From: Candidatus Krumholzibacteriia bacterium
Lineage (GTDB): Bacteria > Krumholzibacteriota > Krumholzibacteriia > Krumholzibacteriales > Krumholzibacteriaceae
NCBI GenBank assembly: GCA_963836185.1
Contig: CAWIIQ010000001.1
Span: forward strand, 1,728,001-1,792,000
Direction of reading: 5' to 3'
DNA length: 64,000 bases
Shown here piece after piece: positions 1-64,000 of this stretch (within the stretch, counting starts at the first letter, position 1; every line of letters begins with the position of its first letter). A program made the translations under genes and the position numbers. The notes beneath the pieces were generated by a model. It searched no databases. It was not told the DNA's origin and was given only the letters and a program-made list of their open reading frames with translations.

Positions 1-68
1 TATTGGAGATCCGGGCTCAAAGTGTTGGCAAAAAACGATCTTCGCCTGCACGAACACAGCAGGGAATT
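1..68 (-). ncRNA. ssrS: 6S RNA, 5' part (runs off the window start)
   Basis: Minus strand begins AAAUUCCCUGCUGUGUUCGUG, resembling the 6S 5' end (E. coli AUUUCUCUGAGAUGUUCGC), at the conserved position just downstream of zapA. Confidence 0.6.
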
Positions 69-145
69 TCTAAAAGCGTTATGCTTTATTTTCATTCTCA
101 ATATCCCCGCTCCATGGGTTTCTCAGTTTTCCCCGGGGCGGAGGA

Positions 146-445
146 TCATCGTCCTACACTGATCTCTTCCTCCAGCATCTCGCCCAGTTTGGCGGCCTGG
201 TCCGCGAGTGCACCTTTTGCTTTCTCTCTTTCGTCCCTTTCCTGATGCAGCTCGTCGGCAATATTAAGAGCAGCTAATATGGCGATCCTTGACTGGGACA
301 TGATACCACTGGAATGGGCGATCTCCCTCATCTTGCTATCCACATAACCTGCTATCTTGTGGATATATTCGGGATCACCCGCTCCTTTTATCTTATACTC
401 CTGACCGAATATCTCAACCTTTTCTGTACTGCTTTTTTCGGTCAT
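146..445 (-). CDS. zapA: Cell division protein ZapA
   Basis: Motifs VEIFGQEYKI, YVDSKMREI and AILAALNIADEL; pheT-zapB-zapA-6S synteny. Confidence 0.92.
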   Translation of the reverse strand: MTEKSSTEKVEIFGQEYKIKGAGDPEYIHKIAGYVDSKMREIAHSSGIMSQSRIAILAALNIADELHQERDEREKAKGALADQAAKLGEMLEEEISVGR

Positions 446-520
446 CGTACTTACCTCTCAGATCAATGCGGACCCATCCTCACAACCCCTTCCCGTATAC
501 CGCCCGCGTCAGCATGAAGC

Positions 521-805
521 TTATATTTCGATCTCTTCCAGCTTCGCGAGCATCTCCTCTATCTTGTTGTTTAACTCCTCTCTTGTCTTCGCAAGGTCTT
601 TATTACCTTTATTTGCTTTCTTAAGGTGTTTGAGCTCTTTAGTCAACTCCTCATTCTTAATATAAATCGAATCGAGCTCCTCTTTCAACTTATTATTGGC
701 GTCCTCGACCTGCTTTTTATCAGCCTTCAGCTTACCGATATAATCGGCCGCCTGCTTGATCTTCTGCTCGAGCAGATCGAAGTCAGCGAGACCTGCTGTC
801 CCCAT
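521..805 (-). CDS. ZapB-like coiled-coil protein
   Basis: 94-aa heptad-rich protein (LEQKIKQA...) between pheT and zapA. Confidence 0.7.
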   Translation of the reverse strand: MGTAGLADFDLLEQKIKQAADYIGKLKADKKQVEDANNKLKEELDSIYIKNEELTKELKHLKKANKGNKDLAKTREELNNKIEEMLAKLEEIEI

Positions 806-813
806 TTCGACTC

Positions 814-3213
814 CTATTCGGACCTGAGCGTCACCTGCAGCTCGTTCTGCAGCGACATGAGCACTTTTTCTATCGTCCTGTCAACCGTTTCATCGTCCAG
901 GGTCCCATCCAGCGACCTGAATGTCATCCTGAATGCATAGCTTTTCTTCCCTTCCCCGAGACGATCGCCACGATAGTAATCGAAAAGTCTCACAGATTCA
1001 AGGTGTTTTGCTCTTTTCTTTACAACGTTTCTAACGTCAGAAAATGTAACCCTTTCCGGCGACAGGACCGAGAGATCCCGCTTTACAGCCGGATACTGGC
1101 TTATGCTGCTGAAGCTCTTTCTGCCCCCTCCGCCTGGCGGGAAAGCGTCCAGAAGAATGTCGAAGAAGTATACGGGGGTTTCAATATCAAACCTGGCCGA
1201 TACTCTCCCGGGGATCATCCCGCACCTGCCGGCAGGCCGGTTCTTCACTATCCACTCAAAGAGAAAGTCTGGTTCGTCAGCCTTTCTCCTCTCCATAACC
1301 AGATCCTCGGGCGCTCCCAGCCATTCCAGTACAGATTCCGCCTCTCCGGTCATATCAAAGAAGTCGAAATCTCTCTGCTCGCTATGCCACTGCAGCGGCG
1401 CGCTTTTTCTAGTGAACATCGCCGTAAGGTGCAGTTCCTCGTGGGGCAGCCCGCTTTCTTCTTCCCTGCTGAGGAAGATCTTGGCGAGTTCGAATATCCT
1501 GAGACCTTCCCGCTCGACAGGAGCGTTGCGCTGGATAACGCGGAGCATCCCCGGCATCAGTGATGTCCTCATCGCTGATTGAGCGACTGTCAACGGATTG
1601 GTTATCCCTACCGGCCGGCTCCTCGGATCTCCCTCACCCCATTCAAATCTTCCCGGGTCACCGGGATCCATGAACGAAGTCGTTATCACTTCCGCGAAGC
1701 CGCGAGCGGCGAGCCTGTCGCAGAGCTCGTCGTTGCGCATGTCTTCGATCGAAACCTCGGAAAACATCGAGCTTCGCCGCTCTTCGTCCCTTCCGATATT
1801 ATCGTAGCCGTAGAGCCGCGCGACTTCCTCGATAAGGTCGACTTCAACCGCTATATCCCGCCTGAATGTCGGGATAGTGACGATTACGTCCTTGCCCTCT
1901 TCCCGAGCTCCCAGATCGAATCTCGACAGGAGTTCCACGAGATCGTCGGCTGCCAGCTTCGTTCCCATCAGCCTGTTGGCCTGTTTTGTCCTCAGTGTGA
2001 CTGTCCGCGGTTCGATCACTTCATTATTCGCCAGGTGGTCCGCGTACATCTTCTCGGGGTTCCCGGCACCCATTTCTGCTATAAGCGCACAGGCTCTCTT
2101 CAGGGCCTTGACGGTGATTCCAGGATCACATTCCCTTTCAAACCGGTACGAGGCTTCCGTATCGAGCTTCAGCGCTCTGCTCGAACGGCGGACCGCACGG
2201 GGATCGAACCATGCGCTCTCTATCAGCACCCTCTTCGTTCTGTCGGTTATCTCCGTGTCCCGTCCACCCATCACTCCCGCGACCCCTACCGGGGTCTCGC
2301 CATCGGTGATCAGCAGGACGTCCTCGCCGACTTCTCTCTCGACATCATCGAGTGTATACATCGATTCAGCGGATCTTCCCCTGCGGACGAATATACCGTC
2401 CCTTCCAAGCATATCCCTGTCAAAAGCGTGCAGGGGCTGGCCCAGCTCAAGGAGAACGAAGTTGGTGACATCCACGATATTGTAGATAGGCTTGACTCCA
2501 GCCGATATCAGCAGGTCCTGCATCCATCGCGGCGACGGGCCCACCTGTATTCCATCCACGAACGCGGCGCTGTACCTGGGACAGTCACCGTCGTCCTCTG
2601 TCTCTATTGTAAATCCGTGACCAGGCTCGATGTCGAACAGCTCGGGTTCCCGCAGATCGCGCATGTACAGGGCGGCGATCTCGCGAGCGATGCCGAAGTG
2701 GGAAAGCTGGTCGGGTCTGTTTGGAGTAACTTCGATGTCCAGAATCACATCACTCGAACCGAGGCTCCCGTCGAGACTTGTTCCGGGCTTGAGGTCGAGG
2801 TCCAGCTCGATGATCCCGCTTGCATCCTCTCCGATGCCAAGCTCCGTCTCAGAGCAGATCATACCCTCGGAGAGTTCGCCCCTGAGCTTTGTCTTCTTTA
2901 TCTTGAATCCACCCTTGAGCACCGCTCCCTGGACGGCAACGGCCACGCCGAGGCCTGCCCTGACATTCGGCGCTCCGCAGACGATATTAAGCGGAGTTTC
3001 CGTGCCGGCATCGACTGTGCATACGCTGAGCTTGTCAGCATTGGGATGCCTGCCGCACTCGAGGACGCGGCCGAAGACGACACCGGTGTATTCCCCGCCC
3101 ATGACCTCGACCGATTCGACATTGAGTCCGAACATCGTCAGGTCGTGCGACAGGGTCGCCGGATCCTCTTCTATATCTACATACCTCTTCAACCAGTTCA
3201 GGCTTACCTTCAC
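814..3213 (-). CDS. pheT: Phenylalanine-tRNA ligase beta subunit
   Basis: Motifs KVSLNWL, HPNADKL, CGAPNV, TPNRPD and DLIEEVARLYGYD; GTG start overlaps the pheS stop (GTGA). Confidence 0.97.
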   Translation of the reverse strand: MKVSLNWLKRYVDIEEDPATLSHDLTMFGLNVESVEVMGGEYTGVVFGRVLECGRHPNADKLSVCTVDAGTETPLNIVCGAPNVRAGLGVAVAVQGAVLKGGFKIKKTKLRGELSEGMICSETELGIGEDASGIIELDLDLKPGTSLDGSLGSSDVILDIEVTPNRPDQLSHFGIAREIAALYMRDLREPELFDIEPGHGFTIETEDDGDCPRYSAAFVDGIQVGPSPRWMQDLLISAGVKPIYNIVDVTNFVLLELGQPLHAFDRDMLGRDGIFVRRGRSAESMYTLDDVEREVGEDVLLITDGETPVGVAGVMGGRDTEITDRTKRVLIESAWFDPRAVRRSSRALKLDTEASYRFERECDPGITVKALKRACALIAEMGAGNPEKMYADHLANNEVIEPRTVTLRTKQANRLMGTKLAADDLVELLSRFDLGAREEGKDVIVTIPTFRRDIAVEVDLIEEVARLYGYDNIGRDEERRSSMFSEVSIEDMRNDELCDRLAARGFAEVITTSFMDPGDPGRFEWGEGDPRSRPVGITNPLTVAQSAMRTSLMPGMLRVIQRNAPVEREGLRIFELAKIFLSREEESGLPHEELHLTAMFTRKSAPLQWHSEQRDFDFFDMTGEAESVLEWLGAPEDLVMERRKADEPDFLFEWIVKNRPAGRCGMIPGRVSARFDIETPVYFFDILLDAFPPGGGGRKSFSSISQYPAVKRDLSVLSPERVTFSDVRNVVKKRAKHLESVRLFDYYRGDRLGEGKKSYAFRMTFRSLDGTLDDETVDRTIEKVLMSLQNELQVTLRSE

Positions 3214-4271
3214 TCCTGCACCCCCACCCATGTCTCGTTCCAGAACTGCTTGAGGAATCTCATGTCGTTACCGAGGAAGCGGCGGATATCATCTATGCCG
3301 TATTTTAGCATCGCCATCCTCTCTATCCCCATGCCGAAAGCGAAGCCTGTCACCGAATCAGGATCGTACCCCGCGAATTTGAAAACATTAGGATGAACCA
3401 TTCCCGCGCCCATTATCTCTATCCAGCCTGTCTTCTGGCAGATCGAGCAACCTTCCCCCCTGCAGCCGAAGCAAGTCATGTCCGCCTCTGCGCTTGGTTC
3501 TGTGAATGGAAAGAAGTGCGGCCTGAACCTCACCCTCGCGTCCGGTCCGAAGAACTGATGGACGAAGAAGGTGATATCGTTACGAAGGTCGGCCAGAGAG
3601 ACATCCTTGTCGACGTACAGTCCTTCCACCTGGAAGAACTCAGCCGCGTGAGAAGGATCAGGCGTTTCGTTTCTATAGACCCTTCCCGGGGATATGATGC
3701 GAAGAGGCGGTTCGTTCTTTTCCATGAACCTCACCTGGACCGGCGAGGTCTGTGTCCTCAGCAGGATGTCCCTGTTTACGTAGAACGTATCCTGGAGATC
3801 GCGGGACGGATGGTCCGCCGGGAAGTTAAGGGCCTCGAAATTATAGTAGTCCAGTTCCACGTCGGGACCCTCGGCAATCGAGTAGCCCATCCGGTAAAAT
3901 ATAGACTTTATATCCCTGATCACCCTGTGAAGTACGTGCAGTCCACCTTCCCATCCTCTCCTGCCCGGAAGGGTGGGATCTCCTGGATACGGCTCGGCGT
4001 CACCGCATGATCCGGAAAGCTCGGCGCATCTGCTCTCGAAGAGGAGCCCGAGTTTTCCCTTCCACTCGTTTATCATGCCGCCGACGACAGGCCTCTGGTC
4101 GGCGGGGAGCTTCCCGATCGATCTGAGTGCGGATGTCATTCTCCCTTTGCGCCCGAGCCACAGTATCCTTGCCTGCTCGAGCGCTTCGAGGTCCGAGGCT
4201 TCCGCGATCTCCCGCGATGCCTCCTCCCCGAGCCTGTCTATTGAATCTCTGTCGGGGATCTCGTCACTCAT
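3210..4271 (-). CDS. pheS: Phenylalanine-tRNA ligase alpha subunit
   Basis: Motifs [26 protein letters not shown] and [10 protein letters not shown]. Confidence 0.98.
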
Positions 4272-4624
4272 TGAAGAGATTCCTTGGCGATCTCGGCAAG
4301 TTTCGCGAATCCATCCGCGTCGTTGACCGCTATCTCCGAGAGAAGCTTCCGATTGATCTCTATGTCGGACTTCTTCAGACCGTTGATGAAACGGCTGTAG
4401 CTCAGTCCGTTGATCCTGGCCGCGGCGTTGATCCGAGCGATCCAGAGCTTGCGGAAATCTCTCTTGCGGGCCCGGCGGTCTCGATACGCGTACGACATGG
4501 CCCTGTCCACTGCTTCGCGGGCGCTTCTGTACAGGTTGCCGCGCCCGCCCACAAAGCCTTTGGCCTGTTTTAATACCTTTTTCTTCCTCTTGTGTGAAGC
4601 TACACTATGCTTTGTCCTCGGCAT
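4268..4624 (-). CDS. rplT: 50S ribosomal protein L20
   Basis: Motifs [21 protein letters not shown] and SYSRFINGL. Confidence 0.98.
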
Positions 4625-4674
4625 TGTCCTATGCCTCCCTCTCTTTTCCTTATTCTATAGGCGGGGGCAGAAAA

Positions 4675-4869
4675 TTATTTGCCCAGCATGCGCCTGATTC
4701 TTGTGGAATCCGCCTTGCTTGCTATAGTCGACTGGCGAAGTTTCCGTTTCCGCTTCGTCGACTTCTTGGTGAGAATATGGCTAGTATAAGCCTTCATCCT
4801 CCTGATCTTGCCGGTGCCGGTCAGGCGAAATCTCTTGGCCGCCCCTCTATTTGTCTTGATCTTTGGCAT
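4675..4869 (-). CDS. rpmI: 50S ribosomal protein L35
   Basis: [14 protein letters not shown]...HILTKK. Confidence 0.97.
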
Positions 4870-5440
4870 CCCCTTCTCCACCCCCTTTTTTCGCTTTTCT
4901 GTCCGACCGGGGCCCCATGATCATGGAGATCATTCTGCCCTGTCTAATAGGTTCCTTCTCGATATGTGCTATATCGGAGAACTTATCCTCGATGATCTTG
5001 AGCATCTTGTAACCGCGCTCGAGATGTTCCATCTCCCTGCCGCGGAAGACCACCGTAAACTTTACCTTATCCCTCTGATCGAGGAATTTCTCGGCGTTCT
5101 TCATCTTGAACTGGAGATCGTGCTCTTCGATCTTGGGTCTGAGCTTGATCTCCTTGAGATGTGTCACATGCTGCTTCTTTTTCGTATCACGAGCCTTTTT
5201 GCTCTGCTCGTACTTATACTTCCCGTAGTCCATGATCTTGCAGACCGGGGGCCTGACATTGGCGGCGATCTCGACAAGGTCGAGTCCTTTTTCATCCGCG
5301 ATGGATCTGGCCTTGTCGGTAGCCATGACGCCGAGCTGCTCACCATCCTCGTCGATCACCCTTACTTCGGGTATCCGGATCATATGATTGATCCTGGTTC
5401 GCGGCTCTCGCCTGTCATCTCTCCTGAAGTTGCCTCTGAT
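4847..5440 (-). CDS. infC: Translation initiation factor IF-3, non-canonical ATC start
   Basis: GGAGGTG SD then ATC at 5440, in frame, with an in-frame TGA just upstream; this restores [15 protein letters not shown]. Also [11 protein letters not shown] and FRGRE. Confidence 0.95.
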
Positions 5441-5464
5441 ACTTCACCTCCCGTGATGGGAATA

Positions 5465-5572
5465 CAAAAAGGGCGAGTAGTAGTTTCACCCGCCCGGCGT
5501 AATCGGCATCAGATGAAACCCTACAGGTACATTTCAATGACCGTAAGGTGAGGGGCTCTCGCTCCCTGCTTG
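5465..5572 (-). promoter_or_regulatory. L20-leader-type autoregulatory RNA with intrinsic terminator
   Basis: AAGCAGGGAGC-GAGA-GCCCCUC hairpin, then ACCUUAC...GUAGGGUUU hairpin, then terminator GGGCGGGUG/UACUCGCCC-UUUUU upstream of infC-rpmI-rplT. Confidence 0.75.
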
Positions 5573-5598
5573 GATCATATTACTGATCAACAGTAAAT

Positions 5599-7527
5599 CT
5601 AGTCTTTTTTCTCTATCTCGTCAACCAGTTCCTCGACGAATTCGTCGACCATCTTCGCTCCGAGGCGTCCCTTCTTCTTCGACCTGATATCGAGGGTTCC
5701 CTCGTCCATCTCTTTCTTGCCGGCTACAGCCATATAAGAGACCTTCTTGATCTCGGCATCCCTTATACAGTAACCGAGCTTCTCGTCACGCAGATCGGCT
5801 TCGGCCCTGATCCCCGCTGCCTTCAGCTTATTCAGGCATTCGACGGCATAGTCGTTCTGATCTGGCGATACAGGGATGATGACGACCTGGACCGGAGCGA
5901 GCCAGAGAGGAAACGCCCCGGCGTAATGCTCTGTCAGGGTGCCGATGAACCTCTCGATAGAGCCCAGAAGGGCCCTGTGTATCATGTATACGTATTCTTT
6001 CTTCCCATCGCTGGTCACGTACCGGACGTCGAACCGGCGAGGAAGGTTAAAATCAAACTGGATCGTAGTCGCCTGCCAGCCCCTGCCGATCGCATCGATG
6101 AGCTTCAAGTCGATCTTCGGGCCGTAGAAAACGGCCTCGCCGGGCATCTTCTCGAAGGGGATGTCCCTCTTCTCTATGGCCTTCAGCAGAGCTTCCTCGG
6201 CCATCTGCCATTCATTCTCCGATCCGGCGTACTTCTCCATGTTCTCAGGGTCGTGCGCGCTGAGCTCTACCTTGTAGTCATGGAATCCGAATGTGGTCAG
6301 TATCTCGTGAGCGAGATCGAAGCACTTGTCGACTTCTTCGTCGAGCTGTTCGGGAGTGCAGAATATATGCGCGTCGTCCTGGGTGAACCCACGCACCCTG
6401 AGCAGTCCGTGCAGGGTGCCGGAACGCTCGTTGCGATATACGGTCCCAAGCTCGGCGTACCTGACAGGCAGGTCGCGGTAGCTGTGGATCTTGGTCTTGT
6501 ATACCAGGACATGATAAGGACAGTTCATCGGCTTGAGGACGAACTCGTTGTCCTCGTCGTCGCCTATGATATACATGTTCTCCCTGTAGAAGCTCAGATG
6601 GCCCGAGGTCTCCCAGAGTTTACTGTCAGCGATATGCGGGGTCATTATTACATCGTAGCCGTTGCGCCGGTGCAGGTCCTTCCAGTAGTTCTCGATAGTC
6701 TCGCGAAGAATATACCCCTTCGGATACCAGAATACGAGACCTCCTCCCGCTTCCTCCTTGATGTCGAAAAGCTCAAGCGCCGGACCGAGCTTTCTGTGGT
6801 CGCGTTTTTTGGCCTCTTCCCTTCGCTCGAGCTCTTCTTTAAGGTCCTCGGCGCTGAAAAACGAGGTTCCATAGATTCGCTGCAGCATCTCTCTCTTCTC
6901 ATCGCCGCGCCAGTATGCCCCGGCAAGAGAGGTCAGCTTGTGATACTTCAGAAACTTTACGTCCGGAACATGGGGCCCGGTACAGAGATCGGTAAATTCT
7001 CCGAGACTGTAGACCGAAAGTTCTTCCTCGGTATCCAGATCCCGGATCAGCTCCACCTTGAATGGCTGCTCCAGCTTCTCGAAGAGCGCGATCGCCTCAT
7101 CGCGGGGAAAGAGCTTCCTCTCGAATTTCAACCCGCCCTTCCTGAGAAGTTCGCCCATCTTTTCCTCTATCTTCTCGAGGTCTTCAGGCGCCAGCCTCCG
7201 GTCCATCAGTATGTCGTAATAGAATCCGTCCTTGATCGAAGGCCCGATAGCGAATTTGACGCCCGGGTATAGTTCCTGTATCGCCAGCGCCATCAGATGA
7301 GAGGAACTGTGCCTGAGCTCGTCAAGCGAGCCTTCCGAACCGGCCAGGACGACCTCGAAGTCGCCGCCCTCCTCGATTGTCTGCTGTAGGTCATAGGTCC
7401 TTGCGCCGATACGCGCGGCGATGGCCTTTTTCCTCACCGACTGAGGCAGCCCCGAAACGATCTCCATGATCGGGGAACCTTCGGCGATTTCCTTCTTCGA
7501 TCCATCCGGATAAGTGATCTCTAACAT
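5599..7527 (-). CDS. thrS: Threonine-tRNA ligase
   Basis: Motifs RHSSSHLMA, DLCTGPH, RDHRKLG, LKPMNCP and FYGPKID; likely start MLEITYPDG. Confidence 0.98.
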   Translation of the reverse strand: MLEITYPDGSKKEIAEGSPIMEIVSGLPQSVRKKAIAARIGARTYDLQQTIEEGGDFEVVLAGSEGSLDELRHSSSHLMALAIQELYPGVKFAIGPSIKDGFYYDILMDRRLAPEDLEKIEEKMGELLRKGGLKFERKLFPRDEAIALFEKLEQPFKVELIRDLDTEEELSVYSLGEFTDLCTGPHVPDVKFLKYHKLTSLAGAYWRGDEKREMLQRIYGTSFFSAEDLKEELERREEAKKRDHRKLGPALELFDIKEEAGGGLVFWYPKGYILRETIENYWKDLHRRNGYDVIMTPHIADSKLWETSGHLSFYRENMYIIGDDEDNEFVLKPMNCPYHVLVYKTKIHSYRDLPVRYAELGTVYRNERSGTLHGLLRVRGFTQDDAHIFCTPEQLDEEVDKCFDLAHEILTTFGFHDYKVELSAHDPENMEKYAGSENEWQMAEEALLKAIEKRDIPFEKMPGEAVFYGPKIDLKLIDAIGRGWQATTIQFDFNLPRRFDVRYVTSDGKKEYVYMIHRALLGSIERFIGTLTEHYAGAFPLWLAPVQVVIIPVSPDQNDYAVECLNKLKAAGIRAEADLRDEKLGYCIRDAEIKKVSYMAVAGKKEMDEGTLDIRSKKKGRLGAKMVDEFVEELVDEIEKKD

Positions 7528-7640
7528 GTTCAGATTATCCACCCTGAGGAAGTACCGTAAGTACAGAAAGCACCGGAGCGGCGGATACTCCCCGCCCACA
7601 CCCGGGCATTTCCATTATTTGCGCGAGGGCTGCAGTAAAG

Positions 7641-7717
7641 TGGTGGGCGATACTGGAATTGAACCAGTGACCCCTTGCATGTCAAGCAAGTACTCTAACC
7701 ATCTGAGCTAATCGCCC
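7641..7717 (-). tRNA. tRNA-Val(GAC)
   Basis: Cloverleaf GGGCGAT...ATCGCCC-A-CCA with anticodon loop TT-GAC-AT; CCA is encoded. Confidence 0.97.
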
Positions 7718-7738
7718 ACCCTGCAATCTTCAGGCAGT

Positions 7739-7767
7739 ATTATAGTAACCGGAATCCGGTATTGCAA
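7739..7767 (-). promoter_or_regulatory. sigma70 promoter for tRNA-Val/thrS
   Basis: TTGCAA-17 nt-TATAAT. Confidence 0.8.
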
Positions 7768-7783
7768 CCGCATTTTCAACCAG

Positions 7784-9715
<1,932 letters not shown>

Positions 9716-9763
9716 TCACTCCTTTAAAGGTATTTCATTTATTACTAACCACTTACAATACAC

Positions 9764-9779
9764 ATCAATATCCGTGCCA
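9764..9779 (-). promoter_or_regulatory. sigma54-like -24/-12 element upstream of dnaK
   Basis: TGGCACGGATATTGAT: GG-N10-GA, with GA instead of the canonical GC at -12. Confidence 0.5.
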
Positions 9780-9879
9780 TTACCGGCCTGATTTGCGGTA
9801 CTATAACATGCTGTAAATAAATGAAATACAAGGGTAGTTCAAACGAGGTCCGAACAGGCCCGCAAATGATGCCATACAG

Positions 9880-9918
9880 ACCTGACATGAGCTGCCATGT
9901 TGTCAGCTCATGTCAGGT
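9880..9918. repeat. Perfect 15-bp inverted repeat rich in TGNCA
   Basis: ACCTGACATGAGCTG-N9-CAGCTCATGTCAGGT. Confidence 0.9.
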
Positions 9919-10219
9919 TATCGTCGGAATCGTCTTTAAAACTGCATGTTATGCTTCCGCTCTCCATCCTCAGAAGGAACTCGTAGCATATCTCGTAATT
10001 ACGCTTAGCAAGATCGCCGTAGTCATAATATACGCATTTCCCGCGTTTTGCGCAGCGGTTCCTCTCCATGCACATCGACAGGTGCTGGGCCAGCCAGGAT
10101 GTTAGATATTCTTCTTCGCCGACCTCCCACCTTTTCCGGCCACTCTCGAGATCCTGGTCGTGATGGTAGGGCAGAAGCTGTTTCCTTAGCTCCTTTATCA
10201 GTTTTTCAAGTTCTATCAT
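9908..10219 (-). CDS. Small Cys-rich hypothetical protein (103 aa)
   Basis: AGGAG upstream of the ATG; five Cys; fills an otherwise empty gap; no family recognised. Confidence 0.6.
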   Translation of the reverse strand: MIELEKLIKELRKQLLPYHHDQDLESGRKRWEVGEEEYLTSWLAQHLSMCMERNRCAKRGKCVYYDYGDLAKRNYEICYEFLLRMESGSITCSFKDDSDDNLT

Positions 10220-10235
10220 TTCTGCTTTTCTCCTG

Positions 10236-10264
10236 TTGACAGTATAGGTGTTTCTCCCTATATT
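10236..10264 (+). promoter_or_regulatory. sigma70 promoter for the putative sRNA
   Basis: TTGACA (10236-41)-17 nt-TATATT (10259-64). Confidence 0.75.
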
Positions 10265-10270
10265 TCATCC

Positions 10271-10406
10271 AGATGGGCAGGGTTCCCGTGATTTACCCTT
10301 TGCCCCTACGGTCTTACCCGGCCAAACCCCTTCGGGCAGATCACCCGCCCGGAACCAGGTCGGGCAATACCCCTGACACCAGGTTGCGGGAGCCCGCCTA
10401 TTTTTT
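10271..10406 (+). ncRNA. Putative novel small RNA with ACCC-loop hairpins
   Basis: Own promoter; ~23-bp terminal helix with several G-U pairs that form only on the + strand; three internal hairpins; U-tract end. Confidence 0.65.
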
Positions 10407-11768
10407 CGTCCATCTCTCCCTTATCATTTCTTCCAGCTTATCCCTGCTGTTTTGCTCAGGATGATCGAGCACGGCCTCGAGCAGCTCGTCGAGGATCTCT
10501 CCGACCCGCGGTCCCGGCTCTATCCCGGCGATCTCCATTACTTCGGCTCCGGCGATCGCCAGGTCGCTCCTCTTGAACGCCGACTCCTCGCCAATGACCT
10601 TTTCTATCCGGCTCCTCGAGTACTCCACCTCCTCACCGATCCTCCCGTCGCCTCTCGAAGCCCCGTCCGCTTTCCTTATCTCGAATAGATCGTCGATGTT
10701 TTCCAGTCCTACCCTGGCGACAAACCTTCGCACGGCTGAATCGGACCATTCCTCGGTTATCATGAACATATGATGCGATACGAGATGTTTCGCGCTGTTT
10801 ACAAACGAGACCGGGAACATCAGCCTGGTAAGTATTTCCTCGGCCAGCCTGGCGCTCTCCTCTTCATGCCTGTGGAACACGATCCGTCCGTTGAGCTCCG
10901 TCTTCATCTTCAGTTTGCCGAGGTCGTGCAGCAGCGCGCTCCACCGTATCAGGAGCTCCTGTTCGGCGATATCACAACTCTTTACGCTATGATGGAACAC
11001 ATCGTCGGGATGGAATTCATTCTGATCTACGCCCCATGTGTCATCGAGTTCCGGTATGACCAGGGGAAGTATCCCTGTCTCATGCATGAATATGAATCCT
11101 TCGCTGGGCCTTTCCGCGAGAAGCATCATCTTGTTGAGTTCGTCCCTGATACGCTCCATCGATACTGACTTGAGGAGATCCCTGTCCCTTTCCATCAGGG
11201 TCCTTGTCCCCGATTCGACCTCGAGACCGAACCTGGACATAAACTGGACACCCCTCATTATCCGCAGCGGATCCTCGACAAACGAGGTGTCCCTGTTGAC
11301 CCTCAGCACCCTTTTCTCGAGATCGTCCGCCCCGCCAAGCGGGTCGACAAGCTCGAAATTCCTCAGTGACAGGGCCATGGAGTTTACTGTAAAGTCCCTT
11401 CGCTCAAGATCAGAGGCCACAGGCATATCGGGATCGGATATTACCTCGAAATCCCTGTGACCGGGCCCCGTGGAGACCTCGGATCTTGGAAGCGCGATAT
11501 CGACGGTGATCCCCTCAGGGGTCTTGAACTTGATCACTCCGAAGGATCTTCCAACCAGATCGGCCCTTCCGAGCGCCTCCAGCATCGAAAGCAGGTCGTC
11601 CTCACCGATCCCCGACACTATATAGTCGAAATCGAGCGTGAGGTGCGCCCTGCCGAGAAGATGGTCACGTACTACGCCACCGACGAGAAAGAGGTCGCAC
11701 TTCCCCAACACCTCTTTCTCCCATGGGAAGAGATCCCTTTCGAGAGATATTACACGTTTACCACTCAT
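10398..11768 (-). CDS. cca: Class II tRNA nucleotidyltransferase (CCA-adding) with HD domain
   Basis: Motifs VGGVVRD, DFD, DLERRDFTVN, EDPLR and LLHDLGK. The ORF-track start at 11975 wrongly runs through a tRNA. Confidence 0.9.
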   Translation of the reverse strand: MSGKRVISLERDLFPWEKEVLGKCDLFLVGGVVRDHLLGRAHLTLDFDYIVSGIGEDDLLSMLEALGRADLVGRSFGVIKFKTPEGITVDIALPRSEVSTGPGHRDFEVISDPDMPVASDLERRDFTVNSMALSLRNFELVDPLGGADDLEKRVLRVNRDTSFVEDPLRIMRGVQFMSRFGLEVESGTRTLMERDRDLLKSVSMERIRDELNKMMLLAERPSEGFIFMHETGILPLVIPELDDTWGVDQNEFHPDDVFHHSVKSCDIAEQELLIRWSALLHDLGKLKMKTELNGRIVFHRHEEESARLAEEILTRLMFPVSFVNSAKHLVSHHMFMITEEWSDSAVRRFVARVGLENIDDLFEIRKADGASRGDGRIGEEVEYSRSRIEKVIGEESAFKRSDLAIAGAEVMEIAGIEPGPRVGEILDELLEAVLDHPEQNSRDKLEEMIRERWTKK

Positions 11769-11803
11769 GATCCCCTGCCGGCCGGCGGACGGTCGTGGAA
11801 AAA

Positions 11804-11888
11804 TGCCGGGGGCGGGACTTGAACCCGCACGAAGCCATGCTCCAGCGGATTTTAAGTCCGCTGCGTCTACCAGTTCCGCCACCCCGGC
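11804..11888 (-). tRNA. tRNA-Leu(TAA)
   Basis: GCCGGGG...CCCCGGC-A with a long variable arm; anticodon loop CT-TAA-AA; CCA not encoded. Confidence 0.96.
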
Positions 11889-12102
11889 AATCCCCTTGTC
11901 AACGATAAGATAGCACAATCGCCGAGTGCCTGGAAAAGGAATTGTAAGAGATGGAATAGTTCTTGAATAAATCATGTATCGACACAGGAAGGTCAGCAGA
12001 AAGGGCAGAAATTGCCAGGAATTCTACCGATATCGTAAAGAATGGCGCCGCGGGGCGCGGAAGTAATGATGCCGAAAGGCAGCCGATAAGCGGGGGAAAG
12101 AT

Positions 12103-12531
12103 ATGTCAAACGCGATCAGGAACCAGGTAGTCGTTCGATTTCGTGACGGAACTATTCAGAAGGGTTATACGCACGATTTCACCCCTCTGAGGGATTCCTT
12201 TCACCTTACGCTCGAGGATGGCAGCGGAGAGATACTGAACATAGATATCTCCAGTCTCAAGGCTATCTTCTTCGTCAAGACATTCGACGGTGACCGCAAC
12301 TATGTCGAAAAGAAATTCTTCGAGCAGGTCGATCAGTCAAGGTTCCGTGGACTGAAAGTAAGAGTCGTTTTCGAGGACGGCGAGATAATCAGGGGGATCA
12401 GCCTCGGGTACAATGAGAAGAAGAAGGGGTTCTTCCTCATCCCGGTCGATCCCGACTGCAACAACGACAGGATCTATATAGTCAGCGAAGCATGCAAAGA
12501 CATAAAAGTTGGAGAGATTGCCCAGGTTTGA
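12103..12531 (+). CDS. DUF6982-like protein with internal duplication
   Basis: Two repeats, VVVRFRDGTIQKG and VRVVFEDGEIIRG; C-terminal FFLIPVDP..NNDRIYI. Confidence 0.75.
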   Translation: MSNAIRNQVVVRFRDGTIQKGYTHDFTPLRDSFHLTLEDGSGEILNIDISSLKAIFFVKTFDGDRNYVEKKFFEQVDQSRFRGLKVRVVFEDGEIIRGISLGYNEKKKGFFLIPVDPDCNNDRIYIVSEACKDIKVGEIAQV

Positions 12532-12557
12532 TGTAGGCCGGAAGACCAGCGGCGGAC

Positions 12558-12589
12558 AAGGGGAGCCACCATTGAGGGGGCTCCCCTTT
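12558..12589. terminator. Hairpin between convergent genes, probable bidirectional terminator
   Basis: AAGGGGAGCC...GGCTCCCCTT. Confidence 0.6.
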
Positions 12590-12601
12590 CCGTGTCCAGG
12601 A

Positions 12602-13534
12602 TCACTGGATCTCTGATCTGGCGTAAAACACGACCTCGTTACCCAGCGCCTCGAGAAGATCCATCTTCCACTCGACCGACCCGTCATCGTTGATACGGCC
12701 GTTGGTCTCGACTACCTTCCCTGGCATCATTAGACGTATCTTCACATCTGTCAGAGCCGCGAACGCGACTCCCGGCAGGTTCTTCTCGAGGAATCCTTCA
12801 AGAATCGATTCCTCATCCCCGACAAATATCCGCGCGACCTCGTAGATGTGTTCGACGGCGATTTTCTTTCCAGCTTCCTTTACAACAGCCTCCGCCGCTG
12901 TGCCGACCGAGTGAGCGATCAACGGAATATTGTCATCTCCGTCGTTCCATATATCGAGGAAACGGACCCCCATAAGGAGGTGCCCTGCCATCACGCCGCG
13001 CAGTTCCGCGATCGCTTCATCGTCGAGGTGTGGAAAATCCTTCTTCATCCTCGCGGCGTAGGCTCCGGCCTGGAAATCGACGACGGTCTCGATGAGGCCG
13101 TTCCAGCGGAATCCTTCCCTGTAAGTATAACTGCTTCCTCCCGGCGTACGGCCCGTCTCCAGGCTGACCGTATTGCTGAAAAAGACACTTGTGTAATCGT
13201 TCTCCTCGAGCGTTCCCTTGACCGAGATCGAGCCGTCCAGTTTCGACCACTCATTGACACCATTTACGCTGCTTTCGGACCTGAACGATTTCTTTCCGTC
13301 CGTAAGTGTCTGCATCTCCCACTTCCCGTGAGGTGCAATACCGAACAGCAGCGCAATTCCCTCCTCGTCAAACTCAAGCATCTCATCTTTCATCGGATCC
13401 AGGGTGAAGAGCATCTTCCTCGTACCGCCGCCGTCCTTCTCTACAGTCGTCTCCACCCTGTATTCGTTGCATCCGGCCAGGGCCAGGACCAGCAGCCCCG
13501 CAACTGCGATATATCTCAGTTTCCTTTTTCTCAT
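12602..13534 (-). CDS. Lipoprotein (LppM-like ends), likely ECF-regulated
   Basis: Basic N-terminus, lipobox LALAG-C; VETTVEKDGGG and MPGKVVETNG...VEW segments. Confidence 0.7.
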   Translation of the reverse strand: MRKRKLRYIAVAGLLVLALAGCNEYRVETTVEKDGGGTRKMLFTLDPMKDEMLEFDEEGIALLFGIAPHGKWEMQTLTDGKKSFRSESSVNGVNEWSKLDGSISVKGTLEENDYTSVFFSNTVSLETGRTPGGSSYTYREGFRWNGLIETVVDFQAGAYAARMKKDFPHLDDEAIAELRGVMAGHLLMGVRFLDIWNDGDDNIPLIAHSVGTAAEAVVKEAGKKIAVEHIYEVARIFVGDEESILEGFLEKNLPGVAFAALTDVKIRLMMPGKVVETNGRINDDGSVEWKMDLLEALGNEVVFYARSEIQ

Positions 13535-13558
13535 GACAATGCCTCCATCTGTTTCTTC

Positions 13559-14287
13559 TCAGTATGTCCCTTGCCATCCATCGGGGATCCTCGTGTCCGG
13601 ATCGATATCGAGCTTTATTATCACGAGCAGAAGTTCTCCCGATGTCAGGCCTCCCTCCCACGGCTTTTCATTCATATAGCCGGCAAGCCTTCTCAGTCTG
13701 CGATTCTCCGCAATAAGACGGGTAGCCTCTTCCTCGCTGAGTACCGGAGTGTCGGCGGGGAGCCTCTCGAGAAAACGCGCTGCCTCGCCTATGGTCCATC
13801 CATCTGAAACAGACTGGTGACCGCCGGTCAGGCGTCCGAACACCGTTCGCCCTCCCTGAGCCGCTCTTCCCGCCAGAACTGTCTCCATCACTGCCACCTC
13901 TTCACGAAGCTCACCTGCTTCCCGGTGAAGGCTCCTGACCTCCCCTAGCAGGAAGCCGGTGAGAAATACGAATAGGGCGATAGCAGCCACCATCGCCGGC
14001 ATCATGTAACGAGCGGCCCATGAGCGCCGGGGCCTGCCCGCTTCCCGGGCTGCAGCGACATCAGATATCACCGCATCTACCAGCGCTTTCTCGATCTCAT
14101 CGGGCACCTGCCCGTCTCGATCGGCAGGGTCGTATACCAGTGACTGTTTGATCTCAAAGATAGCCCTGCATCCCGAACATGTGGAGAGATGCTCCTCCAT
14201 CATCCTGGTATCTTCATCGGCCATCCTGCCGAGAGCGAATTCTGTAAGCGCCGCATTGAATTCCTCGCATTTCATCTTCTCACTCAT
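13559..14287 (-). CDS. Zinc-binding (zf-HC2/ZAS) membrane anti-sigma factor
   Basis: HLSTCSGC (HxxxCxxC), one TM helix; overlaps the ECF sigma stop codon. Confidence 0.85.
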   Translation of the reverse strand: MSEKMKCEEFNAALTEFALGRMADEDTRMMEEHLSTCSGCRAIFEIKQSLVYDPADRDGQVPDEIEKALVDAVISDVAAAREAGRPRRSWAARYMMPAMVAAIALFVFLTGFLLGEVRSLHREAGELREEVAVMETVLAGRAAQGGRTVFGRLTGGHQSVSDGWTIGEAARFLERLPADTPVLSEEEATRLIAENRRLRRLAGYMNEKPWEGGLTSGELLLVIIKLDIDPDTRIPDGWQGTY

Positions 14288-14847
14288 GTCGTCTCCTCCG
14301 ATCCCCGCAGGAATCCGGCGATCCTCTTTCTGGCATGGTAAAGGTTCGTCCTTATAGAAACAGGTTTAATACCTATTATTCCGGCCGCCTCGTCTATCGT
14401 CATCTGTTCGAGGTCTATCATGGCGAAGACGGTTCGCTGCCTGTCCGGCAGATGCGATGCCGCATCGAGGATCATCTTCCTTGCCTCAGAGAACTCAGCG
14501 TGATGGTCCGGACCCGCTCCCGGTGATATATGAATGTCCTGGTCCAGTATCATTTCCTTTCGCCTTTTTCGTTTTCTAAGGAAATCCAGACATACGTTCC
14601 TGTGTACGGCGAAGAGCCAGCGCTCGAAAGGCACTCGCCCGTCGTATACGGATATCTTCTCGTAGACCCGCAGCCAGGTATCCTGGCATACATCTTTGGC
14701 GCTGTCCCAGTCGAATGTGTACCTGTATGCCATAGACAGAAGAGTCTTCGCGTATCTGTCTACCAGGTCCTTGAAGTCCTGCCCGGTTCGTTCCGGCATC
14801 TCTGCCTCAATTCCATATTCCTGCATGACGTGCCGATCACCTTTCAT
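14284..14847 (-). CDS. ECF RNA polymerase sigma factor
   Basis: Region 2 (AKDVCQDTWL, WLFAVHRNVCLDFLR) and region 4 (LPDRQR...EAAGIIG...LYHARKRI); alternative ATG at 14826. Confidence 0.92.
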   Translation of the reverse strand: MKGDRHVMQEYGIEAEMPERTGQDFKDLVDRYAKTLLSMAYRYTFDWDSAKDVCQDTWLRVYEKISVYDGRVPFERWLFAVHRNVCLDFLRKRKRRKEMILDQDIHISPGAGPDHHAEFSEARKMILDAASHLPDRQRTVFAMIDLEQMTIDEAAGIIGIKPVSIRTNLYHARKRIAGFLRGSEETT

Positions 14848-14865
14848 GACGTATCCTGAATATAC

Positions 14866-14890
14866 TACGCCTGAAAACTTTCAGCGTTCA
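14866..14890 (-). promoter_or_regulatory. Candidate ECF autoregulatory promoter
   Basis: TGAAC-16 nt-CGTA, ECF-type boxes just upstream of the sigma gene. Confidence 0.5.
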
Positions 14891-14941
14891 AATCTTACTG
14901 TAAAGGAGTCTCTGTATTTCCGGAAGAATCCGGGAAATGTG

Positions 14942-15017
14942 TGGAGGCGGCAACCGGATTCGAACCGGTGATAACGATTTTGCAGACCGTCGCCTTAGAC
15001 CACTTGGCTATGCCGCC
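14942..15017 (-). tRNA. tRNA-Cys(GCA)
   Basis: GGCGGCA...TGCCGCC-T-CCA; anticodon loop CT-GCA-AA. Confidence 0.97.
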
Positions 15018-15027
15018 CCAAAAAAAA

Positions 15028-15103
15028 TGGAGCGGGAAACGGGGTTCGAACCCGCGACCTCAACCTTGGCAAGGTTGCGCTCTACCAGCTGAGCTATTCC
15101 CGC
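15028..15103 (-). tRNA. tRNA-Gly(GCC)
   Basis: GCGGGAA...TTCCCGC-T-CCA; anticodon loop TT-GCC-AA. Confidence 0.98.
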
Positions 15104-15123
15104 TCTTCCCATTCGTAGTAATG

Positions 15124-15153
15124 ATTATAATAAGCCGTTTACGGCGTTGTCAA
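15124..15153 (-). promoter_or_regulatory. sigma70 promoter for tRNA-Gly/Cys
   Basis: TTGACA-18 nt-TATAAT, overlapping the glgA 3' end. Confidence 0.85.
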
Positions 15154-16641
15154 CCTCATTCCGGTCCGGCCCTTCGCCCTGCCGTACATCTCGAGGTATT
15201 CCTTCGCCGAAGCCTTCCATGAGTGGTCCTCGGCCATGATACGCTTGCGGGTCTTCTCGACCGCCTTGCCGTCTGCAAAGAATACGACAGCCTTCTTCAG
15301 CGCCTTGATCAACGCAGTGGGCGTATAAGGCTCGAAGACAAAACCGTTGCCGCGGCTCCCCTTCGCGTCTACCTCGGAGACCGTATCCTTCAGTCCCCCC
15401 GTTGCCCTGACCACCGGCATTGTCCCGTACCGGAGGCTGTACATCTGGTTGAGCCCGCACGGCTCGTACCTCGACGGCATGAGGAAGTAGTCGCTCCCCG
15501 CCTCGATCAGATGAGCGAGCCTGTTGTTGAACTCGAGCTTCACGCCGAGCCTCTTGGGATATCTGCCGGCGAGCTCGGTATATAGCTCGTGATACTTCTG
15601 CTGCCCCGTTCCGAGGATGACTATCTTCATCTCCATAGCGAGCAGATTCTCGAGGGAGTCTGACAGTATATCGAAGCCTTTCTGGTCGACCAGCCTCGAG
15701 ACGATGCCGATGACCGGTTCGTCTCCGGCGGGAAGCCCGAACTCTTCGAGCAGGGCGGCCTTGTTCTCCTTCTTGCCGGAAAGGTCCTTCATCGTGAAAT
15801 TAGCCGGGATCAGCTCGTCCGTCTCTGGATCCCACGCCGCGGGGTCTATTCCATTGAGTATCCCGACAAGATCGTTCTTTCTGTAGCGAAGCACTCCTTC
15901 CAGCCCGTACCCGTATTCGTCCGTGCTGGCTATCTCCTCCGCGTATGTCCTGCTCACCGTGCTGATGATCCCGGTGAACAACAGCGCCATCTTCATCACG
16001 TTGACCCTGCCCCAGAACTCGAAGGGGCTCATAGGCTGGAATATCTCCGGGTCGAATCCCGCCTTCTCGAGGAATTCAGGCTCGAAGAGACCCTGGTAGG
16101 CCAGGTTGTGCACGCTGAAGACAGTGCCTGTGTTCTGAAAGTTCGAGTTCGTCTCTTTTTCCCTCGCCAGGTAGACAGGGATAAGCCCCGAGTGAAAATC
16201 GTTGCAGTGGATGACATCGGGTGACATCTCCAGTCCCTTGAGCAACTCGATCACCGCGAGGTTGAAGAAGATCGTCCTCTCGTCCTCGTCCTCGAAGCCT
16301 TCTCCTTCAGCGTCCGTATATATATTGTCACGTCCATAGAAGTGCTCGTTCTCGATGAAGTAGACTTCAATATCGGTACCGGGTTTAGTGCCGGAGTAAA
16401 TACCGAAGGAATGGACCGTGCCCGCGACCGTTACACTCAGGCGGTCTATTCCGCCGACCTTTTCGATATTGTATTTCTCTCGATCGATCGAGGCATAGAG
16501 AGGTGTAAAGACGGTAATTCCGGCTCCGAGTTTCTCGAGCTCGTCCGGCAGCGCGCCCATAACATCAGCTAGTCCTCCGACCTTCGAGTAGGGCACGATC
16601 TCGGTCGTTACTACCGCTACTTCGATTTTTTCTGAGGCCAT
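15139..16641 (-). CDS. glgA: Glycogen synthase
   Basis: Motifs KVGGLADV, HNLAYQG, SRLVDQKG and PSRYEPCGL. Confidence 0.96.
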   Translation of the reverse strand: MASEKIEVAVVTTEIVPYSKVGGLADVMGALPDELEKLGAGITVFTPLYASIDREKYNIEKVGGIDRLSVTVAGTVHSFGIYSGTKPGTDIEVYFIENEHFYGRDNIYTDAEGEGFEDEDERTIFFNLAVIELLKGLEMSPDVIHCNDFHSGLIPVYLAREKETNSNFQNTGTVFSVHNLAYQGLFEPEFLEKAGFDPEIFQPMSPFEFWGRVNVMKMALLFTGIISTVSRTYAEEIASTDEYGYGLEGVLRYRKNDLVGILNGIDPAAWDPETDELIPANFTMKDLSGKKENKAALLEEFGLPAGDEPVIGIVSRLVDQKGFDILSDSLENLLAMEMKIVILGTGQQKYHELYTELAGRYPKRLGVKLEFNNRLAHLIEAGSDYFLMPSRYEPCGLNQMYSLRYGTMPVVRATGGLKDTVSEVDAKGSRGNGFVFEPYTPTALIKALKKAVVFFADGKAVEKTRKRIMAEDHSWKASAKEYLEMYGRAKGRTGMRLTTP

Positions 16642-17687
16642 TCCTTGTCCTCTACCTTCTCTTTATTGATGTTCTGGTCATCAGCGCCGCCGATGTCGAC
16701 ATTCCTCAACGCTTCGGCCGCGTATTCGGGCGGGGTTGGATTGATGTAAAAGCCGCTTCCCCACTCGAACCCGGCTACCTTCGTCAGCTTTGGCATGATC
16801 TCGATATGCCAGTGGTAGTAGTCCAGGTCGGGTGTCTTGCATGGAGCGGAATGAATGATGAAGTTGAACGGGGGCTCATCGAGTGTTACGTCCAGACGGG
16901 TCAGAACCGTTTTCATTATATCCGCTAGGGCCGGAAACCATTCGGTCGGCGTCTTCTCGAAGGCCGAGATATGTTCGAGCGGAAGTATCCATGTCTCGAA
17001 CGGGAACCGCGACGCATAGGGAGCGATCGCTGTAAAATGTTCGTTCCGGTAGATGATCCTCGACTCCTCTTTCTGCTCCTGCTTGAGGATGTCGCAGAAG
17101 ATGCACCTTTCCTTCAGCTTGTAATGGAACTTCGAGCCCTCGAGCTCCTCGATCGCTCTTTTAGGAATGATCGGCGTGGCGATTACCTGCATGTGCGAAT
17201 GCTCGAGTGAAGCGCCGGCTTCCTCTCCCCAGTTCTTGAAGATGAGGATATATCTGAAACGTGAGTCCTTCTTCAAATCGATGCAGCGGTCCCTCAAGGC
17301 CCAGAATATACTCTCGACATGTTCCTGCGGCAGATGGTGCAGGTTCTTCGAGTGATCCGGCGATTCTATCAGCACCTCGTGGGCGCCAACGCCGCGCATC
17401 AGGTCGTATATGCCGTCGCCGTGCTTGTCGAGATCACCCTCGATCTGCAGCGCCGGGAACTTGTTCGGAACGACCCTTACCTTCCAGCCGGGACTGTTCG
17501 GCCTCGAAAGAGGATCCCTGTAGGCGAGCACCTCGGGAGGCGTCTTGTCTTCCTTTCCTGTGCAGAAAGGGCAGAACCCGCCCTGTGGCGGTTTTTTCTC
17601 CGTCTTGAAATCGAGGGGCCGTTTTCCCCTCTCCGTGGAGATTATCACCCAGCGTTCCATGATCGGGCTTTTGCGAAGTTCAGGCAT
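16617..17687 (-). CDS. galT: GalT-family hexose-1-phosphate nucleotidylyltransferase
   Basis: Motifs MPELRK..ERWVII, CPFC, VVPNKFPAL and GASLEHSHMQ (HxHxQ). Confidence 0.9.
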   Translation of the reverse strand: MPELRKSPIMERWVIISTERGKRPLDFKTEKKPPQGGFCPFCTGKEDKTPPEVLAYRDPLSRPNSPGWKVRVVPNKFPALQIEGDLDKHGDGIYDLMRGVGAHEVLIESPDHSKNLHHLPQEHVESIFWALRDRCIDLKKDSRFRYILIFKNWGEEAGASLEHSHMQVIATPIIPKRAIEELEGSKFHYKLKERCIFCDILKQEQKEESRIIYRNEHFTAIAPYASRFPFETWILPLEHISAFEKTPTEWFPALADIMKTVLTRLDVTLDEPPFNFIIHSAPCKTPDLDYYHWHIEIMPKLTKVAGFEWGSGFYINPTPPEYAAEALRNVDIGGADDQNINKEKVEDKEWPQKKSK

Positions 17688-17710
17688 CCGGTGTCGTTCT
17701 CCTTCTTGCG

Positions 17711-18289
17711 CTATTTCGCCTTCATGACCGTGGTCCGCACTATCCAGCAATCCGGATAATCGGCGGCCAGTTTCGCGCGAGCTTCGGAAGCCTCTGCGCG
17801 TGTGGCGAAATCTCCCGCCCTGACCTTATACAGTCCATCCTCGTAGTCTATATATACCGCTATCCCCGCGGCCGCCATGACTTTTTTCTTCAGGTCCCTC
17901 GCCCCTGCTGATTCCGCGAACGCGGCCAGCTGCACCCTGTATCCGAGCTCGTAGCCCGCCGCCGGTGCGGGAGGCTCCAGTGTCTCCTCGACCGAGAAGG
18001 AGTCGGCCTTCAGAGGTTCGATACTTTCCTCCGCGGCTTCTTTCTCGCCGACCGAGTCATCCTCGGGCATCTCGCTCTCGATGTCGTAGGGTTCATCGGC
18101 TGCCGGTTTTTCAGGTACTGTCTCCGGCGTGGTATCGCTCTGCGCAGGCGGTGGTGGAACCTTCTCCTGCTGTGCCACGGTCGTGCCGGTCGACTTGCCT
18201 GTACCGGCGCACCCTGCTAGCAGACAGACAAATATAACGGATGCCGCTGCCGCAGTCAGTGGGTAGAAATGCCTGATTTTACTTTTCAT
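17711..18289 (-). CDS. SPOR-domain lipoprotein
   Basis: Lipobox LLAG-C, acidic Pro-rich linker, C-terminal YRVQLAAF...YKVRAGDF..RAEA. Confidence 0.88.
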   Translation of the reverse strand: MKSKIRHFYPLTAAAASVIFVCLLAGCAGTGKSTGTTVAQQEKVPPPPAQSDTTPETVPEKPAADEPYDIESEMPEDDSVGEKEAAEESIEPLKADSFSVEETLEPPAPAAGYELGYRVQLAAFAESAGARDLKKKVMAAAGIAVYIDYEDGLYKVRAGDFATRAEASEARAKLAADYPDCWIVRTTVMKAK

Positions 18290-18419
18290 CCTCGACCTCC
18301 CGACCCGTTCGTGTGACCCCGGAATATCGGTTTTCTCTATCAGAAGAGGTGTCAAGTGTCAACACAAATTGCCGTCCGCAGGTCTCCCTGGATCCGCGAC
18401 CTGTGTCCGTAACACACTA

Positions 18420-19526
18420 TCATGATAACAGTTCCCGGTATAGATCTTCCAGTGAAGAGGCGATGGCGTTCCAGTCGTACTCTGCCTCCACTTTCCTTCG
18501 GCCCGCCTCACCCATTCCAGCGAGTTCTTCGGGCCTCAGCGAGAGCACCCTGTTGAAAGCCCTGAGAAGATCGTCGGGATCACCCGCCCTGAACGATTCG
18601 CCTATCCCTCCCGAAACCTCGAGGTTCTCAGGGATGTCGCTAACTATCACAGGACGCGAATGGCTCATCGCTTCGATCAACGATATCGGCAGCCCCTCCA
18701 CCAGAGATGGAAGGACATAGAACGCGCAGTGAGCGTACAGCTCCTCGATCTTTCTCCCTGACACGTAACCCGGGAGTATCACCCTGTCGCCCGCCATCTC
18801 TTTTATCCTGGCTGCGTATGCCTCTTCAAACCTGGCATCGCCTGCGATAACCAGCCTGAGATCAGTGTCGACTCTTTCGAAGGCATCTATCAGAGTATCG
18901 AAACCACGCTCGACTATAAACCTGCCCACGCTCAGGATATAACCTCCAGGTTCGATCCCGAGGTCAGCGGCCTCCATGAACTCCGGGCTCCTGCCCAGTG
19001 TCGCTCCGTTCGGGATGTATCTTACATCCGTTTCGTACTTCTTCGACAACTGTGCAGCCATCAGCCTTGATACAGCGACCGCCGCGTCGGCCTTCAGAAC
19101 CGCCCTCTGTTCCCCTAGTTTAAGGAGTCTCTTCGCCCTGTCCCCCCACTTGCTCTGCCTGTAGTCGAGAGCGTGGACCGTGCATACCGTTTTCGAACCG
19201 GATCTCAACGGGATCCAGCAGAAGATCGAAGGGCCGATACCGTGGAAATGGACAATATCATAATTGCCGAAAAAAGCGGCGATGCTGGAAAGCAGCGCGT
19301 TCGATGCAGTATCGAGATTCTTTGTGGGAACCGACGGCAGCACCTTGACAGTTACCCCGTCCTGAGTTCCGCTTCTGCTGAAGGGAGAGCGGCCGTAAAC
19401 GGTCACATCGTGTCCGAGGGCGGCAAGCCTTGTCGAAATCTCCTCGACATGCTTTTCAATCCCGCCGAAAAGGGCGGGAATCCCTTTCGAACCTATCATC
19501 GCTATCTTGAGTTGGCGATCATTCAT
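18420..19526 (-). CDS. Glycosyltransferase family 4
   Basis: GSKGIPALFGGIEKH and PSLVEGLPISLIEAM. Confidence 0.92.
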   Translation of the reverse strand: MNDRQLKIAMIGSKGIPALFGGIEKHVEEISTRLAALGHDVTVYGRSPFSRSGTQDGVTVKVLPSVPTKNLDTASNALLSSIAAFFGNYDIVHFHGIGPSIFCWIPLRSGSKTVCTVHALDYRQSKWGDRAKRLLKLGEQRAVLKADAAVAVSRLMAAQLSKKYETDVRYIPNGATLGRSPEFMEAADLGIEPGGYILSVGRFIVERGFDTLIDAFERVDTDLRLVIAGDARFEEAYAARIKEMAGDRVILPGYVSGRKIEELYAHCAFYVLPSLVEGLPISLIEAMSHSRPVIVSDIPENLEVSGGIGESFRAGDPDDLLRAFNRVLSLRPEELAGMGEAGRRKVEAEYDWNAIASSLEDLYRELLS

Positions 19527-19540
19527 CTTTAACCGGATCT

Positions 19541-20533
19541 TCAATCGGAGACGCCGCGGCCCGTAATGAGTCTTCCCCAGTTCTTCATGATCCACCCGGC
19601 CGCCCTGTCGGGGCGCCTCTTCATCGAGGTCCTGGCCGTACAGATCATCCAGCATGGCATGCTGCATACGTCGACAGCCTTTCGAGCTCTGCCGGCCGTT
19701 TCACCATTCCATATATCATCGAAGGAATGCTCGAGGATGTTCCCCATCTTTTTTTCAAGAGTTAGACATGGAAAGAGATTGCCCTCGGGGTCGAGGAAGA
19801 AGGAATCACGCCCCGCCCTGCATCCGAGCACCCTGCTTCCCATATCGTTGTACTGGAGCACACCCGAGTAAAAGTAAGACCTCAGCCATCTCTTGGGACT
19901 GGTACTGAGAAGTTCCTTGCGCATCACGTATCTCATCTCGTCCCGGAGCTTGCCGGGTTCGACCTTCTGGTTCTCATCGGTAGAGAAATAGAAATCTGAA
20001 TTCTGTGCGACGGAGGTCGTGAACTGGAAACCGAACTGCCTCGACAGGTCATATACCGCTCCGAGGTGTTTGACATTTTCCCTCTGCGCGGTAAATGCAA
20101 CTCGTACATTTTTATAGCCAAGCTTGCCCAGCTGCTTGAGTGTCTCTATGACCTTGTCGAATCCCCCCTCTATCCCTCTTATTTTGTCATGCATCTCACC
20201 GATGCCGTCAAGGGAGACAGCTATGCCTACCCTCCTGCCGATCTTCATCAGGGCTGGCGCCGCGTGAACGATCCTGCGGTGCTGGAACCCGTTTGTCGAT
20301 ATGACGATCCTCGGGGCGCGGCAGCGGTCGTATATCGTGCCGGCGATCTCGACGATGTCCTCTCTCAGGAAAGGCTCTCCCCCTGTGAGGTTCACATCAT
20401 TGAGGCTCGCCGGGACCCGCTTGTATTCTTCCGGCCCCATCTCCCTGCCTGGAGGAAGCTTCCATATGTTGCACATGTTGCATCGCGAATCACATCTGTA
20501 CGTGACCGCTATCACAGCGTCAACCGGTATCAT
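19541..20533 (-). CDS. Radical SAM / SPASM domain protein
   Basis: CDSRCNMC and TGGEP; C-terminal CRAG...DPEGNLFPC...CSMPCWMIC. Confidence 0.92.
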   Translation of the reverse strand: MIPVDAVIAVTYRCDSRCNMCNIWKLPPGREMGPEEYKRVPASLNDVNLTGGEPFLREDIVEIAGTIYDRCRAPRIVISTNGFQHRRIVHAAPALMKIGRRVGIAVSLDGIGEMHDKIRGIEGGFDKVIETLKQLGKLGYKNVRVAFTAQRENVKHLGAVYDLSRQFGFQFTTSVAQNSDFYFSTDENQKVEPGKLRDEMRYVMRKELLSTSPKRWLRSYFYSGVLQYNDMGSRVLGCRAGRDSFFLDPEGNLFPCLTLEKKMGNILEHSFDDIWNGETAGRARKAVDVCSMPCWMICTARTSMKRRPDRAAGWIMKNWGRLITGRGVSD

Positions 20534-21669
20534 CGCATCTCCTCGAAGAGCCGCGCGTAGGAATCTACCATACCAATCACTGAATATCTCTTTTCCGCCT
20601 TTACCCTCGCCCTAGCGCCCATTACAGCCGGCATTTCTTCATCATCGGCCAGCCTTTCTATCGCCGCAGCGAGGCTCTCGGTGTCTTCACTATCAATAAT
20701 CGTTCCATCGACCCCGTCATCGATGATTTCAGGCACCGAGCCTACTCTTGTGGATATCACCGGGAGCCCGGTGGCCATCGCCTCCAGGACCGCGAGCGGG
20801 AATGTCTCGACCACGGGGAACGAGCAGAGAACCGAAGCGTCCGATCCCTTAAGGATCATGTCGACATCATCCCTGTCTCCCAGAAACATCACTGATTCGT
20901 CAAGTCCCTGTTGAAGGGAAAGCTCCTTCAGCTTTTTCTCCTCCGATCCGGAACCTGCGATGAGAAAGACGAATCTCCCCTTCTGTTTCTCCTCAAGGAT
21001 CGAGGCGGCGTCCAGAAACATCTTGTGATTCTTTTCCGGCCTGAGGGCTGCCACGATAGTAACGGCAAACCTGCCTGAGTCGATGCCCAGCCCTTCCCTC
21101 ACCGAAGCCCGTGTCGCGTCATCAGCCGGAGCGAACCTTTCCGTGTCCACACCGTTATTGATCACGCTGATCCTTTCCGGCTCTATCCGTTCAACATCTA
21201 CCAGATGGTCCCTGTGCATATCGGCAAGAGCCACGATGCGTCCGAAACCTCCCAGAAAGAGGCGATCGAGTTTCGTAAAACTGCTCCCCTTGTCCCACAG
21301 GCCTGTCGAGTGAACGGAGAGTACTCTGCGGTGCAGACCTGCCAGACGTGCGGCTCCGATACCGATCGCAATGGCGTCATGGTGATCGAGCGACAGCAGA
21401 ACGCCGTCACTGTGACCGGAAAACATGCGGGAGATCCTGACAGCCGAGAAGGGGTCGTATCTTGCGCCGAGAAGACTGTGCTTTACAGGTACACCAGCTG
21501 TGACAAGCCGCTCACCCGTCCTGCCAGGAGCATGGAGGCACAGGACCTCCGGATCGTAACCGAGTTCAGGGAGTCCGAGCGCGAGGGACTCCACGACCCT
21601 CTCCGCTCCTCCCGTCACGAGAGTCGAAGCGAGTATGAAGACTCTCGTTCCGCCTTTTGGAAGGGTCAT
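20530..21669 (-). CDS. Glycosyltransferase family 4
   Basis: GGAER, NGVD and ETFPLAVLEAMATG. Confidence 0.92.
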   Translation of the reverse strand: MTLPKGGTRVFILASTLVTGGAERVVESLALGLPELGYDPEVLCLHAPGRTGERLVTAGVPVKHSLLGARYDPFSAVRISRMFSGHSDGVLLSLDHHDAIAIGIGAARLAGLHRRVLSVHSTGLWDKGSSFTKLDRLFLGGFGRIVALADMHRDHLVDVERIEPERISVINNGVDTERFAPADDATRASVREGLGIDSGRFAVTIVAALRPEKNHKMFLDAASILEEKQKGRFVFLIAGSGSEEKKLKELSLQQGLDESVMFLGDRDDVDMILKGSDASVLCSFPVVETFPLAVLEAMATGLPVISTRVGSVPEIIDDGVDGTIIDSEDTESLAAAIERLADDEEMPAVMGARARVKAEKRYSVIGMVDSYARLFEEMR

Positions 21670-21679
21670 ATCGCGACAC

Positions 21680-22318
21680 CTACAGGTAAGGGGCTTCCCG
21701 CCTGCCGGTCTTGCATCTCAGGTCCTTCAGCTCGGCATGGACCCGGGCCGGATTTCCATATGCCAGTACGCCCGGTGGCAGGTCCTTCGAAACGACGGAA
21801 CCGCTTCCGACGAGGGTTCCCTCCCCGATCGTCACGTAAGGCACGACCGTGACGTTGACGCCGAGCCGGCATCCCTTCTTCAGGACCGGGCCCTTCATGC
21901 ACTCACCGGAGTCGGGACAGCCGGGGTGGATATCGTTTGCTATAGTGACGCCGGGCGCCATGAAGACTCCGTCCTCGATCACGGTGAACTGGGCGATGTA
22001 AATGTTGCAGTGGATCTTGACTCTATTACCGATCGTGCAGCCGTAGTCTATGACCGAGTTGTTCCAGATATTGAAATCGTCTCCGATCTCGTTCTGCTCC
22101 CTGATCACTACGTTATGGCCTGTTTCCAGGCCAGCGCCGATGGTTGAGCCGGCGTATATGACACTCCCGCTCCGTATTTTCGCACCCTCGCCGATAATAA
22201 GCTCGTCCGAGACGTTCCGCCTCGGCGAAAGGTAGCCGACGAGCGCTTCGGGTTCTATCTCACAGCCAGGACCGAGGCGCACCCGCCCCAGCCTGGCATC
22301 GTCTTTACTGTTTCCCAT
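21680..22318 (-). CDS. Hexapeptide-repeat N-acetyltransferase (WbpD-like)
   Basis: Left-handed beta-helix repeats; IGEGTLVGSGSVVSKD...GNPAR. Confidence 0.88.
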   Translation of the reverse strand: MGNSKDDARLGRVRLGPGCEIEPEALVGYLSPRRNVSDELIIGEGAKIRSGSVIYAGSTIGAGLETGHNVVIREQNEIGDDFNIWNNSVIDYGCTIGNRVKIHCNIYIAQFTVIEDGVFMAPGVTIANDIHPGCPDSGECMKGPVLKKGCRLGVNVTVVPYVTIGEGTLVGSGSVVSKDLPPGVLAYGNPARVHAELKDLRCKTGRREAPYL

Positions 22319-22325
22319 GACTCAC

Positions 22326-23351
22326 CTATCCAAGAGTATCCGGATACTCTATCTCGATTTCCGCGCCGTTCTGTTTCATCGACCGGTCGATGGCGTCGAG
22401 GACTATAAGGACCTCCAGCCCGTGCCTTCCGCTGCTCTGCGGATCAGCGCCTTCGATGCAGTCGATGAAATGCTGGCACTCCATCTTGAGAGGTTCGGCT
22501 TCGTCCAGCTTCGGTATGTGGATGTCCCCGTACCTGTAGGAGAGCTGGAATTCGCCGAAGGTGTCGTAGTGAGGGATAACATCCACGCCCTTGTCGTAGA
22601 TGCGTATCTTCTCGAGACTGGAAATATCATCGTAGACCAGCATCTTCTTGCTGCCTACCACTGTCGTAGACCTGATCTTGTTCGGATTGAGCCATGAGAC
22701 GTGCAGGTTCGTGAGGATCGATCCGGGGTAACGCATCGTGACGAACGATACGTCCTGGATCTCGGGCTGGATGTATGAGTGCCCCACGGCTGAAACCGCG
22801 ACCGGTCTCGTTCCCAGAACGTAGTTCATGATAGAGACGTCATGCGGCGCGAGATCCCAGACGACATTGATGTCTTCCTGGAAAAGTCCAAGATTGACCC
22901 TCGCGGTCGACATGTAATAGATGTCTCCCAGTTCGCCGGAATTGATCAGGTCCTTCACCTTGTTCACCGCGGCGGTGTAGACGAAGGTGTGCCCGACCAT
23001 GAGGGTACGGCCCTTCTCATCCGCGAGATCGACGAGCTTTACGCCCTCTTCGACCGACTGCGTCAGCGGTTTCTCGCAGAATACATGTTTGCCTGCTTCC
23101 AGCGCTTCCGCGGCCAGCATGTAATGCGTCGAGACCGGAGTCGCGATGACGACAGCATCTATGCTCTCATCATTTATGATATCCTTGTAATCCGTCGTAG
23201 TGGCGAGCGACGGGTAGAGCCGTTTCATATGCTCGAGGCGGCCGGCATCGATGTCGCTGCAGATCTTGACATCGGCTGCCTTGAGATTAATGAAATTTCT
23301 GATAAGATTTGGTCCCCAGTATCCGCAACCAATCACTCCGACTGTTAGCAA
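22326..23351 (-). CDS. Gfo/Idh/MocA oxidoreductase (sugar dehydrogenase)
   Basis: GCGYWG, EKP and DLAPHD; GGAGG precedes a TTG at 23351. Confidence 0.92.
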   Translation of the reverse strand: MLTVGVIGCGYWGPNLIRNFINLKAADVKICSDIDAGRLEHMKRLYPSLATTTDYKDIINDESIDAVVIATPVSTHYMLAAEALEAGKHVFCEKPLTQSVEEGVKLVDLADEKGRTLMVGHTFVYTAAVNKVKDLINSGELGDIYYMSTARVNLGLFQEDINVVWDLAPHDVSIMNYVLGTRPVAVSAVGHSYIQPEIQDVSFVTMRYPGSILTNLHVSWLNPNKIRSTTVVGSKKMLVYDDISSLEKIRIYDKGVDVIPHYDTFGEFQLSYRYGDIHIPKLDEAEPLKMECQHFIDCIEGADPQSSGRHGLEVLIVLDAIDRSMKQNGAEIEIEYPDTLG

Positions 23352-23376
23352 GGGCCCTCCATTCTTCCAGCTTAAG

Positions 23377-24159
23377 CTAGCGTCCACCCGTTCCGGCCAG
23401 CATCACCGGCACGGTCTTGATCATGATCTTCAGATCGAGCAGCATCGACCAGTTCTCGATATAGTAGATGTCCATCATCACCATCTCTTGAAATGGCACC
23501 GTGCTGCGTCCGCTGACCTGCCACAGTCCCGTCAGACCGGGCCTGACCTTCAGCCTCAACTTGTGCCACTCGTCGTAGCACTCGTATTCATAAGGCATAG
23601 GCGGCCTCGGTCCCACAATAGTCATCTCACTCCTGAGGATGTTGATGAACTGGGGCAGCTCATCCAGGCTCGTCTTCCGCAGGAACCCGCCGACGGCGGT
23701 GATCCGCGGATCGTCTGTCATCTTATATACCTCGCTCTTCCCCGAGTCAAGCGAAGGTTCGGGCAGGCGCCCCTGGATGAAATTGCGGGTGAACTCTCGG
23801 TGAAGTGAATCGTCGCAGTCTGTTCTCATCGTGCGGAACTTGAAAAGCGCAAAAATCCCCCCATCCTCCCCGACCCGTTCCTGTTTAAAGAAAACGGGAC
23901 CCTTGGAGGTCAGTTTGATCAACAGAGCGATGGCGAGAAAGAACGGGAAACCTAGAACCAGTACTACCAAAGATGCTGCGATATCAGTTCCCCTCTTCAG
24001 GAACCTGTCTATCCAAGTCCTCCTGAAGATCGCATGATGCGTCTTTGTGGCCAATTCCGCCGTTCCATATTGCTCGGCGTTGGTATAATTGTCCAGGGTC
24101 GCTGTGTATTTTCTCATTCCAGCATAATCCCGCCTAAGGACCCTAGTCTCGATTACCAT
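23377..24159 (-). CDS. Priming sugar transferase (phosphoglycosyl transferase)
   Basis: KFRTM, DDPRIT, SLDELPQ and VGPRP. Confidence 0.93.
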   Translation of the reverse strand: MVIETRVLRRDYAGMRKYTATLDNYTNAEQYGTAELATKTHHAIFRRTWIDRFLKRGTDIAASLVVLVLGFPFFLAIALLIKLTSKGPVFFKQERVGEDGGIFALFKFRTMRTDCDDSLHREFTRNFIQGRLPEPSLDSGKSEVYKMTDDPRITAVGGFLRKTSLDELPQFINILRSEMTIVGPRPPMPYEYECYDEWHKLRLKVRPGLTGLWQVSGRSTVPFQEMVMMDIYYIENWSMLLDLKIMIKTVPVMLAGTGGR

Positions 24160-24197
24160 TAGCCGTTACCCTGTAATACCCCCCCTATTAAAGTATC

Positions 24198-25304
24198 TCA
24201 GGTAGCCGGGATGCTCTTGAGCACCTCGCAGACCTCGTCTACCTGCTCCAGTTTAAGTTCCGGGAACATCGGAAGTGTGAGGCTTGTTCGCATGAGCTTT
24301 TCCGCGACAGGAAAATCTCCCTCCGAATATCCCAGATACAGAAAGGCCGGCTGAAGATGGACCGGTATCGGATAGTGCTGTCCCCAGCCGATCCCGGCTT
24401 TACCGAGCGCCTTCCCCACTGTTTCCTTGTTTTCGCAACCTATTGGGAAAAGATGGTATACTGGCTCGCAACCTGATGCTGTCGCCGCCATCCAGAAACC
24501 GGCGCCCTCAAGATTCGACTGGTAGCGCGCGGCGAGTTCCCTGCGCTTGTCGTTCCAGTCATCGAGGTGCCTGAGCTTTACGCCCAGTATGGCAGCCTGC
24601 ATAGCGTGCAGCCTGTAATTGTATCCGAGCACCGAATGCTCGTTCTTGACGATCTGTCCATGATGCCTCAGTCCCTTGACCGTCGCCAGTACCGTTTCAT
24701 CCGATGTAGTTACCGCTCCACCCTCACCGAACGATCCGAGATTCTTACTCGGGTAGAATGAGAAGGCGGCGGCATCGCCCAGGGAACCGGCGCGCCGGCC
24801 GTTGTATTTCGCCCCGTGCGCCTGACAGGCATCTTCGAGGACCTTCAAGCCGTGCTTCGCCGCTATTGCATTGATAGGGTCCATGTCACAGCATTGGCCG
24901 AACAGATGGACCGGAATTATTACCTTGGTCTTCTCCGTTATCGCGGCCTCGAGTTTAGAAGGATCCATAAGGCCGGTATCCTCGAGAACATCCACTATGA
25001 CAGGCCTGGCGCCAGTCATTGCGATAGCTTCTACAGTGGCTATAAAGGTGTTTGCCACCGTTATGACCTCGTCACCCTCCCCTACGCCGAATGCTATCAT
25101 CGCGGCGTGAAGGGCGGAAGTGCCCGAACTCGTTCCCGCACAATATTTTGCACCGCAAAATGCGGCAAATTCCTCTTCGAAACCTTCGAGGCCGGGACCC
25201 AGGACGAAAGCGGTGTTGTCTATTACGCCGCTTATAACCTGATCTACCTCGTCCCTGATGGCGTTCGTCTGCTCACTTAGATTGAAAAAAGGGATCTTAC
25301 TCAT
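24198..25304 (-). CDS. DegT/DnrJ/EryC1/StrS PLP aminotransferase
   Basis: SGTSAL, EDACQAHG and SFYPSKNLG. Confidence 0.95.
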   Translation of the reverse strand: MSKIPFFNLSEQTNAIRDEVDQVISGVIDNTAFVLGPGLEGFEEEFAAFCGAKYCAGTSSGTSALHAAMIAFGVGEGDEVITVANTFIATVEAIAMTGARPVIVDVLEDTGLMDPSKLEAAITEKTKVIIPVHLFGQCCDMDPINAIAAKHGLKVLEDACQAHGAKYNGRRAGSLGDAAAFSFYPSKNLGSFGEGGAVTTSDETVLATVKGLRHHGQIVKNEHSVLGYNYRLHAMQAAILGVKLRHLDDWNDKRRELAARYQSNLEGAGFWMAATASGCEPVYHLFPIGCENKETVGKALGKAGIGWGQHYPIPVHLQPAFLYLGYSEGDFPVAEKLMRTSLTLPMFPELKLEQVDEVCEVLKSIPAT

Positions 25305-25355
25305 TGAACAAGCCTCTTACGGTAAAACCTATGTCACCCTAACCCAGGTCCGTAA

Positions 25356-25384
25356 ATTATAACATGTTCAGTGATTATTTTCTA
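25356..25384 (-). promoter_or_regulatory. sigma70 promoter (extended -10) of the DegT operon
   Basis: TAGAAA-17 nt-TATAAT with TGn before the -10 box. Confidence 0.55.
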
Positions 25385-25493
25385 CCCCCTAAATCCCCTC
25401 ATTTACGAGGCACAGGGGTAAAAGAGTTTTTTTCATTGCGACGGGCAGTGTCGATAGGTGATAATTCGACCTTCTGCAGTCTTTTTGCTTTAA

Positions 25494-26576
25494 ATGGAAT
25501 ATGTTATGAGAATCGCTGTAATCTCTGAAGAGGTCACTGGCAAGCCGGAAGAAGGGCTGCTCGTCTTCCTGCTGCACATGTGCAGATATCTGTCGGGGCG
25601 CCATGAGCTGCTCGTGCTGCATGAGAAGGGCGAACCAGGCGAGGATCTCGACTCTAGACGTATCATGAAGGGAAAGTCCCCTCTTCTAAGGGAGCTTTCC
25701 GGCGTCCTGAAGACGTGGGCCCCTGATCTTCTTATATATACCCCCGCCTCGGGGCTGACAGGGATGGGGATGCTCAGAAGCGTCCTCCTCAGGCGCATGT
25801 CTGGACGTCCGGTCATAGTCGTAGCGATGCAGGCCCGGGAAACAGGCAGGATGCACAGGGCGGTCTCTCTCTGGTCGGCTCCCGAACTCGTCCTTTCACC
25901 TGTCAGGGAGTTGCGTCAGGACCTCGAGGACCTGAGGGTCAACGCGGACTTCATCATGCCCGGTTACGACGCCGGGCTGTTCCAGCCCGTTGACACGGAG
26001 ACGAGGAAAAAGCTCAGGGCGAGTTTCAGAATCCCGGCCGACAGGTATATCGTCCTTCACGTAGGACACGTAAAGGAGAACAGGAACCTGCAGGCCCTGC
26101 TTCGCTACAGGGACTGGGGACCTGACATCCAGCCAGTCGTCAAATCGGGAGAGGTCGATCCTGTGTGGCGCGATCATCTCAGGCAGGCGGGCGTGATCGT
26201 AATAGACGAATACACCGACGACATAAACGAGATCTACCAGGCGGCCGACCTCTATCTCTTCCCTGTGCCGATGAGAGCCGGCGCGCTCGAATTCCCCCTC
26301 TCCGTCATAGAGGCCTGCGCCTGCAACCTTCCCGTTCTTACAACACGCTTCGGCGCCCTGCCCGAAGTGCTGGACGATGGGGACGGCCTTGAATGGTACT
26401 CGGGCGTAGCGGAAATACCAGGTAAGATCAGACAATTGAGAAGCGGCAGGGTCGACACCCTCGCGAAGGTCGCGGATCTCTCATGGGAAAGGATGTTCGA
26501 CAGATATCTCACCCCCCATCTCGAGAGTCTCGTAATTCTCTCAGGCGGGGACCGGGCTTCCCCCTCATCGTCTTGA
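25494..26576 (+). CDS. GT-B glycosyltransferase (GT4-like)
   Basis: LHVGH and ALEFPLSVIEACACNLPV. Confidence 0.8.
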   Translation: MEYVMRIAVISEEVTGKPEEGLLVFLLHMCRYLSGRHELLVLHEKGEPGEDLDSRRIMKGKSPLLRELSGVLKTWAPDLLIYTPASGLTGMGMLRSVLLRRMSGRPVIVVAMQARETGRMHRAVSLWSAPELVLSPVRELRQDLEDLRVNADFIMPGYDAGLFQPVDTETRKKLRASFRIPADRYIVLHVGHVKENRNLQALLRYRDWGPDIQPVVKSGEVDPVWRDHLRQAGVIVIDEYTDDINEIYQAADLYLFPVPMRAGALEFPLSVIEACACNLPVLTTRFGALPEVLDDGDGLEWYSGVAEIPGKIRQLRSGRVDTLAKVADLSWERMFDRYLTPHLESLVILSGGDRASPSSS

Positions 26577-26602
26577 CAACGGGCACCCGGTGCGATTAAA
26601 GT
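26573..26602 (+). promoter_or_regulatory. sigma70 promoter for rfbC-rfbD
   Basis: TTGACA-18 nt-TAAAGT. Confidence 0.55.
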
Positions 26603-26654
26603 CAGCACATCCCGCCCCCGCGGAGTAGCTTGATCACCCTGGAAGGAGTCATCG

Positions 26655-27110
26655 ATGATAGACGGCGTCAAAGTCAAGAAGCTGAAGATAATTCCGGACG
26701 AGCGCGGAAGGCTGATGGAGATAGTCCGCTGCGACGACGATGATTTCGTAAAGTTCGGACAGGTATACATGACTACATGCTTCTTCGGTGTTGTCAAAGG
26801 ATGGCACTGGCACAAGCTGCAGACTGACTACATGACCGTCATCGACGGGATGATGAAGATCGTCCTGTACGACAACAGGGACGGCTCTCCGACCAGGGGC
26901 GAGGTCGATGAATTCTTCGCGGGAACACACAACCCGGTGAGAATCACTATCCCCCCCGGCGTCTGTCACGGATTCAAGTGTATCGGAGGCAGCGAGGCAG
27001 TCGTCATCAACACAGTGACGGAAACTTATAACTATGACGATCCTGACGAGTTCAGGATCGATCCGCACGATAACGACATCCCGTACGACTGGAACCTCAG
27101 CGACGGATGA
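26655..27110 (+). CDS. rfbC: dTDP-4-dehydrorhamnose 3,5-epimerase family
   Basis: DERG, VKGWHWH and IPPGVCHGF cupin motifs. Confidence 0.88.
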   Translation: MIDGVKVKKLKIIPDERGRLMEIVRCDDDDFVKFGQVYMTTCFFGVVKGWHWHKLQTDYMTVIDGMMKIVLYDNRDGSPTRGEVDEFFAGTHNPVRITIPPGVCHGFKCIGGSEAVVINTVTETYNYDDPDEFRIDPHDNDIPYDWNLSDG

Positions 27111-27129
27111 TCACGGCAGGTAATACCTT

Positions 27130-27996
27130 ATGAAGAAGATCTATGTCACCGGCGCCGCCGGGATGCTCGGCAGCGCCCTCGTCCCGCTTTTCAGAACCGG
27201 ATATGACGTCAGGGCAACGGACCTTCCCGGGATAGACATCACTGACTCCGGGGCAGTAAAGGAAGATATTGCCTCGTACTCCCCCGACTTCGTTATACAC
27301 CTCGCCTCGATGACCGATGTGGATGGATGCGAGACGGACCCGGACGAGGCCCGCAGGGTCAACGTGGGCGGCACTGAAAACGTCGCCTCTGCCTGCGCTG
27401 AATGCGGAGCGACCATGATATATATCAGCACGGGGATGATCTATAACGGGCGCAAGCCCGGTCCGTATATCGAATACGACATGCCCGACCCTGTCAACAA
27501 ATACGGACTCACTAAATACGAGGGCGAACTGGCTGTACGGAAACACCTGAAGGATTTCTATATCTTCAACACGTGCTGGATATTCGGCGGCGGTCCGGAA
27601 GACAAGAAGTTCGTGGCGAAGATCATAGAGCTCGGCAGGGAAAGGGACAGGATAGAGGTTGTCGATGACACCTTCGGTTCCCCGACATATACGGTCGATC
27701 TCTCCCGCGCTATTTTCGATTTTATCGGCAATAACGAGCTCGGGGCCAGGTCCGGACGGTATCACTGTGCCGGCAGGGGCTGCGTCAACAGGATCGAACT
27801 GGCGAGGGAGATATTCTCGATAGCCGGTATCGAGGACTGTGAACTCGTCCCTGTCTCATCAGGAAGATTCGACCTGCCCGCGCCGAGGCCGCGGATGGAA
27901 GCTTTGAGAAATTACTCTCTCGACCTTCTTGGACTCCACCTGATGAGAGACTGGCGCGAAGCCCTGCGGGACTACATCACATCGACATTCATCTGA
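27130..27996 (+). CDS. rfbD: dTDP-4-dehydrorhamnose reductase
   Basis: TGAAGMLG, TDVDGCE, YGLTK, GSPTY and APRP. Confidence 0.9.
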   Translation: MKKIYVTGAAGMLGSALVPLFRTGYDVRATDLPGIDITDSGAVKEDIASYSPDFVIHLASMTDVDGCETDPDEARRVNVGGTENVASACAECGATMIYISTGMIYNGRKPGPYIEYDMPDPVNKYGLTKYEGELAVRKHLKDFYIFNTCWIFGGGPEDKKFVAKIIELGRERDRIEVVDDTFGSPTYTVDLSRAIFDFIGNNELGARSGRYHCAGRGCVNRIELAREIFSIAGIEDCELVPVSSGRFDLPAPRPRMEALRNYSLDLLGLHLMRDWREALRDYITSTFI

Positions 27997-28000
27997 CAGG

Positions 28001-28732
28001 TCAGTCCGTCCTGTTGGCACCTGTCTCGGCGACCAGGCTGTTTGCCCGTATCAGGGACTCGAAAGTACCGGCGTCGGTCCACCATCCTTCAAGGATATCC
28101 CAGGCGAGATCTCCCCGTTCAATATAAGCGTTGTTCACGTCCGTGATCTCCAGCTCACCTCTATCAGAAGGCTTGAGACTCGAAATGATGTCGAAGACCG
28201 AATTGTCGTACATGTAAATCCCGGTCACGGCGTAGTTCGATTTGGGATCGGCAGGTTTCTCCTCGATCTTCAAGACCCTGTCCCCATCGAGGACCGGCAC
28301 CCCGAACCTCTCCGGATCGGACACCTCCTTCAGAAGGATCCTCGCCCCGCTCTCCTGTTTCTCGAAAGACTTCGCGGCAGCAATGAAATTCTTCTCTATT
28401 ATGTTGTCGCCCAGAACGACGCATATCCTGTCATCGCCGGAGAAATATTTTGCCAGGCCCAGTGCTTCAGCGATGCCTCCCTCGCCGACCTGATATGTGT
28501 AATTTATATGCTCGAGGCCGAAATCGGAACCGTTGCCGAGGAGCTTCAGAAAATCCCCCGCATTGTTGCCCCCGGTAACGATAAGGATATCCCTGATCCC
28601 GGCATTGATAAGTGCTTCGATCGGGTAATATATCATCGGCTTGTCGTAGACCGGGAGAAGATGCTTGTTCGTCACCTTGGTCAACGGGTGGAGTCGCGTA
28701 CCCAGGCCACCAGCGAGTATGATTCCCTTCAT
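28001..28732 (-). CDS. rfbA: Glucose-1-phosphate thymidylyltransferase (short SpsI-type)
   Basis: MKGIILAGGLGTRLHPLT, RGELEITD and WTDAGT. Confidence 0.92.
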   Translation of the reverse strand: MKGIILAGGLGTRLHPLTKVTNKHLLPVYDKPMIYYPIEALINAGIRDILIVTGGNNAGDFLKLLGNGSDFGLEHINYTYQVGEGGIAEALGLAKYFSGDDRICVVLGDNIIEKNFIAAAKSFEKQESGARILLKEVSDPERFGVPVLDGDRVLKIEEKPADPKSNYAVTGIYMYDNSVFDIISSLKPSDRGELEITDVNNAYIERGDLAWDILEGWWTDAGTFESLIRANSLVAETGANRTD

Positions 28733-28769
28733 TCCTTTTCTCCTTGATACCGTTAAACGTGTCCGCGCC

Positions 28770-28831
28770 ATTATAATCGCGAAGGCCCGGCGATACAAGC
28801 AATTGACACAATCGTGAAATTTCCGTACCAT
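28770..28831. promoter_or_regulatory. Back-to-back divergent sigma70 promoters
   Basis: Minus strand TTGTAT-17-TATAAT (28798-28770); plus strand TTGACA-17-TACCAT (28803-28831). Confidence 0.7.
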
Positions 28832-28876
28832 AAGGCATCGTAAGCATGCTCTAATGATGGCGAGGAATATAACACG

Positions 28877-29551
28877 ATGCCGAAAAAGAAGATAACGCAC
28901 GAACCGTTCGAAATCAAGGATTGTGCCCTTGCCGCGATCGCGACCGGCCGGAAAGCGCAGAACCTCAAGGAACTGCGAGACAGCATCGAGACGGTCGTAC
29001 CGGGCAGCATAGCGTATCATTTCTGGGCCGGTAAACTCAGGCCGCGATTCGATGACCCGGAGTTCAACAATGATTTCGCTGCATGGTCGAGACATGCCCT
29101 GCATGACAAGGTACTTGCCGAGCGGCTCGGGATGCTCGATCCCACCTCGTTCGACCGGTTCGAGGATATGAAGCAGGAACTGCTCGATGTGATCGAGGAA
29201 CGGCTCGACGAGAGCGAGCAAATCCTGTGGACCAGCACCGATCAGCAGTTTTATTTCATAACTTCACAGATAGTCGTATTCAGCGCGCGCAAGACGATCG
29301 TCGAACCGTCCGAGCTAGTTTCCATCGTCCCCGAGATGACCTCGAGCAGCATCTTCTATCACTTCATAGACGCGCGCCGAAGGACCTTCGGGCACCTCGA
29401 CGATTTCAGGGCCTGGCTCTACGGATTCGAGGACAGGTATCGCGACCTCTGCGATATTCTCTCGAACGTCGACCCCTTCTTCTCTACACTGCCCGAACTG
29501 AGGCAGCAGCTCAGCCACATATTCAATGACTATTTCGGGAAGGAGCTGTGA
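28877..29551 (+). CDS. DUF5752-family protein (TreT-associated)
   Basis: Two repeats, SIAYHF...NNDFAAW and SIFYHF...DDFRAW; overlaps treT. Confidence 0.8.
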   Translation: MPKKKITHEPFEIKDCALAAIATGRKAQNLKELRDSIETVVPGSIAYHFWAGKLRPRFDDPEFNNDFAAWSRHALHDKVLAERLGMLDPTSFDRFEDMKQELLDVIEERLDESEQILWTSTDQQFYFITSQIVVFSARKTIVEPSELVSIVPEMTSSSIFYHFIDARRRTFGHLDDFRAWLYGFEDRYRDLCDILSNVDPFFSTLPELRQQLSHIFNDYFGKEL

Positions 29552-30792
29552 TGGGCTCGACTCTCGATAAATACGCGGATATATGCGGACCTGACGTCAT
29601 AGATCAGCTAAGGCAGCTCGTCGCGCCTCTGAAGGGGGCAAAGGTGATCCATGTCAACTCGACGCGCAAGGGCGGCGGTGTTGCTGAGATCCTGGCCAAG
29701 CTTGTCCCGCTGAAGAAAGAACTCGGCATAGACGTATCATGGGAGGTCATCGAGGGAGACGCCGATTTCTTCAAGTGCACGAAAGGATTTCATAACGCGC
29801 TCCAGGGCAACAGGATCGATATACCCCGATCGCTGCTGAATAATTACGAGGAGACCAACCGGCGTAATTCCGAGGAACTTAAGAAAAAACTCGAGGATGC
29901 GGACATAGTCTTCATACATGATCCGCAGCCCGCGCCTCTTCTCCAGTACTGCCCCGACCGGAAGGGGAAATGGATATGGCGGTGTCATATCGACGCGAGC
30001 AGTCCGTATCGTCCTGTCTGGAAATATCTCAGGAACTTTGTCTCCGGGTACGATGCCAGTATCTTTTCTCTCGCTGCGTTCGCGCAGCCCCTTCCTCACG
30101 TAGAGTATCTCATCGCTCCCAGTATCGATCCCCTCAGCGACAAGAACATAGAGCTCGAACGGTCAGAGATCGAATCTGTGGTCTCCGGCATGGGCATCGA
30201 TCTCGAACGACCCGTGATGACACAGGTCTCCCGTTTCGATATATTCAAGGACCCTGTAGGAGTCATACGTGCGTACAGGCTCACTAAAAAGTTCATACCG
30301 ACCCTTCAGCTCATACTCGCCGGCGGCGAGGCGACGGATGACCCCGAGGCACTAACCGTGCTCGAGGACGTCAGAACCGCGGCGAATGACGATCCCGACG
30401 TTCATATCCTGCTCCTTCCTGCCGACGCGCACCGCTCAATAAACGCGATTCAACGCGCGTCAGATATAGTCCTTCAGAAATCTCTCAGGGAAGGTTTCGG
30501 GCTGACAGTGACTGAGGCCATGTGGAAAGGCAAGCCTGTCATCGGGGGAGATACGGGCGGTATCAGGATACAGGTCGTAAACCACCAGACAGGATTCCTC
30601 GTAAACACTCCCGAAGGAGCGGCTCTCAGGGCGAGGTACCTTCTCTTCCACAGGGATCTCCTTCAGGAGATGGGAGAGAAAGGGAAGAACTTTGTCCGGG
30701 AGAATTTCCTTCTCACGCGTCACCTGCGCGAATACCTGACGGTGATGGTCTCGCTGCTGCGCGGCCGCGGCGACAGGATAGAACTCGAATAG
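29548..30792 (+). CDS. treT: Trehalose glycosyltransferring synthase
   Basis: HVNSTRKGGGVAEIL, HDPQP, WRCHID, SRFD.FKDP and EGFGLTVTEAMWK. Confidence 0.88.
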   Translation: MMGSTLDKYADICGPDVIDQLRQLVAPLKGAKVIHVNSTRKGGGVAEILAKLVPLKKELGIDVSWEVIEGDADFFKCTKGFHNALQGNRIDIPRSLLNNYEETNRRNSEELKKKLEDADIVFIHDPQPAPLLQYCPDRKGKWIWRCHIDASSPYRPVWKYLRNFVSGYDASIFSLAAFAQPLPHVEYLIAPSIDPLSDKNIELERSEIESVVSGMGIDLERPVMTQVSRFDIFKDPVGVIRAYRLTKKFIPTLQLILAGGEATDDPEALTVLEDVRTAANDDPDVHILLLPADAHRSINAIQRASDIVLQKSLREGFGLTVTEAMWKGKPVIGGDTGGIRIQVVNHQTGFLVNTPEGAALRARYLLFHRDLLQEMGEKGKNFVRENFLLTRHLREYLTVMVSLLRGRGDRIELE

Positions 30793-30797
30793 AACCA

Positions 30798-31580
30798 ATG
30801 AAGATACTCACCTCCGGAACGAATATAGAATCATTCTTCGAGCACCTGGGATGCTCCGAAGGCCGATTGCTTATGCTCGACTATGACGGCACTCTCTCGC
30901 CGTATAAAATCGAGCGTCACGAGGCGGTGCCGTATCCGGGGATCAGGGAAATACTCTTCGAAGCGCTGAGCGCCTCGGACTGCAGGACTGTGATCGTAAG
31001 CGGCCGGTCGATATCCGATCTGCTCCCCCTTCTCGGAATAGATAAAGGGATAGAGATATGGGGGTGTCACGGTTGGGAGAGACTCGGCCCTGACGGTGCC
31101 TATACCGGTCCGGACCTCGGCGCAGGTATACCGGCCGGACTGGAAGAGGCGGCATCAATTGCCAGTGCGGCGGGATTAGAAGAATACCTCGAGATAAAGC
31201 CTGCGTCAGTAGCAATTCACTGGCGCGGCCTCAATGAATTAACGACTTCAATGATCGAAACAGATATCGGCGGGAAATGGCAGGGTATCGCGAAAGTCAT
31301 CGGCCTGGAACTCCACCGCTTCAACGGAGGCCTCGAATTGAGACCGAAAGGGATGAACAAGGGCATGGTAGTAGAAAAGCTGCTTCCGGAAAGTGGCGGA
31401 GCCGCGGCCTACCTCGGTGATGACATGACGGATGAGGATGCCTTCAGGGCCATTTCAGGCAGGGGCCTCGGCGTCCTCGTCAGCCCGGAAATCAGAGAGA
31501 CGGCGGCAGACATCTGGCTCGCACCTCCCGGCGAGTTGAAATGGTTCCTCGAGAGATGGATAGAAATCTGTGGTAACTGA
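30798..31580 (+). CDS. otsB: Trehalose-6-phosphate phosphatase
   Basis: HAD motifs LDYDGTL, SGR and GDDMTDEDAF. Confidence 0.92.
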   Translation: MKILTSGTNIESFFEHLGCSEGRLLMLDYDGTLSPYKIERHEAVPYPGIREILFEALSASDCRTVIVSGRSISDLLPLLGIDKGIEIWGCHGWERLGPDGAYTGPDLGAGIPAGLEEAASIASAAGLEEYLEIKPASVAIHWRGLNELTTSMIETDIGGKWQGIAKVIGLELHRFNGGLELRPKGMNKGMVVEKLLPESGGAAAYLGDDMTDEDAFRAISGRGLGVLVSPEIRETAADIWLAPPGELKWFLERWIEICGN

Positions 31581-31581
31581 G

Positions 31582-33045
31582 ATGGATAGAGACGGCAGGA
31601 AACTTATAATCGCTTCCAACAGGCTCCCCTTCGTCCTGGAACGAAAGGACGATTCATGGAATCTCGTGCCCGGTTCCGGGGGGCTGGTCACTGCCCTCGC
31701 TCCCGTTCTCAGGGACCGGGGCGGCATCTGGATAGGATGGCCGGGAATAGCCGGTTCCGTCGACATATCAGATCAGATAGCCATCGCCTCCTCAAGCGCC
31801 GGGTTCGATATGAAACCCGTACATCTCGACGAGGAAGATGTGAAACGATACTATATCGGCCTGTCTAACGAAGTACTCTGGCCCCTCTTTCATGACCTCC
31901 AGTCGTACTGCAATTTCGATCCGTCATACTGGCAGTCCTACCTCGACATCAATAAACGGTTCGCCCGCGTAATAGGAGCCAATACCGGGCCGGATGATTT
32001 CATCTGGGTCCACGACTATCACCTTCTCGACACGGCGAGTGAACTCAAGAGAACGGGCACATCTACCAATATAGGATTCTTCCTTCATATCCCCTTCCCC
32101 CCTCTCGATATCTTCGCCAAGCTCCCGTGGAGATCGGAGATCCTCCGCGCGATGCTGGACTATGACCTGATCGGCTTTCAGACTCTAAGAGACAGGCGTA
32201 ATTTCATACAGTGCCTTCGTACCTTTGTAGAAGATATATCCATAGAGGGGAAAGGCCAGGTGCTCACAGCCAGGGCGGGCGACAGATCGATCAGGATAGG
32301 CTACTTCCCGATAAGCATAGACTATAACGAATTCTCCCAGATGGCTGGATCGAAGGAAGTCGCGGACGCCGCCTGGTATATTCACGAGGACATCCCGAAG
32401 GGCAAGATCATCCTTGGAGTCGACAGGCTGGACTACACAAAGGGCATCCTGTACAGACTCAGGGCATTCGAAAATTTCCTGATCAAACACCCGGAGCTGC
32501 ACAGAAAGATAACCCTGATACAGGTAGTGGTCCCGAGCAGGCGTGACATACCCGTTTACGAAGAACTCAAGATCGAGATAGAGCGGATGGTCGGCGAGAT
32601 AAACGGCAGGTTCACTCGTTCAGGCTGGGTGCCTATCCATTACATCTTCAGGTCACTGACCCGTCCAGAGCTGCTCGGATACTACAGAACGGCGGAGATC
32701 GCGTTGATCACGCCGCTCAAGGACGGAATGAACCTTGTCGCGAAGGAATATTGCGCCTCCAACACTGAGCAGTCCGGTGTCTTGATACTCAGCGAGTTCG
32801 CGGGCGCCGCTCCTCAGATGAAAAGAGGAGCGATCCTGGTAAATCCATATAATATCGAGGAGGTTTCCGAGGCGATATACAGTGCCTGGAAGATGGATCT
32901 CCGTGAGCGCCGCACCAGGATGAAGAAGATGCAGAGCTCGGTCGCGAAGAACGATATATACTGGTGGGTGAATTCTTACCTCAACGCTTCGATAGCCGGG
33001 AACCTCGACGACTTCCCGACCGTCGGCTACATCGAGCCTCACTGA
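31582..33045 (+). CDS. otsA: Trehalose-6-phosphate synthase
   Basis: [30 protein letters not shown] and DGMNLVAKE; GTG at 31570 is an alternative start. Confidence 0.95.
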
Positions 33046-33048
33046 CGA

Positions 33049-34149
33049 TCAGAGCAGTTCCCCGTAGACATCCTCCGTCTTCGCGACAGACATGGTAAGT
33101 GTAAAGCGGTCCTCATAGATCCGCCTTCCCGCTTCTCCCATGCTTCGCGTCATCGTCTCGTCGGCGGCGAGCCGCATAACAGCGTCAGCGAGGGACACTT
33201 CATCTCCCGGAGCCACCAGAATACCGCTGACTCCGTCTTCGACCTGTTCCGGGATACCGAATATGCCTGATGCCACTACTGGCCGGCCGGCCGCCATCGC
33301 CTCAAGTATGACGTAAGGGGTCGCCTCCATCAGGGACGGAACGACGAGTATGTCCGAGCGAGCTATCAGACCGGGCATGTCATCGACCCGGCCGAGAAGA
33401 GTCACTCTTCCGCCGGCTCCTGATGATTCGATCCTGGACTCGATCTCCCCGCGCAGAGGTCCTTCACCCGCGATAGACAGATGGATCCTTTCGGGCAGCC
33501 GTTCCATCGCGGAGAGAAGGAGCATTTGACCTTTTCTTTCTTCAAGCGCTCCCGCCACGAGCAGTTCGACCATATCGCCGCCAGCTTCTTTCCCTGCGCC
33601 ATTGAGCTCCGGATAGGGGATGCCGTTATAGACTACCCGTATTTTTTCCTGCGGCACCGCGTGCTGCTCGACAAGATGTTGCCTGTTGTCCTCGCTGACC
33701 GTTATGAACCTTGATACATGCGGCATATGGATCGCCCTTATGATCCTTGCCTTCGCGAAGGATCCGATCATCGGGAGATGCTCGGTCGTAACGATCCTCC
33801 CGTTACCGGCAAGTCTGGCCAGCGACGCGGGAAGTCCATAGGAGCAGTCGAACGGACCGGGCATGTTGATGTGGACTATGTCAGGACGAAGCCGCCTCAG
33901 AAGACCGGTGAAAAGTCTCGCGCCTGCGGCGGAAGCGAATGATCTCCCGTCCGTCGTTTCGCTCCGCACCCCTTTTTCCATGACGGCCGTCCGCAGCCGT
34001 TCAAGGCCGGGCGTGCCGGAGGTAACGAGGATCGGTTCATACCTTTCTCTGTCGAGCCCGCCCGCGAGCAGTTCGATATACTTCTCGGCTCCGCCGAAAT
34101 AAGCGGCGCCGGATATGAAAACGATTCTTCTGCGGCCGTCAACATTCAT
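33049..34149 (-). CDS. Glycosyltransferase family 4
   Basis: GGAEK, YNGI and EATPYVILEAMAAG. Confidence 0.9.
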   Translation of the reverse strand: MNVDGRRRIVFISGAAYFGGAEKYIELLAGGLDRERYEPILVTSGTPGLERLRTAVMEKGVRSETTDGRSFASAAGARLFTGLLRRLRPDIVHINMPGPFDCSYGLPASLARLAGNGRIVTTEHLPMIGSFAKARIIRAIHMPHVSRFITVSEDNRQHLVEQHAVPQEKIRVVYNGIPYPELNGAGKEAGGDMVELLVAGALEERKGQMLLLSAMERLPERIHLSIAGEGPLRGEIESRIESSGAGGRVTLLGRVDDMPGLIARSDILVVPSLMEATPYVILEAMAAGRPVVASGIFGIPEQVEDGVSGILVAPGDEVSLADAVMRLAADETMTRSMGEAGRRIYEDRFTLTMSVAKTEDVYGELL

Positions 34150-34158
34150 ATCGGCAGT

Positions 34159-36732
34159 CTAATCTCTGATGGTTACTTTGCCGGCAATGTATCCGGCATA
34201 CGAATCCTCGTTGAGGAAATAATCCTTCAGCCACCTGTCGGGCAGGTATGCACGTCTCTTCGTCGAGATCCTTACCTCATAATCACCTTCAGCCATTCCC
34301 CGCGGAATCCTGACCAGGATCTTCTGCCTCTCCTTCTCGCCAGCGTTCCACATGTCCGGCTGCGCGCCGCCGGCGTCGATTCTCCCGGAGACTGTATACC
34401 GGTAGAGTTCTCCTCTCCTGCGCTCCACGCTTCTCCTGTACTGTTTGCCGTACCACTCCCTGTAGAAAGGCCCTTTGCTGAAATCAGTATCAAATCGCAC
34501 GGTCCAGTAGAAGGGCAGCCCGAAGCCCGCATTTTCATCGACCGTCCAGCATACAGTTATGACGGCGGTATCCCCCGGTTTGTAATCATCATCATCCATT
34601 GAAAATCCGGTGAGAACCATCCCCTCCCCGGCCGCTACATCCCGATCGCCCGAACAGGAGTCCGCCTCTGCCCGCGCGCCCCCTGAACCCGCGGGATGCG
34701 AGGCCTCGACAGCGAAGAGTATCATTGTCCCTTTCGAGCGGATCTCCCTCAGGAAGGGGTACATACCGAACCTGATCATGGATCGAAGCCCGGATTCCTG
34801 AGAGTTGACACCGAAGAAATCCTCTATCAGCGGAGGGGCTGTGTTGACAAACAGGTATTCAGCACCGCAGGCAAGAATGCGTTCCCTGACGACAGAATCA
34901 GGAAGCACAGGAGAAAAGATATCTCTCGACACCTTGACCCGCGTGATCGCTTCTGTATCAGCTGGAGAGCAGTGCTGGTCGAGTATCACGGTGACAAAAT
35001 GATCAGTGAACGCTGATATATCATAGCTTGATACCGGATCGGCGGCTATCACGGACCCCTCCGGGATGCCGGAGAGAAATTCATCGATCATCTCCGCCCT
35101 TCCCTCTTCACCATGACCGTTATTCATCAGGAGTGAAGATATCCTGCCTGAAAGTGATGCCGCGGACGGTCTCAGGAAGACACCAGCGAAAATGGCGAAC
35201 AGAAGAACTCCGGTGACCCGGATTCCCGCCCTTCGTTTCCAGCTTCCATCATCTTTTTCAAGCCGCCATCTCCCGGTCAGCGCGCCTCTTCCGGCGCCGA
35301 ATACGGCGATGGCGATAAATACCATCGCAGGCGCAGCGTAAAGCAGGCGGTAGTGCATGTAACCGGCCAGACTATCAAGTGGAGTCGCCGTCAATGGATT
35401 GAGCACGAGGAGGACCGGGAACGAGAATAGCACCCAGACGAGACGCGATCTCCTGTACCCCGACGCGATGACTGGAAAGATCGGCAGCACGATCACCGCG
35501 AACAGAAACGGGAATCCCATTCCGGAAATCAGTTCAGCCGGATCGATGACCCTCAGCCATGCGGTGATATTCATCATCCCCTGCGTATGAGTATGAATCA
35601 TGTTCGGGTGATCGGGAAAATTTATCAGCCTCGCCGCGAGAGGAAGGGCGACAGCCGCGGCGACGAGCGGTACGGCTCTCCAGAAACGGCCCATCCATTC
35701 CCCTCCCCAGCGAGGGACCGAAACGTAGATAAGCAGACCGAGCAGAAAGACCCCGAGAACGGGAGCGTACGAAAGATGTATCGCGGTTCCGGCCGCCGCT
35801 GTAAGAGCGACGATACCGAGATCTTTCCCTCTCTGCTCCCTGAGATACCTGATCATGAATCCAGCTGTTCCCCAGAACAGGATCTGCGCGATATTCCTGC
35901 TGTATGAGAGTTTTGTCAGCCAGACAAACCCATCGTCCCTGAAGAAAAGGAATAGAAAAAGAACTGACAGGGCTTTCACAGGAATCGACCCCGAAAGTTC
36001 CCCGGCAAAGAACCAGAATATCACGATGGCGAAGAAGGACAGGAAGGCGGGCATCATCGCCCAGAGGTCATGCGGTTCTGCGTCGGCCATCCAGGCCCAC
36101 AATGAGACCACGGGATGCCATATTCCCTTTCGCGGATCGAATGATATCCCGTCCCCGTCTATATGGAATGAGTTGCCCGGCAGCAAACCCCCTCCATCCA
36201 GGCTTCTTCTGATAAAGCTTATATGATCGGGAGCGTCCGTATTCACGCCGAGTTCTCCATTTCCGGCAAGTAACGCGGCGCATATTCCGAAGAGAAGGAC
36301 AAAGACGATCAGCATCGCCTTTTTTTCCCTCGCTGAATAGTCCTCCCTGCGGGAAAAGACTCCTATAAGATCGGCGGACTTTTCATCCTCTCTCTTTCCC
36401 GTGGCTATACCACGGTAAGCAAGGGCGATGATGATCGAAGCCGCATAAGCTACAGCGATAAAAGTATATGCTATCCCCGGAATGAAGCCGATGCAGACAA
36501 AGAGGCAGGCGTAGGATATTCCCGTCAGAAAGACCCGTGTAATTCCCTCGAAATCAGCCTTTGCCCCTCCAAACAGCAGGTCGGAATATAGGATGCCCGG
36601 TAGAATTATCAGAGTATAGAACGCAAGCGCTATCCCCGCGCTGTCGGGTCCAGGAAGTATCCTCAGGCCGGTGAGAAGTGACAGCAGTACAACCGTGATA
36701 TTTACGATCAGAAAAGTCGTTCGTCTGTTCAA
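34159..36732 (-). CDS. Large polytopic membrane protein, probable GT-C glycosyltransferase
   Basis: More than 12 hydrophobic helices, acidic DAPDH loop after an early TM block, soluble beta-rich C-terminal domain. Confidence 0.55.
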   Translation of the reverse strand: MNRRTTFLIVNITVVLLSLLTGLRILPGPDSAGIALAFYTLIILPGILYSDLLFGGAKADFEGITRVFLTGISYACLFVCIGFIPGIAYTFIAVAYAASIIIALAYRGIATGKREDEKSADLIGVFSRREDYSAREKKAMLIVFVLLFGICAALLAGNGELGVNTDAPDHISFIRRSLDGGGLLPGNSFHIDGDGISFDPRKGIWHPVVSLWAWMADAEPHDLWAMMPAFLSFFAIVIFWFFAGELSGSIPVKALSVLFLFLFFRDDGFVWLTKLSYSRNIAQILFWGTAGFMIRYLREQRGKDLGIVALTAAAGTAIHLSYAPVLGVFLLGLLIYVSVPRWGGEWMGRFWRAVPLVAAAVALPLAARLINFPDHPNMIHTHTQGMMNITAWLRVIDPAELISGMGFPFLFAVIVLPIFPVIASGYRRSRLVWVLFSFPVLLVLNPLTATPLDSLAGYMHYRLLYAAPAMVFIAIAVFGAGRGALTGRWRLEKDDGSWKRRAGIRVTGVLLFAIFAGVFLRPSAASLSGRISSLLMNNGHGEEGRAEMIDEFLSGIPEGSVIAADPVSSYDISAFTDHFVTVILDQHCSPADTEAITRVKVSRDIFSPVLPDSVVRERILACGAEYLFVNTAPPLIEDFFGVNSQESGLRSMIRFGMYPFLREIRSKGTMILFAVEASHPAGSGGARAEADSCSGDRDVAAGEGMVLTGFSMDDDDYKPGDTAVITVCWTVDENAGFGLPFYWTVRFDTDFSKGPFYREWYGKQYRRSVERRRGELYRYTVSGRIDAGGAQPDMWNAGEKERQKILVRIPRGMAEGDYEVRISTKRRAYLPDRWLKDYFLNEDSYAGYIAGKVTIRD

Positions 36733-36746
36733 GGACCGCTGCCCCC

Positions 36747-37121
36747 CTACTGACCGGAGAATGTCCGGCCCACGAGGAATACACCGAGGCAGATCACGAG
36801 GATGCCGATAAACCGCTGGATCGAGAAAGACTCACCGAGCAACATGGGCGAGAAGATGGCGGTCAGAACGTATGAGAGGCTGACCATGGGAAAGGCCCAG
36901 CTCAATTCAGCGCGGGAAAGCAGGACTATCCAGAGCGCGGCGCTGATGGCATAGGCGGAGAACCCCCCGATAACGTAGCCTGAAGTAGCGACCCGGGGAA
37001 GGAACTCGAAGAATCTCGACAGATCTATCTTTCCTATCTTGTTTATCCCCGCTTTCATCATGAACTGTCCCGTGGTGTTCAGGCAGACTGTCACGAGTAT
37101 CAGGAGCAGGTTCTTCAGCAT
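36747..37121 (-). CDS. EamA/ArnE-F-like small flippase
   Basis: Four-TM DMT protein: GQFMMKAG and LSRAELSWAFPMVSLSY. Confidence 0.8.
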   Translation of the reverse strand: MLKNLLLILVTVCLNTTGQFMMKAGINKIGKIDLSRFFEFLPRVATSGYVIGGFSAYAISAALWIVLLSRAELSWAFPMVSLSYVLTAIFSPMLLGESFSIQRFIGILVICLGVFLVGRTFSGQ

Positions 37122-37132
37122 TTTGACCTTTC

Positions 37133-37816
37133 CTATTTCTTCAACGGCGTGAAACGCAGTTTTACCAGGTACATCAGGTTCTCAAAACCGTCTTTCCACT
37201 TGTTCAGTTTTACCTCTCCCACCCTCGGGTGATAGTTCACGTTATACTCATCGAACCTTATCTCCGGATGCCTGATCGCGTTTATCTTTATCTCTTCACT
37301 TAAAGGCATACCATCGCTCTTCAGCTGGAGTTTCGGGTAGATCTCGCTCTTATAGATCCACATCCCTGACTGAGAGTCCCTGATACCCCGCATGAACAGG
37401 ATCAGGGTCGCCATGGTCAGCACACCGTTCCCGACCTTGTTGGTGAAATTCATCGCTTTCGGATCCTTCAGCGGGAACCTCGAAGCGTTCACGAAATCAA
37501 GGCCGTTATCGAGAAGATAATCGATACATTCCTCGATCTGCTCGACTGCATAGGTCCCGTCCCCATCCATCGTTATCGTAATATCACCCGTGACCGCGGG
37601 CAACCCCGCCTTATACGCCGCTCCATACCCCTTCCTCTTCTCGAAGACGACCCTCGCGCCTTTCTCCTCAGCTACCTGAGCAGTACGGTCAGTAGAGTTG
37701 TTATCAACGACTACGACTTCGTCGATCGACGCTGGAAGCGAGTCGATGACCAGGGCGACTCCCACTTCCTCGTTGAAACAGGGGATCACTACGGATATCT
37801 TCTTGTCACGGTACAT
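37133..37816 (-). CDS. GT2 polyprenol-phosphate glycosyltransferase (DPM1/GtrB-like)
   Basis: IPCFNEE, VDNNSTD, GYGAA, MDGDG, DSQSG and RVGEVKL. Confidence 0.88.
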   Translation of the reverse strand: MYRDKKISVVIPCFNEEVGVALVIDSLPASIDEVVVVDNNSTDRTAQVAEEKGARVVFEKRKGYGAAYKAGLPAVTGDITITMDGDGTYAVEQIEECIDYLLDNGLDFVNASRFPLKDPKAMNFTNKVGNGVLTMATLILFMRGIRDSQSGMWIYKSEIYPKLQLKSDGMPLSEEIKINAIRHPEIRFDEYNVNYHPRVGEVKLNKWKDGFENLMYLVKLRFTPLKK

Positions 37817-37829
37817 GATTTTTCCTTCT

Positions 37830-39332
37830 TCAGAGTATGGATACGATCTTTTCCTTCAGAGGGATCGGAAGCCTCATGAGGAGGGCCTTCTCCCTTTCGC
37901 CAAACAACCTCAGGAGTTTTACTCCCGCCAGCAGCAAGAATACACCGATCAGCATCTGAGCGGCAAGCGCGATGGGAGAATCCCATCTTGAAGCGCTGAT
38001 CCCCAGCAGAGCGGTCGGTAAAGCAGCGAGATAACACCGGGCAATAAAACCTGCCGGTATCGACAGGCTGGAATCGAATCTTCCTGCGACCATCCTGAAT
38101 ATAACGATGGCAAGCAGCATGATCGCTGCTACGGGGAAAAACGCCCCCCATAACCCGAATCTGGGGATAAATGCAAGATCCAGACCGACATTGACGATGG
38201 CGAGGGCGATGAATACAAGCATGTTGACCCAGCTCTTCTCCATGACATACAGGGCCATGCTAAGTGGAGTATAGAGAAAGGAATACGAGAAGACAACGAA
38301 AAACAGCCTTGTCATTTCGGCCGCCGGCGCCATCCCTGACCCGAAAAGAAGGGGTACGAGCGGCCCGGAAAAAGCGAATCCCATAGCCGCTACAGGCACT
38401 ACGAGAAGAAAGAGAAGGCGGAAATAGATATCTACCGCTTCGGCGAGTTTCCCCGGATCCCTTGTGTAGGCCTCCGATATCCCGGCCATGACTATCGGCC
38501 ATATCGACAGGGGGATGAACTCGAGGGCCATCTGAGGGATCCTGTAGGCCAGGCCGAAATGGCCTGCTGCCTCCATTCCTGTGAAATGGCCGAGAAACAG
38601 GACCTCAGAATGCCTCCAGACGATCTGGTTCAGGATCCCGGTAGCTACGAAAGGAATTGAATATCTGAGCATCCTCGCTGCTCCGGGCCCGGGAGAGTCA
38701 TCCATCGGCGCCCTTCGAGTGAGTTCCACCAGATCGGGAAGCAGAAGCAGGATCATTACCAGATTGACGGCTCCACCCGCGGCAAGTACACCGGCGACAC
38801 CGGTTCCTGCCTTCATAAGAAGGATTAATAGAACTACGTATAATACGTTACCTACAACCATTACGAGAGCGAGTCGCTTTGTCTCGTACCACGACTGAAG
38901 GGCATTCATCGTCAGGGTCATCCCTGCTTCGAAGAGAACAAGCCCGACAGCGATAATGACATACCTTCCGAAGACTGACGGGTCCTGATGGAAAAGAGAA
39001 GCGAGCCAGTCTCCCGATAGATACACCGTGACCGACAGGACCGCCCATACGGAGACCTGGAGCACTGCCAGCCTTCCGATGTTGGAGAGAAGGGCCCTCA
39101 TGCCGCCCTTGATCCTCACTTCGGGGATATACCTCAATAATATCTTTTCACCACCGAGCATCACCAGGACAAGAGCGAACGACGTGATCGTCCTGAGGAC
39201 ATTGAGTACTCCCCAGTCATGCTCACCGAGTGAGCGTACGATGACGATATATGAAAGGGGCATGGCTACAAAGCGGGCGACCTTGGCCACGACACTCCAG
39301 GACATCGCATTTCCAGCCTTCTCCACTATCAT
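37830..39332 (-). CDS. Wzx-type oligosaccharide flippase
   Basis: About 14 TM helices of the MOP superfamily; FIPRFGLWGA. Confidence 0.85.
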   Translation of the reverse strand: MIVEKAGNAMSWSVVAKVARFVAMPLSYIVIVRSLGEHDWGVLNVLRTITSFALVLVMLGGEKILLRYIPEVRIKGGMRALLSNIGRLAVLQVSVWAVLSVTVYLSGDWLASLFHQDPSVFGRYVIIAVGLVLFEAGMTLTMNALQSWYETKRLALVMVVGNVLYVVLLILLMKAGTGVAGVLAAGGAVNLVMILLLLPDLVELTRRAPMDDSPGPGAARMLRYSIPFVATGILNQIVWRHSEVLFLGHFTGMEAAGHFGLAYRIPQMALEFIPLSIWPIVMAGISEAYTRDPGKLAEAVDIYFRLLFLLVVPVAAMGFAFSGPLVPLLFGSGMAPAAEMTRLFFVVFSYSFLYTPLSMALYVMEKSWVNMLVFIALAIVNVGLDLAFIPRFGLWGAFFPVAAIMLLAIVIFRMVAGRFDSSLSIPAGFIARCYLAALPTALLGISASRWDSPIALAAQMLIGVFLLLAGVKLLRLFGEREKALLMRLPIPLKEKIVSIL

Positions 39333-40471
39333 CGCTTGCTCTCACCACCCCTGAATCCCGGCAGCAGGAATCCGGCGATAGCGTCTACCGAAGCCTCTTC
39401 CCCTTCGAACTCCTCATTTGAAAACATGACGCTGTCCATGCATGGAGAATCGGGGTGATACCCGTGCATCCCCTTGACCGGAGCGCTTCCCATGTAGCTG
39501 GGCAGTATGATCGTCCCCGGATCGCAGAGGAAGACGATGTCTCCGTACTCATCTCCCTGAAAAGAGACGCCGAGTGACTTGAGTTCATCAGCATCCAGCA
39601 GTCTTCCGCCGGATGTTCCTTCCAGCACCTCTCGTAGAATAGCTTCCGCCCTTTTGCCGCGGACCTTGAAACGGGCCATTGTCGAATCGTAGAAGGGAAT
39701 GATATCCCCCGGTATCCTCAGGTCCGCCGCTTCGACCGCTCCCATCACATCGATATGAGCGGTAACGTCGCACATGCCGTGATCTCCCAGTACCGCAAAC
39801 CTCACATCGGGGAATCTCGAAACGATCGAATCGATCCTCCTGCTGTAGCGTGCAAGCCTTGCCCCTATCTCCCGATCCATCGAGCCGTACCTGTGGAGAT
39901 CCGAATCGAGCCCGGCAGTATAAACGAGATGAAAGAGTGCCCCGCCCGATTCAAGAGCTGATTCCAGGTCATCAAATGCCTGCTCCTCCGGCGTATTGTA
40001 ATCCCTTATGAAGACGCCCCCCTCATCAAATGCATGATCGATGATGCTGCGCCTTTTTCCGCCGCCGGACTGATCGAATATCGATCTCCGGGCGGGAAGT
40101 TCGAGGTGCTCGAGGACTTCTCCGGGAATTTCGTAAAGACTGTAGTAAGCGGATATCCTGTCGACCCTCGACAGCTTCCACCTGAGCAGATCGCGGACCC
40201 ACAGCCTGTCCGGGCCTCCGAACGGCCTGAGTCCACGAAGAATATTAAAAGGAGATCTGCCGGAAGCGAATGAATACATCATCCACAGCCCGTGTTCATC
40301 CGGAACGCTTCCCGTAAGTATCGACGTGAGGGCCGCCTGGCTGAAGCCGAGGACCGTCCTGAGACTGGTCCTGTCCGGCAGGGTTTCCGGCCTGAAACCG
40401 TGCCGTTCTGCCATCTCACTTCCGAGAGCATCGATAATAATAATGGCCGTTCTCTTACTCAAGCCTGTCAT
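39329..40471 (-). CDS. Alkaline phosphatase/phosphodiesterase-superfamily protein
   Basis: Metal-ligand motifs IIIDALG, GFSQAA, LDSDLH, GDHGM and GMHGY. Confidence 0.85.
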   Translation of the reverse strand: MTGLSKRTAIIIIDALGSEMAERHGFRPETLPDRTSLRTVLGFSQAALTSILTGSVPDEHGLWMMYSFASGRSPFNILRGLRPFGGPDRLWVRDLLRWKLSRVDRISAYYSLYEIPGEVLEHLELPARRSIFDQSGGGKRRSIIDHAFDEGGVFIRDYNTPEEQAFDDLESALESGGALFHLVYTAGLDSDLHRYGSMDREIGARLARYSRRIDSIVSRFPDVRFAVLGDHGMCDVTAHIDVMGAVEAADLRIPGDIIPFYDSTMARFKVRGKRAEAILREVLEGTSGGRLLDADELKSLGVSFQGDEYGDIVFLCDPGTIILPSYMGSAPVKGMHGYHPDSPCMDSVMFSNEEFEGEEASVDAIAGFLLPGFRGGESKR

Positions 40472-41633
40472 CCTCCCTGCCCGTCACAAGGCGCCGCCAT
40501 TCAGCCTCGGTGATGGAAGCCGCATCCTCCCAGGATCCTCCGCCGTGAGGATAGCCCCCCGGCGCAGACCCTATATCGCTGCTCGTTCCATCATTCACTG
40601 CGTGCCTGATCAGGTTGACCGAAGCTTCCCTGACCCGCTCTCCGGGCTCCTGTCCCGAAAGCAGCCCCTCAGCAAGGAGCCTCAATCTGCCGCTGCCTCT
40701 TCTGTCTGGTGCGGCATTTTTCCAGAGCCTCAAAAGATCCAGCGGCCGCCGCTTAGGGCTGCGTCGGCCATATACGTTATTATTCCGCGCGATCGTGTCC
40801 CTTGCCTCGAGCAAATCGGCAGCGGCTTTAGACCATACCATCGCTGCCTGTTCCTTACCCGTCCAGACCTTCCCTGCGTCAGGATCGACCTTGAACCTGG
40901 TCCACATCGCAGCTTCAGCAGCGAAAGCGTCGCCGAGTTCTTCGCGTATTTCCGATGATTCAGGAGAGGCAAGAAACTCAGCCCTGGCCCTGTAACCGGA
41001 ACGGTAGATCCCTCCGGCACACAGGGCAGCTGTAACGATATCTGTATACACGCGTGATACTCCATATAAAAATCTGTACAGCGGCCTGCCTGCAGGACTG
41101 TCCGTTGCGGGCCGGACGCCGAGGAACGCAGCCATCCTGTTCTCGAGAAGTTTCAGGGCCTCAGCGGCACCTATTTCACTTCTGTCGAAAGATGGAAAGC
41201 GGCGCCGGATTTCATCCTCACCGTGCAGCAGCAGCCCCGTCTCTCTCATATCGAAGATTCCGGGCGAATGCGGAAGCCCGGCGAGTTCATCGCGGGTCAT
41301 CACACCGACGTCTATCGTGCTTTCGAAAACAGCGTCCGGAAGAAGGGCCTCGCACGCTCTTCCTATCTCTGACTTTCGTGGATAAAGCAGGGCATGAGTC
41401 GCGGGGGAAGAGACGACCAGAAGAAGATCTATGTCCGAGAGAAAGACAGGTGCGCCGCCGAGGATCACGACGCTTCCCTCTGATGACGCGAAGCTGCCGG
41501 CAAGGAAAAGCCCAGCGACGTTCCCTGCCCCTGCTTCCTCCACGATCAGATCGCGGCACTGTTCGATGAATCCGGGAAAGGTGTCTGTATACCAGGATCC
41601 GATAGCGCTGTCTTCGCGGCTTTCGCCCTGCAC
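40455..41633 (-). CDS. Pol-beta-superfamily nucleotidyltransferase-like protein
   Basis: LAGSFA...SDIDLLLV (GS...DxD), later IDVG; helical C-terminus. Confidence 0.65.
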   Translation of the reverse strand: MQGESREDSAIGSWYTDTFPGFIEQCRDLIVEEAGAGNVAGLFLAGSFASSEGSVVILGGAPVFLSDIDLLLVVSSPATHALLYPRKSEIGRACEALLPDAVFESTIDVGVMTRDELAGLPHSPGIFDMRETGLLLHGEDEIRRRFPSFDRSEIGAAEALKLLENRMAAFLGVRPATDSPAGRPLYRFLYGVSRVYTDIVTAALCAGGIYRSGYRARAEFLASPESSEIREELGDAFAAEAAMWTRFKVDPDAGKVWTGKEQAAMVWSKAAADLLEARDTIARNNNVYGRRSPKRRPLDLLRLWKNAAPDRRGSGRLRLLAEGLLSGQEPGERVREASVNLIRHAVNDGTSSDIGSAPGGYPHGGGSWEDAASITEAEWRRLVTGREDDRLE

Positions 41634-42398
41634 TTATACCCGCCTGTATATGAACTCGGGGATATAGTATTTCTTTCTGTTGAGCACGGTCCCGAGAAAC
41701 TTTCCTCCGAGTTTCTCGATAGTCATCATCGCTCGCTTGATAACTTCGCGCTTCGTCCTGCCGGACTGCACAACGATAACGGTACCTGTCGCAAATGAAC
41801 CGATGATCGGCGTCTCGGGCGCTTCAAGGATGGCGGAGGTATCGATCAGGACGTAATCGTACATCTCCCGTGTTGCCCGGATGAAGGTAGCCATTTTCTC
41901 CGAATTGAAAAGCGGCTGTGTTATATCCGCTCCCCTCCTCGGCCCCGTAGTGACAACGTCGAGAAAACCATCATCGACAGCATTGATGACCTCTTCGAGA
42001 GGAGCTGATCCGGCAAGATAGTCGAGTAATCCTTTTTCGTTATTCAACCCGAAGAGAGTATGCAGTTCGGGATTGACAACGGCGCAGTCGACGAGCAGAA
42101 CACGGTCGGCCTCGCTCAACGCGAGCATCCGTGCCAGAAAAGCGGTGATCGTCGTCTTGCCTTCCCCTGCTATCGCTGAGGTAAACATGATCACCCTGAA
42201 ATCGCTGTTCTTCAGTTCCGAGTCGATCGAATTCCTCAAGGTCATCAGTCCGCGCCTGAAATTCTCCTCGACGCCGTGGAGGAACTTGCTTTCGACTTCC
42301 TCTCCCCCATCACGCCGGGCGCGGACCTCTCCCTTTCTTCGGTGAGGTCCCGATTTTTTCATCTCAGCTTTTCTGAGCGCGTCGAAGATCTTGCTCAA
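41634..42398 (-). CDS. CpsD/CapB-type BY-kinase
   Basis: MSKIFDALRKAE, GEGKTT, LLVD, YDYVLID and GTVLN. Confidence 0.9.
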   Translation of the reverse strand: MSKIFDALRKAEMKKSGPHRRKGEVRARRDGGEEVESKFLHGVEENFRRGLMTLRNSIDSELKNSDFRVIMFTSAIAGEGKTTITAFLARMLALSEADRVLLVDCAVVNPELHTLFGLNNEKGLLDYLAGSAPLEEVINAVDDGFLDVVTTGPRRGADITQPLFNSEKMATFIRATREMYDYVLIDTSAILEAPETPIIGSFATGTVIVVQSGRTKREVIKRAMMTIEKLGGKFLGTVLNRKKYYIPEFIYRRV

Positions 42399-42416
42399 AT
42401 CGATCTCCCTCCAGGA

Positions 42417-43262
42417 TCACATGGGCCTGTTGCGCCTCTGCGTCACAGGCACTTCCTTGTTCTCCAGATCCCTGATCCCCTCACGGATGATCCTTCCATC
42501 GATCGTCCGCGTATTCGAGACATATCCGATCAGAAGCGCCCTGTCGCAGAGCACATTTATCAGCCTCGGCGTGCCTCCGGAATAATGGAATATCTCGTCC
42601 ATCGCATCTGGAGTGAATACAGGACCACCGTTATGTTTTCCGGCGATATCGAGCCTGTAGTCGATATATCTCTCGAGATCTTCCCTGCTGAGGATGGGTA
42701 TCCTGCATATCCCCGGGATCCGCTGCCTCAGCTGTCGCATCTCGTTGAGATTAAGCATCGTCTCAAGTTCCGGCTGTCCGACCAGCATTATCTGGATGAG
42801 CTTCCTGTCACGTGTCTCGAGATTCGAAAGCATCCGCAGTTCCTCGAGAACATCTGGGCTCAGATTCTGTGCTTCATCTATGATAAGGACCGTGTTCCTG
42901 TTCTTGTCGTACTGATCGAGCAGAAACTTGTTCAATGTCATCAGCATCTGGGCCTTGTTCTGTCCATCGACCTCCAGGCCGAAGTCGTTGCAGACGAGGT
43001 AGAGGAGCTGATCGAAAGGGAACTTTGTCGTGAATACGAACGCGACCTCCAGCGATGGCTGGAACAGATCTATAAACGCGTTCACCACGGTAGTCTTCCC
43101 TACTCCTACCTCCCCCGTTACGGCAATAAATCCCTTCTTCTGGAATATTCCGTAGGTGATGTAGGCCAGCGCATCCCTGTGGCTCGTACTCCTGTAGAGG
43201 AACCTGGGATCAGGCGTGACGTTGAAGGGAAGCTCTTTGAACCCGTAATATTCCTCATACAT
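42417..43262 (-). CDS. ExeA-like AAA ATPase (EPS/PEP-CTERM-associated type)
   Basis: PFNVTPDP, GEVGVGKT, IIDEAQNL, LVGQPEL and GTPRLINVLCD. Confidence 0.9.
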   Translation of the reverse strand: MYEEYYGFKELPFNVTPDPRFLYRSTSHRDALAYITYGIFQKKGFIAVTGEVGVGKTTVVNAFIDLFQPSLEVAFVFTTKFPFDQLLYLVCNDFGLEVDGQNKAQMLMTLNKFLLDQYDKNRNTVLIIDEAQNLSPDVLEELRMLSNLETRDRKLIQIMLVGQPELETMLNLNEMRQLRQRIPGICRIPILSREDLERYIDYRLDIAGKHNGGPVFTPDAMDEIFHYSGGTPRLINVLCDRALLIGYVSNTRTIDGRIIREGIRDLENKEVPVTQRRNRPM

Positions 43263-43267
43263 GGCAA

Positions 43268-44636
43268 TTACTGCTCAGAGTCAGGAAAACTTGCCAGTAC
43301 CTGACATCCAAGTGTCTCCTCGGCCTCGGCCACGTTCTTGATCGAGTGGTCGAGGTTATCGATGAAAAAGGCAAAACCAAGCGCTACGACGAGGCTGAAG
43401 ATCGGCCCCAGCGCCATCCTGACATAATCTCTCGTCTTTTTCTGGTATGCCGGCGCCGCCGGAGAAAGTACCGTTATGTTCCATTCGGGATTGCTTGCCT
43501 TGGTCAGCTTCGCGTTCATATGCTGTTGCGAAAGTTCGTCGTACTGCTTTTCGGCCCTCACGAGGGCCATATTGATGCTCTGCAGCTCGACCTCCATCTG
43601 GGAGAAGACCGCCTTGCCCTCCTCGAGCATCGCGATCTGGGCCATCAGCTCTCTCTCCTTGATCCTAAGCAGATCGAGGTTCGCGCTGTTTACCGTCGAG
43701 AAGGACCTGATCTCCTTGTCCAGGTAGAAATACAGGTCTTCTATCTGCTTCCTCACCTGCTTGAGATCCCTGTGAGCATCAGTGTATTTTACAGAGAGCT
43801 CCGACTCGACCAGCCGGAGATCCATCAGTTTCTCAGTATATCTTTCTATCGCGGTCTGTTTGGCGCCTTCCCGCTGGAGTGTATTCGACAGGGCTGCCTG
43901 CTCGTCGATGTCCAGCGACCTGAAGTCTTCCAGTTTCCGCATTATCTCTCTTTTTTCGGAGATATCCCTTCGTACTTCATCGAGTTCGACCTGGTACCTG
44001 ACCAGGCGATCGAGTGCCGCCCTTTCCTGCTGCTCCATATCGATGATACCCGATTCTGTCTCCAGCTTCGTCTTCTTCTCCCTCAGGTGCGTAATCTCCC
44101 TCTGGAGACTGGACATCTCCTCTGAGAAGAAATCTTCCATCTCCGGTGGAGTCCGTGCATCGAGATAGTATTCCTTGTACGAGTTGATCACAGCGTTCGC
44201 CGCTGCCCTGCAGAAGACCGGATCGCTCGAGGTATATGCGATCCACAAGACATTGGAAGTCCCGACCACCCCGGCGTCGATCCTCCATTCGTTCAGTTTT
44301 TCACCTGTCTCGAACCCTTCGGGGAAATATCTCAGTGACTATCTCCTGGGCTCTGCCGGATACTACCTCCGATTTGATCATCTCTATCTGGGAGGCCATC
44401 TCCTCTTCCCACGACAACGTTCTGATTTGCGTGTTGTAGACGCCTGTGGCCTCTCCTCTCTTCACGAGCAGCCTGCCTGCCGACTCGTATACTGCCGGCT
44501 CCCTCATGTTGAGCAGGAAGACAGCGGCTGTTGAAATCAAAACAACCCCCAGGATCATCCACTTCCGTCGGAAGATTACCTCGAGGAAATCCTTTACAGT
44601 CGATTCCTTGCTTGTAGTCAGGCTCGTTTCCGCCAT
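43268..44636 (-). pseudogene. Wzc/GumC chain-length determinant, frameshifted near 44330 (likely assembly indel)
   Basis: N-terminal ORF (FRRKWMI TM, YES, QIEMIKS) and C-terminal ORF (coiled coil, TM, LDHSIK) join into ~455 aa if one base is removed. Confidence 0.8.
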
Positions 44637-45436
44637 ATTCCTACCTGCCGATAACCCTGGCATAATATTCGTAATAAAGACTCGACGTTGGCTATCTGCC
44701 AACCCTTAAGATACATCTCCATCGGTTTTCCGATAATGTTATACAGCCTGTTTATGAACTGCTCGGTCGTCGCGATCCTCGATTTCGGGACGTATACGAT
44801 ATCAAACGGCTTGAGCGGGATGTCGAGAGAAAAATCGTTCTTCGAGAGTATCCCGTCGATATCGACCTCTATCCCGATGATATGATCCTCCGCTATCCGC
44901 CTGATCACAAGTACATTGCTCTTGCGCGCATCATTGGTATAGCCGTACGCGACTGCCAGAGCCTTTGTGAGAGTCATGTCACGGACATATTCGTAGTCTC
45001 CCGGGGTCCCGACCTCACCGAGGACGTAGACCATCTGGGGCTGAAAATCCCTCACCATCACTGTTATCTGCGGGTCGAGGACGATCTCGGCAAATTTCTC
45101 GGTCAGAACACTGTCGAGGTCTGCCGGGGACATTCCTGCGACAAACATCTCGCCCGCCAGGGGATATGTTATCCTCCCGTCAGGACGGACCTTGATCTCT
45201 TCTCTTGAATATTTCGTCTCGTACAGGAAATTGACGTCCAGCACATCTCCATATCCGATGTAGTAGCTCTCCGCTTCCGGAGCGGCCGGAATACTGTCCG
45301 TATCGAGGTCGGACCATACGACCTCGTCGCCGACCTGATCGTACATCCGGCCGCTTCCGCCGCATCCGGCCACCATGAGCGCAGCCGCAGTCAGCAGAGC
45401 TAACGTTATATACAGGCGAATCTTTCGACCCTTCAT
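44618..45436 (-). CDS. Polysaccharide export lipoprotein (Wza-like); 3' end probably frameshifted, true stop near 44641
   Basis: Lipobox VAG-C, YYIGYGDVL, VRPDGRI, VYVLGEV..PG and LKPFDIVYVPKS. Confidence 0.88.
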   Translation of the reverse strand: MKGRKIRLYITLALLTAAALMVAGCGGSGRMYDQVGDEVVWSDLDTDSIPAAPEAESYYIGYGDVLDVNFLYETKYSREEIKVRPDGRITYPLAGEMFVAGMSPADLDSVLTEKFAEIVLDPQITVMVRDFQPQMVYVLGEVGTPGDYEYVRDMTLTKALAVAYGYTNDARKSNVLVIRRIAEDHIIGIEVDIDGILSKNDFSLDIPLKPFDIVYVPKSRIATTEQFINRLYNIIGKPMEMYLKGWQIANVESLLRILCQGYRQVGIWRKRA

Positions 45437-45493
45437 CGTATCGACCCTTGCAGGGGGCACCGCCGGAACCCGTAAATCAGGTTAACCGGCGAG

Positions 45494-45549
45494 AAGTTAA
45501 CCCGTTAGAGACAGTTTGTCAAACAAGTTTTAGGGCAAGAATGATGCCA
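45494..45549 (-). promoter_or_regulatory. Tandem sigma54 and sigma70 promoter candidates upstream of wza
   Basis: TGGCATCATTCTTGC (GG-N10-GC, 45549-45535) and TTGACA-17-TAACTT (45522-45494). Confidence 0.6.
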
Positions 45550-45557
45550 GACTGGAA

Positions 45558-46253
45558 TCAATAGGCCCCTTTCCTGGCTATCACGGCTGGGATGGTTTTG
45601 AGCATGATCTTCATATCCGTGATAAGGCTTCTGTTGCGGATATATTCCAGATCGAGTCTCATCCACTCCTGGAATCCGATGTGACTTCTACCGGCGATCT
45701 GCCAATAGCATGTGATCCCGGGAGTTACATCCAATCGTCTTCTCTGCCAGGGAAGGTATTGTGAGACCTCAGATGGGAGATTGGGACGCGGACCTACTAT
45801 ACTCATGTCGCCCTTGAGCACGTTAAGAAGCTGGGGAAGTTCATCAAGGCTCGACCGCCTGAGGAACCTGCCTGTGCTGGTGACCCTTGGATCCTCCTTC
45901 AGTTTAAAAACGGGCCCGTCGACGCCGCTGAGGGGCCTCAGAGACGCTATTACGTTCTCTGCCCCTGTATGCATCGAGCGAAACTTGAAAAAATCAAACT
46001 CCCGTCCACTTTTGCCTACCCTCTTCTGCCTGAAAAGGACGGGGCCTGGTGAGTCGAGTTTGATAAGAATGACTATTATGGGTATCACCGGAAGTAACAG
46101 CAACAGGATCAATGATGCTACAGCGATGTCCGTAAATCTCTTAAAGATATCGAAGGTCCTCTTCTTCTCGACTGCCGGGCTGTCGATGGAATCTTCGATC
46201 ATGGAGCTCGCGGGCTCTGTTAAAAGCTCTTGAAGTTCGGGGTACCCAGTCAT
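45558..46253 (-). CDS. Priming sugar transferase (phosphoglycosyl transferase)
   Basis: KFRSM, EDPRVT, SLDELPQ and VGPRP. Confidence 0.93.
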   Translation of the reverse strand: MTGYPELQELLTEPASSMIEDSIDSPAVEKKRTFDIFKRFTDIAVASLILLLLLPVIPIIVILIKLDSPGPVLFRQKRVGKSGREFDFFKFRSMHTGAENVIASLRPLSGVDGPVFKLKEDPRVTSTGRFLRRSSLDELPQLLNVLKGDMSIVGPRPNLPSEVSQYLPWQRRRLDVTPGITCYWQIAGRSHIGFQEWMRLDLEYIRNRSLITDMKIMLKTIPAVIARKGAY

Positions 46254-46262
46254 TGCTCCTCC

Positions 46263-46296
46263 AAAAAAACCCGGATCTGATACTTCAGCCCGGGTT
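46263..46296 (-). terminator. Intrinsic terminator directly upstream of the RBS (attenuator)
   Basis: AACCCGGGCUGA-AGUA-UCAGAUCCGGG followed by U7, then GGAGGAG and the ATG. Confidence 0.75.
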
Positions 46297-46408
46297 CTGG
46301 CGCATTAAAAAAACTGCTGCAGAAACTCACTTCGGGTCAATCATGTTGCCAAAGCTGAAGTAAATACCTGTAGCAGAATTCCCTGAGTACACCTCCTGTA
46401 TAATGCAT

Positions 46409-46438
46409 ATAGTAGCACTAATAGAGCCTCGTTGTCAA
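46409..46438 (-). promoter_or_regulatory. sigma70 promoter of the leader
   Basis: TTGACA-18 nt-TACTAT. Confidence 0.7.
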
Positions 46439-46491
46439 CAGCTATGTTATGGGTACAATACCTGGTTTCCTGAAATCCTGTGTGACCTGGA

Positions 46492-47438
46492 TCAGGAAAG
46501 CAGGGCTGAGTAGATCAGGGGGATCATTATCTCGTGGTGTCCCGTGAGTGATATAGCTTCTCCGCCGAATGCGGAAGGACGAGAAAGGACATTCTCACCG
46601 GGACGGTAATGAGATGTCATATCCAGGTTACAGGCTGTTATCCCTTCGAATCCCGCCCCGAGGTTTCTCGCGACGCTCAAAGCCTTGAGGAATACCTCCG
46701 GCAGTATTACAGCGGAACCGGCATTTACGATGACACCACCGTTCTCACCGAGCCCCCGACTCTTGCGGTAAATATTCTGAAATCCCTCGCCGAAAGTTCA
46801 CCCCAGAGCGCTCCGTCAAAGCCGGGATGCTGCACGACGATATCGGTTCCGATAGCCACGTGAACAGTGACCGGCACATTCTCGGCGGCGGCTCTTGCGG
46901 TGATGCTTACATCCCTGTGCGGAGCGTCGCTCGAGGCGATGAACCGCCCGACCGCCTCGCCCAGCCCGAGCCCTTCCTCAGCTCCCATGTCTACTGCTTC
47001 GAAGAGGAGCGCCGCTGTCTCTTCCGCGAATCCGAAAACGCCCTTCTCGAGCTGCGATGAGACATCCTCGGAAGTCTTCCCGAAGAACGCCAGTTCCAGG
47101 TCATGAATTATTCCCGCTCCGTTGAGGGCCAGAGCAGTAAGGTATCCCTTTTTCATCAGGTCGGCCAGGTATGGAGAGAGGCCGCATTTTATAACATGCG
47201 CACCTGCCATCCAGATCAGTTCCCGGTCCTTCCCCGAGCGCGCTCTGCGCATCGCCAGTGTCAGTTTTCTCAGCCGGCTCACTGCCAGCTGGTCGGGAAG
47301 CGAGTCGAGCCATTTCCGGAATGCCTTGCCGCCCTTGACGGGGGTTCCCATCATGCCGACGGTGACCTTGCTGTCCCTTTCGGAGACAGGCGTGGTCCTC
47401 ACCTTGCCGAGATCGATCTCTTCGTATCCGCTTCCCAT
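46492..47438 (-). pseudogene. Deoxyhypusine-synthase-like conserved protein, frameshifted in a G5 run near 46755
   Basis: GAHVIKCGLSP, NGAGIIHD, VHVAIGTDI; adding one G restores GGVIVNAGSAVILPEVFLKAL...GHHEIMIPL (~315 aa). Confidence 0.75.
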
Positions 47439-48329
47439 CAGGGTGATGATCCTTCCTTTTCGATGATGAGCGGGCCTGTCGGGAGCCACTGTGAACTCCT
47501 TCAGGACAGCCTCGAAAGATCCGACGGCCACTTTCGAGCGCATGAGCACGGGCATCCGGAAGTTATCATCGGTCAGCCATATTGTCAACTTTCCCGTATT
47601 CTCGAAGATAGCGCTCGTCTCGAGGACCGGCTCTATAACCAGGCAGTCGAACTTGCCTGCCTGTACCTCGATCTGCTCCCGGCGAAGGGCCTTGACAAAG
47701 ATCGGATAGTTCTTGCCGTCCGAATGATTCGGCATCCAGACCGCCTGCCCGGGCTCGAGAGGGATCGTCCTGATATAGTAGAGAGCTGAGATGAAATCCT
47801 GGGTGTTCGGAGGGATCCCCACCTCCTCTTCGGGATAGATGGCCAGATGGTTCTGCTGATCGAAATCCACTACCTTGTCCCGTCTGAACTTGCCCTCCCT
47901 GAGGTGTTTCTCGAACCGCAATGTATACAGGTTTTCCATGTCCATGTACGACTCGTGCCTGTCCCTGACCTTGTAGACGACATCGAATGTCTTGTTTGTC
48001 CTGGCGACAGAGACGAGATGATAGGCAGGGCGGCCGTTTAACACTGCATCGCTGCGCACCTCGAGCGTCGCGTCCCCGGCATAGATCAACCCGTACTGGA
48101 TCGCGAATACAAGGTACTCTCCCTCCCCGAACGGAACCATGTCAGGAACCGGATGAACAAGTTCGAAGCCTTCGATCATCTCATACCCGTGATCGGTGCC
48201 GCTGTTCGTTACGACATGAGCGGTTTCCTGGGCTCCCACACCTGCTGCGAATCGACCCGAAATGAGGACACAGAGTGTAATGAGGAGGATAACCGGTATC
48301 CTGCTCCTGATTTTCATTTTCCTCATCAT
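47438..48329 (-). CDS. DUF3108-like exported protein (apparent fusion to the next gene is likely an indel)
   Basis: Signal peptide, GEYLVF..YGLI.AG, QDFISALYYIR, AGKFDC and IWLTDD..MPV. Confidence 0.8.
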
Positions 48330-48435
48330 ATTCCCCTAACATGTTATTATCACATACTATATCGTTTCGTTCACCGCCGGATCACTTTCCCGGCTAACTG
48401 TCGGTCATATATATGTGCAAGGGCCGTGCTCGAAA

Positions 48436-49497
48436 TCAAGCCGTGCCCGGCGCGAGAACCTTTTTGTATACCGCCAGCGTCCCGTCGACCATCTTTTCGA
48501 CATCGAACATGCGTGATCTTTCCAGAGCTCTCGAGGAGAATGATTCCCTGGCGGATGGCTCGACTGCCACTCTTTCGAGCGCTGCCGCGAGTTCTTCCTG
48601 ATTGCCAGGCGTAAAGAGGATCGCTCCATCATCACCTGTCACCTCCGGGATCCCGCCGGCGCTGCTGGCGACACAGGGAAGTCCCGAAGCCATCGCAGCC
48701 ATCAGTCCTGTTGAAAGGCCCTCCTCGATCGAAGGCAGTACGTATATGTCCAGCGTCCTGAGAAATTTTTCCAGCGGATCACCGTTCCCGATCCGGCATA
48801 TCTCCAGATCGATTCCGCGTTTCGCGGCTCCGGAAACTATCGAAACCTCGAGCCGGCCTCTTCCAGCGAGGACATACCGCAACCTGATGCCCCGCGATTC
48901 AAGGATCGATGCCGCATCGAGCAGGACCACGTGCCCTTTTTCCTTCTCGAATGCTGCAGCCGTGCCCACGACAAGCCTTTCCCCTGCTGAACGGTCCCTC
49001 GCGGCTGGAGAGAATCTCGTTAGATCTATGCCGCTGCGGACTATAGTCATCTTCTCGTCGGGGACGCCTCTTGAGCGCAGGCTTCCCGCTGCCGCCTCCG
49101 AGATCGGGATATAGTGCGCCACTCCTTTTCCGTATTTCAATATCGAGGCCAGCCCCCTGCCTCCTCCGAAGGCCGTCCTTCTGCTGACAACGAGTGGAGC
49201 CAGCCCTCTGCTCGCGATAAGAGCATAGGCATGTGCCTTGGAGGTCTGCGTATGGACGATATCAGGTCCCCAACTCTTTATATACTTTCTCAAGCGAAGA
49301 GGAGTCATGAATACCGGCGTCTCGAACGGGGCAGTCATCGATCCAGCGCCGGCAGGCAGCGCCGCTTCAAGTTCGGAGCCCGTCTTGACAGCGAATGCTG
49401 TTTCGATTCCGCGCTTTTGAAGGCGCAGCCCCAGCTCGAGAGTCTGGCTCTCTCCTCCCCGCATCGTCGCGGAACTGTTTATCAGCAGCACTCTCAC
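48436..49497 (-). CDS. Glycosyltransferase family 4 (LPS core)
   Basis: RGGESQ, KGH and PSIEEGLSTGLMAAM. Confidence 0.88.
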   Translation of the reverse strand: MRVLLINSSATMRGGESQTLELGLRLQKRGIETAFAVKTGSELEAALPAGAGSMTAPFETPVFMTPLRLRKYIKSWGPDIVHTQTSKAHAYALIASRGLAPLVVSRRTAFGGGRGLASILKYGKGVAHYIPISEAAAGSLRSRGVPDEKMTIVRSGIDLTRFSPAARDRSAGERLVVGTAAAFEKEKGHVVLLDAASILESRGIRLRYVLAGRGRLEVSIVSGAAKRGIDLEICRIGNGDPLEKFLRTLDIYVLPSIEEGLSTGLMAAMASGLPCVASSAGGIPEVTGDDGAILFTPGNQEELAAALERVAVEPSARESFSSRALERSRMFDVEKMVDGTLAVYKKVLAPGTA

Positions 49498-50579
49498 CCG
49501 TTCTCCTCTGCTCCGAGAATCGCCAGCAGTCTTCCGGCCACCTTCCCGGGATTGAACTGCCCCCGGACAAGGTCGCCTCCCTCCGTCGCGATGGAACCCG
49601 CGAACTTCCTGTCATCCCTCAGCCTCTTCAACTCCCCCGCGAGAAGGACAGCGTCCCCAGGCGGTACGCATACAAGATGCTTCCCGGGTGTGAATATCTC
49701 CCTTATGGCAGCGGTATCCGCGGTCACGACCGGCCGGCCGCACGCCATGGCCTGATATACCTTGTTGGGTATCACCATACCTGTCTTGGGAGTCGTACCG
49801 AAGACTCCGAGTACGGCATCCGCCTGCGAGATCAACCGGGGAAGTTCACTCTCAGGGACATTTCCGGAAAGCTCGATCTTCCCGCTGTCGAGTCCCTCTG
49901 CCCTCCGCATGAACTCTTCCATCGTCTGCCCGCTCCCTACGATCCGGAATCTGAATCCATCATCGAGCAGCCGGGCCGCCTCTACGATTATGTCGGTTCC
50001 ATGGAGCGGCAGAAAGGAACCGTAGAAGAGGACACGGAAAAGACCGTCCGGCTCACGGTCGGGCAGTCTGTTGAAGACCGTATCATCGTACCCCAGATAC
50101 AGTGTGCTTACCTTCTTCTCGTCGGCATCGAACTCATCGATATAAAACGCCGCATGTGCATCGGTATCAGCGAGGACGATGTCTGACATCCGCATGGTTA
50201 TCTTGTCGATATTCCAGTTATGCTGAGCCTGGGCTGAGCCCTCCTCCGCATCACCCCGGTCGAGTACCCTGGTCTCGTAACGCGAAACGAGTGGATCGAA
50301 AATCAGTCTCCTGCGTGGAACCCTCGACAGCATCCAGGCCAACGGCACGTCCTTGTGCCTGAAATCAGGCACAAAGAGAGGAGACCTTCGTGCCATGCAG
50401 TTGGTGATAAATCTTGCGAGCAGGAGTGGATAACGGAATACGGCCCTTCGTGAGCCGTCGGCACGGCATGAACCGACGCCGACACCGAGCCTCTCCAGTC
50501 CCTTTCTTATGATCGCGTTTCTTGGATAGTCCGGATCGTAGCCGCCGAAGAATACGATCTCGTCAGGCGCGGCTCTCAT
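49494..50579 (-). CDS. Glycosyltransferase family 4
   Basis: YGSFLPLHG and IPNKVYQAMACG. Confidence 0.85.
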   Translation of the reverse strand: MRAAPDEIVFFGGYDPDYPRNAIIRKGLERLGVGVGSCRADGSRRAVFRYPLLLARFITNCMARRSPLFVPDFRHKDVPLAWMLSRVPRRRLIFDPLVSRYETRVLDRGDAEEGSAQAQHNWNIDKITMRMSDIVLADTDAHAAFYIDEFDADEKKVSTLYLGYDDTVFNRLPDREPDGLFRVLFYGSFLPLHGTDIIVEAARLLDDGFRFRIVGSGQTMEEFMRRAEGLDSGKIELSGNVPESELPRLISQADAVLGVFGTTPKTGMVIPNKVYQAMACGRPVVTADTAAIREIFTPGKHLVCVPPGDAVLLAGELKRLRDDRKFAGSIATEGGDLVRGQFNPGKVAGRLLAILGAEENG

Positions 50580-51352
50580 CGGCCTTCCTCCGGCGAGCCT
50601 CGGGAAAGTTCCCTGAGCCAGACATATTTGAAGAATACACTGGCGGCTGCAAGTGAGCACAGAGTCAACCCGGCGCTTCTGTCGAGGAATCCGAGCTGAA
50701 GAAAATACATTCTCAGAAACCTCGCCAACGGCCTGAGGAAAAGCCCGGGGAACCAGTGCCTCCCCTTCCTGTGGAGCTCTGATGCCCCCTTCCTGCTGTA
50801 GCTCTTCAATCGGTCCATATAGTCCTCGAGATCCCTGTAAGGGATGTGGTCGAGTCTCTCACGAAGGCGGCCCGCCACACCTTCGAGCTCGAGACTTTCA
50901 TGGACAGCACGCTCGGGATATCTCCCTCGCCCCCTCCTGAAGAGCCTCAGGACCTTGTCCCGGTCCCATCCACAATGACGGATAGTCGTTCCGAAAAAAT
51001 CGTTTCTGCGGTACAGCCAGAATCCGTTTTCCCGCGCCGACACTATCGCTTCCGCTATCTCATCGCGAAGCCGCGCGGAGAGGAATTCATCCGCGTCGAG
51101 GATCAGGATCCATTCAAGCGTCGCCTTCTCCATCGCCCAGTTCTTCTGGTCCGCATTCGACACAAACTCCCTGGTAAAGACTCTTGCCCCGAATTCTCCA
51201 GCTATACGAAGTGTCGTATCTGTGCTCATCGAATCTACGACGATGACTTCACCGACTCCACGCGCGCTTTCCAGGCACCGGCCGAGATTCTCCTCTTCGT
51301 TCAATGTAGTAACGATAAGAGATATCCTGGCCAGTTCAGTTTCAGTGCTCAT
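50576..51352 (-). CDS. GT2 glycosyltransferase (KdtX/WaaE-like)
   Basis: NEE, VVDSMSTD, LDADE and VHE. Confidence 0.9.
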   Translation of the reverse strand: MSTETELARISLIVTTLNEEENLGRCLESARGVGEVIVVDSMSTDTTLRIAGEFGARVFTREFVSNADQKNWAMEKATLEWILILDADEFLSARLRDEIAEAIVSARENGFWLYRRNDFFGTTIRHCGWDRDKVLRLFRRGRGRYPERAVHESLELEGVAGRLRERLDHIPYRDLEDYMDRLKSYSRKGASELHRKGRHWFPGLFLRPLARFLRMYFLQLGFLDRSAGLTLCSLAAASVFFKYVWLRELSRGSPEEGR

Positions 51353-52428
51353 GCTTCACCGCCGATTACGTCTCTTACCTCGCTGAATACTTCATCGACT
51401 GAAATCATATCCATGCACCTGTTGGGCTCGCATTCCTTGTCCCTGCATCCTTCCGCGCAGTCGAGCCCTTTCCATATGACCCTGTGCAGACTGTTTACAG
51501 GATCCCAGATCCGCGGGTCTGTCGGCCCGAAGAGAGTGACGGTCGGTACGCCGAGCAGGACGGCGACATGCTTCGGACCTGAATCAATCCCGACGAGGAC
51601 CTTCATCCGGCCTATCAGCGCCCCGGCCTCGGCTACTCCCGTAGCAGGCGGAACGATCGCTCCCGGAACCTCCCTTGCGATCCGCTTCGCCAGTTCCTCT
51701 TCTCCCGGGCCCCACATGATCACCGGCCTTATGCCGAGTCCGCCAGATATCCTCCCCGCCAGTTCGATGAACCGGTCAAGCGGCCAGGCTTTCGACGGAT
51801 AGGTCGAGCCGGGAACGATACCCGCGAGATCCCGGTCCGTTTCGCCCAGTGAGCCGATGAAAGAGCTGGCCCACTGCGATCCTTCTGCAGCCGCCGGAAA
51901 CCCGTAAGGTTCATCACCTGAATCGATCCCGTGTCCTTCCTCCCCCTCTGGCAGCCCAAGCATCCGGCAGAGCTCAAGATTTGATTCTATAGTGTAGCAC
52001 CTGATACGTTTTCCGTCCCGTATTATAGTCCTTGGCAGGACTTCGTCATAATAACCGTTACGGCGCCCGGTATCCATCCCGACCTTGAGACGTGCCCCGC
52101 AGAACCGTGTGATCAAGGCGCTTCTCGGCGAGCTGAGCAGATCGATGGCGACATCGGGTCTTCTCTTTCTGATCCGCCTGACGGTTTCCACCTGACCTGC
52201 TGCTCCGTCAGGCAGCGGCAGAACTTCGTCGAGGCCGGTATCGCCGGCGAGAGCTTCGGAAAATCTTTCCTTTACGAGGCATCCGATCCATGCGCCCGGG
52301 AAAGATTCTCTGAACTGCCGGATAAGAGGCAGTGTGAGGACGATATCGCCCAGCGCGAAGAGCCGGATCAGCAGGATAGAATCGATGCCTTCCATATCCT
52401 TGAGATCGATGACCGTCGCGTCACTCAT
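51349..52428 (-). CDS. Glycosyltransferase family 9 (heptosyltransferase)
   Basis: LGDIVL, DSGPKHVA and LFGPT. Confidence 0.9.
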   Translation of the reverse strand: MSDATVIDLKDMEGIDSILLIRLFALGDIVLTLPLIRQFRESFPGAWIGCLVKERFSEALAGDTGLDEVLPLPDGAAGQVETVRRIRKRRPDVAIDLLSSPRSALITRFCGARLKVGMDTGRRNGYYDEVLPRTIIRDGKRIRCYTIESNLELCRMLGLPEGEEGHGIDSGDEPYGFPAAAEGSQWASSFIGSLGETDRDLAGIVPGSTYPSKAWPLDRFIELAGRISGGLGIRPVIMWGPGEEELAKRIAREVPGAIVPPATGVAEAGALIGRMKVLVGIDSGPKHVAVLLGVPTVTLFGPTDPRIWDPVNSLHRVIWKGLDCAEGCRDKECEPNRCMDMISVDEVFSEVRDVIGGEA

Positions 52429-52431
52429 AGC

Positions 52432-53466
52432 CTACCACCCTGTTACCCTGGCCAGCCCGTCGGCGACCTCGCCCTCGGATATATTCTCCAGACATTTCAT
52501 ATCATCACACTCGTGAAGGTGACAAGGCGCGCATTCCGCACCGCTCGTTATCACCTCGAACGGGCCCATCCCGGAGTATGGAAACCACATCTCGCATTCT
52601 GTAGGGCCGAATATTCCGACGGTGGGCAGCCCCATGGCTACGCTTGCATGCATCACTCCCCCGTCGTTGGCGACCAGGGCTCCGCATGCGGCTATCACCG
52701 CGGACGCCTGTCGTATCGGCATTACTGGCATCACTACGGCAGATCCGCCAGTTCCTGATGCTACTCCTTCGGATATGGACTCCTGTCCCGGTCCGCTTAT
52801 AAGCAGGACCCTCGCTCCGAACCTATCTTCGATCAGCCTGGCAAGAGCCGAGAACGAAGAGACGGCCCACCTCTTCGCCGGCCACGTACCTCCAGCCTGA
52901 AAGGCGATGACTCTCCCCGGCATCCGCCCACCGAATGCAGCACTCACTTCGGCTCTGCCGAGCTCAAGTTCCTCTTCACCGAGACAGATCAGGGGACGTT
53001 TCACTGCCGCTTCGCATCCGAGCACCTTGACAGCTGCCAGATGCTGCCTTATAGCGTTCCTGATACTCCTGTCCGCCTCGAAGATATGTGTATAGAGCCG
53101 TCTTCTCCATTTTCTTCCCCCCCCGATACGGACCGGGATGCCCGAGAGCCGAAGGATGTTCGCGCTTCTCGGATTATAGAACAGATCCAAAGCCGCTGCG
53201 AACCGGAGTCTCCTTATCCGCAAGATCGTCGACAAGGTGGCAGACGCTCCTCTGCCCGCTTCTACGATCCCGGCAAGTCCCGGGTGTCTCTCCAGTATCT
53301 CTGAATGGGGTGGTTCGGCCATGTACCATATTTCAGCCTCGGGAAAGCATTCACGCAGCGCGTCTATTACCGGAGTAGTGAGGATGACATCACCGAGGTA
53401 CCGGAGCCTCGTCACAAGTATCCTTAACGGGGCGCCCTTTCTCGCTGAGATCGGGACAGGCTCCAA
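52432..53466 (-). CDS. Glycosyltransferase family 9 (heptosyltransferase)
   Basis: LGDVILTTP, KRW, NDGGVMH and IFGPT. Confidence 0.9.
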   Translation of the reverse strand: MEPVPISARKGAPLRILVTRLRYLGDVILTTPVIDALRECFPEAEIWYMAEPPHSEILERHPGLAGIVEAGRGASATLSTILRIRRLRFAAALDLFYNPRSANILRLSGIPVRIGGGRKWRRRLYTHIFEADRSIRNAIRQHLAAVKVLGCEAAVKRPLICLGEEELELGRAEVSAAFGGRMPGRVIAFQAGGTWPAKRWAVSSFSALARLIEDRFGARVLLISGPGQESISEGVASGTGGSAVVMPVMPIRQASAVIAACGALVANDGGVMHASVAMGLPTVGIFGPTECEMWFPYSGMGPFEVITSGAECAPCHLHECDDMKCLENISEGEVADGLARVTGW

Positions 53467-53467
53467 C

Positions 53468-53947
53468 TTAGTCCTCCTGCCTCAGACGCGAGATGATCCC
53501 CCGGCTCGACCTGTCTTTCGGGTCGCCGGTAATGACGGTTACGCACCCTATCTCCCTGGCCGTCTCTATCTCTGGAACAGTCTCGACTGTATAGTCGGTT
53601 CCCTTGGCGTGAACATCGGGCTTGAGCTTCCTGAGTACACCATCGACCGTGTCTTCCATGAATATCAACACGTAATCGACGAAGCGCATAGCCGACAGGA
53701 TCTCGGCCCGCTCTGCCGCGGGCATGACCGGTCTGCCCTCACCCTTAAGGCGCCTCGTAGAATCATCGTCGTTAATAGCGACGACGAGGAAGTCACCATG
53801 CTCCGCCGCCTCCTCGAGATAACGGACGTGACCTACATGTATGATATCGAAACAGCCGTTTGCCAGAACGACCTTCCTGTCTCCGGACCGCAACCCGTCA
53901 AGTATCCCGGCGAGCCTGCCGGCATCGTTGTATATGACCTCTTTCAT
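53468..53947 (-). CDS. Heptose-1-phosphate adenylyltransferase (HldC/RfaE domain II)
   Basis: NGCFDIIHVGH, LKGEGRP and KGTDY. Confidence 0.92.
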   Translation of the reverse strand: MKEVIYNDAGRLAGILDGLRSGDRKVVLANGCFDIIHVGHVRYLEEAAEHGDFLVVAINDDDSTRRLKGEGRPVMPAAERAEILSAMRFVDYVLIFMEDTVDGVLRKLKPDVHAKGTDYTVETVPEIETAREIGCVTVITGDPKDRSSRGIISRLRQED

Positions 53948-54966
53948 TCAGGCATCCTTCCTCCGCCGTCCAGCAGTGCGGTGAACTGTCGCGACATCGT
54001 ATCACAGACCTTTTCCCAGGTAAAATCGAGGATATCTTTCGCTCCTTCACGTCCCATCGCTGCTGCCCTTTTTCTGTCATCGCAGAGTTTTCTCAGCGCC
54101 CGTCCGATTGAAGATGAGTTCCTCCGCCTGACGACGAGAGAATTGCTGCCGTTGATTGCAAAATCGGTCGTGCCGCTCCTGGTGCATACGAGAGGGAGCG
54201 CGCAGGCAGCTGCCTCCGCGCAGGTATTGCTCCAGCCGGCTCTGTGCTCCGCGGATACGAATACGTCCGCGGAACCATACATCGACGCCATCCTCTCCTG
54301 CGGCAGATCTATGTAGAAACGGAACGGAAGACCCGGGTCGAATCCGGCGCGCGGATCCGGCGATCCCGGCGTCGAGCTGTCGAACAGGATCAGTTCTATA
54401 TCATATCCATCGCGATACATGGATTCGGCGGCCTTTATCACGAACCTCGTTCCTTTCCTCGGCCTCGAAAGCCGCCCGTAGCACATCACCCGGAAGGGCC
54501 CTCCCCCTCCGGCCCTGTCGCCCGGAAGGGGATGGAACAACCCTGGATTTATTCCGCCTCTGCCATCGATCGCGCTCACACCGTATTTTTTCCGCAGCCT
54601 CTCCATCAGGCCCTTCGAGTTGGCCATCAACAGTATCTCTTTAGTCCGGACGATCTCTTTCTCCCGCGCGACATTCTCTATCTGAAAATAGAATACTTTG
54701 AGACTGGCGGGAAATTCCCGGAGCGTTTCGAGATACTCCGGTGAGCCGGTGATCATCACATCGTGATCCCTGTTTACCGCGTCGGAAAACTTCATGCATT
54801 TTCCGCTCAACTCTGTCCAGGCGGGATATTCCCCGTCGGGGGTATAGATGGTGAATTCATCACCTCGCCGTGTGAAGGCCGCCGACAGTTCGACATACCT
54901 TCTGACTCCTCCGAAAAGATATGTATGGGGCAGGATAGCTCCTATCCTCAACTGCCGCCTCCTCAT
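53944..54966 (-). CDS. Glycosyltransferase family 4
   Basis: GGVRR, RKG and GWSNTCAEAAAC. Confidence 0.82.
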   Translation of the reverse strand: MRRRQLRIGAILPHTYLFGGVRRYVELSAAFTRRGDEFTIYTPDGEYPAWTELSGKCMKFSDAVNRDHDVMITGSPEYLETLREFPASLKVFYFQIENVAREKEIVRTKEILLMANSKGLMERLRKKYGVSAIDGRGGINPGLFHPLPGDRAGGGGPFRVMCYGRLSRPRKGTRFVIKAAESMYRDGYDIELILFDSSTPGSPDPRAGFDPGLPFRFYIDLPQERMASMYGSADVFVSAEHRAGWSNTCAEAAACALPLVCTRSGTTDFAINGSNSLVVRRRNSSSIGRALRKLCDDRKRAAAMGREGAKDILDFTWEKVCDTMSRQFTALLDGGGRMPE

Positions 54967-55988
54967 CCTGCTTCCAGTATCGAATCCAGTTTCGACATCA
55001 TCTCGTCAGGCGTAGTGACCGCGGTACCTCTTTTCATGACGACGATAGAGGCGGCCACGTTTGCCGCCAGCATAGCTTCCTGCATCCCCGCTCCAGCGGC
55101 GAGAGTCAGCGCGACCGCGGAAACGACAGTATCCCCGGCACCGGTCACGTCGGTCGCCTCGGGGCTTCCGACCACTCCAACCTTGAGTGTTTTCCTTCGC
55201 GGGCGGAAGAGAGCCATTCCAAGTCTTCCCCTTGTGATCAGGAGAGAATCAGACTGGAGAGCTTTGAGCAGTTTCCTTCCTGTCTTCCTCAAAGCGTCAT
55301 CGGACCCGGGATCGATACCAGCCGCCTCAGCCGCTTCCACCTCGTTTGGTGTCGCGGTTGTAATACCCCTGAAACCGGTCAGTCCGAACCTGGAATCGGC
55401 GACTACAGGGATACCTGAAGCGGAGGCCATATCGATTATCGTCTTCGCGGTTCCGCCGGAGAAGACTCCCTGCCCGTAATCGCTCAGGATGACCGCTCCG
55501 CAACCCCGGAGCCGTTTCTCTATCGAGCGCAGAAACAGCTCCCCGGCCGACCGGGAAAGCGGGGCACGGTTTTCCCTGTCTATCCTGACGATCTGTTGCC
55601 TCTGCGCGTGGAAATCGCCCGCGAGTACCCTTGTCTTCGATGTAGTCAACAGTTTTGCACCGGCGATCATACCGCCGGTATTCACGCCCGAAGAACGCAG
55701 CATATCTCCAAGTCTTTTCGCGGCGTCATCCCTTCCGGTGACTCCCGAGACGACAGCGCGTCCTCCGAGCGCTGCTACGTTTGTCGCCGCGTTGGCAGCT
55801 CCGCCGGGGCACCACGAACTTCCATCATACCGGACGATGACTACGGGAGCCTCTCTCGAGACCCTGTCGGTCGTTCCGTAGAGATACTCGTCCAGGATCA
55901 TGTCCCCAGCGACAAGGATCTTTCGTCCTTTCCAGGAAAGTACAGTCTCCCTTACGCTTCTGTAATCGTCGATCGTAATATCGTTCAC
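54963..55988 (-). CDS. Heptose-7-phosphate kinase (HldA/RfaE domain I)
   Basis: GDMILDEY, SREAPV, GGAAN, SDYGQG and DVTGAGDTV. Confidence 0.92.
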   Translation of the reverse strand: MNDITIDDYRSVRETVLSWKGRKILVAGDMILDEYLYGTTDRVSREAPVVIVRYDGSSWCPGGAANAATNVAALGGRAVVSGVTGRDDAAKRLGDMLRSSGVNTGGMIAGAKLLTTSKTRVLAGDFHAQRQQIVRIDRENRAPLSRSAGELFLRSIEKRLRGCGAVILSDYGQGVFSGGTAKTIIDMASASGIPVVADSRFGLTGFRGITTATPNEVEAAEAAGIDPGSDDALRKTGRKLLKALQSDSLLITRGRLGMALFRPRRKTLKVGVVGSPEATDVTGAGDTVVSAVALTLAAGAGMQEAMLAANVAASIVVMKRGTAVTTPDEMMSKLDSILEAG

Positions 55989-57037
55989 TCTCTGCTCTCC
56001 CTCATGATTTCCATGGCCGCATCGAATACATCATCGATTTTTATATCTCGCAGGCAATGAGTATCGCCCTCGGGGCATTCCTTCCTGAAGCATGGTGAGC
56101 ATCCGGCGCCTGACGTCACGATCCTCGTGCGAGGACCTCGAGGAGATGTCCAAACAGGACTCGTCGAACCGAATATCGTCACGGTCGGCACTCCCATCGC
56201 GGCCGAGACATGCACAGGTCCACTGTCATTTCCAACTACGAGATCAGCTCCCCTCAGGATCGACATCATGTCACCGATCCCGGATCTTCCGGCAAGATTG
56301 AGCGCATTATCATCCGCGCCGGTGATTTTTTCGAGATATTCATATTCGTTTTCTGAACCGACAGTGACAGTACGAAGCGCTTTCTCCTCCCGCAACCTCC
56401 CTGCCAGCGCGGTAAACCTGTCGAGCGGCCAGACCTTCGCAGGCCCGTAGGCCGCGCCTGCGGCGAGGACCACGTAGCTGCCGCCTAGGCCGAAGCTTTC
56501 GAGCCTCTCCTTCCAGTCGTATGGAGGGATGACACATGGTGCGGGTGTCTCGTCCGTCTCAGTTCCACTGTACAGCCTCGCGAATCCCGCGTATTCCGTT
56601 GACAGATGGATCTTCCTGTGGACTCCGGGCGAGACCGGCTCAGTGAGCAGCCAGTCTCTCCCGCTGCTTCTGTAACCGATCCTTCTCGATGTTCCCCCGA
56701 GATACGCTATCAGAGCTGCCGAGAATGACATGGGGAGCAGGAACGCGGCATCCCATCCACGGCCGGGCCTTCCGGCTCGAAGAGCCATTATCGCCCTTCG
56801 GGCCCCGCCGTCTTTTTCGTATGTGATCAGGTTATCGATGAAAGCGCTTCTTTTCAGAAGCTCCGAGACATAGTCCCTGCATAGTACAGTTATAAAATCG
56901 CCAGGATTCTCATTCCTCAGGAGAGAAAGAAACGGCGTCGCCATCACTACGTCGCCGATCCAGTTCGGAGCGAGTACGAGGAGTTCCTTACGCCCTGATC
57001 TGCAGGCTGTAGAGCTTTCGGTAGATCCCTTCCTCAC
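55985..57037 (-). CDS. waaF: LPS heptosyltransferase II (start uncertain)
   Basis: PNWIGDVVM, GAAYGPAKVW, NDSGPVH and FGST. Confidence 0.88.
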   Translation of the reverse strand: MRKGSTESSTACRSGRKELLVLAPNWIGDVVMATPFLSLLRNENPGDFITVLCRDYVSELLKRSAFIDNLITYEKDGGARRAIMALRAGRPGRGWDAAFLLPMSFSAALIAYLGGTSRRIGYRSSGRDWLLTEPVSPGVHRKIHLSTEYAGFARLYSGTETDETPAPCVIPPYDWKERLESFGLGGSYVVLAAGAAYGPAKVWPLDRFTALAGRLREEKALRTVTVGSENEYEYLEKITGADDNALNLAGRSGIGDMMSILRGADLVVGNDSGPVHVSAAMGVPTVTIFGSTSPVWTSPRGPRTRIVTSGAGCSPCFRKECPEGDTHCLRDIKIDDVFDAAMEIMRESRE

Positions 57038-58844
57038 CGATCAACTCCTCATGTGTGCCGATCTGCTTTATCCTGCCGTCCTCCAGGACGACGATGCGGT
57101 CGGCGTTCTTGATAGTCGACAGCCTGTGAGCTATCACGAGTGTTGTCCTGCCGCGCACGAGCCTGTCTATAGCCTCCTGGACCAGCGCCTCGCTCTCAAC
57201 ATCGAGAGAACTTGTGGCCTCATCGAGTATCAGTATCTGGGGATTCTTCAGAAGGGCACGCGCGATAGCGAGCCTCTGCCTCTGTCCGCCAGAAAGCTGG
57301 ATCCCCCTGTCGCCGATCACCGTATCGTACCCTTTCGGCATGGCCTCTACGAATTCATGAGCGTTAGCTGCCCGGGCGGCAGTGATGACATCCTCGCGTG
57401 GACAGTCAGACAGCCCGTATGCGATGTTGTTGAAGACAGTATCGTTGAAGAGGATCGTCTCCTGGGTCACGATCCCCATCAGGGAACGCAGTGATGATAT
57501 CGTGATCAGGGATATATCCCTGCCATCTATCGTTATCCGCCCCGAATCGGGCTCATAGAATCGCGGGACAAGGTCGGCAAGGGTCGACTTGCCGGCGCCG
57601 CTCGCTCCGACCAGAGCGACTACTTCCCCCTTACCGATTCTCAAGTTCACATCGGACAGAACGGGAGTCACTTCGTCGTAGCTGAACTTCACATCCTCGT
57701 AGACGATCGATTCAGTTATCGTATCAATAGTCTCATCCCCTGAGATCTCCTCTTCAGTCGGGATATCCAGGATCTCGAATACCCTCTCTGCGCAGACAAG
57801 TCCCTCCTGTATAAGGCTGTTGAGCTTGCTCAGCGCTTTGATCGGATTGACTACCCAGAGCATCGCGCCGATAAACATCATCAGATTGGCGGGAGCGAGC
57901 TGCTGCTGTACGACTAGACGGCCGCCGTACCACAGGATCACGACAGCGGCGATGATCCCGAGGGTCTCGCTCGTCGGTGACGCGAGGTCGGCGATCCTTC
58001 TCATCTTCGTATATTCACCGAAGTACATACGGTTGAAGTCCCCGAACTTTATCTTTTCGAACCTCTCCATCCCGAAAGCCTTTACGACGCGTACTCCCGA
58101 GATCGTCTCCTGGAGGGTGGCAGTCATGTCGGCCATCCTCTCCTGGGCCCTTCTGCTGCCTTTCCGCAGTTTCCTGCTTATGACAGCGATGAGTGCAATG
58201 TTCACAGGGACCAGGATGATCGTCAGCATCGACAGTTGCCAGGATGTATAGAAGATGATGGCGATCGCTATGATAGTCATCAACCCGTTCCGTATAACGC
58301 TCGCAAGGCCTCCGACAACGGCGCCCCTCAGACTTGTCACGTCGTTTGTTATCCTCGAGATGAGATGTCCCGTCTTCTGCCTGTCAAAGAAGGCCATCGG
58401 AAGCATCTGGATCTTCCCGTACAGTTCGTCCCTCATCGACATGAGTATCTTCTGCTCGAGATAGATCGTCAGGAATGTGCCGAAATATCCGAAGATGTTC
58501 TTGATGAAACTCAGCAAAAAGAAGATTACACAGAATCTCGCGAGTCGTTCTGTCGGCGACCCCTCATATATCAACGCCGTGGCCTGCTTCTGCACCGCGT
58601 CGATCCGTGCCTCAACGCCGTCCGGAATGAGGGGCGAACCGTGATCGCCTTCCTCCCTCTCTTCCACCGGGGCCGGCTCGGTAGAGAATACTATGTTGAG
58701 AAAGGGCGGTATGAGAGTGAGCGAGACTCCGCTGAGGGTCGCGAATACAGTCGTGCATACAAAAAGGATCAAGACCTTCTTCCACCACGGCTTGAGATAG
58801 CCGAGTAGTCTCATATATGTGCGGAAAGGTCCCTGCGCGTTCAT
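56988..58844 (-). CDS. msbA: MsbA-like ABC exporter
   Basis: TM domain plus GASGAGKST, LSGGQRQR and LDEATS; LPS gene context. Confidence 0.8.
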   Translation of the reverse strand: MNAQGPFRTYMRLLGYLKPWWKKVLILFVCTTVFATLSGVSLTLIPPFLNIVFSTEPAPVEEREEGDHGSPLIPDGVEARIDAVQKQATALIYEGSPTERLARFCVIFFLLSFIKNIFGYFGTFLTIYLEQKILMSMRDELYGKIQMLPMAFFDRQKTGHLISRITNDVTSLRGAVVGGLASVIRNGLMTIIAIAIIFYTSWQLSMLTIILVPVNIALIAVISRKLRKGSRRAQERMADMTATLQETISGVRVVKAFGMERFEKIKFGDFNRMYFGEYTKMRRIADLASPTSETLGIIAAVVILWYGGRLVVQQQLAPANLMMFIGAMLWVVNPIKALSKLNSLIQEGLVCAERVFEILDIPTEEEISGDETIDTITESIVYEDVKFSYDEVTPVLSDVNLRIGKGEVVALVGASGAGKSTLADLVPRFYEPDSGRITIDGRDISLITISSLRSLMGIVTQETILFNDTVFNNIAYGLSDCPREDVITAARAANAHEFVEAMPKGYDTVIGDRGIQLSGGQRQRLAIARALLKNPQILILDEATSSLDVESEALVQEAIDRLVRGRTTLVIAHRLSTIKNADRIVVLEDGRIKQIGTHEELIGEEGIYRKLYSLQIRA

Positions 58845-58865
58845 CGAATTCTCCCTGTATTCATT

Positions 58866-59957
58866 CTAGACGGTGATCTCCTCGCCAGTCGCGAGGACCT
58901 CTTCCACCTTGCTGAAGAAGCTTTTGAGTGAGAGCTTCTCCCCTTTGGTCCCCTTGAAGATCTTCACGTTGGGCATATTCTCGGGAATCCATGATTTCCC
59001 GTCATATTTAGTGAACAGCCCTATCGTCGGGACCTTCAACGCCGCGGCAAAATGGAACAGGTTGGTATTGCCCGAGAGGAAGATGTCGCACTGCGACAGG
59101 AGGGACAGAGTCTCGCCGGCATTCGTAGGAATCAGGTCCATGACCTCTCCCTTGAGCTCTCCAGAGATCTTCTGGACAAGTTTCTCGTCCCAGGGGTCGG
59201 TCAACACGAGGAATTTGACCCTCTGCCGTCCAGCAAGATTGTTTGCCAGGTATGCGATGATCTCAGGGATCACCCGGTGCCTGCTCTTGCTCCTGCCTGG
59301 ATCGATACCGACCGTGATGACGCCCTTCTCCGGCTTTCTGAAATGTATCAGCTGCCGGGCATGATTCAGGTCCGCCTGCGGCAGGACTATATCACGCTTG
59401 ACCCCGCCGGTAGGAAGTCCTAGCGATTCTACCAGCCTTACCATCCTGGCTCCCTCATAACCCCTGGAGGAAATCCTCACTTCGAGGTTGATGAAGGGAT
59501 GAGCGAGCTGATGATGGAATCCTATCCTTACCGGCGCGCCGGAAGCGAAGGCGAGTGTATGCCTCTCCATCGAGATACCCCTGCTCAGCAGTATTACCGT
59601 GTCGATATGCTGCTGGCGGAGTTTGCGTACAAGTGCGTAATAGTCGGCCGTAAAGAACCGAAGCTGCTTCCTGTTGTATGTAAGTATCGAATGTACCCTG
59701 AATATACTCCTCGCTATGTCGGAGTCTTCCGAGTTGACGAGCAGTGTTGTCCTTATCCCAGGAAAACGGTCGTGGAACCAGTTCGCCACCGGGGCGGCAA
59801 AGAGAAGGTCGGTGACATCTCCGGAATCGATGAAAAGAAGCCTGGCGGATTCAGTGATCCCTCCAGGAAGAGCAAAAGGCTCCTCCTTGCCCGTATGTTT
59901 GAGGAAATACGAGACCACCTTCGGCACGATCTGCTTTTCGCCGTTATCTCTTCGCAT
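58866..59957 (-). CDS. GT9-like protein (divergent)
   Basis: DLLFAAP, APVRIGF and NTNLFHFAAALKVPTIGLF; ATG at 59957 has a GGAG SD. Confidence 0.75.
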   Translation of the reverse strand: MRRDNGEKQIVPKVVSYFLKHTGKEEPFALPGGITESARLLFIDSGDVTDLLFAAPVANWFHDRFPGIRTTLLVNSEDSDIARSIFRVHSILTYNRKQLRFFTADYYALVRKLRQQHIDTVILLSRGISMERHTLAFASGAPVRIGFHHQLAHPFINLEVRISSRGYEGARMVRLVESLGLPTGGVKRDIVLPQADLNHARQLIHFRKPEKGVITVGIDPGRSKSRHRVIPEIIAYLANNLAGRQRVKFLVLTDPWDEKLVQKISGELKGEVMDLIPTNAGETLSLLSQCDIFLSGNTNLFHFAAALKVPTIGLFTKYDGKSWIPENMPNVKIFKGTKGEKLSLKSFFSKVEEVLATGEEITV

Positions 59958-62319
59958 TTCTTCTCCCGGCCTTTCCGCCGTCACCGGCGAGCGCAATCGA
60001 TATTCCTTTATCAACAGTGTCTATAAATTCGAATTTGATATCTCTTCTGATGCCGGGGGGAATATCGTCCAGGTCCTTCCTGTTCGAGGAAGGAAGGATA
60101 ACTTCCCTTATACCGGCACGATGGGCGGCGATGACCTTGTCCCTTACCGCCCCCACGGGGAGCACCTTACCCGTCAGCGTGATCTCGCCAGTCATCGCGA
60201 CATCGTTGCGGATCTTCCTGTCTGTCGCCAGCGAGGCAAGTGAGACCGCTATCGCGACGCCTGCGCTCGGCCCGTCCTTGGGAACGGCCCCGGACGGAAT
60301 ATGCAGGTGAAGGTCGGAGTTTTCAAAGAATTTCTCATCTTCCATATCCCCGCTCATGCTGGCGCGTACGTAACTCATCGCGGCCTGGGCCGATTCTTTC
60401 ATCACGTCGCCGAGCTGGCCGGTCAGTTTCACCGTGCCTGCGCCTCTCATGCCGAGAGCTTCCACGAAGAGTATTACTCCTCCCGCGGCAGTCTTCGCCA
60501 TACCGGTAGCGACACCCTTTTCAGGTCGCGGCAGCATCTGCTGGTCGGGATATCCAGCCGCGCCGAGCCAGGACTCTAGGTTCCTCGATGACACCTTCCA
60601 CGGCCCCCTTGTCCCTTCGACCATCTTTCTCGCCGCTCGTCTAGCGAGGGTCGAGATCTTCCGCTCAAGGTTTCTGACGCCGGCTTCCCTCGTATATCTC
60701 TCGACAATCATCCTCAAGGCGTCGTCAGTCACAATAAGCTTCGAGGGCGGCACGCCGTTCTCCTCGAGCTGTCTCGGATAGAGATATTTCCTCGCTATCT
60801 TGACCTTCTCCGCCGTGATGTACCCGGACAGCTCTATTACTTCCATCCTGTCCAGAAGGGCCGCGGGGATCGTATCGGGGATGTTGGCGGTCGTTATGAA
60901 CATCACTGCCGAGAGGTCGAAGGGAGTGTTGATATAGTTATCCTCAAATGAACTGTTCTGCTGAGGATCGAGCACCTCGAGAAGAGCTGAGGCCGGATCG
61001 CCCCTGAAGTCCTTGCCAAGCTTGTCGATCTCATCGAGCATGAATACGGGATTGCTGCTCCCCGCGTTTTTGATCCCCTGGATGATCCTGCCGGGAAGAG
61101 CGCCGATGTATGTCCGCCTGTGCCCCCTTATCTCCGCCTCGTCCCGTATGCCGCCGAGAGAGATGCGCACGAATCCCCTCCCCATCGCGGAAGCGATACT
61201 CATCCCCAGTGATGTCTTCCCGACGCCGGGTGGACCGGTAAGGCAGAGAATCGACCCCTTGGAGTCCTTCTTGAGCTTTCTGACCGACAGGTACTCGAGT
61301 ATCCGTTCCTTTACATGCTCGAGATCATAATGGTCCCTGTCGAGGATCCGCCGTGCCTTCCTTATGTCGAGCGAATCATTCGTCTGCTCCATCCAGGGAA
61401 GATCCAGGATCCAGTCGACATAGGTCCTCGCCACGGTATATTCCGCCGAACCGGGGGCCATCCTCGACAGCCTCCCCCATTCCCTCTCCACGGCGGAACG
61501 TGCCGTCTCAGGCATGTCCTTCGAATCGATCCTCTCCTTGAGGTCATCGAGCTCGACTGACGCGTCTTCCTCTCCCAGTTCTTTCTGTATCGCTCTTATC
61601 TGCTGGCGCAGGTAGTACTCTCGCTGTTCCCGGTCCATCTCGTGACGGACATCCTGTCTTATCTTCTCGCCCATCCTCGCTATCTCAAGTTCGCCGTTAA
61701 GGAGATCATAGACCAGCTCGAGGCGTTTGAAAGGATCGAGAAGCTCGAGAGCGGCCTGTTTCGATTCGATACCCGTGTTGATGTTCGCCGTTACCAGGTC
61801 CGCAAGCCTTCCCGGTTCCCTGACTCCGGCTATCACGCCCTTGAGTTCGTCCGGATAGCTCTCTGAAGCGTCGACCAGCCTTGAGAACGCGTTGACTACA
61901 TTCAGCATCATCGCCCGGGCCTTCCTCCTGTTGCCGTTCTTCTCTTCGAGAGTAGAAACGGCGACCCGCATCATCGGCGGATCCTCGAGGAAATCCCCGG
62001 CCTTTATTCGTGCGATGCCCTGGCCGATTATCCTGATATGCCCGTCAGGAAACCTGGCCATCTTCTGGATCAGCATCGCGCATCCGATGCTGTATATATC
62101 GTCCGGACCCGGGGATGACTCTGCCGGATCTTTCTGCGTAAAGACGCCGACGATCTTTGCCTGGCCAAGAGCCTCATCGACGAGACTTATAAGGTTCTCA
62201 TCGGTCAGGATAAGCGGCACGAGCATATACGGGAATACCACGCCGTCGTTTATCGGGATGACGGCCAGTTCTGCCGGTATATCCTTTATCAGGTCCTGAT
62301 CTCTGGTAGATTCGTTCGT
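59944..62319 (-). CDS. lon: Lon protease (probable non-canonical ACG start)
   Basis: GPPGVGKTS, DEIDK and PKDGPSAG; conserved LAVIPINDGVVFP lies upstream of the first canonical start (GTG 62241). Confidence 0.95.
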   Translation of the reverse strand, partial: TNESTRDQDLIKDIPAELAVIPINDGVVFPYMLVPLILTDENLISLVDEALGQAKIVGVFTQKDPAESSPGPDDIYSIGCAMLIQKMARFPDGHIRIIGQGIARIKAGDFLEDPPMMRVAVSTLEEKNGNRRKARAMMLNVVNAFSRLVDASESYPDELKGVIAGVREPGRLADLVTANINTGIESKQAALELLDPFKRLELVYDLLNGELEIARMGEKIRQDVRHEMDREQREYYLRQQIRAIQKELGEEDASVELDDLKERIDSKDMPETARSAVEREWGRLSRMAPGSAEYTVARTYVDWILDLPWMEQTNDSLDIRKARRILDRDHYDLEHVKERILEYLSVRKLKKDSKGSILCLTGPPGVGKTSLGMSIASAMGRGFVRISLGGIRDEAEIRGHRRTYIGALPGRIIQGIKNAGSSNPVFMLDEIDKLGKDFRGDPASALLEVLDPQQNSSFEDNYINTPFDLSAVMFITTANIPDTIPAALLDRMEVIELSGYITAEKVKIARKYLYPRQLEENGVPPSKLIVTDDALRMIVERYTREAGVRNLERKISTLARRAARKMVEGTRGPWKVSSRNLESWLGAAGYPDQQMLPRPEKGVATGMAKTAAGGVILFVEALGMRGAGTVKLTGQLGDVMKESAQAAMSYVRASMSGDMEDEKFFENSDLHLHIPSGAVPKDGPSAGVAIAVSLASLATDRKIRNDVAMTGEITLTGKVLPVGAVRDKVIAAHRAGIREVILPSSNRKDLDDIPPGIRRDIKFEFIDTVDKGISIALAGDGGKAGRRNAKR

Positions 62320-62331
62320 TTGAAACGCTCC

Positions 62332-62754
62332 CTACTCTATTTCGACCTTCCTGACACGGCTCGAAGGATCGGTCCTGGCGATCCTGACTTCGAGCATGCC
62401 ACGGTCATAACGTGCCTTTGTATCTCCATGATCGACCTGAACAGGCAGTTCGATCTCCTTGAAAAACCTGCCGATGCGGACCTCTATCTGGTGGTACTTC
62501 TTTCTTCCCTCACAGCACGAAGTGCCCCTGACTCCCCCGATCCTCAATTTACTGCCATCGGTCACGATATTTATCGAATCACTGTCCATTCCGGCTATAT
62601 CGACTATTACTATCACCTCAGCTTCGGTGACTATCACATCAGCCGCCGGTTCCCAGGAGAGATCTGAGGGAAACTTCATCCCCGCCCCTTCCTCCTCGCT
62701 GGAAAAGAATATACGGGTCTTTCTGCCTCTTCCGCTCCCATGGTCGTTTCTCAT
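62332..62754 (-). CDS. Hsp20/alpha-crystallin family protein
   Basis: WEPAADV, VDIAG, GRFFKEIELP and ARYDRGMLEV. Confidence 0.9.
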   Translation of the reverse strand: MRNDHGSGRGRKTRIFFSSEEEGAGMKFPSDLSWEPAADVIVTEAEVIVIVDIAGMDSDSINIVTDGSKLRIGGVRGTSCCEGRKKYHQIEVRIGRFFKEIELPVQVDHGDTKARYDRGMLEVRIARTDPSSRVRKVEIE

Positions 62755-62806
62755 TGAAGGGCAATACCTTTCGTTTTCCGGACTCACAGTTCTCCAGATG
62801 GTGTCG

Positions 62807-62849
62807 AGGATAGAAAAGGCTGGATTTAAAGTCAATTCAAAAGGCTGGA
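62807..62849 (-). promoter_or_regulatory. sigma70 promoter of hsp20-lon with an 11-bp direct repeat
   Basis: TTGACT-17-TATCCT; TCCAGCCTTTT at 62849-62839 and 62824-62814. Confidence 0.6.
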
Positions 62850-62933
62850 CATGGCAAGACGGAATGCCCTTCTACCCTTTATCCCGTCGATACCCGACAG
62901 GCACGGATCAGCGGGCATCCCGCCATAAGCGTT

Positions 62934-63380
62934 CTACTTCCTGTTCGTGTCTATCTTCGTGTTTCCCCCATGATAGACTACCGGTTCATCGAATCCGACA
63001 AGGCTGTAACTCGACAGCCTCTTCTCATCGATATTCCAGTCGTACAGGATATTGTCATCGTCGAAATCGAGCATGTAGACGAGAACGGAGTTTCCTCCTT
63101 TACCCTGGATGTAATAGATGAACCGTTCCTCGTCCTTGACCTTGGAAGTCAGGTAGACATTCGGCATCCCCCAGGAGGCGATGACCTCGTCCTCGTTCAT
63201 TCCCCTGATGATCTCTCCGTTCCGGATATTCTCCTCGAACGAGCTCTCCGGATGACCTTCGATATAGATCTCCCTCGCGTCACTGGAGGTGAAATCCTCT
63301 CTTTCGACCTGGGTGGTACAGGAACATCCTGAGACGAAGATCAGCATGGGCATTGCGAATAGAAGCGGCAGGTACCTCAT
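62934..63380 (-). CDS. Lipoprotein with SmpA/BamE-like motif
   Basis: Lipobox VSG-C and GMNEDEVIASWGMP; AGGAGG SD. Confidence 0.7.
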   Translation of the reverse strand: MRYLPLLFAMPMLIFVSGCSCTTQVEREDFTSSDAREIYIEGHPESSFEENIRNGEIIRGMNEDEVIASWGMPNVYLTSKVKDEERFIYYIQGKGGNSVLVYMLDFDDDNILYDWNIDEKRLSSYSLVGFDEPVVYHGGNTKIDTNRK

Positions 63381-63494
63381 GAACTCCCTCCTTGATTATA
63401 GGAGGCTTCCTTCGGGGGCAATCTCACGGTGGGTCGTGAACGGACAGAACTCGCCCCATAAAAATCACCATACTATCTAAAGTATATTTCGTTT

Positions 63495-64000
63495 TCAGGG
63501 AGTGTCAACCGTGCCGGGAAGGGATTCATAGAGCCGCAGTGAGACCCCGGGAAGATCATGTTTCGCAGAAAGGCTCATGCCCGTCTCGAAATACTCCATG
63601 ACGTAGCCCTCGGCATCTGTATCCCACATCCTGCAACTCAGCAGCCAGACCCTTCTACGCCCCTCCATCATCCTGATAATCTTCCTTTCAACACCATCGC
63701 GGTCCAGATGTGCCGCGTAGACAGACTCTACCGGGCGGTCTCCCCTGTAGTAGTAGCGGACCGCGAGGTCCATACCCGGTGCGAGGATCAGGTCTCCCGG
63801 AACAGCCCCATCAGAGATGATCCGCACCGCTCCCCTTATGTCATCCCTTGCATATCGCGGTTCGAAGTAGTAATCCCCGACAGAGAAGAGCATGAGAAGG
63901 CAAAGAGCCGAGCCCGTCGCGATACCAGCGATCCTGGTCCTGGGGATTCCTTGAGCGATGATCGCGATGAAGATGGGAAAGGCGCACATCAGGTACCGGG
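63495..64000 (-). CDS. C-terminal part of a membrane glycosyltransferase (GT-C/GT39-like), truncated by the window
   Basis: TM helices followed by RDDIRGAV...GDLIL...YYY...RVWL periplasmic domain. Confidence 0.6.
   Translation of the reverse strand, partial: RYLMCAFPIFIAIIAQGIPRTRIAGIATGSALCLLMLFSVGDYYFEPRYARDDIRGAVRIISDGAVPGDLILAPGMDLAVRYYYRGDRPVESVYAAHLDRDGVERKIIRMMEGRRRVWLLSCRMWDTDAEGYVMEYFETGMSLSAKHDLPGVSLRLYESLPGTVDTP

Follow-up and report, generated by a model that had tools for sequence, protein, structure and literature searches.

A new family of small structured RNAs with C-rich internal-loop segments, encoded between dnaK and cca in Krumholzibacteriia

What does the gap between dnaK and cca encode in the Krumholzibacteriia? 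In the window, a 64,000-nt stretch of DNA from one genome of this class, the neighbouring genes all lie on the - strand, and a lone + strand gene would be divergent from a small ORF and convergent with cca. A preliminary description had placed a small RNA there, opposite to both neighbours. It proposed that this RNA displays ACCC in its hairpin loops and may be novel. To our knowledge, Krumholzibacteria are known from metagenomes only, and we know of nothing on their RNA regulators; a full-text search with the phylum name returned no work on non-coding RNA among the matches listed. The locus therefore raises the questions of whether such an RNA exists, what about it is conserved, and what it may do. 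The features of the RNA gene are as follows.

10236..10241, + strand: -35 box TTGACA of the RNA promoter, from a consensus scan
10259..10264, + strand: -10 box TATATT, after a 17-nt spacer from the -35 box
10243..10262, no strand: palindrome TATAGG-N8-CCTATA (also readable as ATAGGT-N7-ACCTAT), between and over the promoter boxes
10271..10406, + strand: predicted transcript of ~136 nt, from promoter spacing, the P1 helix and the U6 tail
10271..10291, + strand: 5' strand of the terminal helix P1 in the minimum-energy fold, with bulged A10279
10299..10306, + strand: motif a, UUUGCCCC, in junction J1/2, at least 70% conserved over 47 homologs
10313..10322, + strand: motif b, CUUACCCGGC in this genome, its 3' part forming the 5' strand of P2a (10317-10323)
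10317-10323 with 10358-10364, + strand: helix P2a, enclosing the optional hairpin P3, from fold and comparison
10331-10337 with 10347-10353, + strand: hairpin P3, inside P2a, optional
10369..10380, + strand: motif c, ACCCCUGACACC, in junction J2/1
10384..10403, + strand: 3' strand of P1 in the minimum-energy fold
10401..10406, + strand: U6 tail, after P1

The RNA gene has its own near-consensus sigma-70-type promoter. TTGACA-17-TATATT, to which the preliminary description had drawn attention, agrees with the consensus at 11 of 12 positions in a + strand scan, and from the spacing alone transcription is predicted to start near 10271. In nearly all of 47 homologs TTGACA stands at a constant distance upstream, usually preceded by an A/T-rich stretch and followed by a TAnnnT box. 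The palindrome inside the promoter is invariant in an alignment of eight species and is kept in family f1, not in f3, f6 and f9. Overlapping divergent promoters were considered for it because a - strand promoter candidate from the consensus scan, ATGAAA-16-TATACT at 10268-10241, overlaps the palindrome; the latter may thus be an operator, or may hold the two -10 boxes of such promoters.

The + strand of the RNA folds with -60.1 kcal/mol (z = -3.34 against dinucleotide shuffles), compared with z = -0.63 for the - strand. Its ends close in P1, where 10271-10278 and 10280-10291 pair with 10384-10403. The terminal helix and its bulged A10279 had been seen correctly in the preliminary description, but its dimensions had been overstated: P1 has 20 bp and 5 G-U pairs rather than about 23 bp and seven. 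Among homologs the helix measures 16-23 bp; gaps hardly interrupt it, and its sequence varies a great deal from clade to clade. In an alignment of 55 sequences, which was fitted to a model containing P1 and so favours it, 95.4% of the P1 cells are paired (76.3% when shuffled, at most 48% when the partner strand is slid), and double changes occur at 14 of the 16 modelled pairs, in 219 cells. In P1, 85 G-U pairs stand against 8 A-C combinations, an excess that assigns the RNA to the + strand, opposite to its neighbours, as had been claimed.

P1 and the U6 tail, which is present as described, are together predicted to form an intrinsic terminator. It escaped a simple terminator scan owing to the size of the loop between the two strands; a U-rich tail follows P1 in most homologs, not in all. 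The locus has what is expected of an intrinsically terminated stand-alone sRNA gene: a promoter of its own, a stable helix that runs into a U tract, and no gene downstream in the same direction. Among public sequencing runs listed as containing part of the stretch there were two DNA runs and no RNA run. Its covariance-model match lies at G000:C1:1738268-1738408, and the RNA is ~115-143 nt long across homologs and ~136 nt here.

The interior of the fold departs from the earlier proposal. Three inner hairpins had been suggested, of which the middle one survives as P3; the other two, GGUC/GGCC and GUCGGG/CCUGAC, give way to the covarying helix P2a. In an alignment of 29 family sequences, also fitted to the model, double changes were found at 8/8 pairs of P2a and 7/7 pairs of P3; covariation is seen in these inner helices as in P1. 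P3 is deleted in three congeners (G002, G004 and G006). A further small hairpin predicted here, CCUG-ACAC-CAGG, is not conserved: it lacks covariation, and 15 of 28 sequences do not form its first pair. What emerges from fold and comparison is an RNA of two helices with a large, G-poor, asymmetric internal loop between them, whose two strands measure ~30 nt and 13 nt.

This revision bears directly on the proposed role of ACCC, by which the RNA would act like CsrB/RsmZ as a sponge, titrating a protein with ACCC in its hairpin loops. All five copies are present (10295, 10316, 10326, 10343 and 10369), and this number exceeds chance: 5000 mononucleotide shuffles contained a mean of 1.0, with P(>=5) = 0.0012. 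However, a set of five is peculiar to this genome: the mean over the 47 homologs is 1.7, and one copy is the commonest number. The loops are not conserved either. Four congeners have ACUC in the loop of the first proposed hairpin, three lack the middle hairpin, and two of the three proposed hairpins clash with the covarying helix. Moreover, CsrA (PF02599) had no match in the genome, which is 92.5% complete. A sponge of this kind is therefore extremely improbable.

Instead of repeated ACCC, the conserved feature is the large G-poor internal loop itself with its three C-rich segments. Across the 47 homologs these follow a near-invariant order: UUUGCCCC, 5-9 nt, YUACUCGAC, a variable hairpin of 22-52 nt, and (A)CCCCUGACACC, which directly abuts the 3' strand of P1. 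For motif b, YUACUCGAC is the consensus and CUUACUCGAC the form in most relatives; it is paired in f1 and unpaired, 5' of the hairpin, in f6 and f9. Within motif c, CCCUGACACC is at least 90% conserved over the 47 model-found homologs. C exceeds G in 47/47 homologs (C 23-37%, G 15-28%). The mean predicted unpaired probability over 79 sequences, 37 of which had been picked by a pattern containing the motifs, is 0.72, 0.52 and 0.72 for motifs a, b and c and 0.42 for the whole RNA. By conservation, composition and predicted pairing, the RNA thus has the conserved, accessible, C-rich unpaired segments that are a trait of C-rich trans-pairing sRNAs. A string search of the literature with the motifs returned only unrelated primers and sequences.

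The RNA also matched no known family, in agreement with the preliminary description. A scan of the window with Rfam 15 (4227 models, including 6S, SRP, tmRNA, 6C, RsaE, Yfr1, Y RNA and riboswitches) found only four tRNAs at the gathering score, and nothing overlapping the RNA between 10100 and 10550 at E up to 10. Ten diverse homolog loci gave, at E up to 1, only one tRNA at a locus edge. The genome has a canonical 6S RNA (RF00013, 75.3 bits) at G000:C1:1727883-1728068, that is, from window positions 1-68 onward upstream, on the - strand and ~10 kb from the candidate. Its SRP RNA lies at C1:2207642-2207906 (191.4 bits). The 136-nt candidate was rejected as 6S, given the canonical copy elsewhere and no match to the 6S model at E up to 10, and likewise as SRP RNA, which was found elsewhere in the genome and not at this locus.

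To follow the RNA through the phylum, searches of increasing reach were used. BLAST initially matched the RNA stretch in 7 of 40 relatives. Of 43 family genomes, 31 gave one match each to covariance model R1, built from 8 sequences; R2, from 29 sequences, reached other orders; and with R3, from 55 sequences with P1 as sole structure, 57 of the 151 phylum genomes sampled had a match, always in exactly one copy. By family, R3 matched 26/32 genomes of f1, 1/1 of f2, 3/6 of f3, 17/17 of f6 and 9/9 of f9. It found no RNA in the 85 genomes of f4 (0/61), f5 (0/5), f7 (0/10) and f8 (0/9). With filters off, two of the three R3-negative f3 genomes were seen to carry the RNA at the expected place, and an exact three-motif pattern added 39 loci, 37 of them distinct, from metagenome contigs. 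The RNA thus spans several orders and five families of Krumholzibacteriia (f1, f2, f3, f6 and f9).

Three f1 genomes (G024, G044 and G012; loci L124, L125 and L126) have lost the RNA: their cca stop and small-ORF start are 92-94 nt apart and both genes are intact, which shows that the RNA gene is dispensable. The cca homologs of f4, f5, f7 and f8 are 31-35% identical and lie away from dnaK, and the locus as such is therefore absent from these families.

Where the RNA occurs, its surroundings are stable: in all five families, each locus with enough flank shows dnaK, small ORF, RNA and cca in this order. In this genome the neighbours are the following.

5599-7599, - strand: thrS
position not given, - strand: tRNA-Val, between thrS and dnaK in the neighbour list
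7784-9709, - strand: dnaK
9908..10219, - strand: orphan ORF of 103 aa, upstream of dnaK and divergent from the RNA
10398..10400, - strand: stop codon TAG of a cca-type nucleotidyltransferase gene with HD domain, convergent with the RNA, the stop lying inside the 3' strand of P1
11803-11889, - strand: tRNA-Leu(UAA)

At 36 of 44 loci, across orders, the 3' end of the RNA model covers the cca stop, and the median overlap is 10 nt. On the other side, 51 nt separate the predicted RNA start (~10271) from the start codon of the ORF (10219). A terminator scan detected no - strand terminator between cca, the small ORF and dnaK. Taken at its longest, the ORF of cca (10398-11975, - strand) covers tRNA-Leu(UAA), and the true cca start must therefore lie downstream of the tRNA; homology to relatives starts around ORF residue 26-70.

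The small ORF belongs to one of two families that differ by clade. The 103-aa protein is 42-81% identical beside the RNA in 30/30 family loci, and its family occurs in 35 of 39 genomes of f1-f3 and in 0 of 111 elsewhere in the phylum sample. PYHH is invariant, as are two Trp and four Cys, and the protein is predicted to be all-helical (pLDDT 76); it has no Pfam, NCBIfam or PDB-fold match. A profile search with this protein gave 84 relatives, and every listed name was 'hypothetical protein'. In f6 and f9 a different orphan protein of ~105 aa stands between dnaK and the RNA (e.g., L069:1738-2055:+; loci L055, L057, L059-L069 and relatives), with the consensus MDDxxF..LN..WAxFLExCVKxGIxLSDxRW...DFRVGLQLLMGLL. 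It was found in 22 of 26 genomes there and in 0 of 124 elsewhere, and it too has no Pfam or NCBIfam family and no PDB fold match. Both families are predicted to be mainly helical with a similar order of elements, and both are acidic to neutral (pI mostly 4.1-6.9); profile-profile comparison showed no significant similarity between them (probability 1.6% and 5.7%), and an Atlas search with the two proteins gave no useful lead. As the families differ by clade and the 103-aa family persists where the RNA is lost, we do not claim that small protein and RNA form a functional pair.

A separate observation concerns dnaK. In many relatives (e.g., L035, L038, L044, L046, L047 and L052) TGGCAYGATAYTTGT stands ~40-60 nt before the dnaK start, and a weaker version is found in the window at about 9740-9770. 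It resembles the -24/-12 consensus of sigma-54 promoters; if it is such a promoter, this would be an unusual way to drive dnaK.

Taken together, promoter, fold, covariation and distribution make a well-supported case for a real, stand-alone, structured small RNA on the + strand. As to its function, we lean, tentatively and by analogy, towards a C-rich sRNA that pairs in trans without a chaperone, like 6C or RsaE; a C-rich RNA of the 6C type had been the second option of the preliminary description. The invariant C-rich, G-poor single-stranded segments would be offered to G-rich stretches of other RNAs, for example ribosome-binding sites. The loop segments would thus be the working surface, and P1 with the U tract would terminate transcription and protect both ends. 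The partner would be an RNA rather than a protein, and the action would be independent of Hfq, as with 6C and RsaE/RoxS. It is the composition, accessibility and conservation of the segments, together with the fact that no Hfq was found in the 92.5% complete genome, that incline us to trans pairing, although not to the point of an even chance. The searches for partners lent it no weight. Against 2513 crude start regions of this genome, the segments reached no better pairing energies than shuffled segments did: motif c had 244 sites at <= -14 kcal/mol compared with 222 +/- 102 for its shuffles, and motif a did worse than its own. Exact complements of the motifs occur in the genome at chance frequency, complementary 8-9-mers are not enriched near crude gene starts, and the dnaK start regions of 46 loci, judged by eye, held no obvious complement. 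Further points count against pairing. The 10-12 bases that are invariant across orders exceed the usual need of a seed, the gene is dispensable, as its loss from the three f1 genomes shows, and the C-rich segments lie in an internal loop or junction and not in hairpin loops, which weakens the analogy with 6C. Invariant bases, paired ends, a strong promoter and a fixed locus fit a protein-binding RNA equally well.

A serious if somewhat unlikely alternative is that the RNA belongs to a ribonucleoprotein specific to this lineage, or acts as decoy for a cellular machine as 6S does for RNA polymerase. Here the internal loop would be a protein platform, with the helices holding its shape and protecting the ends. 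A near-invariant loop (~30 nt and 13 nt) between freely varying helices would fit this well, as would a single copy at a fixed locus with paired ends and a perfect -35 box behind A/T-rich DNA, conservation across several orders, and the negative outcome of the mRNA start-region test. However, the analysis yielded no candidate for the protein partner. The small proteins encoded beside the RNA are acidic to neutral, lack a known fold and are not the same in all clades; a Ro/TROVE protein was not found in the genome. A role like that of 6S is further disfavoured by the lack of a 6S model match at E up to 10 and by the canonical 6S already present. In addition, loss from three genomes and absence from four families mean that the RNA is not essential. 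We consider it rather unlikely that a new ribonucleoprotein is built around this RNA, or that it serves as decoy for a central machine such as RNA polymerase or the ribosome, with the two-sided loop as docking site and a single origin in the ancestor of the five families; equally so that its standing is comparable to that of 6S or SRP RNA, to neither of which it would be related. Action in cis on the convergent cca has a small chance of being the explanation. By transcription collision, or by a duplex with the 3' end of cca, the RNA would control the amount of cca mRNA or keep cca transcription from running on into the small ORF and dnaK. The strong promoter fires towards cca, the stop codon lies inside the RNA 3' end at most loci across orders, the RNA starts 51 nt from the ORF in this genome, and cca, small ORF and dnaK share the - strand with no - strand terminator detected between them. 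An antisense role, however, needs neither a covarying + strand structure nor invariant unpaired motifs outside the overlap; the arrangement may be inherited gene order within one clade, and genomes without the RNA keep cca and the ORF intact, 92-94 nt apart.

A - strand element (a cca 3' UTR, or a leader of the small ORF or dnaK), or binding of a tRNA through motif c, is very improbable. For the former speaks that all neighbouring genes are on the - strand; against it stand the G-U excess in P1, the poor - strand fold, and a promoter and U tail that are both on the + strand. As to the latter, the motifs were compared with the tRNAs, tmRNA, 6S and SRP RNA: CCCCUGACAC of motif c is complementary over 11 bp to the variable loop and T stem of tRNA-Phe, and the duplex of -20.8 kcal/mol beats the best site in each of 20 random 6.8-kb genome pieces. 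We rejected this partner: in 4/4 species with a deviant motif c, the T stem of tRNA-Phe reads GGCGG, and no change in motif c is compensated there. For motif a, a 9-bp match to the anticodon region of tRNA-Pro(GGG) was seen, with an equally strong background for this motif. Within the rRNA operon, neither motif a nor motif c finds a better partner than in random pieces of the genome. A 10-bp pairing of motif b with the conserved 23S segment GUCGGGUAAG has -13.6 kcal/mol (rRNA stretch G000:C1:2302001-2308800) and is maintained through G-U in the common variants of the motif; the energy ranks second among 21 sequence windows, and the match was therefore treated as probably due to chance.

Whichever reading holds, the locus adds a well-supported new RNA family. 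With its covariance model, a fold that is defined and three segments that are invariant, it is fit for RNA family libraries and can be annotated in ~40% of the sampled phylum genomes. It is restricted to one clade of an uncultured phylum. If pairing with mRNAs is true, it would be another independent invention of a C-rich seed, in a phylum without detectable Hfq; if protein binding is true, it would be a new ribonucleoprotein of housekeeping type, and of greater interest still if the invariant loop docks a central machine. The tight, conserved overlap with the end of cca offers a clean case for convergent transcription.

Among known RNAs, CsrB/RsmZ resemble the candidate as stand-alone sRNAs with a repeated short motif, in this one genome only; the repeat of the candidate is not conserved and is not GGA, and CsrA was not found. 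With 6S it shares paired ends, two helices round a large internal loop, a single housekeeping-like copy and a strong promoter. It is shorter, at ~115-143 nt compared with ~185 nt, and its internal loop is conserved in sequence, unlike the loops of 6S, which are mostly without sequence conservation. Yfr1 of cyanobacteria has an almost invariant, unpaired C-rich stretch of ~11 nt between helices, phylum-wide, and the candidate too has a near-invariant unpaired C-rich stretch flanked by helices. Yfr1 consists of two simple hairpins and reaches about half the length of the candidate, which is unrelated to it in sequence and had no Rfam match. In 6C, the C runs sit in two hairpin loops, whereas in the candidate a long terminal helix encloses the large internal loop that holds the C-rich segments; the candidate comes from another phylum and matched 6C neither in sequence nor by model. 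6C of Actinobacteria (PMC6486639) and, in Firmicutes, the Rsa RNAs with their UCCC motif (PMC2790875) and RoxS (PMC5419742) are all reported to pair C-rich unpaired segments with G-rich mRNA sites in a chaperone-free manner. The candidate is like 6C in being a small, structured, widely conserved stand-alone RNA gene with C-rich unpaired segments. From RsaE/RoxS it differs in its motifs (UUUGCCCC, YUACUCGAC and CCCUGACACC), in giving no model match, and in its ends, which pair in a 16-23-bp helix where RsaE/RoxS end in a 3' terminator hairpin. It shares with them conserved C-rich unpaired motifs, Hfq-independent action, which for the candidate is presumed, and conservation beyond the genus level. 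On present comparison, the family is new and its kind, the bacterial small regulatory RNA, already known.
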